From positions 15,624,001 through 15,688,000 of the forward strand of contig OZ336895.1 in assembly GCA_965287045.1 (NCBI GenBank): a stretch of DNA of 64,000 nucleotides, given 5' to 3'. The stretch comes from Carcharhinus amblyrhynchos. Its lineage: Eukaryota. This document shows, one piece after another, positions 1 through 64,000 of this stretch. Within the stretch, counting starts at the first letter, position 1; every line of letters starts with the position of its first letter. A model generated the notes under the pieces. That model saw only the letters and a list, made by a program, of their open reading frames with translations, searched no databases and had not been told where the DNA came from. The position numbers were made by a program, and so were the translations under genes.

Positions 1-465
1 AATACACTCGATTATTTGGTATATGCGTTGAAGTGGAGGCGAAATGAAATAGCCAACATTGTGAGAATAATGCAGATCGGAAATTAAGGCAAAGCGCAAT
101 CAAATATATAAATGATACAAACTTCTAATCAAATTGCCAGCAGCTGCCAGCAAAAGATATCCCTTGTGTCTTGGTGTTGTGCAAGGTGTTACATAAATGT
201 AAGTTATTATTAGAACATAAGAACTAGGAGCTGGAAGTGGGTAATTCAACCCCTCGAGCCTCTCTGCCATTTAATACAATCTCATCTTGACTTTAACTCC
301 ACTTACCTGCCTGCCTTTTAAACCCTCACTAATCAAAAAATCAGTCCACCTCTCCCTTAAAATTACTCAAGTGTTTTATTGTTCAAATGAAGGTGGAAAA
401 ACAAGTAAAAACCAAGGTTTCACAGTTGAGAGTACAGCTTGTGACATAGATTTTACCTTTATAAA

Positions 466-773
466 GCAATAGACTCCCTACAATGCAGAAGGAAGCCACT
501 TGGCTCATCGAGCCTGCACTGACAACAATCCCCCCCAGGTCCTATCCCCACAACCGTGCTCATCTCCCTGTCACTAAGGGGCAATTTAGCCTGGTCAATC
601 CACCTAACCTGCACATCTTTGGAGTGTGGGAGGAAACCGGAACACCCGAAGGAAACCCACACAAACACAGGGAGAACGTACAAACTCCACACAGATGGAC
701 ACCTGAGGCTGGAATTGGACCCAGGTCCATGGCACTGAGGCAGCAGTGCTAGCCACTGTGCCATGGTGCTGCC
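466..773 (-). mobile_element. HE1-type (V-SINE) tRNA-derived SINE
   Basis: The reverse complement shows the head GGCACAGTGGCTAGCACTGCTGCCTCA, the V-domain GGGTTTCCTTCGGGTGTTCCGGTTTCCTCCCACA and a CR1-like tail. There are about 30 copies or fragments in the window. Confidence 0.9.
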
Positions 774-2129
774 AAGTAATTCAAAAGTATTCAGGAAGAC
801 AAATTTGGTGCAAAGAAACTCTGCCCTTTATAGGAATTGAATGTATACCAGCACATCAAACCTACAATTTTATAAATCACCATTTTACTTTGGACATGTT
901 TCCATAATCCCACCGTTTTGGTGAAAACCCTTTTCAATCAATTCAGCTTTGAGAGAAAATACAGTTTTGTTATTCACCAGGATGTCTCATGGCACGGAAT
1001 ATATGTGAACAGTCAGTTCCTCCTCTGCATTCAGCAGTGCTTCTCCAGTACAAAGGCATCATCACTGGTTTTGGGATGAAATTAGGTAAAATAATTCAAT
1101 CCACTACATCTGGAAAGACCCAGTTGAACTGCCATCATCAATCTGATTCATACTTACATATGCATCACTTGGTGGAAAGGAACGCATTGAGCTGCGATTC
1201 AGAACCCTGCAACAGATGCAGCTCAATGAGGGTGACCTATTTCATCGTAAACTGACATCCGCATCCACTCCATTGACATGACAGGTGTTCAGAGAAGGAC
1301 AATGAATGACATTTACGCCAACATGTCCCTAATGAAGGAAAACTGGAAAGGAGACACGTTTTGACATTTTGGAGTGTGATGACGAGAATATTACTCATTG
1401 AAATTAGATTTTCTTTCCTTGGCTAATCTATAAAACCTCCTCTGGATTCTTGCAACAATTTACTTAAAGACTGCGGAGGAAGTCTTCTGTCACGTCATCT
1501 GTACTATTAGAAACTTTGCAGTGAGACTAATGAGTGGTTAAAATGCTTTGGCTACATTTGCAGTTTTATAGAGAGTAGAGAGTGTCGAATTATATTCTCA
1601 CTAAATAAATGTTCCTTGCACTGGCAATTCAATTTGCAATTCTGATTCATTAATAGAGCCCACTGTGTTCTCTCAACGTTAGCCGTTTCATCTTTCGTCC
1701 TCTCCAACATACATCCCAAATAATCTGCTGTTTACGTATCTGCACGAAGATAAACAAAAATACATGTACAGATAGATATACAAACACATATAGCTACATG
1801 TACACACATCAACTTCCTTCAGCTGAACAAGCCCACAGTCTCTTTGCAGTCCATCAGCCAAGGTAACATCCGTGTTCAGTTTACCACAAACCTGCACCAT
1901 TTTGGGAGCTCAGGAAAAAAGATGGCAGACCTCCTTCTCAAACCCCAACCAGAAGAAGCTCAGCTTCATTGTCTGGAACCTTGACTCTAAAACCAACTAC
2001 CAGCTTGGTATGATGTGGTTTCTCTGTGGTCCGTGCTAAAGGCCCTTTATATTATGCTGTTTGAAGATAGACATGTAAGAGTTTCATTCATTGATCATCT
2101 GCCAAGATTAACTTTCTCTACCTTACATG

Positions 2130-2460
2130 CACAACCCCTTATTTTTAAACGGCGACCCTTAATTCTAGATTCTCCCACAAAACATCCTTTCAACATCTAA
2201 CCCGTCAAGACATCTTTTAATCAAGTCACCTCTTTTAAACTCCAGCAGGTACAAACCTAGCCTGTCCACCCTTTCCTTACAAGACAATCCGCCCACCCCA
2301 GGTATTAGTCTCATAAACCTTCTCCAAACTACATCAAACACATTTACATCCTTCCTTAAATATAAGGAGACCAATACTGTGCACGGTACTCCAGAAATTG
2401 TCTCACCAATGCCCACTAACACTGGAGCATAACTCTATAATTTTGCATTTGATTTCCCTT
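2130..2460 (-). mobile_element. CR1 LINE 3' ORF2 fragment
   Basis: ORF 2165-2422(-) contains RRFMRLIPG...RLGLYLLEFKRGDLI, the CR1 RT C-terminal motif. Confidence 0.85.
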
Positions 2461-2775
2461 GGTAGGGTAGATATGAAAGGGATGTTTCCCCTTGTGAGAG
2501 AATCTAGAACTAGGGGGTCACTATTCAAATAGAAAGGGTTGCCCATTTGGGACAGAGATGGGAAGAAATATTTTCTCTCAGAGAGTTGTGAATCTTTGGA
2601 AGTCTCCTCCTCAAAAGGCAGTGGAAGCAGAGCCTTTGAACATTTTTAAGGCTGAGATAGATAGATTGTTGACAAGTAAATGGTTGAAAGGTTCTTGGGG
2701 GAAATAGTTGAGGTTGCAATCAGATTGGCCATGACCTGATTGAATGGGCCAAGTGACCTACTGAAACTTTCAATT
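2461..2775 (+). mobile_element. CR1 LINE 3' end
   Basis: GAATCTAGAACTAGGGGGTCA...GAGAGTTGTGAATCTTTGG...GGCTGAGATAGATAGA matches the other CR1 3' ends in the window. Confidence 0.8.
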
Positions 2776-3284
2776 AATATGACCACAAGTCAAAGACCAT
2801 CCTAAATTGGAAGTATGTCACCATTCTTCCACTGCCATTGGATCAAATACCTACGACTTCTAACAGTGGGTGTCCCACATGGACTGAGATGGTTCAAGTC
2901 AGCTTGCCAGGTTCTTTTCAAGGGAAGCTGTAGGCAATAAATACTGATCTTGCCAGTAACACTCACAGGCCAGAAACAAATCAAAAGGATCCTCTGGAAT
3001 GTGACTAAAATGACCATTCTTAGCTGAGAAAATGTCAGCTGATATATCCTATCACATCTTCTGCCTGAAGAAATATTCTTATGGTATTAACCAACAAATA
3101 GCTTTCTCCACATCACCCCGCCCCCACCCCACCAAGCCCATACCATTCCACCTTTTAGACCCTTGAAAATCAAAGAATATTAAACCAAAGCAAGAGAATA
3201 CATTGAAATATAATTGCTGCGACGTGTACACTTCCAACAGGGAGCCTTGTGTTCCTGTGTGTCTAGTGTTTAATTAAGTTTGTT

Positions 3285-3570
3285 TCATTTATTTGTGTCA
3301 CAAGTAGGCTGACATTATCAATGCGCTGAAGTTACTGTGAAAATCCCCTAGTCGTCACACTCGGACGTCTGTTTGGCTACACTGAGGGAGAATTTTAGCA
3401 TGACCAGTGAACCTAACTGACAAGTTTTTTTCGAAGTGTGGGAGGAAATGGGGAGGAAATGCCGACATAGAGAGAATGCACAGACTTCGCACAGACAGTG
3501 ATCCAAGTTGGGAATTGGACCTGGGTCCCAGGTAATGAGGCAACAGTGCTAATCATTGTGCCACCATGCC
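3285..3570 (-). mobile_element. HE1-related SINE, alternative-tail subfamily
   Basis: It has the same head and V-domain as HE1, with the tail TAGGGGATTTTCACAGTAACTTCA...CTACTTGTGACAC-AATAAA shared with copies at 20125, 23595, 26075, 32927, 50450 and 58610. Confidence 0.85.
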
Positions 3571-4265
3571 AGTTAATGCTCATGCAATCCAACAATATCC
3601 ATTCATAGTTCATATCGGCTACATAGCACGTAAACACAGCTGGCTAGTATGAGTCACTGTATCTTAGAGGGAGGAAAGATACATTTCCAACTGGAAGCGA
3701 AAACAAGGTTCCAGTTTATTAAATAACCTCATGGATTTGTTTTCCCATCATGTTGAAGTCTAACACTCAAAGATCAACTGAACCTAATGCCGAATAAATC
3801 AAATGATTTTATATTTGATGACTAAAATATGTTATTTTGACCAGGAGATATGTTTAAGAAGCCTAATTGCCTTTGTGAGAAATGCTCGTTCTTGTTAATT
3901 ATTTAATTTCCTTCTTTTTAATGGAACTCTGGAATGAATAATCAGTGGGTTGTGTGGGGAAAATTGAGCAAATTGCTTGTTTTAAGCTGCAGTTTAAATA
4001 AACCCTGACCCCTGACAAATTCTGACTGTAGTATGATATTATTTGGTAACCCAGTCACATATTGTGAGGACTCTGCTGTGCTGCTCTCTAAAGTGTTTGT
4101 TCTACATCACAAAGTGCTCTGAAATAAATCATATTTTTTCTCCCTGTGTTTATACGACCTACTTTTCCTTAAGTATTGGGTTACATTTATGATTAGCAAA
4201 GGCTGTTCTCTCCTAAAAATACTGGTTGAGAAAATTCAACCTCCATTCTAAATGGACGCATCATA

Positions 4266-4575
4266 TGGCGGCATGTTAGTTAGCACCGCTGCCTCACAGC
4301 ATCAGGGACCCAGGTTCAATTCCAACCTTGGGTGGCTGTCTGTGTGGAGTTTGCACGTTCTGCTTGGATTTCCTCCCACTTTCCAAAGATGTGCAAGTTA
4401 GTTGGATTAGCCATGCTAAATTGCCCCTAAGTGTCCCAACGTGTGTAGGTTAAGAGGATTAGTGGGGTAAATACATGTGTTTATGGTGATAGGACCTAGG
4501 TAGGTTGCTCCGTTGGAGAGTCAATGCAGACTTGATGGGCCAAATGGGCTCCATCAGTATTGTAGCAATTCTATG
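4266..4575 (+). mobile_element. HE1-type SINE
   Basis: Head GTTAGCACCGCTGCCTCACAGC, B-box GGTTCAATTCC and CR1-derived tail. Confidence 0.9.
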
Positions 4576-6304
4576 AATGTTGGAGTGTGGGGAGCTGCTA
4601 CGATTGCCAGATTATGTCAACATGAGACCAGAATCAAATTTGGGTTCAAGCATCATTTATATGGCCTTGAAGAGGCTGTGGTCATTAAGTAGGCCCCTCA
4701 CCCCAGCTTACCCCCACCTCGCTGGTTTTCAAGAGGGCAAGACACTGGACTGAATCACAATAGTGTGCTGACGAGCAGTTCAGGTTTTTGGGTAATTGGG
4801 ATTGCACTGAGCCTGCCCATTTGTACCTGAATTTTAAAAATGGGGATTCTACCCTGTGCCTGATTTGATTGTGTGTGGGCTGTTCCCTGAATGGCGGACC
4901 TGAACTCTTCCCATCAGCCTCAAAGCTGAGGCTAGGTTAGGTGGTGCAGTCGAATTTTGTCCATTGTTTGTGGGAGTTGCCTGCGTGCAAAGCTAGCTGC
5001 CATGTTTCCTACGATATAGGAGTGACTACCGTTGAACAATGACTTCATTTGGCTTAGAGCATTTTGGGATGTCCAGTAGTTGTGAAAAATGTGTGAAAAT
5101 GCAAGCCTTGCCTTATATTAATGCTAACGCTTTCCTCTAACATTGGTGAACGGAGGACAATATCACTGATAGAGATGGAGCAGCTGTTATACAGTTGAGA
5201 TAGCAAAGATTAACCTGATTGGGTCTTCATCTTTAGATCCAGCTATTTGTGTCAGTCGGTAATGAGTTCACTCGGCAGCCATTGGCACGGGTGGCCCAGG
5301 AAATTTGGAGAGGGGCCAAATGTCCCTTGACTTTTGAAGGGAATTTCTTGTCCCAGCAGTGTTAGGATTGGAAAATCCTACCCCTGCAACGAAACTTCTG
5401 TTCTCCGCAGAGGTGACTCAAGGATGCCAACAGTAGTCAGCCTGGCATCAAACTACCTTGTAGACATCTGGTTGTAGTGAGTAAGTGGCCTAGGAATGAA
5501 GGTGACAGAAAATCAATTGCTTTACCCCAAGATCAGGCTGCATTTTATGTGCCTCTTCTGGGTGTGTTTTTTGCAGGGGTACATGTAAACAAGTGTGGGT
5601 GGTCACGTGTACTCAATCCACCACCTCTCCATCCATGCCCCATCACTCCCCCTAATTAACTAACCCCAATAATATGCTGCCCCTATCACATAAGTTTTAC
5701 AATTGGGAAAAAGTAGGCAGCCTGATTTAAACTACATCTTGAAAGGGCAGGTAGGAATAGGGGCAGGGGGCAGTGTCTGGGATAGTTTCTATCTTTTGGG
5801 TTTTCCCTTTGTGGATCAGGGCTGCCTCCCCCCTCCCCTGCAACCACAAGATAGAATACACCCCCATTTCTTCCCGTCCACCTGCTTCTTTTAACCTAAC
5901 ACCCACATTCTCCCGCTTCCCCACCGCACATCCCCCACCTCCCTAACCTGCCAACCCTCTTCCCACAAGACCCCAAATGTACCTGTCGTTGGGATTCATT
6001 GGAACTTCTTCTTCCTGGCTGCAATCCCAGCAATGCCCGCTAACACACTCTGAACATTGCTGGGACCGATGGAGCTTCTGGCCAATTGAATTGGCACGGC
6101 AGTTCCCCGGGGTGGGACTTCACCTGCGGTGAAGGTTGGAAGTCGCACATTGGCCCTGTTAAGCCCATGCGCAGGGCTTTCTGGCTGCAGGGTGGGGTAG
6201 TGAGGGTCCCCCTACCCCTTCCCCTGTGTAATATTCATCTTTTATTGGGCTCCCATATTTGCACATCATACCACATGCATCATCATAAGAATTTAGAGTT
6301 ATTT

Positions 6305-6660
6305 TTGTTCATGAGACAAGGACATCAGTGGCTGGCCAGCATTTATTGCCCATCCCTAGTTGCCCTTGTTCAGAGGGCAGTTGAGAGTCAACCACATTGC
6401 TGTGGCTCTAGAGTCACATGTAGGCAGATCAGTAACGCCAACAGATTTCCTTCCCTAAAGGATATTAATGGACCAGATGGGTTTTTCCAACAATCGACCA
6501 TGGTTTCATGGTCACCAGTAGATTCTTAATTCCAGATTTTTTTTATTGAATTCAAATTCCACTATCTGCCGTGGCAGGATTTGAACCCGGGTCCCCAGAA
6601 CATTAGCTGAGTTTGTGGATTAATGGTCTAGCAGTAATACAACTGTGCCACTGTCTCTCT
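6305..6660 (-). mobile_element. Second tRNA-derived SINE family (3' end shared with the LINE at 43160)
   Basis: It is the reverse complement of the copies at 15368 and 23930, with tail CTAGGGATGGGCAATAAATGCTGGCC. Confidence 0.85.
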
Positions 6661-6664
6661 AGAC

Positions 6665-6978
6665 ATCATAGAATCTCTACAGTTCAGAAGGAAGCCATTT
6701 GGCCCATCGAGACTGCAACAACCGCAATCCCACCCAGGCCTTATCCCCTTAATTCCACTTATTCACCCTCCCAGTCACCCTGACATTAAGGGGCAATTTT
6801 CTATGGCCAATCAATTGCATCTTTGGACTGGGGGAGGAAACCGGAGCACCGGGAGGAAACCCACACAGACACGGGGGGAATGTGCAAACTCCATACAGAC
6901 AGTGACCTGCGGCCAGAATTGAGCCTAGGTCCCTGGACACTGTGAGGCCGCAGTGCTAACCATTGCGCCACTGTGCCA
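6665..6978 (-). mobile_element. HE1-type SINE
   Basis: Full head, V-domain and tail on the minus strand. Confidence 0.9.
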
Positions 6979-8206
6979 CGTAGCTTCCTTTGGCCACCCT
7001 GGACTCAAACTCTCCGTGGAAGGTTTGCTTTGGTGAGTGTCAGACATTCTGGCTACCATGGCCAGCCCAACTCAGTTGTACTTTCTTGATGTGATGAGGG
7101 GGGTTTGGCCCATCAGCTGGAGTGAGCACCACAGTGTCGGCTATTTTGGCCTACCATCTAATCTTCAGGGAGAAAATGCAAGGTGAGAAAATCCTGAGTT
7201 GGCAACTCACCCAAAACTCGATTGTCTGTGATCCTTTCCTATTTGTAGCAGTATTTCCCGGGTGCAGATTGGCATTAACGTCACCTACAGATCCACTGGA
7301 ATCTTGCCAAATGAGGGGTTGGTCACTTTCCCCTGGGAGGATGAACAATGGTCAGCATTGTGAATTATTATGCAAACAAAATAAAACGTGATAAGATGAG
7401 TGTTTTTTTTAATCACACAAGGAAATAATCTACTCCCCCCCCCCCCCCACCAAAAACCAACAACCCACACATTCCCCCCTTTCGCCTCCACCGCTTGTAT
7501 ATTATTCAACTTGGCTTAAACTGAGATATTCATAAAGGTCAAACAGTAGACATCTGAAACCGCTGAACATATGGAGCAATGTGAGTCAGTTAACATTTTC
7601 AATAGAACAGAATAGCTGTTATTTCACATACTTCCTTTGCATCTATTCTTGACTTGGAAATATATTGCCGTTCCTTCGCAGTCGCTGGGTCAAAATCCTA
7701 GAACTCCCTCCCGAACGGCATTGTGTCAACCCACAGAACATGGGCTGCAGCGATTCAAGACTGTCCTCTAAAGGGCAACTAAGGATGGACAGTAAATGCT
7801 GGTCAGTCAGCGATGTCCATGTCCCACAAATAAATAATAAAAAAGATTTTGCTGTAATAAGAGGTATTCTCATTAAAATGATATGAGTTGCAATGTCACT
7901 GACTGGACACTGGTAGCCAGTGCACCAAAGAAAGAAAGGATCGGTGAGTTGCTTTTGTGCTTGATGTCTTTCAAATCCCTTGTGCCATTTCAAGCAGGTT
8001 AACTGTGATACAACGGCAACTCTGTGATAACCCAGCACTAAACTCCAGGATGAGAGTTCTTTGAAGTCGTGGTGATCTATTCTCAGTGATAATACAATGG
8101 GGAATATGACTCAAGGATCTTGATCATCCACAAATCAAACCACAGAAGTTGAAGCCCAGTTGTTTATTGAGCAAGATGGGCCACTGTCCTGAAGTCTTAC
8201 TGACTT

Positions 8207-9600
8207 AATAGAATCATAGAATCTTTGGCACGGAGAGAAGCCTTTCAGCCCAAACTGGTCCATGTCAACCAAAATGGCCATCTAAGCTAACCCCATTTCC
8301 CTGCATTTGGCCCATATCCCTTTCCGCCTTTCCTATCCATGTACCTGTCCAATGCCTTTTAAATGTTCCTGCCTCAACCACTTCCTCTAACAACTCATTC
8401 CACATACGTATCACCGTCTGTGTAAAAAAGTTGTTCCTCACATTCCCAATAATTCTTTTCCCTCTTAACTTAAATCTATGTCCTCTATTTCTCGATTCCC
8501 CAAACTGGGAAAAAGAATGCGTGCATTCACCCTATCCATGCCTCTCATGATCTTATACACCTCTATAAGATCACCTCAACAGTCTCCCATGCTCCAAAGA
8601 AAAAAGTCCTAGCCTGCATTATCTTCCTATAACTCAATCCCTTCAATCCTGGCAACATCCTTGTAAATTTCTTCTGTAATCTCTCCAGTTTAATAACATC
8701 ATTCCTGTTTTGTCATTAATGGTTCCCTACTCCTGCCAGCCTTGCCCTTCACTTTAACAGGAACATATAGGCCCTGAACTCTAGCTATGCCGCTTTTAAA
8801 GGCCTCCTACTTGCCGGAGATCCCTTTGCCCTCAAACAAGCTACTCCAATCAACACTTGCAAGCTCCTGTCTAATTCCTCAAAACTTGCCTTGCCCCAAT
8901 TTAGAAGTTTCCACTGCGGTCCAGTTTTGCTCCTCTCCATGACTATTTTAAAATTAATAGAACTATGGTCATTGGTCTCAAAGTGGTCCCCCATCATCAC
9001 CTCAGTCACTTACTCTACCCTATTTCTCAAGAGTAGGCCAAATGTTGCCCTTTCCTGAGTAGGACCCTCCACATGCCTGAGGAAACTTTCCTGAACACAC
9101 TAAACAACTTGCATCCCATCTAAGCCCTTGACACTACGGTTATCCCACCCTCTTTTGGGAAAATTAAAATCTACTATGACAACCCGATGACTCCTGCAAG
9201 TCTCTCCAATCTCTTTGCATATTTGTTCTTCTAATGGTTATTTGGGGGCCTAGAGTACAACCCCAGTAAGGTCACCATCCCCTTATTTCTTGGTTCCACC
9301 CTTGCTGGATGATCCTTTGATTATTTAATCTCTGATTACTGCCATGATGCCCCCCTTAATCAAGAATGCAACCCCCCCCCCCCCCCCTCTCTTTCCTGCA
9401 CCTCTGTCCTGCCTAAAGCAGTTGTACCCTGGAACGCTAAGCTGCTAGTTCTGTCCTTCCCTTTGCCATGTTTCAGTTACAGCTATGATACCACAGTCCA
9501 ATGTACCTATCCGTGCCCTGAGTTCATCAGCCCTCTTACATTGAAATAGATGCAATTTAATCCAACAGGTTTTCCCCACTCCCTGCTGTGGTCCTGTCTA
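8207..9600 (-). mobile_element. Degenerate, internally deleted CR1 LINE
   Basis: The tail lies at about 8207. ORF 8785-9009(-) (GDHFETNDHSSINFKI...LLNWGKASFE) resembles the end of the CR1 endonuclease domain and the linker. Confidence 0.8.
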
Positions 9601-9944
9601 TCATGTCTATTCATACTTCCAAGAAATATTTTTAGGAAATCATTATTTTCTTGCCTGGCTAGCGAAACATATTTTGTGAGATACTACTCACTGTTCTCAA
9701 ATTAATTAATTCTTATCTCACCCAGAGGGATGTCTTACCACAGGATGTGCAACGGAAATGTTTTGCGATTTCTGCATGGGGAAAGTTAGACTAAAGCCTT
9801 CAGTACACAGATTTACCCAGTAAATACAGGTTGAGAATCATTAATCCGAAACCCTCAGGGCTGACTGTAATTTAGACTCTTGGATGTTGCATTCCAATAG
9901 TAAAAGTCTAGGCTAGCTGTAGCCTAAAGTGAATGGATTAAAAT

Positions 9945-10238
9945 CACTTCAGTGCAAGAGGAGGCCACTTGGCCCATCGAGCCTGCACTGACAACAATCC
10001 CACCCAGGCTCTATCCCCGTAACCCCACATATTTACCATGCTAGTCCCCCTGACAATAAGGGAAAACTTAGCATGGCCAATCAACCTAACCCGCACATCT
10101 TTAGACTGTGAGAAGAAACCGGAGCACCCAGAGGAAACCCACGCAGACAAGTGAGAATGTGCAAACTCCGCACAGACATCCAAGGCTAGAATTGAACCTG
10201 GGTCTCTGGTGCTAACCACTGTGCCACCATGCCACCCC
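9945..10238 (-). mobile_element. HE1-type SINE
   Basis: V-domain and tail on the minus strand. Confidence 0.9.
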
Positions 10239-10294
10239 AATGGCTATATGTCCCCCTTTTTCATTGACCTATGACATCTGGCAGCCCCACCCAA

Positions 10295-10451
10295 TGCCAC
10301 TGGCCAAACACAGCTGGGGGCCCCAGTGCCACTGGCCAATCACAGCCGGGGACTGCAGTGCGAGTTGTCAATCACAGCTGGGGCCCCAGTGCCACAGCCA
10401 ATCACAGCTGGTGACCCCATTGCCACTGGCCAATCACAGCTGGGGACCCAG
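10295..10451 (+). repeat. Minisatellite, 5 x 31-32 bp (TGCCACTGGCCAATCACAGCTGGGGACCCAG)
   Basis: Units start at 10295, 10327, 10359, 10390 and 10421. Confidence 0.95.
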
Positions 10452-11224
10452 CTGAATAATAAACGCAAGGCACTTGGACGAAGTTTCTTTTTGACATTTT
10501 CACCAGAAAACAAACCAGACAAACAACTTGATTTCCTGTGCTAAAGGTCAGTGAGATTAAAAGAAAAGTTTCTTTTAGAAATGTTCAGTTTTCAGATTTA
10601 TGGATTAACAATACTCTGAATCATGAGAACATTTTAAATAATATATGACAAAAGGCCCTACTTCAGTGGTTCCACATTCAGACATCTCATTGTTTTGCTG
10701 CAGGGATTGACCCAAATGCACTTGCGGAGTTTTCCTGTTAATTGAACTTTTTTCCTTTACTGGAAGTTATGTTTACAAGCTTTGCTGCAGATGCGAGGCC
10801 AAGTTCGAGTCTAAGCCTCTACCAATGTAGGCCACAGACACTGTTCCTGGAACAATCACCCATGGGTCACAAAGAGGTGATCAAAGTCAATATGTTCCTC
10901 ACATTGAATGTTGTGGTTTAGTACTTTTTCCTCTCAAAACTTATGCAATATTTAATCAGAGCATTTACGCAACTGAAAAGCTGCAGGTGTTTCATATGTT
11001 ACAGCAGTCTACTTAGATTCTCACTAATTATTCCATCTTTTCTTTTATATTTCAAAATTCTTCTTCTTAGTGTACTTATTGTGCGTATATGTGTGTGTCT
11101 GTGTGGATGGATGGAGAAGCTCAAAAGTCACTACTCCACGATGTGACTCAACTAATTGAAGTCAAATTTAAAATGGGATTGTGTGGGGTGATTTTAACCT
11201 AGCCTGTCTGATGGAAAACTGACA

Positions 11225-11805
11225 GCTCTGCCCAAGACCACAAGAAACTACAAAGGGTTGTGAACGTGGCCCAGTCCATCAGACAAACCAGCCTCCCTTC
11301 TATTGACTCTGTCTACACTTCCCGCTGCCTTGGAAAAGCAGCCAGCGCAATCAAGGACCCCATGCACTCAGGACCAGAGGGCAGGATTTTCCATGAACAA
11401 GCGCCACAAAGTCGGAAATTCCTGGCTGAGCTCAACGGACCTTTGCATGGTCTGTGTCCCGCCTGCTATGATTCCCAATGGTGGGTAGAATGGGAAAATT
11501 CCACCTATATTCTCTTTCACCTGCTTCCATTGGGAAAAAGATACAAAAGCCTGAGGACACGTACCAGCCGACTCAAGGACAGCTTCTTCCCTGCTGCCAC
11601 CAGACTTTTGAATGGACCTACCTCATATTAAGTTGATCCTTTTCTACACTGTGGCTATGATTATGATTCTGTATTCTGCATCCCCTCCTTCTCCCCTATG
11701 TACTCGATGAAGGGTATGCTTTGTCTGTATAGCATTCAAGAAATAATATTTTTCACTGTAGTCCAATACATGTGGCAATAATAAAGCAAATCAAATCAAA
11801 TCAAA
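11225..11805 (+). mobile_element. Rex1/Babar-like LINE 3' end with nested MITE (about 11378-11505)
   Basis: ORF VAQSIRQTSLPSIDSVYTSRCLGKAAS...RTRTSRLKDSFFPAATRLLN and an (AAATC)n tail. Confidence 0.8.
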
Positions 11806-12059
11806 AACCTATGGCGGAGATTCTCTGGCCCCCCTGTGATGTGTTTTTTGGTGGCGAAAGATGGCATGTCATTGGCTGGTGGTGGGATCCTGTGGTTCTG
11901 CCATCCCACGCTGCTGGGAAACTTGACATGGGGGCAAGTCGTGGGAGGGACTGGAAGATCCTGCCAGTGTGAAGAGCTGGAAGATTTTGACCTGTGTGTT
12001 TGATATGCAGTCACGTCACTTCATTGTCTTCAATGGGAGGTCTCCTGGTGCAATGGTGG

Positions 12060-12570
12060 AAACATAGAAACATAGAAGATAGGCCCTTTGAGCCTGCTCC
12101 ACCATTCATCACAATCATGGCTGATCATCCAGCCCAATATCCTAATCCTGCTTTTCCCTGTAACCTTTGACCCATTTGCCCCAAGTGCTATATCTAGCTG
12201 CCTCTTGAATGCATTCAACGTTTTGGCATCAACTGCTTCCTGTGATAATGAATTCCACAGGCTCACCATTCTTTGGGTGAAGCAATGTTTCCTCACCTTC
12301 ATCCTAAATGGTCCACCCCGTATCCTCAGACTGTGGCTTCTGGTTCTGGATTCCCTGACCATTAGGAATACCCTCCCTGCATCTACCCTGTCAAGTCCTG
12401 TTAGAAGTTTATAAATCTCTATGAGATCCCCCATCATTAGTCTGAAGTCCAGTGCAAACAATCTGAACCTAGTCAATCTCTCCTCATACATCAGTCCCAC
12501 CATTCCTGGAATCAGCCTGGTAAACCTTCGCCGCACTCCCTTGAGAGCAAGAACATCCTTCTCAGAAAAG
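12060..12570 (-). mobile_element. CR1 LINE 3' end
   Basis: ORF 12030-12536(-) RRRFTRLIPG...GDLIEIYK...FTQRMVSLWNSL and a (TTTCTATG) tail. Confidence 0.92.
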
Positions 12571-13044
12571 GAAATGTCCCTACCACTTGGCCAGAAGCTC
12601 TGGGTTTAAATCCAATGCCAGGACTTGTTGGCCACAGATGGAGGGTTCATAATAGGGTTCGAGTCTTATAATCACTTGGGAATCCTTCCATCATTTCTCC
12701 ACTGTACCTCAAAGGGTGAAAGATAATGTGAATGTGAGGAGACGCCTAAAATAAATTGACGTAAATGGACAAGGTATAAAATGTCAACTACTTCATTTCT
12801 CATGGCACTGACTTCTGAACACTGTGAGTAACATGTCAATCTGTGACAGAATTTTATAAATTATGGAATGAGAAATGACTATTCCACCCATCTTTAATGA
12901 CTCACATACAAATTAAACACCACAGTCTGCGGATCATCTTATTTCCTGTTCTGAATGAACCGATGCTCACTTGACAATAACTTGAGCAGAAGATCATAAA
13001 ATGACTACATTTTACCAAGCCTTGAGTGCAATTAGGGAGGCCTG

Positions 13045-13380
13045 GCTGGCATAGTGGTTAGCACTGCTACCTCACAACACCAAGGACACCAAGTTCAAAT
13101 CCAGCCACAGGTGACCCTCTGTTAGATTCTCCTGATGTCTGTGTGGGTTTCCTCCAGGTACTCCAATTTCCTCCCACTGTCCAAAGATGTGCAGGTTAGG
13201 TGTATTATCCATGTTCAATTTGCCTTTTGTGTCCCAAGATAGGCAGGTTAGGGGGATTAGCAGGGTAAATACGTTGGGTCCTGGGCGTAGGGCCCGGCTG
13301 GGATTCTCTGTCAAAGAGTCGGTGTAGGCCTGATGGGCCAAATACCCTCCTTTGTACTAATTGGATTCTGTGTTTCTATG
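13045..13380 (+). mobile_element. HE1-type SINE
   Basis: Head, V-domain and tail all present. Confidence 0.9.
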
Positions 13381-13826
13381 GAAAGATGAGATTTGATTGT
13401 TCAGTGAAGTAGCATCATTAATGTGTTGAATAATATAAGAGAACTAATATAACATCACAAATATAATACTTGTTATCTCTTCATTTGGATGCCCGATGGA
13501 TTTTGCAGCCTGTCATCTGCAACATCCTGAACCCTTAGCCATAACTTTAGACAGATGTGATATATTGCTGGCTGACATAAAGAGAACTGCCTGTTGCCAA
13601 AGTGGCTGATAGAAGCTATTATTTGAAAATCAGTATCTCAAGAAACTAACATCAAAACATCGCTTTGTATTAAAAGAAAATGCTCTCTCCTGCCAGCCAC
13701 ACAAGCTTTGGTACTTTAATTCTGAGTCACACATTTATATGCACCAAGTCAATCAAAGTTAACGTCAACCGCCTCATAATGGGGGCTTCTTGAATACTAA
13801 CATGAAGCTTAACATGTTTATAGGTT

Positions 13827-13955
13827 GGCCGGGATTCTGTGACCTTGCCCGTGGCTGGCGTACTCCAGACTTGTTGCTGTGAATGGAGATTTGGCTGAGC
13901 GTCAGATTGTCACTGGCAGTGGCAGAGGGCTGTGCGAGCCGGCAGAATTCCGGCC
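13827..13955. mobile_element. MITE (PIF/Harbinger-like TIRs)
   Basis: TIRs GGCCGGGATTCT / AGAATTCCGGCC. The internal sequence resembles the MITE at 38666-38801. Confidence 0.75.
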
Positions 13956-15367
13956 ATTGTTTCTCCACCAACTATTTTAACAGAGGTGGTTAGCTATGTG
14001 TTAACGCCTCTATTACTATAACACACAAAGAATCACATATGTGTTAATGTTTGAACGTTCTCATTTCAAGATAGACATGACTAATAGCCAGCGGGAAAGT
14101 TTGCTGGAGACGTTTGAGTCTCTACAAAACGAAGTGCCTTAAGTGCTTGTGTGAGAAGGCATTTCTGCATCAATTTGATGGAACATTTTTATTTAACAGT
14201 TATAGTCAAATCATTAACACAGCGCCAACTATCACTGTGGGAAGCCTCTTGTACGTGATCCTGTCATGTTGCTATCATCTTCACAATTCAAAAATTGAAT
14301 CCAGTAAACTACTTTGAATTAAATGAGTAGACTTGCTGGCACGGTGGTTAACACTGCTGCCTCACAGCTCCAGGGACCTGGATTCCATTCTGGCCTTGGG
14401 TGACTGTGTGGAGTTTTCAAGTTGTCCGTGTGGGTCCCTCTGGGTGTTCCAGTTTCTTCCCATAGTCCAAAGATGTATGGATTAGGGTGGGTTGGCCATG
14501 CTAATGGGTTAGGTGAGTTGCCCCTTAGTGTCCCAAGATGTGAAGATTAGGTGGAATTCTCATCCTTGTTTCCAAATTCCCCATTATACTCAGTGCTCCC
14601 TATCTCTGTGACCTCTTCCAGCCTTACAACTCTCTGAAGTATCAGTGCGGCTCTACTTTTGGCTTCTTAGGCATCCCCAAATTCAGTTGCTTCATCATTG
14701 GTTTCCATGCCTCCAGAAACTTAGACCCCAAGTTGCGGAATTCCCTTCCTAAACCTTTCTGCCTGTCAATCTCTCATTTCTCCTTTAAGATGCTCCTTAA
14801 AGGGGAAAGTGGGATCAGGTTATTGAGTTGGATGATGAGCCTTGTTAACAGTAAATGGCAGAGCAGGCTTAAAGGGCCAAATGGTCTCCTCCTGCACCTG
14901 TTTTCTAAGCTTCTGTATTAAAGCTTAGCTCTTTGGCAAAACTTACTATCTGCCCTGAAATCTCCTTGTGTAACTCAGCATCAAATGTTGGAAGTTGCCC
15001 GTTCAGCAACTTGGGATGTTTTATAGCCTTTAAGGCTCTATGTAAATGCAAGTTATTGTGACCATCTTTATAGATCAGTCTATGAGTAGCACGAGCCTGG
15101 GATTGGAATAAATTCTCCCTTTGATGTTCTGCCCTATTGTTGAAGATTTAGTCCATGATCCACTGGTCGCTGTCTGAAACTTTGAACAGCAGAAACCCTT
15201 TGTGTGTGAGTTTAAACAATGATTGCTATTAGACTAATTGATTCATGGGTCAGAAGAAAAGGGGGTTGAAATCCAAGCCTAGGACCTGCATACAAACTCA
15301 CTCCAGAAAGAGTGACTGGATGGACATCAGGGACTTACTTGCCCTTTAAAGGTCAAGTCTTAAGACA

Positions 15368-15705
15368 GGGGGAGGTGATGGCCTAGTGGTATTATTGCTA
15401 GACTATTAACCCAGAAACTCAGCTAAAGTTCTGGGGACCTGGGTTCAAATCCCACCATGGCAGATGGTGGAATTTGAATTCAATAAAAAAAAATCTGGAA
15501 TTAAAAATCTACTGATGAAACCATTGTTGATTGTCTGGGGGGAAAAAACCCATCTGGTTTAGGTAAGGAAATCTGCTGATCTTACCTGGTCAAACTATGT
15601 GATTCCAGAGCCACAGCAATGTGGTTGACTGTCAACTGTCCTACTAGGGATGGGCAATAAATGCTGGCCAGCAGTGGTGCCCATGTCCCATGAATGAATT
15701 TTTAA
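15368..15705 (+). mobile_element. Second tRNA-derived SINE family
   Basis: A-box TGGCCTAGTGG, B-box GGTTCAAATCC and a LINE-shared tail ending ATGAATGAA. Confidence 0.88.
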
Positions 15706-16819
15706 AATATGTCTTTGAGGCCAGTTTTAATCTCCAAATTGTTGATTTTAGCTGACTCGACAAAGAGACCTTCCTGGTTTATGTGGCTGGGTTTTGGGCA
15801 GGACATTGGTCTATTGGTTCTGAAACATCTTCCAAATTTTTTGCAGCCTTTAAAAGGTTAATATAGGTTTAAGCGCACAAGAGTTCATTTATGAGACACT
15901 TGATGCCTCGTAAAAGGGAGCACTCTGGAGGCATGGTAATTCTGAATACAATGAAACGTTGACACACATCAAATTTAATTGTTTTATTCCACAGGAGCCA
16001 GATGTGATGAATTTCCTACCAGAAAGACAGACTAGAAATGTCTCCAACTGTTTTCATTTGCAGATAAGATTTTTTAGCAGTTAGAAATATTCAACTATTA
16101 ATTAATTGAGAATGTCCGCGGAGTGAATTTGAGGTGTTAAGAAAGATAACCTATAGCGCTGAAGCATATTACTCGAAGACTCAAACCAGCCTTTTCACAC
16201 CATTCCTCATGAGCTGAAGAATTAGTCTTCATTTTTCTTTCTATATTATGGACCTACTGCATATCTTTATGTCCTAAGCTTAGAAGGAACACAATTCTTC
16301 TTGGTCTAATCATCGTGGCAAGGTTAGGGAGTTTGCAGGTAATTTTAGAAAGTGAAAAGCAATGTTAACATTCAGATTTACACCCAATAACCTCTCTACT
16401 TGAAAGGTTGAAATATTAAAACATAAAAGATAGGAGCAGGAAGAGGCCATTTGGCCCTTTGAGCCTGCTCCGCTATTCATCATGATCCTGGCTGATTGTC
16501 CAGCTCAATTGCCTAATCCTGTTTTCTTTCCGCATCCTTTAATCTCACTCCCCCAGCTGCTATATCTAGTCGTTTCTTGAATACTTTTAATGTTCTGGTG
16601 TCAACTGCTTCCTGTGGTGATGAATTCCAGAGGCCCACCACTCCTTGGGTGAAGAAATCTCCTCATCTCCGTCCTAAATGCTCTACCCCGAATCCTCAGA
16701 CAATGACCCCTGGTTCTGAATATGAGATTAAGGTCATAAAAACACAGAAATGTAGAAAATGGATGCAGGAGTGGGCCATTCGGCTCTTCAAACTTGCACC
16801 ACCATTCAATATGACCATG

Positions 16820-17304
16820 TTTTTCTCTTTTACTCCACAGGTGCGTCGGTCCACCTTGTTGTCTAACGAGAGACATACACGCGGTGGGTTGTGCATGGGC
16901 TGCTCTTAGATGTTTCGAGAGTAGCCTAGTACTTCACGTCGTTTGTGTACGCTTAAACTGGACCAGCAGATGGGCACCACGACAGCTCAGTGACTATCAC
17001 TGTTTGCTGTGCAGATACATGGATTTGGGCCAGTATCTGTGGGAGTTTGCGCATTCTCCCCATGGTTGCGTGGGTTTCCTCCGGGTGCTCCGGTTTCCTC
17101 CCACACCCCCAAAGATGTGCTCTTAGGCTGATTGGTGTAACAAATTGTCCCTAAATTATTCTCCCCTCAATCTGGTTTCCAACGTGGGTGCCATAAGCAT
17201 AGACATGGGTCAAGGGTGGAGGAGGAAAAGCACAATATTAAAATGGCGGCATGGGCTCGTTGGGCAGAAGGGCCTGTTTCCCGTGCTGTGTTCTTTGTTC
17301 TTTG
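16820..17304 (+). mobile_element. Atypical V-domain retroposon inserted into a CR1 tail
   Basis: It splits the CR1 sequence ...ATATGACCATG | GTTGATTATG... and carries the V-domain (17035-17120) and a GTTCTTTG tail, but no tRNA head. Confidence 0.65.
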
Positions 17305-17705
17305 GTTGATTATGCACTTTCAGTATCCCACTCCCACTTTCTCTCCATACTTCAAAATCCTGTTAGCTGCTCCCTCGTGAACACATTTTGATTTGATTTG
17401 ATTTATTATTGTCACATGTATTAGTATACAGTTAATTTAGTGAAATGGCCACCAGCAGCTTTCTGTGGTAGGGAATTCCACAACTCTTTGAGTGAAGAAG
17501 TCCTTCCACATCTCAGTCCTGAATGGCTTACCCCTTATTCTTAGACTGTGACCCCTAGTTCTGGACTTTCCCAACATTGGGAACATTCTTCCCACATCCA
17601 GTCTGTCCAGTCCCATTAGGATTTTACATGTTTCTATGAGATCCCCTCTCATTCTTCTAAATTCCAGTGAGTACAAGTCCAGTCGATCCAGTCTCTCTTC
17701 ATATG
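17305..17705 (-). mobile_element. CR1 LINE 3' fragment
   Basis: ORF 17437-17676(-) YSLEFRRMRGDLIETCKI...FFTQRVV. Confidence 0.88.
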
Positions 17706-18379
17706 CCCTTCAATACATGCTAGAGTGCTGCTCTGAGGGTGTAATCACATTACAGTGGCAGCACCTATGCAATGTTGTGTGACTCCGAGTCTACACTACA
17801 GGGCTATTCTCAACCTTGCCGTGCCTGGCTCTGATCAATTCCAGAGAATAGCGTGTGGACCTAAATCAGTTCTGCGCCCAGCGTCAAACAACTTACAATT
17901 CTCCCAGCTCCTTTCTAAACTGGATCACACCCTGAAAGGCCACAAGGCTGATTAGCATCTTTAAAGTAGCATTTAAATATGCATAGTCAGTTTGACTCCC
18001 AGCGCACAGGAATCTCTGGCCGCCACTGGCACAGACCTGTCACTGTGGCCATGTCGGGGGTCTCAGAGGCCATTGAAACCCCAAGCGGGTGGGGGCATGG
18101 CTGGGTGGTGCCCATCAGGAGGACCCCGATGTTGACAACCCATGCCAGGTAGGGGGTGGGGGAAAGATGCTACTGATAGATTTGGGGGAGGAGTAGGTCC
18201 TGCTGCCCACTGGGGGGATTGAGGAGGTCTCCCAGTGCACCGTGAGATCAGGACAACCTTGCAAATCGCAGCCCAAACGCTCTAATGCCGGGCTCACCGG
18301 TGTGTTTAGGCACCAGTGCAGACTCGATGGGCCGAATGGGCACCTCTGCACTGTAGGGATTCTATGATCCCGTGATTCA

Positions 18380-19120
18380 TCCTCAACCAAGAGGACGAAG
18401 AAGATTAAAATTCAGGAAGCGTAGTGGAGGATATGCCCCTGTCTACATCAATGGGGACAAAGTAGAAATAGTCGAGAGCTTCAGGTTTTTAGGTGTCTAG
18501 ATCGCCAAAACCTGTCCTGGTCCCCCCATGCTGACACTATAGTTAAGAAAGCCCACCAACACCTCTACTTTCTCAGAAGACTAAAGAAATTTGGCAAGTC
18601 CGCTACAGCTCTCACCAACATTCACAGATGCACCATAGAAAGCATTCTTTCTGGTTGTATCACAGCTCGGTGCGGTTCCTGTTCTGCCCAAGACCACAAG
18701 AAACTATAAAAGGTCGTGAATGTAGCCCAATCCATCATGCAAACCAGCCTCCCATCCATTGATTCTGTCTGCACTTTCCACTGCCTCGGCAAAGCTGCCA
18801 GCATAATTAAAGACTCCACACACCTTGGACATTCTCTCTTCCACTTTTTTCCATCGGGAAAACAATATCAAAGTCTGAAGTCATGGACTGCCTCAAAAAC
18901 AGCTTCTTCCCTGCTGCAATCAACTATTGGATAGTTTGGACAATCTCGCATTAAGTTGATCTTTCTCTGCACCCTAGCTATGACTGTAAAACTACATTCT
19001 GCACCCTCTCTTTTCCTTCCCTATGAACGGTATGCTTTGACTGTATAGCCTACAAGAAACAATATTTTTCACTGTGTACCAATACGTGTGCCAATAATAA
19101 ATCAAATCTGATCAAATCTG
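18380..19120 (+). mobile_element. Rex1/Babar-like LINE 3' end
   Basis: It translates as VKKAHQHLYFLRRLKKFG...ESILSGCIT...VAQSIMQTSLPSIDS and ends in an AAATC tail. Confidence 0.85.
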
Positions 19121-19832
19121 CCCATTCATTGCACTGTGGGACAGCACCTGAAGGGTGCATCCCATTTTTGACCCTCACAGATTTAATCTGAGTATATTGC
19201 TACTAAACATCCGATGTGAACGTGCTGTCAGGAGCCTGGGTAAAGCCTTACAAGAGTTTTTACATCCCCGGGATTGAAATTTAGCCAATCGGCTAAGGAC
19301 TTATCTTCAACAGCGATATATCTATTCCTCCGAAGGATCACTTTATTCACGTAGAGGCAAGATTTGAGAGTCGACATTGCTTTGGTTTGAACTCACCTAC
19401 CTTGGCAATGTTAGGGACAGGAAATCAGCCAAGGCTGGGCTTGGCAGCGATGCCCCCTATCAGTGAACTGGCTAGCAGCACCCGTTGTGATACATGAATG
19501 ATGATAACTTGGGCGAGGGCAGGATGGGTGATGGGCACACGTAAGCAGGGGAAGGGGAGAAATATAGAATCCCTACAGTGCAGAAGAAGGGAATTCGGCC
19601 CATCAAATCTGCACTGACTCTCCAAAAGAATATCTGACTCAGGTTCATCCCCCTCCCCATCAGATTTACCATGGCTCACCTACTCAACCTACACATCTTT
19701 TGACACCAAGAGGCAAGATGCCAAGAGGCCATTTAGCATGATTAATCCACCTAATCTCTGTCGCAGAAAATTGCGACGTCATTCTGGAGCTGATGCTTAT
19801 ACTGTGGACAGTGCGCCTGGGGATTAATACTG

Positions 19833-19851
19833 AGGCCACTAGATGGCACTC
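19833..19851 (+). promoter_or_regulatory. CTCF consensus site
   Basis: AGGCCACTAGATGGCACTC closely matches the CTCF core CCAC(C/T)AG(A/G)(G/T)GGC(A/G)C and lies in non-repeat sequence. Confidence 0.6.
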
Positions 19852-20124
19852 TGTTTGCACCAGTCACACATGTTTATGAGGGTAAATATGGCTTAATATG
19901 ACACACAGAATTATTCCATCATAGCTGCTTAATACAGAAGGAAAGGTGTTGGAAGATTCACCTTCCACTAGTAAAGAGAATCTTTTGCACACTTAGTTCA
20001 AACATCAGAAGTCAAGAAATGTAAGGAAAAGGTTTTAAAGTTGAGAATGGAGCCAGTTCAGTGTGCTCTGGGATGTCCTGTGCATGTACATTTGTGAAAT
20101 AGAGTAGTTCAGAAACTATCAATA

Positions 20125-20408
20125 AAGTTTATTTATTAACGTCACAATTAAGCTTACATTCACACAATGAAAATCCCCTCATCGCCACATTCTGGCGCCT
20201 GTTCAGGTACACTGAGTGAGAATCCAGCATGGCCAATGCGCCCTAACCAGCACGTCTTTCGGACTGTGGGGGTAGCCGGTGCACCCGGAGGAAACCCACA
20301 CAGACACGGGGAGAACATGCAGATTCTACACATACTGTGCCCCAAGCCAGGAATCGAACCTGGATGCCTGGCGCTGTGAGGCGGCAGTGCTAACCACTGT
20401 GCAGCCCC
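20125..20408 (-). mobile_element. HE1-related SINE, alternative tail
   Basis: Head and V-domain on the minus strand. Confidence 0.9.
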
Positions 20409-20711
20409 TGATGTTAAGGAAAAGTGAGACAGCAAATAGTAATGATAAATGAAACATCTGAAGTGAGTAAACTTGAATGACTCCTACAAACAACGAGGGT
20501 GGAAATGAATGTTAAATTGAGGTCTGTGGAAGATGTCTTAATTTGATTTATATAAAAATTACAGAAGCATTCATGAGCAGAGCTATGTGGGACCCTTATC
20601 CCCACCCCCCGGCCCCCCACCATCGCCCCACACCCTCCAATCCAGGTTCTCAGTGCGCTATCTGCAGGAACAGGTGAATCTATGGTCGTGCTAACGGACT
20701 GAGGGAGCCTG

Positions 20712-20762
20712 TTCCGGGAAAGCAAACACAGACAGCACAGCCAGCCGTTCACTTCACTTTCC
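20712..20762. promoter_or_regulatory. Candidate STAT (GAS) + IRF element
   Basis: TTCCGGGAA at 20712-20720 and TTCACTTCACTTTCC (= GGAAAGTGAAGTGAA) at 20748-20762. Confidence 0.45.
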
Positions 20763-21559
20763 GCCTACACTAATATTTATGTCTCCTTATTCCACGGTGC
20801 AACTGGCAGCTGAGCTGGAAGTAAAAAAAAGAGGGGGGAAGAGTAAACCGCTGAGTTCCCTCTCCTTAGCTAGAGGCAGTGCAATTATTTGGCATAACAA
20901 CCTGGCTTTGGTGAGACTGGGAAGGAAATGTGTCTGGCCCGGATCCAGTCCATCAAAATGATAGAAAATAACTGAAAGGACTTGATAACCACAGACTTGA
21001 TTAGCTCCATAAGTGGTACTTGTTACCACTTAAGGAACCAATCAAATCCACCTGTGCGAAAACCATGGGCCGGATTTTAAATCATCCCAAAACCATAAAA
21101 TCCCATCCAAGATCAATGGACCTTTCTATAGTCTGCGTCTCGCTCGCTCCGAGACACCCAAAAAGTCCAGCCAATGTCCCGAGTCTTTGACTTGAGGTTG
21201 TACTTCATGAGCGTACATGAGATCAGGATTTATTTTATACTCCGTCTTGTCTCGAAATCATTGTGGGAAGGTTATTGATGGAAAAAAGAATATTTCCCGC
21301 CCAATGTTATTTTTCCCGACTAGCTTATGATTGTTCTTGGAAAATGCACAATCGAACGAGAAATGCAATCCAACTGGTCACTATAGGATGATGATGCAAT
21401 GGGTCCTAACATTACCCAAGAGAGGTAAAGCGGCATAGAGATTATCACTACTGCCTCATGACGTCAGGGACATGGGCTCGATTCCCGGCTTGGGTCACTG
21501 TCTGGATCACCAGTCACTACAGGATGCCAATAGGGTGTCAGATTTAGCAACCCAGTCAT

Positions 21560-21950
21560 TTCCAAAGACCTTGCATATAAATATATATAAAGCAGTTCTC
21601 ATGACATTCCATGGCCACAATTGAGTTATTTTGAAGTGTCGCCACTATTCTAAGCTTGGCAAATCCAGCTATCCATTTGCAAGGTCCCACATTTAGCGAG
21701 ATTATTTGTTTTAAGTCAGGTTGATTGGGGGATAAATCAGGGTCAAGCTCCCTGATTCATCTTTGAAAAGTACCATGGGATTTTTACTTCCTGAGTAGGC
21801 ATGCAAAGTCTTCGTTTAATGTCTCATATACAATGCTGCACTGAAGTATCGGCTAGATTATGCACTTAGGAACCTGGAGTGGGAGCTGAACCCTGTGACC
21901 CCTTGACACAAAGGCGCTACCTCTGAGCCTTGCCTGATGCCTGAAGAATG
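21560..21950 (-). mobile_element. Old Deu-domain SINE (SacSINE1/AmnSINE-like)
   Basis: The reverse complement contains ATGAGACATTAAACGAAG...AAAAATCCCATGGTACTTTTCAAAGA. Confidence 0.65.
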
Positions 21951-22146
21951 ATTATCAGCAGATTTTTCTGAGTAAGTCCGGGAGTGATCTTTTTCTTCAC
22001 GTGGACTTATCATTCAAGGCAGAAACCGTACTCATTAAAACATTTATCAAAAGCGCAACACTGCTTAAATGGTGTACAGGCATGAAAGCAGTTTGTGAGC
22101 CTGTCTTATACTGGCACCTCAATGTGCATGTGTGTGCACAAACATA

Positions 22147-22480
22147 ATCATAGAAACCATACAGTACAGAAAGAGGCCATTCGCGCCATCGAGTCTGCAC
22201 CAACCACAATCCCACCCAGGCCCTATCCCTACATATTTACCCACTAATCCCTCTAGCCTATGTATCTCAGGACAATAAGGGCAATTTTTAGCATGGCCAA
22301 CCAACCTAATCCGCACATCTTTGGACTGTGGGAGCAAACTGGAGCACCCAGAGGAAACCCACGCGGATGCAAGGATAATGTGCAAACTCCACGCAGACAA
22401 GTGACCCAACCTGGGAATCGAACACATGTCCCTGGAGCTGTGAAGCAGCAGTACTAACCACTGTGCTACAGTGCCACCCC
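22147..22480 (-). mobile_element. HE1-type SINE
   Basis: Full-length copy. Confidence 0.9.
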
Positions 22481-22667
22481 ATATGCACACACAGAGCACC
22501 TTACTACATCTTAGTGCAGCTTATTTGGTGATTGGGAAGGTGGAAATTGCATCTCATTTTCACCCCTCCACACCTTCCACCTGCTCTCAGGCACACCTTA
22601 CTTGATGGCTCTATACCAGTGAAGCAACTTCATACTGGACAGTGCATTAGCTGAGAAAGCTCTTTGA

Positions 22668-22668
<1 letters not shown>

Positions 22669-22751
<83 letters not shown>
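22669..22751. repeat. (TG)41 microsatellite
   Basis: Perfect dinucleotide run. Confidence 0.99.
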
Positions 22752-22754
<3 letters not shown>

Positions 22755-23594
22755 CAACCGACCGCGCACATGAAACAGCAAGATATCAGCCACTCACACT
22801 ATTATTTGCAAAAGTGTTCATTTCAGATCCACACTTAAGATTGCTGAATGTTAAACATTGACTAAATACTAACTCTTACGCAACAAAGGTGAAAGGCAGG
22901 GAGACTATAAAGGGTGCAGCAAGAGGGAAGTAGCCCCCCCCCCCTCCCCTTCCCCCAACCCTGTTTACATTTCCACATTCTGCAGCGCTGCAGAATATTA
23001 TATATCACTGCTTTATGCTGGCCTTTTCAATCAGCAGTCACATACCTCACACATCTGTGGGCGGGTGAGGGGGATGGGCAGTTCCAAAACAGCCCACGCA
23101 AACGGGGGAGTTCAGAGCCATAAAAGCAACTTTGCCCTGTATTTTTTTTTCTGAAAAGAATGCTTGCTGTCAGGCACAAGACAGGGCAAGGCAAGGCAGG
23201 TCAGACACATAGAGAGGCAGTGCAAACTGTGCGCAAAAGGCAAAAGAGATTGTGAAAATCTGTTTTCCTTCCATCCCGTCAGTAGGGACTCTGCAGCAAG
23301 ATCTGAGGCGTGCTGAGGTTGCTTTTCTGTCTCGTTTGGCCCCCATAGTACCTGTGGGAGGTAGACACTGGCATCAGTTTTCATTTTTGGATATTTCTAT
23401 CCGCGTTGAACTGGATCAGTCCCGTGCAATGGGAGTTTGCTGGAAATGCACCTTTACAAACAGAGTTAAAAGTTACAAAACTCCTGTACTCATGGCTGGC
23501 AGGAGTGGTTAGAGGCGGGTCGTGGATTTCAGAAATGTACAAAAAAAGATGAAGCTCTTTTAAATTTTAATAGCAGCACATTCATGGTCAATTA

Positions 23595-23882
23595 TTATTT
23601 ATTAGTCACAAGTAGGCCTACATTCACACTGCAATGAAGTTAATGTGAAAATCCCTGAGTCGCCACACTCTAGTGCCTGTTCCGGTACACTGAGGTAATT
23701 TAGCACAGCCGATTCACCTAACCCGCACATCTTTTGGACTATGGGAGGAAAACAAAGCACCTGGAGGAAACCCACGCGGACAATGTGCAAATTCCACATA
23801 GACAGTGACACAAGCCAGGAATCGAACCCAGGTCCCTGGCATTGTGAGGCAGCTGTGATAACCACTGTGCCACCATGCTGCC
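23595..23882 (-). mobile_element. HE1-related SINE, alternative tail
   Basis: Same structure as the copy at 3285. Confidence 0.9.
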
Positions 23883-23929
23883 TTATCTCTCCTGGGTAGT
23901 ATCACGAACAATTGCATCATCATTTGTGA

Positions 23930-24240
23930 GGAGGCGATGGCCTCAGGGTATTCTTCATGGACTATTAATCCAGAAAATAGAGATCGAATCCCGCCATGGC
24001 AGATGGTGGAATTTGAATTCAATAAAAGATATCTGGAATAAAGAATCTACTGATGACCATAAAACTATTGTCGATTGTCAGAAAAGCCCATCTGGGTTTA
24101 CTAATGTCCCTTAGGAAAGGAAATCTGTCATCCTACAGAGCCACAGCAATGTGGTTGACTCCCAACTGCCCCCGGTAACTAGGGATGGACAATAAATGCT
24201 GGCCAGCCAGCGACGCCCATGTCCCATGTATGAATTTTTA
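23930..24240 (+). mobile_element. Second tRNA-derived SINE family
   Basis: Similar to 15368-15705. Confidence 0.85.
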
Positions 24241-24939
24241 ACAATCGCAGTAAATGACTATTCACACTAAAATATGATGACATAAACTGGAGAACTTTAT
24301 TGAGGGACAGAGCCTCCTCCCACACTCCATACCGCCCCACCCCAGGGCCACAGACTACACACACACATGTGAAATGTAGGTGATAAATGGATCTTGTTTG
24401 GCTAGGCCCCTAACAGTTAAAGAGCTTGCTTAGGCTCTTGAGTGAAGGATGCTGGTTGGAGAGGGTGGTTTGGGATGTGGGAAATCATTGCAGAAAAGAA
24501 GAGGTGAAAACTGGAACAAGAAGTCTTATGTGTCTCATAACCAAAACAACATGCCAGCAATGAACAGACATCTCTTACATCTTGCATTGCTGTGATGCTA
24601 TTAACAGAAACTGTATCAGATAATATGTATCCCACATTTGCATATTATTGCGACATGACCACCCACATGAGAATGAAATTGCATTTATTTACCACCTTTC
24701 CTGACCCCAGGATGACCCAGAGTAATTTGCAGGCCATTAAGCATGAAGGCCCCACCTTCTCAACTTTCCTCTTTTTCAACCCCTCAGATTAAATCCCCAC
24801 TGATCTATCCTGTCACCCAAAGGGGAGAGCAGCCCATGGCCATCTGGGACTATGGCAATTTTAAGCACCTTTTGACATTTGCCCACTGCTTTACTGCAGG
24901 AAATGCAGCAGACAAGCTGTGCACAGCAAGATCCCAAAC

Positions 24940-25542
24940 TGCGGCACAGTGGTTAGTATTGCTGCCTCAGAGCTCCAGAGACCCGGGTTCAATTCTGGCC
25001 TTCGGTGACTGTGTGGAAACTGCACGTTCTCCCTGTGTCTGCGTGGGTTTCCTCTGGGTTTCCTCTCACAGTCCAAAGGTGTGCAGGTTAGGTGGATTGG
25101 CCATGCTAAATTGTCTTTGTGTCCCCAAGATGTGAAATAGATGGATTAGCCATGGCAAATGTGTGTGGTTATCAGGATAGGGTGGGGGAGAGGGCCTGGG
25201 TCAGAGAGTCGGTGCAAATTTGATGGGCTGAATGGTCTCTTTGTCACTGTGAGGATTCTGTGAAACAGCAATGTGACACTGATCAGATAATCTAACCTAG
25301 ATATTGATTGAGAGGTAGATGTTGAACAGAGTGGTGACACAGTGGTTAGCACAGGTGTCTCACAACATCAGAGACCTGGGTTCAACTCCCAGCTTAGATC
25401 AATATTTGTGTGGAGACTGCACGTTCTCCCCATTTCAGTGTGGGTTTCCTCTGCATGCCCCGATTTCCTCCCACAATTATCCATAGTTCCATTATGGGCT
25501 GAACGGCCTTCTTCTGCACTGTAGGGATTCTACAATTCTATG
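24940..25542 (+). mobile_element. Two adjacent HE1-type SINEs (24940-25262 and 25330-25542)
   Basis: Heads, V-domains and tails are recognisable in both. Confidence 0.85.
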
Positions 25543-25693
25543 ACCCCCCCGGTACTTCTTACCGCTGTCTTCGGTGTGACCCGGTGGTCTTTTCTCCTTT
25601 ATCTTGCTGCCCATGGTTAATGGGTTGAAAGTGGAAATGATGGAACATTGGCCCACTTTACTTCCCTAACCAGAACTGCAGCTTCCCCAGTTG

Positions 25694-25695
<2 letters not shown>

Positions 25696-25729
<34 letters not shown>
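25696..25729. repeat. (AC)17 microsatellite
   Basis: Perfect dinucleotide run. Confidence 0.99.
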
Positions 25730-25731
<2 letters not shown>

Positions 25732-25764
25732 CCATCACAAAGAAACAGCAGAGGATAGAGATTA

Positions 25765-26065
25765 GAAACATAAAAACAGAAATACTGGAAAAGCTCAGCA
25801 GGTCTGGCAGCATCTGTGGAGGCAGAAACAGAGTTAACATTTAGAGTCCAAGTATGATTCTTCTTCAGAACAAAAGAAAGGTGGGAATGTGATTCTGTTG
25901 AAAAAGGAAGTGGTGAGGGACAGGTAGAGCAAAAAGGAAAGTCAAGTATAGCTAGAGGGATCAAATCATTAAGATGTCATGGAACAACAGGCAATGAGAA
26001 TGGTAATGATAGTATTAGAGACACAAAGTGTTAGTGCAGAGTAAGTATTAATAGCAAAATAAGGG
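25765..26065 (-). mobile_element. Penelope-like terminal fragment (second family) with decayed hammerhead motif
   Basis: AAATACTGGAAAAGCTCAGCAGGTCTGGCAGCATCTGTGGA...; the minus strand has GTT-CTGAAGA-A-GAATC...GACTC-TAAA-TG-TT-AAC. Confidence 0.6.
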
Positions 26066-27346
26066 TCCAAGTATATTCATTAGTCACAAGTAAGGCTCAC
26101 ATTAACATTGCAATGGAGTTACTGTGAATTCCCCTAGTCACCACAAGCTGGCAACTGTTCGGGTCAATGCACCTAACCAGCACATCTTTTGGACTGTGGG
26201 AGGAAACCGGAGCATCCAGAGGAAACCCACGCTGATACAGGGAGAACGTGCAAACTCCACACAGACAATGACCCAAGCTGGGAATTGAACCCGGCTCCCT
26301 GATGCTGTGAGGCAGCAGATTGACAACAGTAAATCAAATCAAAATCAAAGACACACATTTCATGCAGGACAACCTTTGGTTTCAGCTGCCAGCAACAAGG
26401 AAATTGGTTGCAAAGCATTACTGTCTAGTCTACAGTCTGACGCCTGAAACTTTTAGCATAACCCTTATGCAGCCACACCTTCGTATCCTACACCTTCAGC
26501 CTTGGCCAAGGCTGCTGATAAGTTCAAATCCTTTTCTATGCCCTCCAGAGCTTTCTCTTTTAGTTTTCTCCTTCTCTCTGTGACACTCCTGCTTTCATTG
26601 CCTGTATATAGCGCTTCAAGAGGGCAGCTCCCCACCACCACTTCCGCAAGAGCAACTAGGGATAGGCAATAAATGCTGGCCTAGCCAGTAATGCCCACAT
26701 CCTGTAAACGAAGAAACAAAACCACTTTGACTCACACACTTGTTTTGTCCCTTGCCCTGCTGCCATTTGAGTTGGTAGCTGGGGTGTGAATAATTATGCA
26801 AATAATATTAGACTGGAAAATTGAATGCTCTTTACATATGAGATTCAGGAGGTCTCTAAAGCAGTACAATCCAAATTAAAACTGACGTACACCTGAAAAT
26901 GAAACGCAGCCTTGCTCCAAGCCTATAAACTCCTGTCAGCTTCCATTTCTATTGTACTGAATTCAAAAACTTGTGTTTCCTTTTGATACAGCGTGTGAGC
27001 ACTGAGAAAAGTGAGTTAGCCTCGGAAGGGTTCTGTTGCAGTCAGTAACTTGTAGCTCTCTGCTCAACAACTTTTCCAATCCTAACTGTTCTTCATTCTT
27101 CACCCTAACCCTAGCTGTCCAACAGTGTGCAGGTTAGGTGGATTGGCCATGCTAAATTGTCCCTTAGTGTCAGGGGGATTAGCAGGGTAAATACATGGGG
27201 TGACAGGGGTAGGGCCTGAGTGGGATTGTTCATAGAATCTCTACAGTGCAGAAGAAGCCATTCAGCCCATCGAACCTGCACCGACTGCACATACTCTGAC
27301 ACAATGAATCTTACTCAGGTCCTCTCCCCTGCCCTATCCCTGTAAT

Positions 27347-27580
27347 GATGTGGAGATGCCACTGTGGGGTAAACACAGTAAGAAGTCTCACAACACCAGG
27401 TTAAAGTCCAACAGGTTTATTTGGTAGCAAAAGCCACAAGCTTTCGGAGCACTGCTCCTTCGTCAGGTAAGTGGGAGTTCTGTTCACAAACAGAGCACAT
27501 AAAGACACAAACTCAATTTACAAAATAATGGTTGAAATACAAATCTTTATAGATAATCAAGCCTTAAAGGTGCAGACAAT
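27347..27580 (-). mobile_element. Penelope-like element terminal (pLTR) fragment
   Basis: It is the reverse complement of the 3' part of the GIY-YIG-bearing element at 59473-59975. Confidence 0.85.
27434..27470 (-). ncRNA. Minimal type-I hammerhead ribozyme motif
   Basis: The minus strand reads UUAC-CUGACGA-A-GGAGC-AGU-GCUCC-GAAA-GC-UU-GUGG. Confidence 0.75.
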
Positions 27581-28937
27581 GTAATATCATGCATTTGCCA
27601 TGGCCAATCCGCCTAAACTACACATCTTGGGACATTAAGAGGCAATTTCACATGGCCAATCCACCAAACCTGCACATCTTTGGGCTGTGGGAGGAAATTG
27701 GAAACCCACGCAGACACGGGGAGAATGTGCAAACTCCACACAACAGTCACCCAAGGCTGAAATTGAACCGGGGTCCCTGGAGCTGTGAGGCAGCAGCGGT
27801 AACCACTGTGCCAACCGTGCTGTTGGCGGTGCAGGCTTGATGGGCCGAATGGCCTCGTTCTGTGTAATAGAGATTCTGTTCAGCCTGGAGAAGTGGCACC
27901 AGAAATAAAAACTGGTAAACCCGGGACAGGTGAAAGGTTTCAACGCATTGAAATAATCTAATATCTAAACTGCGCCTTGATCACTAAGAAAATGTTCTCA
28001 GTGGCTCCAAAGTGATAAGGCAGTATAACAGTATGTTCCTTCCCTGTGCGATAAGGATGCTGATAACTGGTGTGTAGAAACTGGGGGAGCAGCTGTAAAT
28101 GAAAGGAGATTAGGCTGTGGATGTCAGCGAAATAGCTTCAATTATCTCACTTACCTGAAATGAATTCCGCCACTGCTTTTAAAAGGTATTCTTTTTATTG
28201 AATTCCAGATAGCGATGGAACAAAAGGGCAGCTTTTCGCCTTTCAAAGTTTCGGTCCTGTCACAAGTTGTCTAAACATTCACACGTGCTGGGCAACAATG
28301 ACAATCTGAGGATGATGGTGTCTAAAAATAGAAATTTGATTACCACACCTTTCAGTTTCTGCATGGCAAGTTTTTGATGCAAATAAAGTTAAAATATTTG
28401 AACCAGTCAACCAGAAAATCCCCCTGCATGTTTCTGTTCAGGATACTGGTGACTTAAAGTGACTTAAACTGTTAAGCGGGCTTAAAGTTTCCAGAATTTA
28501 TTGAAAAATAAAACAAATATTGAAAATTTGCCACAAATCAGAATATAAATATTGAGAATTCGCAGGAAGTTAACCCTGGGTAAGGGTTTAATGGCTTCTT
28601 CTTCCCTAATCGAAAATTAAGGCCCAGATTTTGCCATGAGTGTGAATGGCGACGGGGGCACAGAAATCTTGCCAAAATGTGAATCTCTCCCTGGCGCGAT
28701 CTCGCGACGCGATCATCCCCAGTCCCGCCATTGATGTGACATGGTTCAGGAACTTGGTTTAAACTCATTTCAATATCATGAGCAGGCTTCTCTGTTGTAT
28801 CATTGCCCCACATTCGGATTTTCACACTTGTCAACGCGACTTTGCATCAGCCAGATTTACAACAAGGGGAGGGAATATCTGGTGTTCACTGGTACACTTT
28901 GGGCTTTCACTGACTGATAGGCACCACAGGGGTTGGG

Positions 28938-29183
28938 TGTGATGATACTGTAATTTAATGAGTTAAATTTCCTTCTGATATTTTATTTTAGTTACAATGC
29001 CCCCACCAGCACCCGTAAACTCTGCCATTTTTGTTTTAATTTAGTGATTATCGTTTATTATTAAAAGAGTATAAAAGGGACTGCTGGGACACTGAGGTTG
29101 GAAGGTAGGAGACAGTAATGCTGCGTTCTGTGAATAAGCCTACTATCGAGAAAATGATCAGCATCTAGTTTGATACTTCACCA
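28938..29183 (+). mobile_element. Possible old solo LTR
   Basis: TGTGA...TCACCA ends, an internal TATAAAAG and a degenerate AATAAG. The flanks TTGGG / CTAGG match only partly. Confidence 0.4.
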
Positions 29184-30274
29184 CTAGGCTCGGATCCAAT
29201 TAAATTTGAAACAAAGAAATAGTCCCAGCAGTGGGAAAGAACTAGGATGTCATCTTAATGTAGCCCCCCACTATTTTCCTATGCCCTCAATCCTAGGTCT
29301 GGGAAAATTCTGCCCAAGTTAACATAAAAATACTCCGAGGATGGGATTTTACAAACGCGCTTGTCCCAAAACCAGAAAATGGTGGCCGAGGTCAATGGAC
29401 CTTTGCAGGGTCCACCCTCCTTTCCCAGCCCACTACGATTCCCATAATGGGCAGGATGGGAAAACTAACCCCCCTCCCATCTACCCGCCACATCCAAGCC
29501 ATACCCCCTTCCCCAAAGTTCTCCTTTGGAGAAGCGTTCAGACTTCCTTTGGAAGTTTGAAGTCTCCCGAACATTGCATCAATTGTGCTGCGGGTCTCTC
29601 GTTTTCCTAATCCCAGGAATTAACAAGTCTGAGGTTGGCACTATAGTGGGAACAGGGAAAGTCAGTCCTTACTTTCCCATTTTATTGCTGAATAAAAATA
29701 AGGAGGATTGGCACAAGCTGAACTTCAAGCACTGGGTGCCTATCTTTTACTCTCCATCTGTGTTTCTAACACTCGATTCGAGGTTTTTTAAACAATGCTC
29801 TATTCTCTAGATCCTAGCTATGACTGTAACACTGGGACCGCACCCTGTCCTTTCCTTCTTTATGAATGGTATGCTTTGCCTGTATACCGAGCAAGAACTT
29901 ACAGAGATATTTTTACTGTACTCTACGCGTGACAATGATAAATCAAATCATATCAAAATCCTGTCCATTTCTGGTGAGAGGCTGAATAAATTATTTAAAT
30001 CACATTTGAATCTAATTTGCATTGCTTTAATGAGTTTAATGGCTGCTCCCAGGGTGGGGGTGGGTTGTGGTGGGGGGTGGGGAATGGGGATGGGGGTTGG
30101 GGGGGTCTCAATGGCCTCCCAATCAACCGGCAAGGCCACCATGACTGGTTCCTGTTCCTGAGGACCATACATGATCCTCACCAGAAAGAACCTCTCCCAG
30201 CAAGGACACAAAGGCAAATAAGCCTGGACGATTGCATCTCAGACTCATTAAATCGATGCAAAATAGATTCAAAT

Positions 30275-30700
30275 GTGATAAGACCATGAGGTATAGGAGC
30301 AGAATTAGGCCACTCGGCCCATCAAGTCTGCTCTGTCATTCAATCATGGCTGATATTTTTCTCAGCCCCATAACCCCTGATCCCCTTATTAATCAAGAAC
30401 CTATCTATCTCTGTCTTAAAGACACTCAATGACCTGGTCTTCACAGCCTTCTGTGGCAAGGAGTCCCACAGATCCACCACTCTCTGGCGGATCGTCCCTT
30501 TAGCCTGAGGTTGTGCCCTTTGGTTCTAGAGTTTCCTACAAGTGGAAACATCCTCTCCACGTTCACTCTATCCAGGCCTCATTGTAAGTTTCAGTAAGAT
30601 CCACGGCCACCATCCTTCTAAACTCCAACGAATACAGACCCCAAAGTCTTCACCGTTCCTCATATGACAAGCTCTTCATTCCGGGGATCATTTTTGTGAT
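30275..30700 (-). mobile_element. CR1 LINE 3' end
   Basis: ATAAGACCAT-type tail and CR1 3' sequence, near the reverse complement of 51968-52468. Confidence 0.85.
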
Positions 30701-31371
30701 TTAAATAATTTATTCAGCCTCTCTCCGGAAATGGGTCCAAAAGATCAGCCAGTCTGACAGCATCTGTGGAGGAGGAGTAGAGCCAATGGCCAGCAGGATT
30801 TTCCCATCTCACCGCAGTGAACCGAGATTTAGCTAGCTGGTAAATTCTCTGACCTTGCTGCACTGAGACAGCGGTATGAGCAGCCGGTAAGATCACGCCC
30901 AAAGCTTCGAGTCAAGATCTGACTCAAAATGTTGGCTTTATTCTCTCTCCACAGATGCTGTCAGACCGGCTGAGATTTTCCGGCATTTTCTATTTTTATT
31001 CCTGCTTTGATTTCGATTGGATTTGATTTATTATTGTACATTATACAGTGAAAAGTATTGCTTCTTGTGCGCGATACAGACAAAGCATACCGTTCATAGA
31101 GAAGGAAAGGAGACTATACAGAATGTAGTGTTACGGTCATAGCTAAGATGTAGAGAATGGAGCATTGTTAGAGAGTTTAAAAGAGTCAGAATAATGTTTT
31201 AGAAGCATAGAAGGAGAGTAAAAGATAGAATTAGAAGGTTTGCTGGGCATAGCTTGCAAGACGCTGCCACACTCTGGCACCATCTTGGATTCTTGGATTG
31301 GGGGGTTGAATGCGCTGGATATCCGGTGCCAGTAAGTTCGCGAGAGGCGAGGAATCGGGTATGAACATGAT

Positions 31372-31777
31372 GGGCGACACAGTAGCACCGCGGTTAGTGC
31401 TGCTACTTCACAGCTCCAGGGACATGGGTTCGATTCCCGGCTCGGGTCACTGTCTGTGTGGAGTTTGCACGTTCTCCTCATGTCTGTGTGGGTTTCCCCC
31501 GGGTACGTAAGAACATATAAGAACATAAGAAATAGGAGCAGGAGTAGGCCATCTAGCCCTTTCCTCCCACAGTCCAAAGATGTGCAGGTTAGGTTGATTG
31601 GCCATGCTAAACATTGCCCCTTAGTGTCCTGGGATGCTTAGGTTAGTGGGATTAGCAGGTAAAATATGTAAGGATATGGGGATAGGGCCTGGGTGGGATT
31701 GTGGTCGGTGCAGACTTGATGGGCCGAAGGGCCTCTTTCTGCATTGTAGAGTTCTATGCTCTATTCTATTCTATGAT
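31372..31777 (+). mobile_element. HE1-type SINE with a short CR1 tail inserted (31507-31560)
   Basis: The V-domain is split by TAAGAACATATAAGAACATAAGAAATAGGAGCAGG. Confidence 0.88.
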
Positions 31778-32926
31778 TTATCAACTCTCGCACGATTTTT
31801 GTCCCCTCTGTTTGAAGAGTCAAACCTGATTCTGGAATACAACTGCATTTTTATCCTAAGATTCTGGGTCGTACTTTCTGTTACAGTCCTTTGAAAATTA
31901 TTTGCACAGTGATGACTTTTCATAAATGATGAAAGGAAGTTTGTTACCTTTAATTGAGCCAAAGGCTAGATTGCAATCTTATAAATAATGCCAGTTCTGA
32001 GATTTATTTTGCTTTTTCTTATCAAGTGTGCAGTCGATTGCAATAATGCTTTTACACACTGTCTTTTATGTCTAACTGTCTCGGAACACTTTGTATCATG
32101 GATTTCTGTGTAAACATAATTGGGTCACTGTCTGTGTGGAGTCTGCATGTGCCTGCGCGCGTTCCCTTTGGGTGCTCCGGTTTCCTCCCACGGTCCGAAA
32201 GACATACTGGTTAGGTAGCCATGCTGAATTCTCCCTCAGTGTACCCGAACAGGTGCCGGAGCGTGGCGACTAGGGGATTCTCGCAGTAACTTCATTGCAG
32301 TGTTAATGTAAGCCTATGTGTGACCAATAAATAAACATGCCAAGATATGTGAAGCAAGATATCCAATTCCTTGATACTGCTCCCACGTAATTTTTATTCT
32401 ATCTAGCCTGATTTGCTCAACATAACTACATCATCTCTCAATCACATCATAACTTTAATGAAATAAAAAGCTTGTCACACAGCAGGCTTTATGCTCCAGT
32501 TTATGAACAGTTGATAGATGTATTGCTTTGATCATTAAATAATAAAGTTCAATCTAACAACCAGAACTTTGGACCAAATTACAAAACTGATAGGGTGAAA
32601 TAATTTACAGATGTTCAGCAAAGCCTCCCTCCACACCCCTGATATTTGCCTGTTTTATTCATCAGAATGTTTTCAGAACAAAGCCCAGTTGACGTCACCT
32701 TATTGCCCAGCTTTGTTTTACCATTTACATTTCACCTTATTTTCCAGGTGAATAAGGTAACATAAAAGGGTCGATTTTGCGATGTGGTCACCCAAGTGAT
32801 TTGAAATGGGCATTCAGCAGAAGTGAATGTGCATCATTTTTTATTCCAGGTCAGCTCACTACATTTGCGCTTTAGGCACAGATTTGCACAGGCGTAAGGG
32901 AGCATGATGGTGGAAGTCTGCGTCAT

Positions 32927-33198
32927 GGGGCGGCACGGCGGCACAGTGATTAGCACTGCAGCCTCACAGCACCAGGGACCCAGGTTTGATTCCTGACTTG
33001 GGTTGCTGTCCATGCGGAGGCTGCATGTTCTCCCCGTGTCTGCGTGGGTTTATTCCTCCCACAGTCCGAAAGATGTGCTGGTTAGGTGCATTGGCCATGC
33101 TAAACTCTCCCTCGGTGTACGGGTGCCAAAGTGTGACGACTAGGGAAATTTCACAGTAACTTCATTGCAGTGTTAATGTAAATGACACTAATAAATAA
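32927..33198 (+). mobile_element. HE1-related SINE, alternative tail
   Basis: Head GGGCGGCACGGCGGCACAGTG through the AATAAA tail. Confidence 0.9.
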
Positions 33199-33637
33199 TC
33201 TTTAACTTTTTTGAAGGTAAAGCGCAAAAGAGTGCAGGTGAATAAAGGGAAGTGTCAGTGTAATGGGGCACAGAGTTAGACAGCCTGAAGGGTGAGTGTG
33301 CTGAAAAGATGGCAGGCAGAAGGAAACAGAAGAAAATGTAAGGCAAAATTGATGCAAGTCAGTCTTCACCTGTCTGTTGGATGTTAAAATGTAGGGGGTT
33401 TCTGCACAGATTTGTTGCGACAATGTCCTTCATCATGTCATTTCATAGCCTAATCGCTATAGATAATGCATGATTGCAGGGACATGCAAGATGGCACAGT
33501 GATTAGCACTGCTGCCTCACAGTGCCAGGGACCTGTGTTTGATTCCTGGCTTGGGTCACTGTCTGTCTGGAGTCTGCACGTTCTACCCATGTCTGCGTGG
33601 ATTTCCTCCAGGTGCTCTGGTTTCCTCCCACAGTCCA

Positions 33638-33902
33638 TGTTATAATGTAACCAGTGGTAACATGCTGTGAGAGTCAGCCAACCCAGTAGACAATGTAACC
33701 AAGGGCAAAATGATGTGGTGGTCAGCTGGCCAGCTGATCTGGTGTAAATAGAAAGTAGATGGGGATTGTGGGGAACATTTGTGGCCCTGAGCGTGGCCTA
33801 GCTGATGGTAAAATGAAGTTTCTTTATTAAACCTTTGGTTTACTTTGTGAAATTGGTTCTTTTATTGTTTGCAACTGAAGTATCCTTACTGCTGGATGAA
33901 CA
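33638..33902 (+). mobile_element. Solo LTR inserted in an HE1 SINE
   Basis: TGTT...AACA termini, a 5-bp target duplication GTCCA/CTCCA splitting the SINE motif CACAGTCCA|AAGATG, and an internal ATTAAA. Confidence 0.75.
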
Positions 33903-33907
33903 CTCCA

Positions 33908-34245
33908 AAGATGCGCAGGTTAGATGGATTGGCCATGCTAAGTTGCCCTTTGGTGTCCCAAGATGTGCAATTTAAATGGATTGGTCATGCTAAGTTGCCC
34001 TTTAGTGTCCCAAGATGTGCAGATTAGGTAGATTGACCGCGCCAACTTGCTCCTTAGTGTCCTAAGATGTGCAGGTTAGGTGGATTAGCCTTGCTAAATT
34101 GCCCCTTAATGTCCCAAGACATGCAGGTTGGATTGCTTGGCCATGGTAAGTTGCCCCTTAGTGTGCCAAGATGTGTAGGTTAGGTTGCTTGGCCATGCTA
34201 AATTGCCAATTAAGGTCCCAGGATGTGTAGGCTGGATGGATTAGT
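33908..34245 (+). repeat. 6.5 x 52-bp tandem expansion of the HE1 internal unit
   Basis: Units start at 33908, 33960, 34012, 34064, 34116, 34168 and 34220. Confidence 0.95.
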
Positions 34246-34794
34246 AACTCAGCATTAAAAAGTGGAAGAGAAAATGCCTGAGGTGCATGGGGTCCTTAAT
34301 TATGCTGGCTGCTTTGCCAAGGCAGTGGGAAGTATAGACAGAGATGAGAGGCTGGAAAGTTATTGTTAAATTTACTTCTGCCATCAATTCTGGCAATGCA
34401 TTTTGGAACATAACTTTTGGTGTAAAAAAGATTCTCCTCATCTCAATTCTGGTTGTTGTGTTAATGTCTTTAAATCTGTATCCTTTGTTACCAAGGCATC
34501 TGCCAATGCAACACTGCAAACAAGGAACAAATAAGTATTAAAATCCTTCATGATTTTGTACACCTCTCATAAATCACCCTTAATCGTCCCCGCTCAGAGG
34601 AGAATAACCCTAGCTTCTCCAGTTCTTTCATGGAACATTGATTGCTATGGTCTTCACATTAACTGCAATACATTTGGGGTTAGAGTTTCCTCTCATTTAA
34701 GCCAGTATTATCTGTGCAATCTGATGGAGCTGGTTAAGCCGGCACAGGAGATTGGAGAGCCTTAAACACATTTGAGTTAAACTCAAAGCAAGGT

Positions 34795-35210
34795 GAGCTA
34801 GGAAACAGGCCATTCGGCCCAATTTGTCCATGCTGCCCAGTTTTTAACTACTAAGCTAGTTCCAATTGCCCGCATTTGACCCACAACACTTTATATCCAT
34901 CGTACCAATGTAACTGTCTAAGTGCTTTTTAAAAGACAAAATTGTACCCATTTCTACTACTGCCTCTGGCAGCTCGTTCCAGACACTCAACACCCAATGA
35001 GTGAAGAAAACTGCCCCCGGACCCTTTTGTATCTCTCCATTCTCACCTTTAACCTACGTCCTCTAGTTTTAGACTCCCCTACCTTTGGTAAAAGATATTG
35101 ACTATCTAGCTGTTCTATGCCCCTCAGTATTTTATACACCTTTATAAGATCAGCCCTAAGCCTCCTGTGCTCCAGGGGAAAAGCCTCAGTCTATCCAACC
35201 TCTCCTTATA
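34795..35210 (-). mobile_element. CR1 LINE 3' end
   Basis: CR1 3' UTR and C-terminal coding remnants on the minus strand. Confidence 0.8.
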
Positions 35211-36099
35211 GTTAAGATTCAATTTATCAGATCAGGTCCTGGCCCAACCCAGGGCCCGCCAGGTCAATGTTGCGGAACTCCGCTAATTAGGCTGGTTGGA
35301 AGAGACTTTTCAAATTGCATTAATTTCCTTAGTTTCTTGGAGACTAAGACAAGTCTGAACACATTTTCCAAGTCAAAAAAATGTTTATTTTACTAAGAAG
35401 CCATTGAGCATGTGCAATGAGGTCCATGGGGTTGGCCTCTTGGAGTTTCTAATTGAGGCCATAACTGCTTGCCCAATTAGAAAGCCTCACCTGTATGTAA
35501 CTGTGGGACTGTCAGGTCTACTGGCATTCCAGATTCTGACTTTGCACCTGAAGGAATCTTAGAAGTGGAATTGAGTTTGTAAGTAAAGGGAACCTGGTGA
35601 AGGAAGACTGGCCTCTGAGGAATCATTTCAGCATACACCAACAAAGTACTGAATGATCCAATATCGACTTGATTCAGTCATTTTTAGCTATTTGAAAATC
35701 AACTTACTGGTGATGGCTTGAGCGTCCTGACTAAAAATGCTAATTCTTTTTTTCTGATTTTGATTTATTGATAAATGCAGCAATTAATAATTACTGGTGG
35801 AAACAAACCAAATGAAATGTTCAAACATGCTGCCCAATTCATTGAAGAGTTTATGTTTGTTTTTATGCAATGCTTTTCACCACAAACTTGAACAGTCACC
35901 TAACCGTTGGAATTTTGGTGCAATTTCCCAATTGTGTCCAATGGGACAACATTACCCCAAGGTCCACGCTCCATTCTCTTCATAGCTGCTTGATTTTGGT
36001 TACAGACCCATATTTGCTTCTGGTCTTTTCTTAAGTTAACTGACAGCTGCAGTAATGACAGCGATGTGTTTATAACTGGCCTCTGTATCTCTAGTGTCA

Positions 36100-36400
36100 A
36101 TTACAAGGGGGCACAGGTTCAAGGTGAGAGGAGGGAAAGTTTAAGGGGAATGTGTGGGGGATGTTTTTCACGCAGAGAATGGTGGGTGCCTGGCACACGC
36201 TGCCAGAGGAGATGGTGGAAGCAGGCACATTCGCAACATTTAAGAGGCATCTGGATGGGTATGCCCAGAGTAGGGAGGGAATAGAGGGATACGGTCTGAG
36301 AAAGAGGAGAAGACATTTTTTAAAATCTAGTTTGGGCATCATGACCGACACGTGTTTGGAAGGCTGAAGGACCTGTTCCTTTGGTGTTGTTCTTTGTTCT
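36100..36400 (+). mobile_element. CR1 LINE 3' end
   Basis: Translates FFTQRMVGAWHTLP...FKRHLD and ends in a GTTCTTT tail. Confidence 0.88.
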
Positions 36401-37884
36401 CTGCATTGGTAATGGGAAGGGTAAAAAGCCACATGGAATTTCTGATCACTGTCCAGCCTGTAATGTTTCATGTTTGGGCACCACGGTCCAGGCAGGATCA
36501 AGATCAAGCTTGGATACAATGTGCCACCCTTATGGAATACTTTAACAACACTTGGGCACAATCCTACCAGCCATTCATGCCACGGTCCTGCTGCAGCGTG
36601 GCCAGGGAATTTGATGGCCAGCCAAATCTCCGTTTGTGGAGTTAGGATGAGATGGAGATCAGTCGTGATCATATCGAATGGCGGAGTGGGCTCTAAGGAC
36701 TGAATTGCCTCTTCTTGCTCATAATTCCGATGTTCCTACTCAGCCGGATGGGAAAATCCCGCTGGCGTGAACGGTGGTAAGCTTCCAGCCTTAGAGCTTT
36801 GACTCACAGAGTGGTGTTGCGAGCAAAGCACTACAGGACAACCAACAATGGTGGAGTAGCATTGCAGATCTGACCAGGGCCTCCAAGTGAGAAAGGGATG
36901 GAATTTGGTGGGGAAGTTGGCAGTAGCACCATGGAGTTGGAACAACAGGAGTGTGCCAATTCCCTCTCGCCAGCACGCCCTGCCATTCAATCCTGATCAT
37001 CAACATCCATTTACCCACCTTAGTTCTGATCGTCTGGCCCCAGGATAATCTGACAGCATCAGCGTTGAAAGCTTCAACTGTTCCACTGTCCAGGGCCTTT
37101 TGATCCCAGATCTAAAATACAAGCAGCGAAGAAAGCAGTCTGCACACAAGCAGAGCACGTTAGCCTCCTATACACTGCACACTGCAAGTTCATAATGTTT
37201 CAATCAAGGTCGGAAAGTGCAGAAGATTCCCTGAACAATGTTTGATCAGTGACGTGCTGTCTACATGATTTCATGAAGTGAGGCGGTTTTTTGACATCTG
37301 TGAATCCGGCTGATTACACGGGTCAGTAGTCATATTTGATTAGCTATCAGCTCAGGCTTTGAGAGTGAAGTGTAAAGATGCCATTGCACATGTGGAGCCC
37401 TTCTGCCGAAGATGATATGGCAGATTTAGAGATTAATGCAAGAATGAAAGCATCTGTTGCAAAGCTTTATGATTGTGGAATAATATTTCATGTGAAAAAT
37501 TGACTGTCTGACATTTCTGTATTTTTTTTCATGCTATGTTCCTATTTGGTTCTTTTTAACCCTTTGGATACCAAATTGTTCTACTGTTGATAGACCGGGC
37601 TTTGCTACGAAATCTGTATTTGTGTGCCTTGTTATTGCATATTCTCTCCATTCTTTGAAACATGGTTATGACTTCCTTCATCTCTGTATCCATGTAGCTT
37701 GTCTACTTATATCCATATTTAAGAAACCTTCCATTTCCCAGCAATGCTGAACTGGTTGAACTGTGGAAGCAAGTATTGACCTGATATTGGATAGAGTTGG
37801 TGGGTCCTCCTCAAGGAGGCCATAGAACTTCTCAGCTCAGAAAGAAGACATTCAGCCCATCACAGCTGTGTCGGCTCTCTGAAT

Positions 37885-38960
37885 TTGCTATCTGAACCAC
37901 AAAAGGCTAGTGTGCCAGTTCTGTAGGTCATTGGGAAGGCAAAAGGAATGTTGGCCTTTATTTCAAAGGGAGTGGGGTATATAAATAGGGAAGTCTTGCT
38001 AACACTATACAAAGTGCTAGTTAGTCCACATCTGGAATACTGTGAACAGTTTTGGTCCTCGTTTCTAAGGTAAGATATACTCTCAATGGGGGCATTCCAG
38101 AGAAGGTTCATGAGGTTGATCCCAGGTATGAGAGGATTTTCTCACGAGGAGAGGTTGAATGGATTGGGCCTGTACTCAATGGAATTTAGAAGAATGTGGG
38201 TTGACTTTAGTGAGACAGAAAGGGGGTTTGACAGGGGTAGTATGGGTGGCACTGTGGTTAACACTGTTGCCTCACAGCACTAGGGATCTGGATTCAATTC
38301 TGACCTCAGGTCACTTCCTGTGTGGCGTTTGCATGAGTTTCCTCCAGGTGCTCCAGTTTCCTCCCATACTCCAAAGATGTGCAGATTAGGTTAATTGGCC
38401 CTGGCAAATTGCCCCTTAGTGTCAGGGAGACTAGCTGGCTGTTGTTTGTGCAGGGTCGGTGGGTCAAATTCTGCACTGTTGAGATTCTATGATTCTATAC
38501 TGAGAAGTTGTTTCCCCTTGTGGGAGAGTCTAGGACCAGAGGACACAATCTCAGAGTAAAGGCTTAAAACAGAGATTAGGAGGAACATTTTCTCTCAGAG
38601 GGTAGTGTATCTCTTCACCTCAGAGAGCTGCAGGGGCTGGGTCGTTAAGTGTTTTCTAAGCTGAGGGCTGGAATTCTATGACCTCACTCGCAGCTGGGGT
38701 TTTGTAGTCCCTCTGCAGTGAATGAACATTTGGCTGAGCATCAAATTCTCTGTTCTCATTGGCAGTGGCACCGGGGTGTGCTATAGTAGAGAATTCTGGC
38801 TGAGGTAGACAGATTTTTAATCAGTAAGGGAATGTAAAGTTATAAGGACAAGGCAGGAAAGTGGTTTTGAGGATTATCATATCAGATCTTATGAATGGCA
38901 GAGCAAACACGATGGGCTGAATGGTCTACTTTTGCTCTTATGTCTTATGATCTCATGGTC
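37885..38960 (+). mobile_element. CR1 LINE 3' fragment with nested HE1 (38243-38497) and MITE
   Basis: Translates QRRFMRLIPGMRGFSHEERL and ends in a GTCTTAT tail. Confidence 0.88.
38666..38801. mobile_element. MITE with 3-bp TSD (GAG)
   Basis: GAG|GGCTGGAATTCT...AGAATTCTGGCT|GAG inside the CR1 motif GCTGAG.TAGACAGA. Confidence 0.85.
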
Positions 38961-39497
38961 TATTTAGATACATCCACCGGCCCTTTCCTTGTACCCCTTT
39001 TTTTCAATTTCTTAGATTTACTTTTCTGTTTGGGTCTATTATGGATTCTGCTCCACTATTGGTTCTGACAGGACGTTCCATTTAAAACAGACTCCCTTTA
39101 ATGATTGTGAATTCTTTACCCATAATTTCTAACCAGTGGAAATACTTTATTTTCAAACTGATCTTCAACTTCTTGGAACAGTACCTCTCTGCCATCTCCT
39201 TCCAATGGAAAAGGAGACCCTTGATATATGATTACTTCACTGCTATGTCAAACTTGATTCCAAAACTGTCCCACAAGTCCCTACTACCAGCTGTTTGTTA
39301 ATATTTTCAGAGTATGGAATGCTCCTGACTTTTCAGGAAAGGTAAACTTTCGGGTCAGACAACATGAATGCATTCCTACCACATTCAAAGGAATTCTACC
39401 TTCCCTTAAATGTTTGGTATTTACAGTGCAGGGGCAGCTTCAAGTCTTTAAGATTTCATTCAGTAAAGGAGAAGAATAAATGGAAGCAGTGGGGAGA

Positions 39498-39815
39498 AGG
39501 GTGGCACAGTGACACAGCAGATAGCACTGCCAGTTGCCTCACAGCGCCAGGTACCTGGGTTCCATTCCAGCCCTGGGTGACTGTCTGTGTAGAGTTTGTG
39601 CGTTCTCCCTGTGACTGCGTGGGTTTCCTCCAGTTTCCTCCCACAGTCCAAAGATGTGTGGGTTAGGTGAATTGGCCATTCTAAATTGTCCCGTAGACAA
39701 TCAGAGTGGATTAGCAGGGTAAATACGTTGGGTTACGGGGATCGGGTCTGGATGGGATTGTTGTCCGCGCAGCCTTGATGGGCTGAATGGCCTCCTTCTG
39801 TACTTTAGGGATTCT
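39498..39815 (+). mobile_element. HE1-type SINE
   Basis: Full-length copy. Confidence 0.9.
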
Positions 39816-41019
39816 AAGAGATATGAGGTAGCTCTTCAGTGGTGAGGATCTGAGTTGGGCCTGAAGACTGGACAGGCTTGGGCTTTTTATCTTGGAAAGG
39901 AAGCATCTCTTATTGGGAAATATAATATTATAAATGGTAGAGAAATGGTTAATCTGGAACACAACTTTAACTTCAACTGTGGGAACAGGACAAAGTGAGG
40001 TCGTTTCAAGTTATTAAAGGGAGTGGTACCAAAAGGTTGTTCTTCAGGTAGTTGTGGCAAAATGCAGAAACAGGTTTCACTAAAAACCACGGGGGCAACT
40101 TTGAGCCCACGCTTGCTGTCCGTGCAAATGCTGGAAGGGGATAAAGATCCAGATTCGCAGATATTACTGGCGAGATCATAATCTCATATCTCCCCTACCC
40201 CTCGCTGGCAATGCCATCAGGTTCACACCCAGAATGGGCATAAACCTGCTTTACATGACTTTGAAAGGATTTTAATATAATTAATGCACCACACCCGCTC
40301 CCTGCCGTATACTGACCCCCTCCCCACTGTATATTGACACCACGCCAATGTAATGTCATGTCAGTGCGGTTTACAGCAGATTCACGTTGGTGATTGTCTA
40401 GGGGGATGTGGGGAAAGGACCAATGATCAGGGAGAGGGGTTAGTGATTGGGGTGGGTGGGGAGACTGTTTTAGGCCAAGTGTCATAAGATGTGGAGAGAA
40501 AACAGACCAGTTTCTCTGAAGATAGACATGCTGGTTTTCTCACCAGAAACAACACCCTGCCAGTTTTTGGTAAGACTCCCCCACATGTGCACCAAACTGA
40601 ATGTTTCTGCAAAATATTATTTTAAGGTGGGATTTTCTGGCCCCTGATCCAGTGGGATCTTCTGTGGTCACTGACAGCAACTCCCTGACATGGGTTTCTC
40701 GACAGCGAGTAACAGGAGACGCCATTGACAGCAGCAGGACTGGAAGATCCCACCACCGTCCAATGACAGGCCAACTCAACTGCTAAAAGCATGCTGAAGG
40801 GGGTGTGGAAAATCCTGCCCTACATCTAAGCCCATGTTCACCCAGCTCCAACACAGCTATACACCGCTATGGACAAGAGTAGAAACTCTTCATCCTGTTA
40901 GGCATTTGGAATGAATATTCAAACTGGATAAAGCCCCTTACTCAAAAGGTAATAAGGTAGAATAAGGAAACAAGATCACAGAAGCAAGACATTGTCAATG
41001 CTGGAAATCTGAAATCTAA

Positions 41020-41405
41020 TAAGAACATAAGAACATAAGAAGTAGGAGCAGGAGTAGGCCATCTAGCCCTTCGAGCCTGCCCCGCCATTCAGTAAGATCA
41101 TGGCTGATCTGAAGTGGCTCAGTTCCACTTTCCCGCTTTCTCCCCATAACCCTTAATTCCCTTGCCTACCAAAAACCTATCTACCCGCATCTTAAATATA
41201 TTTAGTGAGGTAGCCTCCACCACATCAACGGGCAGAGAATTCCAGAGATTCACCACCCTTTGAGTGAAGAAGTTCATCCTCAACTCCGTCCTAAACTGCA
41301 CCCCCCCCCCCTTATCTTGAGGCTGTGCCCTCTAGTCCTGTTGTCCTTTCTGAGCGGGAAGAAGCTCTCTACCTCTACCCTATCCATCCCCTTCATTATC
41401 TTATA
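41020..41405 (-). mobile_element. CR1 LINE 3' end
   Basis: Translates FFTQRVVNLWNSLP and has a (TAAGAACA)n tail. Confidence 0.9.
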
Positions 41406-42295
41406 TGAAAAAAAGAAAAATGCTAGAAAGGTTCAGCAAGTCTGGTAGCCTCTGTGGGGAGAGGAGATTAAGAGTTAACCTGATGATGGGTCAACAACTG
41501 GAAATAGAAACAGGGAACCTGGTCAGCATGGACAAGTTGGGCCGAAGGGCCAGCCTCTATTCTATATATCTCTTTGAATGTATGTGTGGTACTTTCCAGC
41601 TGCACTCGCTCCAAGGCTGGAAAATCCCCCCTGAGGTCAATGAACCTTTGCATGGTCCATTTCACACCCGCTACAATTCCCGTGGCGGGCAGGACAGAAA
41701 GAATTCCCCCTCTGACTCAATGGTTCTCGCTCCAGCAATCTTTTCATGCAGTGTTGCTATATTTTGCTTTTGATCTGAAGCCAAGAATTTAAAAATTCTT
41801 TCTAATCTACAAATATCTTTCACCAAACAGAAGTTAAATATTGTTTGACCTGAGACTTTGTTTACTTACCACAATGTGACATTGTTGATTTAATGGAATG
41901 GGTCAGCTTATACACAATTCCGCTTCATTTTAACAGCAGAATAATGCATCGATCTTGACATAAACATGATGTAAAATTATATTTGATCTAACACATCGCG
42001 GGCAACGCCACACACTAACTTTCTGCTGAAAACATGTTTTCATTAAATCAGTATAGAATAAAAACAGATGTAAAGGAACAGCTGTGTCACAGACAGAATA
42101 TATTTGCTCTTGCACTGTCTATAAGCAGGATGTTATTTATGGAAAAAAAATCCTTAGCCTTGGAGTGTGTAATTCAATTAAATAATTCAGCAGCAAGCAT
42201 TCATGAGTTTAAAATAAAGAAAGTTATGTATTCTCACATATTTATCCAAAATGAATGCAACATCAGACATTTGGTCACACTCACGCAAGCGCGCG

Positions 42296-42298
<3 letters not shown>

Positions 42299-42367
<69 letters not shown>
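42299..42367. repeat. (AC)34 microsatellite preceded by GCGCGCGCGT
   Basis: Alternating purine-pyrimidine run. Confidence 0.99.
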
Positions 42368-42368
<1 letters not shown>

Positions 42369-42701
42369 CTTTGCTTTGTAATTTTCATTCTCCCACATGG
42401 CAAGCCTGAGTTTTCTTGAATTGATTTAATGATTTAAAGTTGAAATGACAGTTTTGTTATGTGAAGGGTTCATAGCAGGTTGTGAGGTTTCTTGTAGTTG
42501 AACTCTTAGGAGCATAGATCTCAGGTAAATTTTGAAACTGGAACAGATTAGATACTTTGGTTGCTTGAGGATCTATGGCTAGTGTTAGACTTGTTTTCTC
42601 ATACTGGCTAACGATTGATGGATGATTGATGTAATAGGAGGTCGATACTGACCATTGGGTTTTGATTTTTCCTTTTGCCCAGTTTAAAACATAGAGACAG
42701 G

Positions 42702-42828
42702 AGGCAGAATTTTCCCACCCTGCCCGCCACGGTATTTGTAACAGGCGGGACACAGACTATGAAAACATCTGTTGACCGCAGGTGAAATTTTCTAGCCTTG
42801 GGGTGAGTGCAGCTGGAAAATCCAACCC
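42702..42828. mobile_element. MITE with 3-bp TSD (AGG)
   Basis: AGG|AGGCAGAATTTT...AAAATCCAACCC|AGG. Confidence 0.75.
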
Positions 42829-43159
42829 AGGCAGCCTGGAAACTCCACAGTCTTTAGCCCATCCTTAAACAATCAGATGTGTAAATTCCACAAATGGCTG
42901 TGAGGTAGCATCACCAATGTTTATATTTGTTTAGATATTCTCCAGAGACTTGATACTGTCAGTAGTCTAAATGCCAAACGTCACATGATCTATGGCAGCA
43001 AAAGTATTGATCGAAGGTCCATAATATGAGATGCCTACACTGGGCATGGCAGCTGGCATATGAATAAAAGTATACCTTTCCTTCATCCTCAAAATAAATT
43101 ATTTAAAGTCACTGAAGCAGCAGATAAAATGAGATTCACTGAAACTGAAGCAGTGCTTT

Positions 43160-44640
43160 TTTTTATTCATTCATGGGATATTTGATGGCTAGGCCAGCAT
43201 TTATTACCCATCCCTAATTGCCCTTGAAAAGGTGGTGTTGAGCTGCCTTCTTCAACTGCAGTCCCTATTGGTAGGTACAACCTGCAGCGCTTTTAGGAAG
43301 GGTGTATCAGGATTTGAACCCAACGAGTGAAATAAGAGCAATATATTTACAAGTCTACATGGTCGGTGATTTTGAGAGGAAGTTCTGAGGGTGGTGCTCA
43401 CATCCATCTGCTGCCCCTGTGTCCTAGATTGGAGCGGTCATGTATTTGGAAAGCACCGTATAAGGAACCTTCATGGGTTCCTGTAGTTTATCTTGTAAAT
43501 GGTACGCACTGCTACCACAGTGCATCAACGGTGGGGAGAGTGAACATTGAAGGTGTTGGATGGGGTGGCAAACAAGTGGGCTACTTTGTCCTGAATGTAT
43601 TGAATTTCTTCAAGTGTCATTGGAGCTGCACTCATCCAGGCAAATGGTGATTATTTCATTTCACTCCTGATTTGTGCCATGTGGATGGGCTTTGGGGAGT
43701 CAGGAGGTGAGTTATTCCCATATACTTCCTAGCTTCTTGCCTGCTTTTGTAAATACTGATGCAGAGTATTTACATGGTTAGTCCAGTTCAGTCTCTGGCC
43801 AATAGTGACTCCAGGAATGCTGATAATGGGAGATTCAACAATGGAAATGCCATTGAATATCAAGGGGCGATGGTTATATTCTCCCTTGTTGGAGATAGTC
43901 ATTGTCTGGCACTTGTGTGGCATATATGCCACTTGTCAGCCCAGGCTTGGATATTGTTCACGTATTACTGTATTTGCACGTGGACTGCTTCAATATCTGA
44001 GGAGTTGTGAATGGTACTGAACACTGTGCAATCGTCAGCAACCAACCCCACTTCTAACCTCTTGATGGTAAGAAGCTCTTTGATAAAGCAGCTGGAAATT
44101 ATTGGGCCGAGGACACTACCTTGAGGAATTTCTGTGGTGATGCTTTAGAGCTGAGATGATTGACCTCCACCAACCACAACCATCTTCCTTTGTGCCAGTA
44201 TGACTCCAGTCTGCAGGAAAATTTCCCCTGATTTGCATTGAATCCAGCTTTGCTAGGACCCCTTGACACCACACTCAGTCAAATGCTGCCTCGATATCAA
44301 AGGCAGTGATTCCCACCTCAACTCTGGAGTTCAGCCCTTTGTCCATGCCTGGATCAAGGCTCTAATGAAGTCAGGAGTTGAGTGACCCTGGTGGAATTCA
44401 AATTGAGCGTGAGTGAGCAGGTTATTGCTAAGCAAGTGCCGCTTGGTAGCATTGATGACCCTCATCCATCACTTTTCTGGTGATCAAGAGTAGATTGCTG
44501 GAATGGTAATTGGCTGGGTTGGATTTGTCCTGTTTTTTGTGTATGGGACACACCTGGGTAATTTTTGGCATTGCTGGATAGACACCAGTGTTGCATTGGA
44601 ACAGTTTGACTGGGGGTAAGTTCCAGAGCACAACTCTTCA
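43160..44640 (-). mobile_element. Degenerate CR1/L2-group LINE, RT region to 3' tail
   Basis: ORF 44428-44631(-) KITQVCPIHKKQDKSNPANY is the RT N-terminal motif, and 43729-43932(-) reads GVTIGQRLNWTNHVN. The tail is shared with the second SINE family. Confidence 0.88.
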
Positions 44641-47600
44641 AATATATTCATGGGCAGTCAGCGATACAGAGAAATTGAGGCTCAGATTTTGGATATATAC
44701 CTCTACTCCTGAGAGTGTCGGTGGTCCATTCCAGTTCACACTTCAACCTCCTTTCAGACAAAAAAGGAGAATGGAGGCGCTTTTCCGGAAGCTTGGTTCC
44801 ACACGGAAAACTTTTTATTTGCTCCAGTGTGAAGAAACATAATTACTTTGCATCTGAGGCAATCTCAGCTTTAGGGATCTAGTGAACAATTAATGTTGGA
44901 CCTACGCGCAACAGTCCATCAATCATCCGCTTAACCGTCCTGCTCATTCACAGACACAGTGCATCCCAGATTGCTGTGACAATGCAATGAAGCATTCTGT
45001 AGAGGATACATCCGATGCAAATATTTGGATCCCTTGGCAGCCATATTGAGGAGAGCAGCTGCAAGTTACTAATGCAGATGCCGCAATACACAAGACATTA
45101 TAAGCAGCTGTGGCAGAATACAGAAACAAGTTTCGCTGAAGACCACATGTGTGCCAAAGTGGATGTTTCCGTAAAAGCTTATTTTTGAACTCTGTGTCTG
45201 AATATGTCACCTATCTCCTGACAGTCTAAACTGTGTGAGCGCACTCCAATATGGAGAAGAGTAGAAAACTGTTGGGCCGTTCTACTGTGCATGAAACATT
45301 GGAATTATATACAATCTATTGTTAAGGTAATTACAGAAAACAATTTGGCCACAAAACTATGCTGTAGGATTGCAGTACACACTTAACATATCCTTCTGAA
45401 ATACCTCTGTCCTTGATTTCTGCTGAATCAATTTTCCATTTATTTTAAGTGGGTTAATATCTCTGCTAAAATAATAGAAAATGGAATTGAAGATAAACGC
45501 ATCAATGTTAACACCCCACAACATACCATCAGGTCCTTTCTTTCACAACAATTGCTCCAGTCACTTCCTGGTGAAATCACAAAGCTGCTTTTTTAACCAG
45601 CGTTAACCTCATTCAACCAACTCACTTCAGCCAACTGGCTAACAAATTTTAAACTTTACTGATGTCTCTCAATTTTCTCTTTCGATGAGAACAAAATTCG
45701 AGTGCTGAACAATGAGATATCGGGCTTATTCTATTCACAAGGCAAAAGCCTGATTGCTCACTTGTGATTCCATTATTCATGAAACGTTGCCAATGGGAGA
45801 AACTATTGGTCACAATTGATTCAACTGTTTGTCCTGTGTAATTGCTCATTGGATTTTGTGGTTATGGTAACAAATGCATTATGTCTGCCAATTTTTTCAC
45901 AAAATGTTAATCGTGTTTAATAAAAGTGGATTATAATCAGGAAATTTGAATCAATGCATTACTGTACTATCACTAATAAAGCACAATGTGGATTCAATCC
46001 TTTCAGAAACTTTTGTTGACTTTGCACTGACTTCCGTCATCATAGTTGGATAGTATTCTGATCCCAACTCATGTTATTATTGGACAAGTCAGATCCTAGG
46101 GTGTAACTTGGCCTGATAAATCTTAACTTTAATTCTTTCTTTAGCAACATGGAGGGTAGCTACTGAATGGAGTCACAGGACTCAGCTGATGAAATTTTAA
46201 CAAAAGAGTAAAATATTTATTAAACAAGAAAGGATTAATTATATTATACTACTCCTTCACCCCAACTATACCCGTACAGATCTATACAGATTCATAAGGA
46301 TAGGACAAGTTGCAAAATATACCTTATACTCCACTCCTCCCAGTAATTACACAGTCCAGGTAAATCAATAGGTGATTTGTGGTCAGACACAACATTCTGA
46401 AACTAAGTGATAGATGCCACCTTAAACTAATGCTATTGGATTTATCATCAACTCCACCACCAACTGGTCTCATAGAATGTCTGTCTTTCAACATGGGTTT
46501 CCAATCTCCACCCTCAAAGAACTTGCTTTGGAATTTCCTTTAGAACTATACATTCACTTCAACATCCTTAACAAGAATCCACCTCCTGGATTTTGACCTC
46601 TCCTTCTGATGTTCCTCTCCCCTGGATCACCGCATACCGTCAAGCTTCAGCTTCTACACACTCTCTCAGTTAGTCAGCTGCGCCAACGGAAAACACTGCT
46701 TTACGGGCCCACAGCACGGAGCCACCCACCTTTGCTCTGTCAGGCGCTCTGTCAGAGAGTTGGTGTAGACGCGATGGGCCAGATGGCTTCCTTCTGCACT
46801 ATAAGGTTTCTATGATTCTGCGATGATTTAAAATTAGAGAAGAACACCTTTACAAAAAGCTACAAAAGTAAAAGAATATTCCTCATTGGCATTAGTCCCG
46901 CGATAAACCAATCAACATGGAACTAGCTTTACTCTCCATTGCAAGAGATGCTGGCACAATGATTGCATTGCCCAAAATGTCATTCACCACAGTGGTAGCT
47001 GCACTTTAGACCATCAAATAATTCACTTCTTCAGCTCACATTCCATCATTTATGAATCAACGTTTAATGTGTAATATTATCAGTTGCATTAAGTTGCTAA
47101 ACATTGGCCAATGGGATATGAAATTCAGAATTTTGGATAAGATCCATCACAGACACATGTTGACTTCCTACTGCACCCAGAATCACTTGCGTTCCAATCC
47201 ATTGTACTTTAGACATGGAATTTGTGTTTCGTTCTGGAGCTAAGTCCATAATCCTAAAATAATAAAATTAACTCGCGCAGATGAAATGTAGGCAGTTAAT
47301 TTGCATAACAAGATTATTCAAACTCTCTTAAACACTTACACAGTCAATCATCACATAATCATTACTTTGTCTCATCCAAAAAGCTATTTCCTTTCACCAA
47401 AGTCATTCATTAGCGTTTTTTCCCAGCGTTTAAATTATAATGACCAAACCATTTCCTTTCTGAGATTGCCCCTTTATCGCTGTGTTATTCTTCCTGAAAC
47501 TTTAATATATTCTGGCTGCTATTGAGTTAGGCTTTTTTTCCCCCATTATTTAAAACTGGAATCTCTATATTGCGGAAGGAGACCATTTGGCCCAGCTACC

Positions 47601-47794
47601 CTGCGCCAGTAGCAATGCCAACCAGGCCCAATACCTTAACACGCACATATATAACCTACTAATCTTCCTGAAGAGATCAAACATCTCCACCAATTCATGG
47701 GAGTTCCTATCTTGTGACTGATCACAATGGAAAAGTTAATTTGCAAAGGCACTAAACACATTGGGGGACTTGTCAGGTACACACACAGAGGCAA

Positions 47795-48603
47795 AGCCAG
47801 AGTGTTGGAAAGAGTGCAATAATCCATTTCGGTAGGAATAACAGATGTGTTGAGTATAGGGCTAACGGGAGGACTTTGAATAGAGTGGAGGAGCAGAGGG
47901 ATCTAGGTGTATGTGTACATAGATCCCTGAAAGTTGGGAATCAAGTAGATAAGGTTGTTAAGAAGGCGTACGGTGTCTTGGCGTTTATTGGTAGGGGGAT
48001 TGAATTTAGGAGTCGCAGCGTCATGTTGCAACTGTACACAACTCTGGTGCGGCCGCACTTGGAGTACTGTGTGCAGTTCTGGTCCCCACATTACAGGAAA
48101 GATGTGGAGGCTTTGGAGAGGGTGCAGAGGAGGTTTACCAGGATGTTGCCTGGTATGCAGGGGAGGTCCTATGAGGAGAGACTGAGGGATTTGGGGTTGT
48201 TTTCACTGGAAAGAAGGCGGCTAAGAGGGGATCTTATAGAAACATATAAGATGATTAGAGGTTTAGATAGGGTGGATGGTGATAGCCTGTTTCCTCGGAT
48301 GGAGAAATCTAGCACGAGGGGGCATGGCTTTAAATTAAGGGGGGGTAGTTATAGGACGGATGTCAGGGGCAGGTTCTTTACCCAGAGGGTGGTGAGGGAC
48401 TGGAATGCCCTGCCTGCTGCAGTTGTAAATGCGCCTAGTTTGGGGGCGTTTAAGAGATTGGTGGATAGGTTTATGGACGAAAAGGGAGTGGTTTAGATTA
48501 GTGGGTCAATGTTTTTTTTAAAAATAAGACTGGTCGGCGCAACATTGTGGGCCGAAGGGCCTGTTCCACGCTGTAATGTTCTATGTTCTATGTTCTATGT
48601 TCT
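47795..48603 (+). mobile_element. Young 5'-truncated CR1 LINE, open ORF2 C-terminus (47876-48496)
   Basis: 206 aa uninterrupted (RDLGV...YTTLVRPHLEYCVQFWSP...ERVQRRFTR...FFTQRVVRDWNALP), CpGs retained, and a (GTTCTAT)n tail. Confidence 0.95.
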
Positions 48604-49504
48604 AAATCTCCAAACACTTCATCTACCCAATTTTTCAAATATCACTCTGCACGTCACAGAGTCTGCAGATTGTCCATTTAGACTTAGTGGCCATCTCAGA
48701 GTGGTTGAACTGGACTGGAAGCAAGTTATCTTCCATTCCAAGGGATTGCCTGAGAAGAAGGGCTGAAAAGCTGAGTAAAGGAGAAGCGTTGCACCATCCA
48801 AAGCATTGTTTCTTTTTCAGCTAATACAGAGTGCTACTCACTGGACCAAAAAAGAAACCAATGCCTGGCTCTAACCCTGAACTTATACAAAAAGGGCTGG
48901 AATCCATGGAAAGAAAATTAGAAAACAAACTACTTGTATTTTTATTGCCCCTTTGACAACTGCAGGACACCCCAAAGGACTTCACAACTAATGAATTACA
49001 GTTTCGGAATGTAGTCGTGATTGTAATTAGAACCAAGAGTGAAATTAACGCATGAACTTAAAATATAAGTAAATAAAAGGTATCAGTAAATAAAAGATGG
49101 CAATGTCATGAGTGCTATATGTGTTCATTCAACCTTACAGTTAAGACATGTACAGGTATAGCAGTACCTCTTTATAATGATGTCCTTTGAGATCCGTACA
49201 AATTGTATGTTAGAAAGTAGGCATGCTTTACAAAGTGAGTACTTTATTTAAGCTTTTTATTTGTGAAGGAACCATAAAATGGATATCAAAGCTTAAGGAA
49301 CATTGAAGACTCTTATAGAATAGGTCTGCTGTATGTATCTGTTATCCCCAGTGTAAGCCCCAGAGGCAAGGGAAGCCAATGCATTATTCACCATAGTATT
49401 AACCATTCATTAAGTCAGGGGTTTATTGGAAATACTGCAGAATGGATAACAGAGTGTCAAACCTCAATCCTCCCATTACAAGATTCAAACACATCAACAA
49501 TAGT

Positions 49505-49852
49505 GACTGACAACATTATGAAGGGCACGGACAGAGCGGATAGTCAAAAGCTCTTTCCCAGGGTGGAAGAGTCAATTACGAGGGGACATAGATTTAAGGT
49601 ACGAAAGACAAGGTTTAAAGGAGATGTCCGAAGCAAGTCTTTTACACAGAGGGTGGTGGGTGCCTGGAACTCACTGCTAGGGGAGGTAGTGATACAATAA
49701 GGGGCATCTGGACAAATAAATGAATAGGGTGTGAAGAGAGGGATATGGTCCCTGGAAGGGTAGGGTTTTTAGTTCAGAAGGGCAGCATGGTCATTGCAGG
49801 TGTGGAGGGCCGAAGGGCCTGTTCCTGTGCTGTAATTTTCTTTGTTCTTTGT
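49505..49852 (+). mobile_element. CR1 LINE 3' end
   Basis: Translates TRGHRFKV...FTQRVVGAWNSL and ends in a GTTCTTT tail. Confidence 0.88.
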
Positions 49853-50449
49853 TGACAGTGGCTACATTTGACAGTATATTACCGATGTAAGTCTGGAACA
49901 AAGCGTTGCAAGCGCATAAATTCTAATCCATCCCAGCTCCCCTTCTTACCACCTCCTAAAATAGGAAATGTATGTCAATCTACCCTCAGTAATATAGAAG
50001 TAGACCTGCCACGTTTTTCATGCCAAATGTTAACAATTATAAGTTCCTTAGCCAAGCTTTTAAAAAATGACAAAATGTTATTTACCACGTGCTTTGCAAG
50101 ACAGAAAGACCTTTTTTAATTAAGTAAAATAAACTTCAAGATGTTTTTCACAGATGTTTATTCACTCATGGGATGTAGTCATCACTGGCTGGGCCAACAT
50201 TTATTACCCATCCCTGAGTCAATCGCATTGCTGTAGGTCTGGATTCACATGTGAGGCCAGACCAAGTAAGGATGGCAGATTTCCTTTCCTAAAGGACATT
50301 AGTGAACCAGATGGGTTTTTACAACAATCAATACTAGTTTCATGGTCACCATTAGACATTTAATTCCAGATTTTTATTTGATTCAAATGTCACCATCTGC
50401 CACGTCCTCAGAGCATTACCCTGAATCTCTGCACAAAGTAAAAACAAAA

Positions 50450-50755
50450 TTTATTTATTTATTAGCATCAGAAGTAGGCTTATAGTCACACTACAATGAA
50501 GTTACAATGAAAATCCCCTAGTCGCCACACTCTGGCGCATGTTCAGATACACTGAAGGAGAATTTAGCATGGCCAATGCACCTAACCAGCACGTCTTTTG
50601 GACTGTGGAAGGAAACTGGAACACCCAAAGGAAACCCATGCAGACACAGGGAGAATGTGCAATCTCCACACAGGCAGATACGCAAGCCAGGAATCGAACC
50701 CAGGTCCCTGGCACTGTGAAACAGCAGTGCTAACCACTGTGCCACCATGCTGCCT
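50450..50755 (-). mobile_element. HE1-related SINE, alternative tail
   Basis: Same structure as the copy at 3285. Confidence 0.9.
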
Positions 50756-51274
50756 GTATTACCAGTCATGATATCACAACACCACTGCGCCACCAGGACA
50801 AAGAAGATCTCGGGCAGGACTGAACAGTGGGATAAGCAAGATCATGGCATGTCAAGCTTCAAAGCTAATGGATAGCTTAACAAACTGCTCATGTGAGCAA
50901 CTGGAAACCACTGGAATGGAAAGTGTATAAGAAATCAGAATGTTTGGGCTGAATGGTCTTTATTAACAGCTTATCAGTAGACTTGGTGAACAGCTCTTAG
51001 CTTAAACAACTGATAGCAGACAGACACAAACTACAAAGACACTGAAGTGGTTAATTTAAGGTGCAATGTTCCAGTAGGGTTATGACACTGGCCATCAGAA
51101 TGGACACAGGGTGAGGTAAGTGGAAGAGGTTGTAGCAAGATAATCAAGGTTAATCAAGGACAGAAAACACATGTAGCGCCTCTAAAGCTCAAGGCAGATG
51201 GATAACATTAGTGCAGGCTTCTACCCTTTGGCTTAGGCAAAGAGCTCAACATATAATCGGGCATTTTTAATTTA

Positions 51275-51572
51275 GAATCATCATAGAATCCTACAGCGCA
51301 GAAAGAGGCCATTCAGCCCATTGAGTCTGCACCGACCACAATCCCATCCCGGCTCTATCCCCATAACCCCATGCATTTACCCTAGCTAGTGTCCCTAACG
51401 CTTAGGGGCAATTTAGCATGGCCAATCCACCTAGCCCTCACATCTTTGGAGGAAACGCATGCAGACACAGGGAAAATGCAAACCCAACACAGACAGTGAT
51501 CCGAGCCAGGAATCAAGACCAGATCCCTGGCACTGTGAGGCAGCAGTGCTAACCACTGTGCCAATGTGCCAC
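51275..51572 (-). mobile_element. HE1-type SINE
   Basis: Head and tail are clear; the V-domain is partly deleted. Confidence 0.9.
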
Positions 51573-51967
51573 CCTACAGGAACCTTAATTGGACAAGATT
51601 TGCCTGGCAATATAACACCAAAGTCCACTCCAGATATAAAAGATGTTTCAAAAGGATACTGGGAGGACACTTGAGGGCAACCTGCTCAGAGACCAATTAA
51701 AGAGCTATTTCAGGCCACTGCTTAACTCATTGGTATTTGTAAAGTGCAAAGATGTATAGATTTGATGGATTGGCCATGCTAAATTGATTCTTAGGACACA
51801 ATGTTACTGACTGTTCACACCATGCTCCCATGGCATCCAGCCAAATATCCGTTCACTGTCGCAGGATAGGAAAATTCGTGTTAATGGCCATAGGATTCCA
51901 GCCTTAGTGTCCAAAGGTGTGCAAGTTAGGTAGAGTGGCCATTCTAAATTGCCCTTTAGGGTTCCAA

Positions 51968-52468
51968 GAGTATCCTAGAGGAGCTTCACAAGAATGATCC
52001 CTAGAATGAAGAGCTTGTCATATGAGGAATGGTTGAGGACTCTGCGCCTGTACTCATTGAAGTTTAGGAGGATGAGGGGGTGATCTTGTTGAAACCTACA
52101 GGATAATGCGAGTCCCAGATTGAATGGACATGGAGAGGTTGTTTCCACTCGTAGGAAAAACTAGAACCAGAGGACACAACCTCAGGCTAAAGGGACGATC
52201 CTTTAAAACAGAGATGAGGAGGAATTTCTTCAACCAGAGAGTGGTGAATCTGTGGAACCCTTTGCCGCAGAAGGCTGTGGAGATCAGGTAATTGAATGTC
52301 TTTAAGACAGAGATAGATAGGTCCTTGATTAATAAGGGGATCAGAGGTTATGCGGAAAAGGCAGGAGAATGTGGATGAGAAAAATATCAGCCATGATTGA
52401 ATGACAAAGCAGAGTTAATGGGCTGAGTGGCCTAATTCTGCTCCTATGTCTTATGGTTTAATGGTCTT
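51968..52468 (+). mobile_element. CR1 LINE 3' end inserted in an HE1 remnant
   Basis: CR1 C-terminal motifs and a GTCTTATG tail. The SINE unit resumes at about 52469. Confidence 0.85.
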
Positions 52469-52859
52469 AAGATATGTAGGTTAGGGGGATTAGCTCTGTT
52501 GGAGAGCCATGCAGACTCAGTGGGCTGAATGGCCTCATTCTGCACTATTGGGATTCCATGATTCTATATCCATTTTTGCTTATAGTAACTTGAACTTAAA
52601 GGGATAGATCTTTGCATTTTTTTGTACGTTCTAGGATTATTGTGTTGTCGTATTATTAGACTATTACCTGTAATCTTCTGCAACTTATAAATAAAATAAA
52701 CCTTTTTCAGAAATCTTTGTCTCAAATTGTTTGTTCTATAGGTTCAACACTTGTAGCATGTTTGAGAGGGGAAAGTCTCACACAGCAAACGAAATGAAGT
52801 ATGAAACTAATTATGCAGGAGGATGAAACATATATTTAAATTAATATTAGTGTGAAGGA

Positions 52860-54750
52860 ATTGACAGTCAACTGTGAGTTGCAGAAACTAAGTGACTTTA
52901 AACATTTTGAAAAGGCAAGCAGAGTAGAAAAGGAGAAGGGGAAGACCTGATAATAAATGGACATAATATAAGGACATTAGCGAGAAATAAGCTTGGCTCA
53001 GGAAATTGAAAGTGGATTCAGCATGGGGGCTGATTATGAAAGAATGGTCAGAAAACTCAAGTGGAAGCAGTTTATAGGCCCCTTTACAATAGGAATACAG
53101 TTGGACAGAGCATTAAACAAGAAATTATTGGAGCTTATAACAAAGGCAATGTTGTTGGAGACTTTAGTCTTCATATAAGCTGCACCATGTAAATCGGCAA
53201 AGATGGTCTGGAAGATGTGAGTGAATCATAGAATGATTTAGTCAAAGTGTCCTGGAACTAAATGTTGTGGAACCAACAGAGATAAGACTCACTTAGGTCC
53301 ACTATTGTATAATGAAGCAGGGTTAATTAATAATGCCATAATAAAAGAATCATTGGAAAATAGTGATCGGAATATAATTGATTTTCACATTGATTTTGAA
53401 AATGACATATTCTAATCCCAAACCAGAATCATAAATCAGATAAAGCCAATCACATCGGTATCAGGGGCAAGTTGGCTGAAGTTGATTTGTTGAAATCAAA
53501 ATTTCAACAAAAATACATTCCATTGAAAACCAAAAGCCCAACGAGAAAGATCCATTCATTCCTTACTACGGAGGGTAAGAATAATATTAGATTAAAATAA
53601 TAAGTCTATAATTTTGCAAATAATAGTAATACGTTTGGGAATATTAGGGATATTAGAAACTGACAAAAATACCACCGGGGAGTAGGATAGCTTAATCTTG
53701 GGTTCGGACATTGCTCGGCACAACATCGAGGGCCGGAGGGCCTGTACTATGCTGTACTGTTCTATGTTCTATAAAAAGTTGATAAAGTGGGGAAGAACTG
53801 AATGATGTTCGGCTAACTATTCCTATTTTCTCCCCCTGTTCTTTCTTGAATAGCAGCATTACGTTTTCTAAGCTCCAAATTGCTGGGACCAGTCCAGAAT
53901 CTAGACGGTTTTGGAATATCATGGCCAGCACATCTAATACTTCTGTAGCAATCTCTTTTAGAACACTAGGTTGAAAGCCATAATGTCATAGGGATTTGAT
54001 GGATTTTAACCTTTTAAGTTTCAAAGTGAGAGTAAAATAGCCAGGGATATAAATACAGATTGTAAGAGCTTTCAGGAGTAAATGCAAAGGATAGAGTAGC
54101 TAAAGTAAGCATCGATCCCTTAGAGGCTGAGGCAAGAGAAATTATCATGGGGAATTAAGAAATAGCAGTGAACATATATTTTCTGTTTATCTTCATCGTA
54201 CAAGTCAGAAGTTACATAGCAGAAATAAAAAGGGCTAATAAGAGTGAGAAAATTAAGATAACTAATGCCAGCAGAGAAGAAGTCTTAGAGAAACTTAAAA
54301 GGTTCAATCGAGGCATTTTAGAGGGCATTGGATGATTACTTGAAAATAAACAATGTGCAAGGATTATAGGAGTATTGCACTAACTCATGATGCTCATTTG
54401 GAGAGCTGCTGCAGAGACAATGGGCTGAATGGCCTCCTTCTGCAATGTGACAATTTTTGTTTGATTCCTGGGATGAGAGAATTGTGCTATGATGCGAAGT
54501 TGTTGGGTCTATATGGTCTGGAGTTAGATGAATGAAAGAAGATGAGATTGAAATGTATAAAATTAAAAAGGAGCTTGACAGGGTAGATACTGAGGCATTG
54601 CTTCCCCTGGCTGGGGAATCTATATTTTTACCCTCTTGGGATTTCATGGTTAAAGAGAGGGGCAGCAAGGAAAATGGAGTTGAAGCTCAAGATCAACCAT
54701 GGTAAAACTAAATGGTGGAGCTTGCTCAATAAGCCTACTTGTATTTCTTA
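52860..54750 (+). mobile_element. Old rearranged CR1 LINE (endonuclease to RT) with an inverted segment at 53798-54022
   Basis: ORF 53692-53931(-) AMIFQNRLDSGLVPAIWSLENVMLLFKK is the CR1 RT N-terminus in the opposite orientation to its flanks. Confidence 0.75.
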
Positions 54751-56685
54751 AAAGGTTCAGCCATGCATCTGAAAATTGGAATTAATTTAACTCTAAAGAA
54801 ATAATTGTATATCTATCCTGAAGGGGAAACATTTACAGAACTATGGAGTAACAGCAGTGGATTGGGACTAATTGGATAGCCCTTTCAAAGAGCTAGCACA
54901 GGCAAAATGGACCAAATGGCATCCTTTGGCACTTCATCATGATATGATTCCATACAAAATGCAAAACAACTTTTTAACCAAGTTCCCCTCAGTTGTTAAA
55001 TTCATACAATTATGTGGCAGATTCACACAAATAGCAGCACTAAAATAGTTTGTGTTTTAACAATTAATGAATATTTTATATTAGAGTTTGGTTCCTGAAC
55101 AAATCCCTCTTGTCTTAACTGTCATTTATAGCAAAATAATGTTTGAGAACTAGACTGTACAACACGGTACATGTGCTCCATCCTTTGTCGTTCCTCCTAT
55201 GATAACACACTTAATTAAATTTTCAATGCAGATTGAATATGATGCCTAGTGGTTAATGAGCATCTGATAATGTGAAGGGAGTATTTGTTCAGGTACTGAC
55301 TACCTACCTCCCTATATATTCTGCATTGTTTCCGTAAGAAGAATGACTTTATATTGGGGCTTATTCTGCAGCTGATCTAGTTGCTCCCGTTCAGAAGCTT
55401 CCAGAAGTGATGAAGTTGGGATAAAATACAACTGGTTACAGCTCTTGCCATTGTCACATTTTTTTCCCAGGAATCTCCACCCTAAGCACATGGCATCTGT
55501 CACTGAAGTGAGGGTGGCTGAACTGACTCAACTGTGTCAATCTTCAATAAGAACTTAAATTCCTCAGCTCTGGAAGGCTGGATAGACTGGGACTTTTCTC
55601 TTTGGAGCATAGAAGGCTGAGGGGTGATCTTACAGAGCTCTACAGAACCCTAGTTGCCCCCCCTGACAATAAGGGGCAATTTAGCCCGGCCAATCCACCT
55701 AACCCGTGCATCTTTGAACTGTGGGAGGAAACCAGAGCACCCGGAAGAAACCCACACAGACATAGTGAGAACGTGCAGACTCCACACGAACATATGACCT
55801 AAGCCGGGAATTGTACCTTGGCCCTTGATGCTGTGAGGCCACCATGAAGCAGTTTGCAGATGAAGTATGAATCGCTGTACCTATGAAAAAAATGCAGTTC
55901 AGCAATTTATTATTCAAATGTACCCTTGTTTATCTTCCCTAAGAACTCAAATCTTCACACAAAACTGCGCCCTCAAAATAGTTACGTTATTTTTGAAGTT
56001 GCAGCTGTCTCTACACAACATTATTGCGCAGAAGAAAGATGCTACTGTCCTGAAAAGAGGAAATTAAAATCAGTGTGTTGATTGTTTTAATTTGTCTCTT
56101 AATGGAATACGATGAAACAGAATGGATTGAAAATGAAAAACACAGGGTGGGGATCTGTAAAAATGAACAACGCAGAGGCTGCACTGCCACTGAATATAAT
56201 TAGATAAAAAATAAAGTTTAATGTATTAAGCTGTGGTTCGTTCACCTCGTGTTGCTAACCTTTTTGAATACGTGAGTGCACATATCACACACCCGATACG
56301 GAAAGGATTCTTGCTTTGGATTTAGGATACAGAGGAGAAACATTGATGTAGCCATGAATTGCATTGGACATTGTTGGCTTCAGGCACTTTAGTAATTTCG
56401 TTTAAACAGTTATTGCAAGGTAATTTAACACAGGGTACTAGTCACACAATAAAATGCCTGTAATATCATCCTGTTATATTAATGCAGTAATTCTACTTGA
56501 TTATGTTTTTGCATCAGAATGTAATAGACTTACAGAGCTTTTTATGGACTGCTCAATAAAGGGCACCAGCCACTTATTCCCCTGTTGGCTACTTGAACCT
56601 TGGGTCTCCAGCCATTCACAATTGTACTTTTGGAACACTTAGAGAAAAGTCAAGAGGGAGTCACTGGAAAAGCAGTTCCCATTAT

Positions 56686-57020
56686 GGGTGGCATGGCGAC
56701 ACTGTAGTTAGCACTGCTGTCTCACAGCGCCAGGGACCTGGCTTCAATTCCAGCCTTGGGTCACTGCCAGTATGGAGTTTGTATTTTCTCCCCATTTCCT
56801 CCCATAGTGGGTTTCCTCCGGGTGCTCCGGTTTCCTCCCACAGTGCAAAGATGTGCAGTTAGGTGTATTGGCCATGCTAAGTTGCCCCTTAGTGTCCAAA
56901 GATGTGTAGATTAGACAATTAGTGGGGTAAATGTGTGTACTTAAAGGGATAGGGCCTTGGTGGAATTGCTGTTGGTGCAGACTCAATGGGCCAAATGGCC
57001 TCCTTCTGTAACATAGGGGT
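56686..57020 (+). mobile_element. HE1-type SINE
   Basis: Full-length copy. Confidence 0.9.
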
Positions 57021-57239
57021 TTGATCCAATGATTAGGTGGCTGGGGCAGAGCTGGGGAATGGAGAGAAATGATGAAACAAGCATTTACTTTGATATTTCT
57101 GTTGTGTGTGTGTGTGTGCTTATGAGTAAATTTAGGTGAGGCCACAAAACTATCCCTTTCCTTTGTAGAAAGAAGCTCTACTAGTTCTCACTTTACTGTG
57201 ACATCCTCCTCAATGTAGTAATGATATCAATTAGGCGTC

Positions 57240-57670
57240 AGCATGGCTCAGTTCATAGAGCTGCTGGGTTCAAGTTCCACTCCATGGTGTGAGTATAAAG
57301 ATTTAGGCTAACAGAGTGCCATACTGAAGAAGTTCTACACAGTTGGAAGTGCCAACATCCAGATGAGACATTAAACAAAGGCACCATTTGCCTGCTCGAG
57401 TAGATGTACTATTAGGAGGTACATGGTACCATTCTGAAAAAGAGCAGCGGAGCTATCTCCATGCCCTGGCCAGTATTTATCTTTCAATTACCATCACAAA
57501 AACAGATTATCTGTTCATTGTTATTTATAGAAGCTTGCTGTGTGCAAGTTATCTGCCGTGTTTCCTATGTTAGAACTCGGTGACTATGTTTCAGGGAGAA
57601 CTTCATCACCCAAGCAAAGAATTCTGGGGTGTCCTGGGCTCGTGAAAGGTGCAGTGTAAATATGAGTCTT
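57240..57670 (+). mobile_element. Deu-domain SINE (SacSINE1/AmnSINE-like)
   Basis: tRNA-like head (TGGCTCAGTT, GGTTCAAGTTCC) followed by AGATGAGACATTAAAC...GAAAAAGAGCAG...CCTGGCCAGTATTTATC. Confidence 0.72.
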
Positions 57671-58609
57671 TGGACTGGATTTTCTGGCCATTTATGCTGG
57701 TGGGATCTTCCGGTCCCACCGATGGCGACTAACCCCACCCCCCTCCCCCTTCAGTGGAAAGCACGAACATCGGGGAACCGCCTTAACAGCAACAGAACTG
57801 GAAGATCCTGCTACTGGCCAATGGCGGGCCAATTCACCGCTACAAAACATGGGGAGTGGAAAATCCCACACTTCCATTCTTTATCCCCATTGAAGATTGA
57901 CGGTAAAACTTTGTCAGGGTTTCTTGGGTACCTCTGTAAGCTATACCTGCTGTAAACACCATAGCTCATTTTGGACCCAAAGAATGCCCCTCAGAAGTAA
58001 ACTCCAAACCCAGCCACAATTCGGGCGTTGAGTAATTTACTTTTGTTTTTCACTCACAGTTTATCCCTTTAAGGTATCCTACCAAGCAAGTAAAGAAAAT
58101 AAAATCAATGAATAAGAGAAAATAAACTTGAAACCCAAAATAGAAATGGAACAAACACATCAGTCTGATTAGTATCTGTAAATGAAAAGATATTTTAACT
58201 CTCTTTTCCATTCTATAACACCACCCTATAATAACTACGATGCTATATTTAATTCCAACCTACAGGCATGAATATTGCAGAAAGCCCATCTCTGCAAAAA
58301 TTAATCCTAGCCCTTTCCATCCCGTTACAGAAGCAATCAACTCTACCTGTCCTGCCCTGAAACATTGATAGAAGTGTTTTTAAAACAAGTCGTTCAGAAT
58401 AAAAAGCCTTTGGGTGCACATAGACCACCATAATGATCAGTTAGAAATAACAAGTGTTCTACATTCAGGAATATTAAATCAGCTTTATAATTGTGCCAGT
58501 ATTTACAATGACTGAGAGTCTCCTACAATAACTTCAAGTATTTCTATCAAATTGCACTAAACAGTCCAAAAACTCAACAACTTCCATCTTTGCTGTTTAC
58601 AAACCATTT

Positions 58610-58905
58610 GGACGACATGGTGGCACAGCGGTTAGCGCTGCTGCCTCACAGCACCGAGGATCTGGGTTCGACTCCTGGCTTGGGTCACTGTGTGGAATTT
58701 GCATGCTCTCCCCGTGCCTGTGTGGGTTTCCTCCTGGTGCTCCAGTTTCCTCCCATTGTCTGAAAGACGTGCTGGTTAGGGTGCATTGGCCACACTAAAT
58801 TCTCCCTCAGTGTACCCGAACAGGCGCCAGAGTGTGGCGACTAGGGGATTTTCACAGTAACCTCATTGTAGTATTAATGTGAGTCTACTTGTGACACGAA
58901 TAAAT
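58610..58905 (+). mobile_element. HE1-related SINE, alternative tail
   Basis: Full-length copy. Confidence 0.9.
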
Positions 58906-59472
58906 TAACATTTTGGGTATCTCATCGAAGAACAAGGCCATGATTGCAGCAGTCCTCTCAAGAGCAATGTTCCTGAGTATGTGGACACTCCTCAAGCAAA
59001 GGTGACTTCACTGGTTCAGGCACATTCACAGGATGGAAGCTCGCTTTCTATATGCCAAGCAGGTGACTAGCAGCACTTTCAAATCTCCACTTCAAGGATG
59101 CTTGCGAGTGTGACCCAATTCTCACATCTGGGACACATTAATGGATGGCAGAGGAAAATGGAGGCATGACATATGGGCTGGCATGTGCCCCCATGATGCT
59201 CAGTGGCCACAGCAGCTTGGCAACATGCAGTAACACTGAAAACAACAACCCATACTGACTCCTGATCTCATTCATGGCACTTGTTGCTGAACTTGCCTCT
59301 CATGGATTGGTCTCTCTACCCATCAGCAAATGTACATGACATGAAGCTACAACATTTCCAGTGGATTTGAATTGCTGTTTGTTGACCATCTTACGTAGAT
59401 GGAAGGGTGCTGATGACAGTCACATTATACTGAAAGGTTCAAATCTCACACTAGAATGGAGAATGCTTACCC

Positions 59473-59975
59473 GACTGTTCCCTTCCTGTTGGCGAACACT
59501 TCAGTGGTCACGGGCATTCAGCCTCTGACCTTCAGGTAAGCATTCTCTAAGGCGGCCTTCATGACACACGACAGCGCAGAGTCGCTGAACAGAGACTGAT
59601 AGCCAAGTTCCGCACACATGAGGACGGTCTCAACAGGGATCTTGGGTTCATGTCGCACTATCTGTAACCCCCGTGACTTGCCTGGGTTTGCAAAACCTCA
59701 CTTACTGTACTGTCTGGAGACAATACACATCTCTTTAAACTGTGATCAGTGCTCCTTCCACTCATATTATCAGCCACTTCAGGTCTTGAACAGCAGGTTA
59801 GGTGTAAAGATTCGCATTCTAATCAGTAATCTCTAAACTGTCTGTGCTTTATATGCTCTGTCTGAGGCCAGAATTCTCCATTCACCTGACGAAGAGGGTG
59901 TCCCTCGAAAGCTTGTGAGTATATTATCAAATAAATAGGTTGGACTAAAACCTGGTGTTGTCAGACTTTTTACTG
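59473..59975 (+). mobile_element. Penelope-like element 3' end: GIY-YIG endonuclease C-terminus plus pLTR
   Basis: 59473-59667 translates DCSLPVGEHFSGHGHSASDLQVSIL*GGLHDTRQRRVAEQRLIAKFRTHEDGLNRDLGFMSHYL*, with the HF..H, R..E..I and GLN motifs of PLE GIY-YIG domains. Confidence 0.88.
59881..59920 (+). ncRNA. Minimal type-I hammerhead ribozyme motif
   Basis: UUCAC-CUGACGA-A-GAGGG-UGU-CCCUC-GAAA-GC-UU-GUGAG. Confidence 0.75.
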
Positions 59976-60260
59976 TGTGCACAAGAGGACACAGGTTTAA
60001 GGTGCTTGGGAATTGGTACAGAGGAAATGTCAGGGGTAAGTTTTTCAGTCAGAGAGTGGTGGGTGCATGGAATGGGCTGCCAGCGACAGTGGTGGAGGTG
60101 GATTTGATAGGGTCTTTTAAGAGACTTTTAGATAAGTACACGGGACTTAGTAAGATAGAGAGTTATAGGTAAGCCTAGTAATCGCTGAGGTAGGGACATG
60201 TTCGGAACAACTTTGTAGGCTGAAGGGCCTGTATTGTGCTGTAGTTTTTCTATGTTTCTA
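59976..60260 (+). mobile_element. CR1 LINE 3' end
   Basis: Translates TRGHRFKV...FFSQRVVGAWNGLP. Confidence 0.9.
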
Positions 60261-60693
60261 TTTTTCTTGCTAATTGCAGATAATGGAGGAGTCATCTTAG
60301 TTTTCTGATCTCTGAACCAGTGTGGAAAAGTAATGAACTGCCCGTCAGATGTTTCTGGGATGTTGTTGGTATCGAATGATTGCTGTGTTTGTCCACATAA
60401 CAAGGCCACTGCACGCCAGAAGTAATTATTACCCTAATCAAACAGAAACATTCCAGCAGGATAAACTGCTAGATGAATGCAAGTGTTATTATTTTCCCTT
60501 GCTTTATTTTAAACTGCCTGGTATCTGGCTGATAATTTTTTTAAAAAAACACCCAGAGGCTTGGGACAGCAATGAGTACGCAGATTGTCATTTTATTAGG
60601 AGTTCAGCAAACACAGTGATCAATTTGAATCTTATATCATCACTGCACGTTCCAAGTTTAGTACATGACTGGGGATGAGTTGCAAACTTGGAT

Positions 60694-61309
60694 GGGTGGA
60701 ATTTGCTCAGAAAAATTGTAAACGTAGAGCAGGTGAGGAAACTGGGGGTTTTCACACTGCCCCTCCCTCCTCCACACACACACAGTGGACAACCCTCCCC
60801 TCCTACCAAACGGACCCTCTCTCCGAATGCTACCAACCCCCTAATTAATGCCGCTCCCGATCATCACCCAACCCCCTGATCAGCCTCCACCACCCGCCCC
60901 CCCCCGCCATGCAGAATTACCTCTCCCCATCAGGCTCTGCCCCATTAGACCCTGCCCCCTCTGCCCCTGCCCCCACTAGGCCCTGCCCTCTCTGCAACCC
61001 TCCACCCCCTTGGCAGTGCCAGGGTGATGGGGTGGGCGGAGGGTTTCAATGGTCTCTGGTCCCACCGGTGGGGCTATCACATCTGGTGATGGGGACCATC
61101 TGTAATTCTCACCAGTGAGGACCTTCCGTGGCGAGGTGGGAAAGGTAAATGAGCTCAGACAATAGCGTCTCAGGCTGACTTTTCGCCTCTCGCTCATACA
61201 ACCAGTGCAGCGGCTGGGGAAGGGAGAGGGGCTTTGGGGGTTTTTTGGGGGGGAGGGTGTTGTGGGGCAGGAAGGGGGTGGGGGAGAGGTGTGTGTGGAA
61301 ATTCCGCCC
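60694..61309. mobile_element. Non-autonomous TIR element (PIF/Harbinger-like), TSD GAT
   Basis: GAT|GGGTGGAATTT...AAATTCCGCCC|GAT. Confidence 0.75.
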
Positions 61310-61929
61310 GATAAGTCTGAGGTCGGGGTGTGTAACTACATGAGATATTACATGCTGATGTTGTAAAAATCATAGCTACAGTCTTTACTGTAACACACCA
61401 GAATAGATAGCCACTTCTTAGTTTTCTTATTACTTTACTTAATGACCAGGACCAAAGTGTAACTGCAAATGCAGAAAACATTTCATTGTGGAAAAATCAA
61501 TAGGATAAGAGCCCAAATAGTTGGAAGGATTATTTACTTACTAAGTATGTTTTATAATTTAATTCTTCAATGCAGGACATAGAGTTTCAGTTGAAACTGC
61601 ACTGTGCAAGTCTATAAACAGAATCTACTTATTTTTAAAATGTTGAGGACTCTGTTAAAAAACAGTGGACTGAGGAATCTCCAGCAATCGTCACATTTTG
61701 TACAAAAATTTTTAAGGGCCTCAAGTGATGCCAGACTGACATGTTTCCAATCTGAAAACTGCAGTCAAAAAATAAATCACTCATTTATCAGTCCAAGTGA
61801 GTTACTATTCAGCTTTGATGGATTGGATGTTGGGCAGATGCAACTAGATCAAGTCATCTATACAAATCCCTGACCTTCTGTTCCTCATGCTCTCTTTCTC
61901 CCACTTTCACTGCATTCCCAACTATAAAC

Positions 61930-62240
61930 ATGGAATCATAGGCTCCTACAGTGGAGAAGGAAGCCATTCGGCCCATCGAGTCTGCACCGACCACAATCCC
62001 ATCCAGGCCCTGTCCCCATAACCCCATGCATTTACCCTAGCTAGTCACCCTGACACTAAAGAGTAATTTACCATGGCCAATCCACCTAACCCGCACATCT
62101 TTGAACTGTGGGAGAAAACCAGAGCACCTGGAGGAAACCTACACAGACACAGGGAGAAGACGCAAACTGCACACAGACAGTGACCCAAGCCAGGATTTAC
62201 ACCCGAGCCTCGAACCTGGCGCTGTGCCATCATGCTGCCC
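61930..62240 (-). mobile_element. HE1-type SINE
   Basis: Tail, V-domain and partial head on the minus strand. Confidence 0.9.
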
Positions 62241-64000
62241 ACTAATCTATTATTTATTACAATCTATTATTGTGACTTTTCTGGCTGAACCTGATCTCGA
62301 ATGGTCCATTGTAGCTCTTGGCATATCCAACTGCTAAGTTCATTAGTGCATTTCCGTCCAAAGAATATAACTCTTTAACCTCCCGGTAATGATTCCTTCT
62401 CACATACATTTCAACAAGTGCTTCAAGACCTTGTCCCTGTTTTTGGGGTAATTATGAACAGTGACAATTGAAAGGCTACACGACCTTGGAACCAGCCTAA
62501 CCAGGTCTGATTCCACGCCTACTTGATATTTAGAATGTGAAAACTCCATACAGGCTGTCACCCAAGCCGGGAATTGAACCCAGTTCCCTGGCACTGTGAG
62601 GCAGCAATCACTGTGCCACCGGGTCGCTCTCCTTGTCTTGTCAACTAGAAATAATAGCTACTCAATCAGCTATCTTGCTCTTTCACCAGCAGTTTTTGCA
62701 TGGTTCAATGTGCAGAGGGTGGGTGGGGTAGGGGGGAGTTGGAGGGATACACGATGCGGGGAAACAGCTCATTAAAGGAGCTTCCTGCAGATTCAGGGGT
62801 TGAGGTGTTCCTGATTGGGCACACTGTGGCCCAAAGATGATCTCATGGACCCACCTGTCTTTCATTGCTGGTTGAAGATATGTCTCTTCCTCAGAATGCT
62901 GCCATTGTATCATTTGTGTCATCTTGAGAGCACGGACATCTAGAAGATGACCCTGGTCTGTGGATCACTAGTCCAGTGACAATACCACCATGTCACCATG
63001 TCTGGGTCTTCAGTCTCCACCTTGTAGAGTACTTTTGGGCCTTTTGTCTATTTCTAGGGTACTTGCACAGTCTGTTATTGGAGCCCATCCCATTACAGTG
63101 GAAGTATTCACAGGACACAGATCTCTCCTATGAGGGTGTTTCACCTTGTAGTGCTGGCAAGGTCACTCTGCTGGCTGGGGAAATAGTTACTTCCCTTGAT
63201 TTGAATCACTCCTATCTCTTTGCAGCCTGGAAAGCTGTACAAGGTCTGCCCCATTTTCTATTCCCTCCCCTTACAATTGCCCTGTATGGTTCAGACAGTC
63301 TAATCACTGTCTGAATTTGACAACAATTCTAATTATCTTGATTCTCCAGGGAGGGACTTGAACCCACAACCTTGTGACTCAGAGTCAAAAGTGCTACCAC
63401 CGAGCCAAGGCTAATACCTTGATAAAAGTGTACCATCTGTGGGAGGTAAAACCACTTTACACCGACGCAACGAGTGGTCAGTTAAATTGCCAAGTGAGAA
63501 GTAACTTTTCAAACATTTTGTCAGCATTGATTTATAGATTCTGGGTCATACTTATTTCTAACAAGTTTTCTGTCAGTCAGCAGTCAGGCAGGTTTTAGCT
63601 GAATGCTTCAATTCATGGCAGCCTTTATATAACAAATTCAGACCTTCAATCTTTGCACTGCATGATTATCTTAAACTCTGTTCAAATGGCTACACTAGGG
63701 AGCGGGGGACCTTGATAAATAATACTCCTGTCAAATACTCTATTTTAAATTCACATAATGGAGCAGAGTGCTTAACAGCACATACCGACGCTCTTCAAAT
63801 AGTATAAATCTCATGCTGTAGAGTGGAAGAATTTATTGACTCAAAGCTGGCTGACTTAGAAATATTTTCACCAAGGCTCTACTTCATGTAGAAGTGTGTA
63901 ATAGGAGGAGGGGAACTTCTCATCTCATTACGTTGACAGAACCAGCCGTAATATTTTGGGGTGACCCATCAGGGTTTGATATACAAATGTTTGTGTTGTA

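Follow-up and report, generated by a model that had tools for sequence, protein, structure and literature searches.

By its sequence features, a motif in the 64,000-nt stretch of Carcharhinus amblyrhynchos DNA analyzed here (the window) is a minimal type-I hammerhead ribozyme in the pLTR of a Penelope-like element (PLE). Our preferred account, which we consider likely, is that this hammerhead sits at the 5′ end of the element RNA, cleaves slowly and only as a dimer, probably with the help of protein, has been selected in the source elements, was mostly uncut when the RNA was copied, and lies idle in the copy found here. The copy comprises the following features, given in window coordinates together with one relative from an older lineage:

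59473–59978, +: 5′-truncated, tail-less, solo fragment of a young Penelope-like element, 506 bp, delimited by comparison with genomic copies
59457–59472, −: inverted 16-nt piece copied from the element, at the 5′ junction, recognized by its match to the unit
59473–59667, +: last 64 codons of the frame for RT plus GIY-YIG, with a premature stop at 59548–59550, from comparison with intact relatives
59848–59885, +: candidate pLTR promoter, a TATA-like run about 30 nt before an initiator-like site at the stem I start (both labels by resemblance to consensus sequences)
59880–59920, +: whole minimal type-I hammerhead motif, from sequence, fold, exact copies and covariation
59881–59885, +: stem I 5′ strand UUCAC, partner GUGAG at 59915–59919; A59880-U59920 can add a pair
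59886–59893, +: core C3-A9, CUGACGA (59886–59892), and an unpaired extra A (59893), from sequence
59894–59906, +: stem II, GAGGG (59894–59898) with CCCUC (59902–59906), loop UGU, from sequence, variants and covariation
59907–59914, +: GAAA (59907–59910), the AGCU palindrome in place of helix III (59910–59913) and H17 (59914), from sequence
27355–27580 (approximate), −: Penelope-like end of an older lineage, carrying a separate hammerhead with an intact core (27442–27466), from sequence

A first-pass annotation of the window had described stem I, the core, the extra A, stem II, the GAAA and the AGCU, all of which match base for base, and had placed the predicted cut where we also read it from the sequence, between 59914 and 59915, after H17 (U59914, triplet CUU). 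The copy possesses the complete core (C3 U4 G5 A6 N7 G8 A9 / G12 A13 A14 A15.1 / U16.1 H17), G10.1-C11.1 in helix II with the extra base between positions 9 and 10.1, and a short helix I of 5–6 bp by sequence and fold, with AGCU standing in for helix III; every sequence feature of the class named in the annotation, a minimal type-I hammerhead in a Penelope-like pLTR, is present. The minimum free energy fold of the motif contains stems I and II, and on its own is weak evidence, with z = −1.76 and 11 of 200 shuffles equally good. The annotation had also proposed a check against hammerhead models, and here an Rfam search of 9 kb and of 221 bases around the motif returned no hammerhead match at E ≤ 10, a miss that would be expected because helix III is absent. 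With a loose core pattern, the window yields 11 matches where 5.3 are expected, and just two of them, at 59886–59910 (+) and 27442–27466 (−), are followed by an AGCU palindrome and a paired stem II. The nearest other motif in the window thus lies 32 kb away on the opposite strand, leaving no partner in cis; the older-lineage copy there keeps most of its tail.

Across the genome, the exact 39-mer 59881–59919 occurs in 905 copies, compared with none for a reversed control, and the core pattern in 67,374 places, compared with 16 for the reversed pattern, so the motif did not arise by chance. For the young family, to which the window copy belongs, we counted at least 9,194 exactly flanked ribozymes along with 14,112 copies of a downstream anchor, and the anchor of an older lineage occurs 20,112 times. 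At C11:58609769-58609948, the 3′ part of the ribozyme region is repeated in a short tandem array, seen as four matches spaced 49 bp apart.

The long copies of the family consist of 3026-bp units in tandem, each bearing one ribozyme, and intact units contain an open frame of 893 aa encoding RT and GIY-YIG. The ATG of this frame coincides with the 3′ terminus of the element, 96 nt after the predicted cut. Against Pfam, the frame matches RVT_1 (E 1.4e-9) and, at its C-terminus, GIY-YIG weakly, below the cut-off (E 0.002); a PDB search with the element ORF gave no matches. The single ORF with RT and C-terminal GIY-YIG and the tandem units that form pLTRs are the hallmarks of EN+ PLEs, and the optional 30–40-nt tail, the inverted 5′-truncated copy and the target site duplication (TSD) are all found in the family. 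A C-x4-C-x2-C linker precedes the endonuclease in the family frames. Since the CX2-5CxxC linker is described as missing from Penelope/Poseidon (PMC8557442), its presence points to the Neptune clade, a name drawn from the linker. Four full-length elements (L067, L068, L069 and L070) carry the 893-aa frame uninterrupted, and the two tandem units of L067 are 99.9% identical, suggesting that the family is probably still, or was very recently, active.

The fragment in the window is 97–99% identical to other genomic copies among 40 of 2330 candidates scored, reaching 99% with its nearest relatives, and is recognized as truncated because other copies extend further at both ends. The first-pass annotation had placed the motif about 210 nt after a GIY-YIG stop codon: a frame stop does lie at 59665–59667, 213 nt upstream of stem I, but of the frame it closes the copy keeps just the last 64 codons, which lack the GIY and YIG motifs and are interrupted at 59548–59550 by a premature stop absent from all 29 copies compared. 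A fixed-length non-autonomous element was considered, as all matches began at one query position, and rejected, as copies extend from 0 to at least 1500 nt upstream of it. The 3′ end of the copy, at −33, belongs to the tail-less class. At the 5′ junction, the 16-nt filler has no counterpart among 2000 random 30-nt window pieces, none of which matches the unit over 15 nt or more. The copy is a solo arm with neither an inverted partner arm nor a TSD, and a displaced TSD sought near its 5′ junction was not found; the locus has likely lost target DNA or a partner arm.

The copy sits between an old repeat and the truncated 3′ end of another repeat, presumably a CR1-type LINE. The old repeat family at 58910–59420 is 67–84% identical to 39 other places scored. 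Among 150 of the 178 frames of at least 72 aa, a scan that short exons escape, no host exon was seen at the locus, and the one match above the cut-off lies far from it. A frame at 18425–18706 (+) matches Pfam ALKBH8_N (E 2.9e-9) and is, we assume, probably a LINE-derived remnant. At 33903–34267, a 52-bp unit taken from a common short interspersed repeat's body is repeated in tandem six to seven times.

Conservation of the motif can be read between lineages and not within the young family, for which the sample was 152 copies partly chosen on the motif (20 regions were picked for the exact motif). No shared variant occurs in the core of 132 young-family copies; with shared variants at 0 of 16 core and 25 of 538 other positions, conservation cannot be measured within a family this young. 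Stem II and its loop are the most variable part, with shared variants at 11 of 14 positions compared with 25 of 538 elsewhere (Fisher 6e-12, a value inflated by indels that span several columns), and the nine stem II types seen at least three times among 118 copies can all pair. Shared variants have either U or A at position H17. Set against the majority sequence of 19 older-scoring copies retrieved with a downstream anchor, the window lineage differs at 0 of 16 core and 14 of 60 flank positions (Fisher p 0.033). Two of the 19 rows are young copies that are truncated, and three of the 14 differing flank positions hold letters fixed by the search pattern. Core conservation relative to the flanks, part of what the first-pass annotation had put forward as a check, is seen across lineages and not inside the young family.

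Covariation adds to this. On 30 aligned copies, 87.7% of stem cells pair, compared with 81.2 ± 1.0 after shuffling (0 of 500 shuffles as high) and 22–58% in a slid-register control, and 25 cells are changed on both sides compared with 7.3 in shuffles, which ignore relatedness; six rows are gapped in the stem I 3′ strand by misalignment. Four of the five stem II pairs change on both sides. In stem I, 86% of cells are paired, with the inner three pairs kept across lineages and the outer pairs weaker. A subfamily change breaks the A-U pair adjoining the cut (stem I pair 2) in 16 of 100 among the matches listed, and the same broken pair is present in the intact tandem elements L067 and L069, suggesting that stem I is not strictly guarded. 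Because the core is unchanged across lineages and stem II covaries, we conclude from these alignments that core and stem II are under selection in the source lineages. This says nothing about the window copy, whose motif is intact because the copy is young (99% identity to its nearest relatives).

The competence of this motif is predicted to depend on a second molecule, as A15.1 and U16.1 are just 2 nt apart and helix III could form solely between two RNAs. Nearest-neighbor energies, which leave out core and tertiary contacts, give −22.9 kcal/mol for the double hammerhead, −25.4 for two monomers, −25.5 for a register with A14-U17 paired and −31.3 for the best dimer, which is non-catalytic, so that by these estimates the active dimer would be disfavored in naked RNA. 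Stem II has a pairing probability of at least 0.92 in every context tested, and stem I one above 0.8 locally and of 0.35–0.41 in the whole fragment. A schistosome motif is inactive as a monomer and has low activity as a dimer (Cervera and De la Pena 2014, PMC4209133), and vertebrate retrozyme motifs are reported to need dimers (PMC7229834; bioRxiv 10.64898/2026.07.22.740005). The hammerhead of an anole element cleaves only with protein and is dispensable for insertion in vitro, and RNA-seq showed no ends at its cut site (Frangieh et al. 2024, PMC11167929). The predicted poor dimer agrees with both the low dimer activity and the protein-dependent cleavage. The suggestion in the first-pass annotation that the window copy may still be catalytically competent if transcribed on the + strand therefore lacks support, the copy being solo, its dimer predicted unfavorable, and a second ribozyme and probably protein being needed. 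With its frame prematurely stopped as well, this copy is likely carried along idle in a single truncated insertion. As to transcription, promoters have been described in PLE pLTRs (PMC3846280, PMC6765202). We guessed 18 of 23 listed runs to be RNA, all in the form of contigs, which cannot show where transcripts begin or end, and in contigs of four such runs coverage of the intact element resembles the genomic copy profile.

Whether the templates of insertion were cut can be read from the ends of the insertions. The 3′ ends are bimodal: among 141, 72 lie at the terminus and 69 at −24 to −43, with none between, resembling the two reverse-transcription start sites of the anole element (PMC11167929). 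As both start sites lie 3′ of the cut, ribozyme-bearing copies were read across it. Cut templates would give arms starting at the 59915-equivalent, and none of 94 arms does so (arms from the first 17 Mb of C1, located by a downstream anchor; those of one insertion are not independent), which argues that the copied RNAs were uncut. A foreign base just before the cut occurs in at most 67 of 14,112 anchored copies (half-detection), and one position earlier in 108 of them (three-quarter detection), both counts including point mutations. Instead, a 30-nt stretch around the stem I start holds the beginnings of 35 of the 94 arms (1.1–1.2 per nt, compared with 0.1–0.4 beside it), about 30 nt behind the TATA-like run. 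Our reading of this cluster is that reverse transcription ran off the 5′ end of an uncut RNA beginning at the ribozyme, the alternative being stalling at the folded motif. Ends free of the cut site would also be expected if cleavage were followed by ligation, or if cut RNAs were lost.

Seven perfect palindromic insertions are centered on the predicted cut. We considered them as a footprint of cleavage and rejected this, since 63 of 283 short junctions center on the longer AGCU palindrome; self-complementary sites explain those at the cut. Among the matches listed, 25 of 50 AGCU-centered junctions have the broken-stem-I subfamily on both sides, compared with 16 of 100 copies listed that belong to this subfamily.

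Insertions of the family are mostly two-armed. Of 139 resolved arms, 112 are in head-to-head pairs, 7 are tandem and 20 are solo, and 81 of 84 head-to-head pairs combine a tailed arm with a tail-less one. The rule becomes strict for pairs flanked by a TSD of at least 10 bp (72 of 72, including 36 of 36 in newly fetched loci); the TSD of the family is about 12 bp. The one-sided tail and inverted copy have been described before (PMC3846280, PMC8557442), and what is added here to this qualitatively known layout is the quantified one-tail rule. The two arms share their stem II type in 59 of 63 pairs; in the flank-selected subset, random pairing would give about 14%. At two loci (L122 and L172), two or more linked sites assign the two arms within one TSD to different subfamilies, which hints at two templates and could also come from gene conversion. 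Three further loci (L119, L168 and L186) have arms of different subfamily types, with no TSD found.

In the account we favor, the motif of a source element, located 96 nt before the ATG, would likely lie at the very 5′ end of the RNA transcribed from the pLTR promoter, and would cut after U59914 solely when two copies pair through AGCU. Cleavage would likely be slow and likely aided by the element's own protein, and, since reverse transcription used uncut RNAs, it would come late or play a minor part. The window copy would have arisen when reverse transcription that began at the proximal (tail-less) start site passed through the ribozyme and halted after about 500 nt; it may then have been joined to the target via the short templated filler, and would have acquired its premature stop since.

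Other accounts assign the motif a different role. The window copy might be transcribed on the + strand, from its own pLTR promoter or within a host RNA, and cut in trans with any of its thousands of sister copies, trimming a host or read-through transcript. Its core and both stems are intact, stem II pairs firmly in every context, the candidate promoter is kept and family-like sequence appears in contigs of the runs guessed to be RNA. Nonetheless, we regard this as very unlikely, since the copy has no partner in cis, its stem I pairs poorly in the whole fragment, the scanned frames (with short exons escaping) include no host exon, and monomers are reported to be inactive (PMC4209133). At the level of the element, tandem ribozymes could excise a 3026-nt unit RNA that is ligated into a circle and copied repeatedly, as modeled in PMC4209133, with the window copy as a truncated product. 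The spacing of ribozymes one unit apart in tandem copies and the reading of insertions across the cut site, as a ligated circle allows, are consistent with such a circle. It is nevertheless improbable, as the clustering of 35 of 94 arm 5′ ends at the stem I start fits a linear RNA and is not predicted for a circle, and as unprocessed RNA is reported to be the main substrate in the anole system (PMC11167929).

A further possibility is that the AGCU palindrome serves to pair two template RNAs, with a dimeric RT-endonuclease priming both ends of one staggered cut and cleavage being secondary. Copying of one RNA would begin at the tail end and that of its partner 35 nt upstream, each into one side of a 12-bp staggered cut, with no hammerhead cleavage before copying is complete; we hold both the pairing role and this sequence of events to be unlikely. 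They are favored by the one tailed and one tail-less arm of all 72 TSD-flanked head-to-head pairs, the arms of different subfamilies in 2 of 63 two-ribozyme pairs (L122 and L172), the centering of 63 of 283 short junctions on the palindrome, and the anole protein, which extends both strands and is predicted to be dimeric (PMC11167929). However, 59 of 63 pairs share their stem II type and some share private changes, so one RNA or source locus suffices, and the palindrome-centered junctions are explicable by DNA microhomology. Moreover, it is the catalytic core that is conserved, yet pairing needs no core, and clades without canonical hammerheads are described as inserting alike (PMC8557442). 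A slow, dimer-dependent ribozyme that is mostly uncut at the time of copying thus remains the account we prefer.

The window locus itself matters little, being one of 905 identical motifs of a class already published (PMC4209133). The family, with its young, intact 893-aa elements and tens of thousands of ends, is useful for the question of what PLE hammerheads do, a function called unclear in PMC8557442. Its insertion ends indicate uncut copied RNAs and a strict one-tail rule for two-armed insertions, and its thousands of young two-armed insertions with subfamily-marked arms make the two-RNA model of Penelope integration directly testable. A literature search, with most subscription papers and all supplements outside its reach, found no paper on this family. 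In the text consulted, PMC4209133 names no cartilaginous fishes, though the species lists in its supplement may include them, and a preprint from 2026 describes retrozymes with hammerheads in one cartilaginous fish.

With the PLE minimal hammerheads of PMC4209133 the motif shares the type-I layout without helix III and with palindromic 15.2–16.2, the extra base between 9 and 10.1 with G10.1-C11.1, and the occurrence in thousands of mostly single copies, with opposite-strand pairs and high variability within a genome. Its stem II has 5 bp, compared with 7–8 bp in schistosome families and 4 in canonical motifs (PMC4209133), and its copies (67,374 core-type matches) are far more numerous than those reported there. 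Animal non-LTR retrozymes carry a type-I hammerhead of PLE origin as well (PMC7229834; bioRxiv 10.64898/2026.07.22.740005), but they are short tandem arrays with at least two ribozyme units, whereas the window locus holds a single ribozyme behind coding remains. The inverted 5′-truncated copy, one-sided tail and TSD are shared with the complex insertions of EN+ PLEs (Arkhipova et al. 2013, PMC3846280; Craig et al. 2021, PMC8557442), from which the window copy departs in belonging to the minority of solo arms (20 of 139) and in lacking both a partner arm and a TSD. The linker of the family likewise sets it apart from Penelope/Poseidon, described as lacking one (PMC8557442). The closest mechanistic parallel is the anole Poseidon element PAc (PMC11167929), with which the family shares tandem units, a hammerhead where pLTR and ORF meet, a pair of reverse-transcription start sites delimiting an optional 30–40-nt tail, and an absence of ends at the cut, in RNA and DNA for PAc and in DNA, the kind examined, for the family. 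In PAc, both the cut (26 nt in) and the tail fall within the ORF, whereas in the family of the window copy the cut falls 96 nt before the ATG, on which the tail ends.
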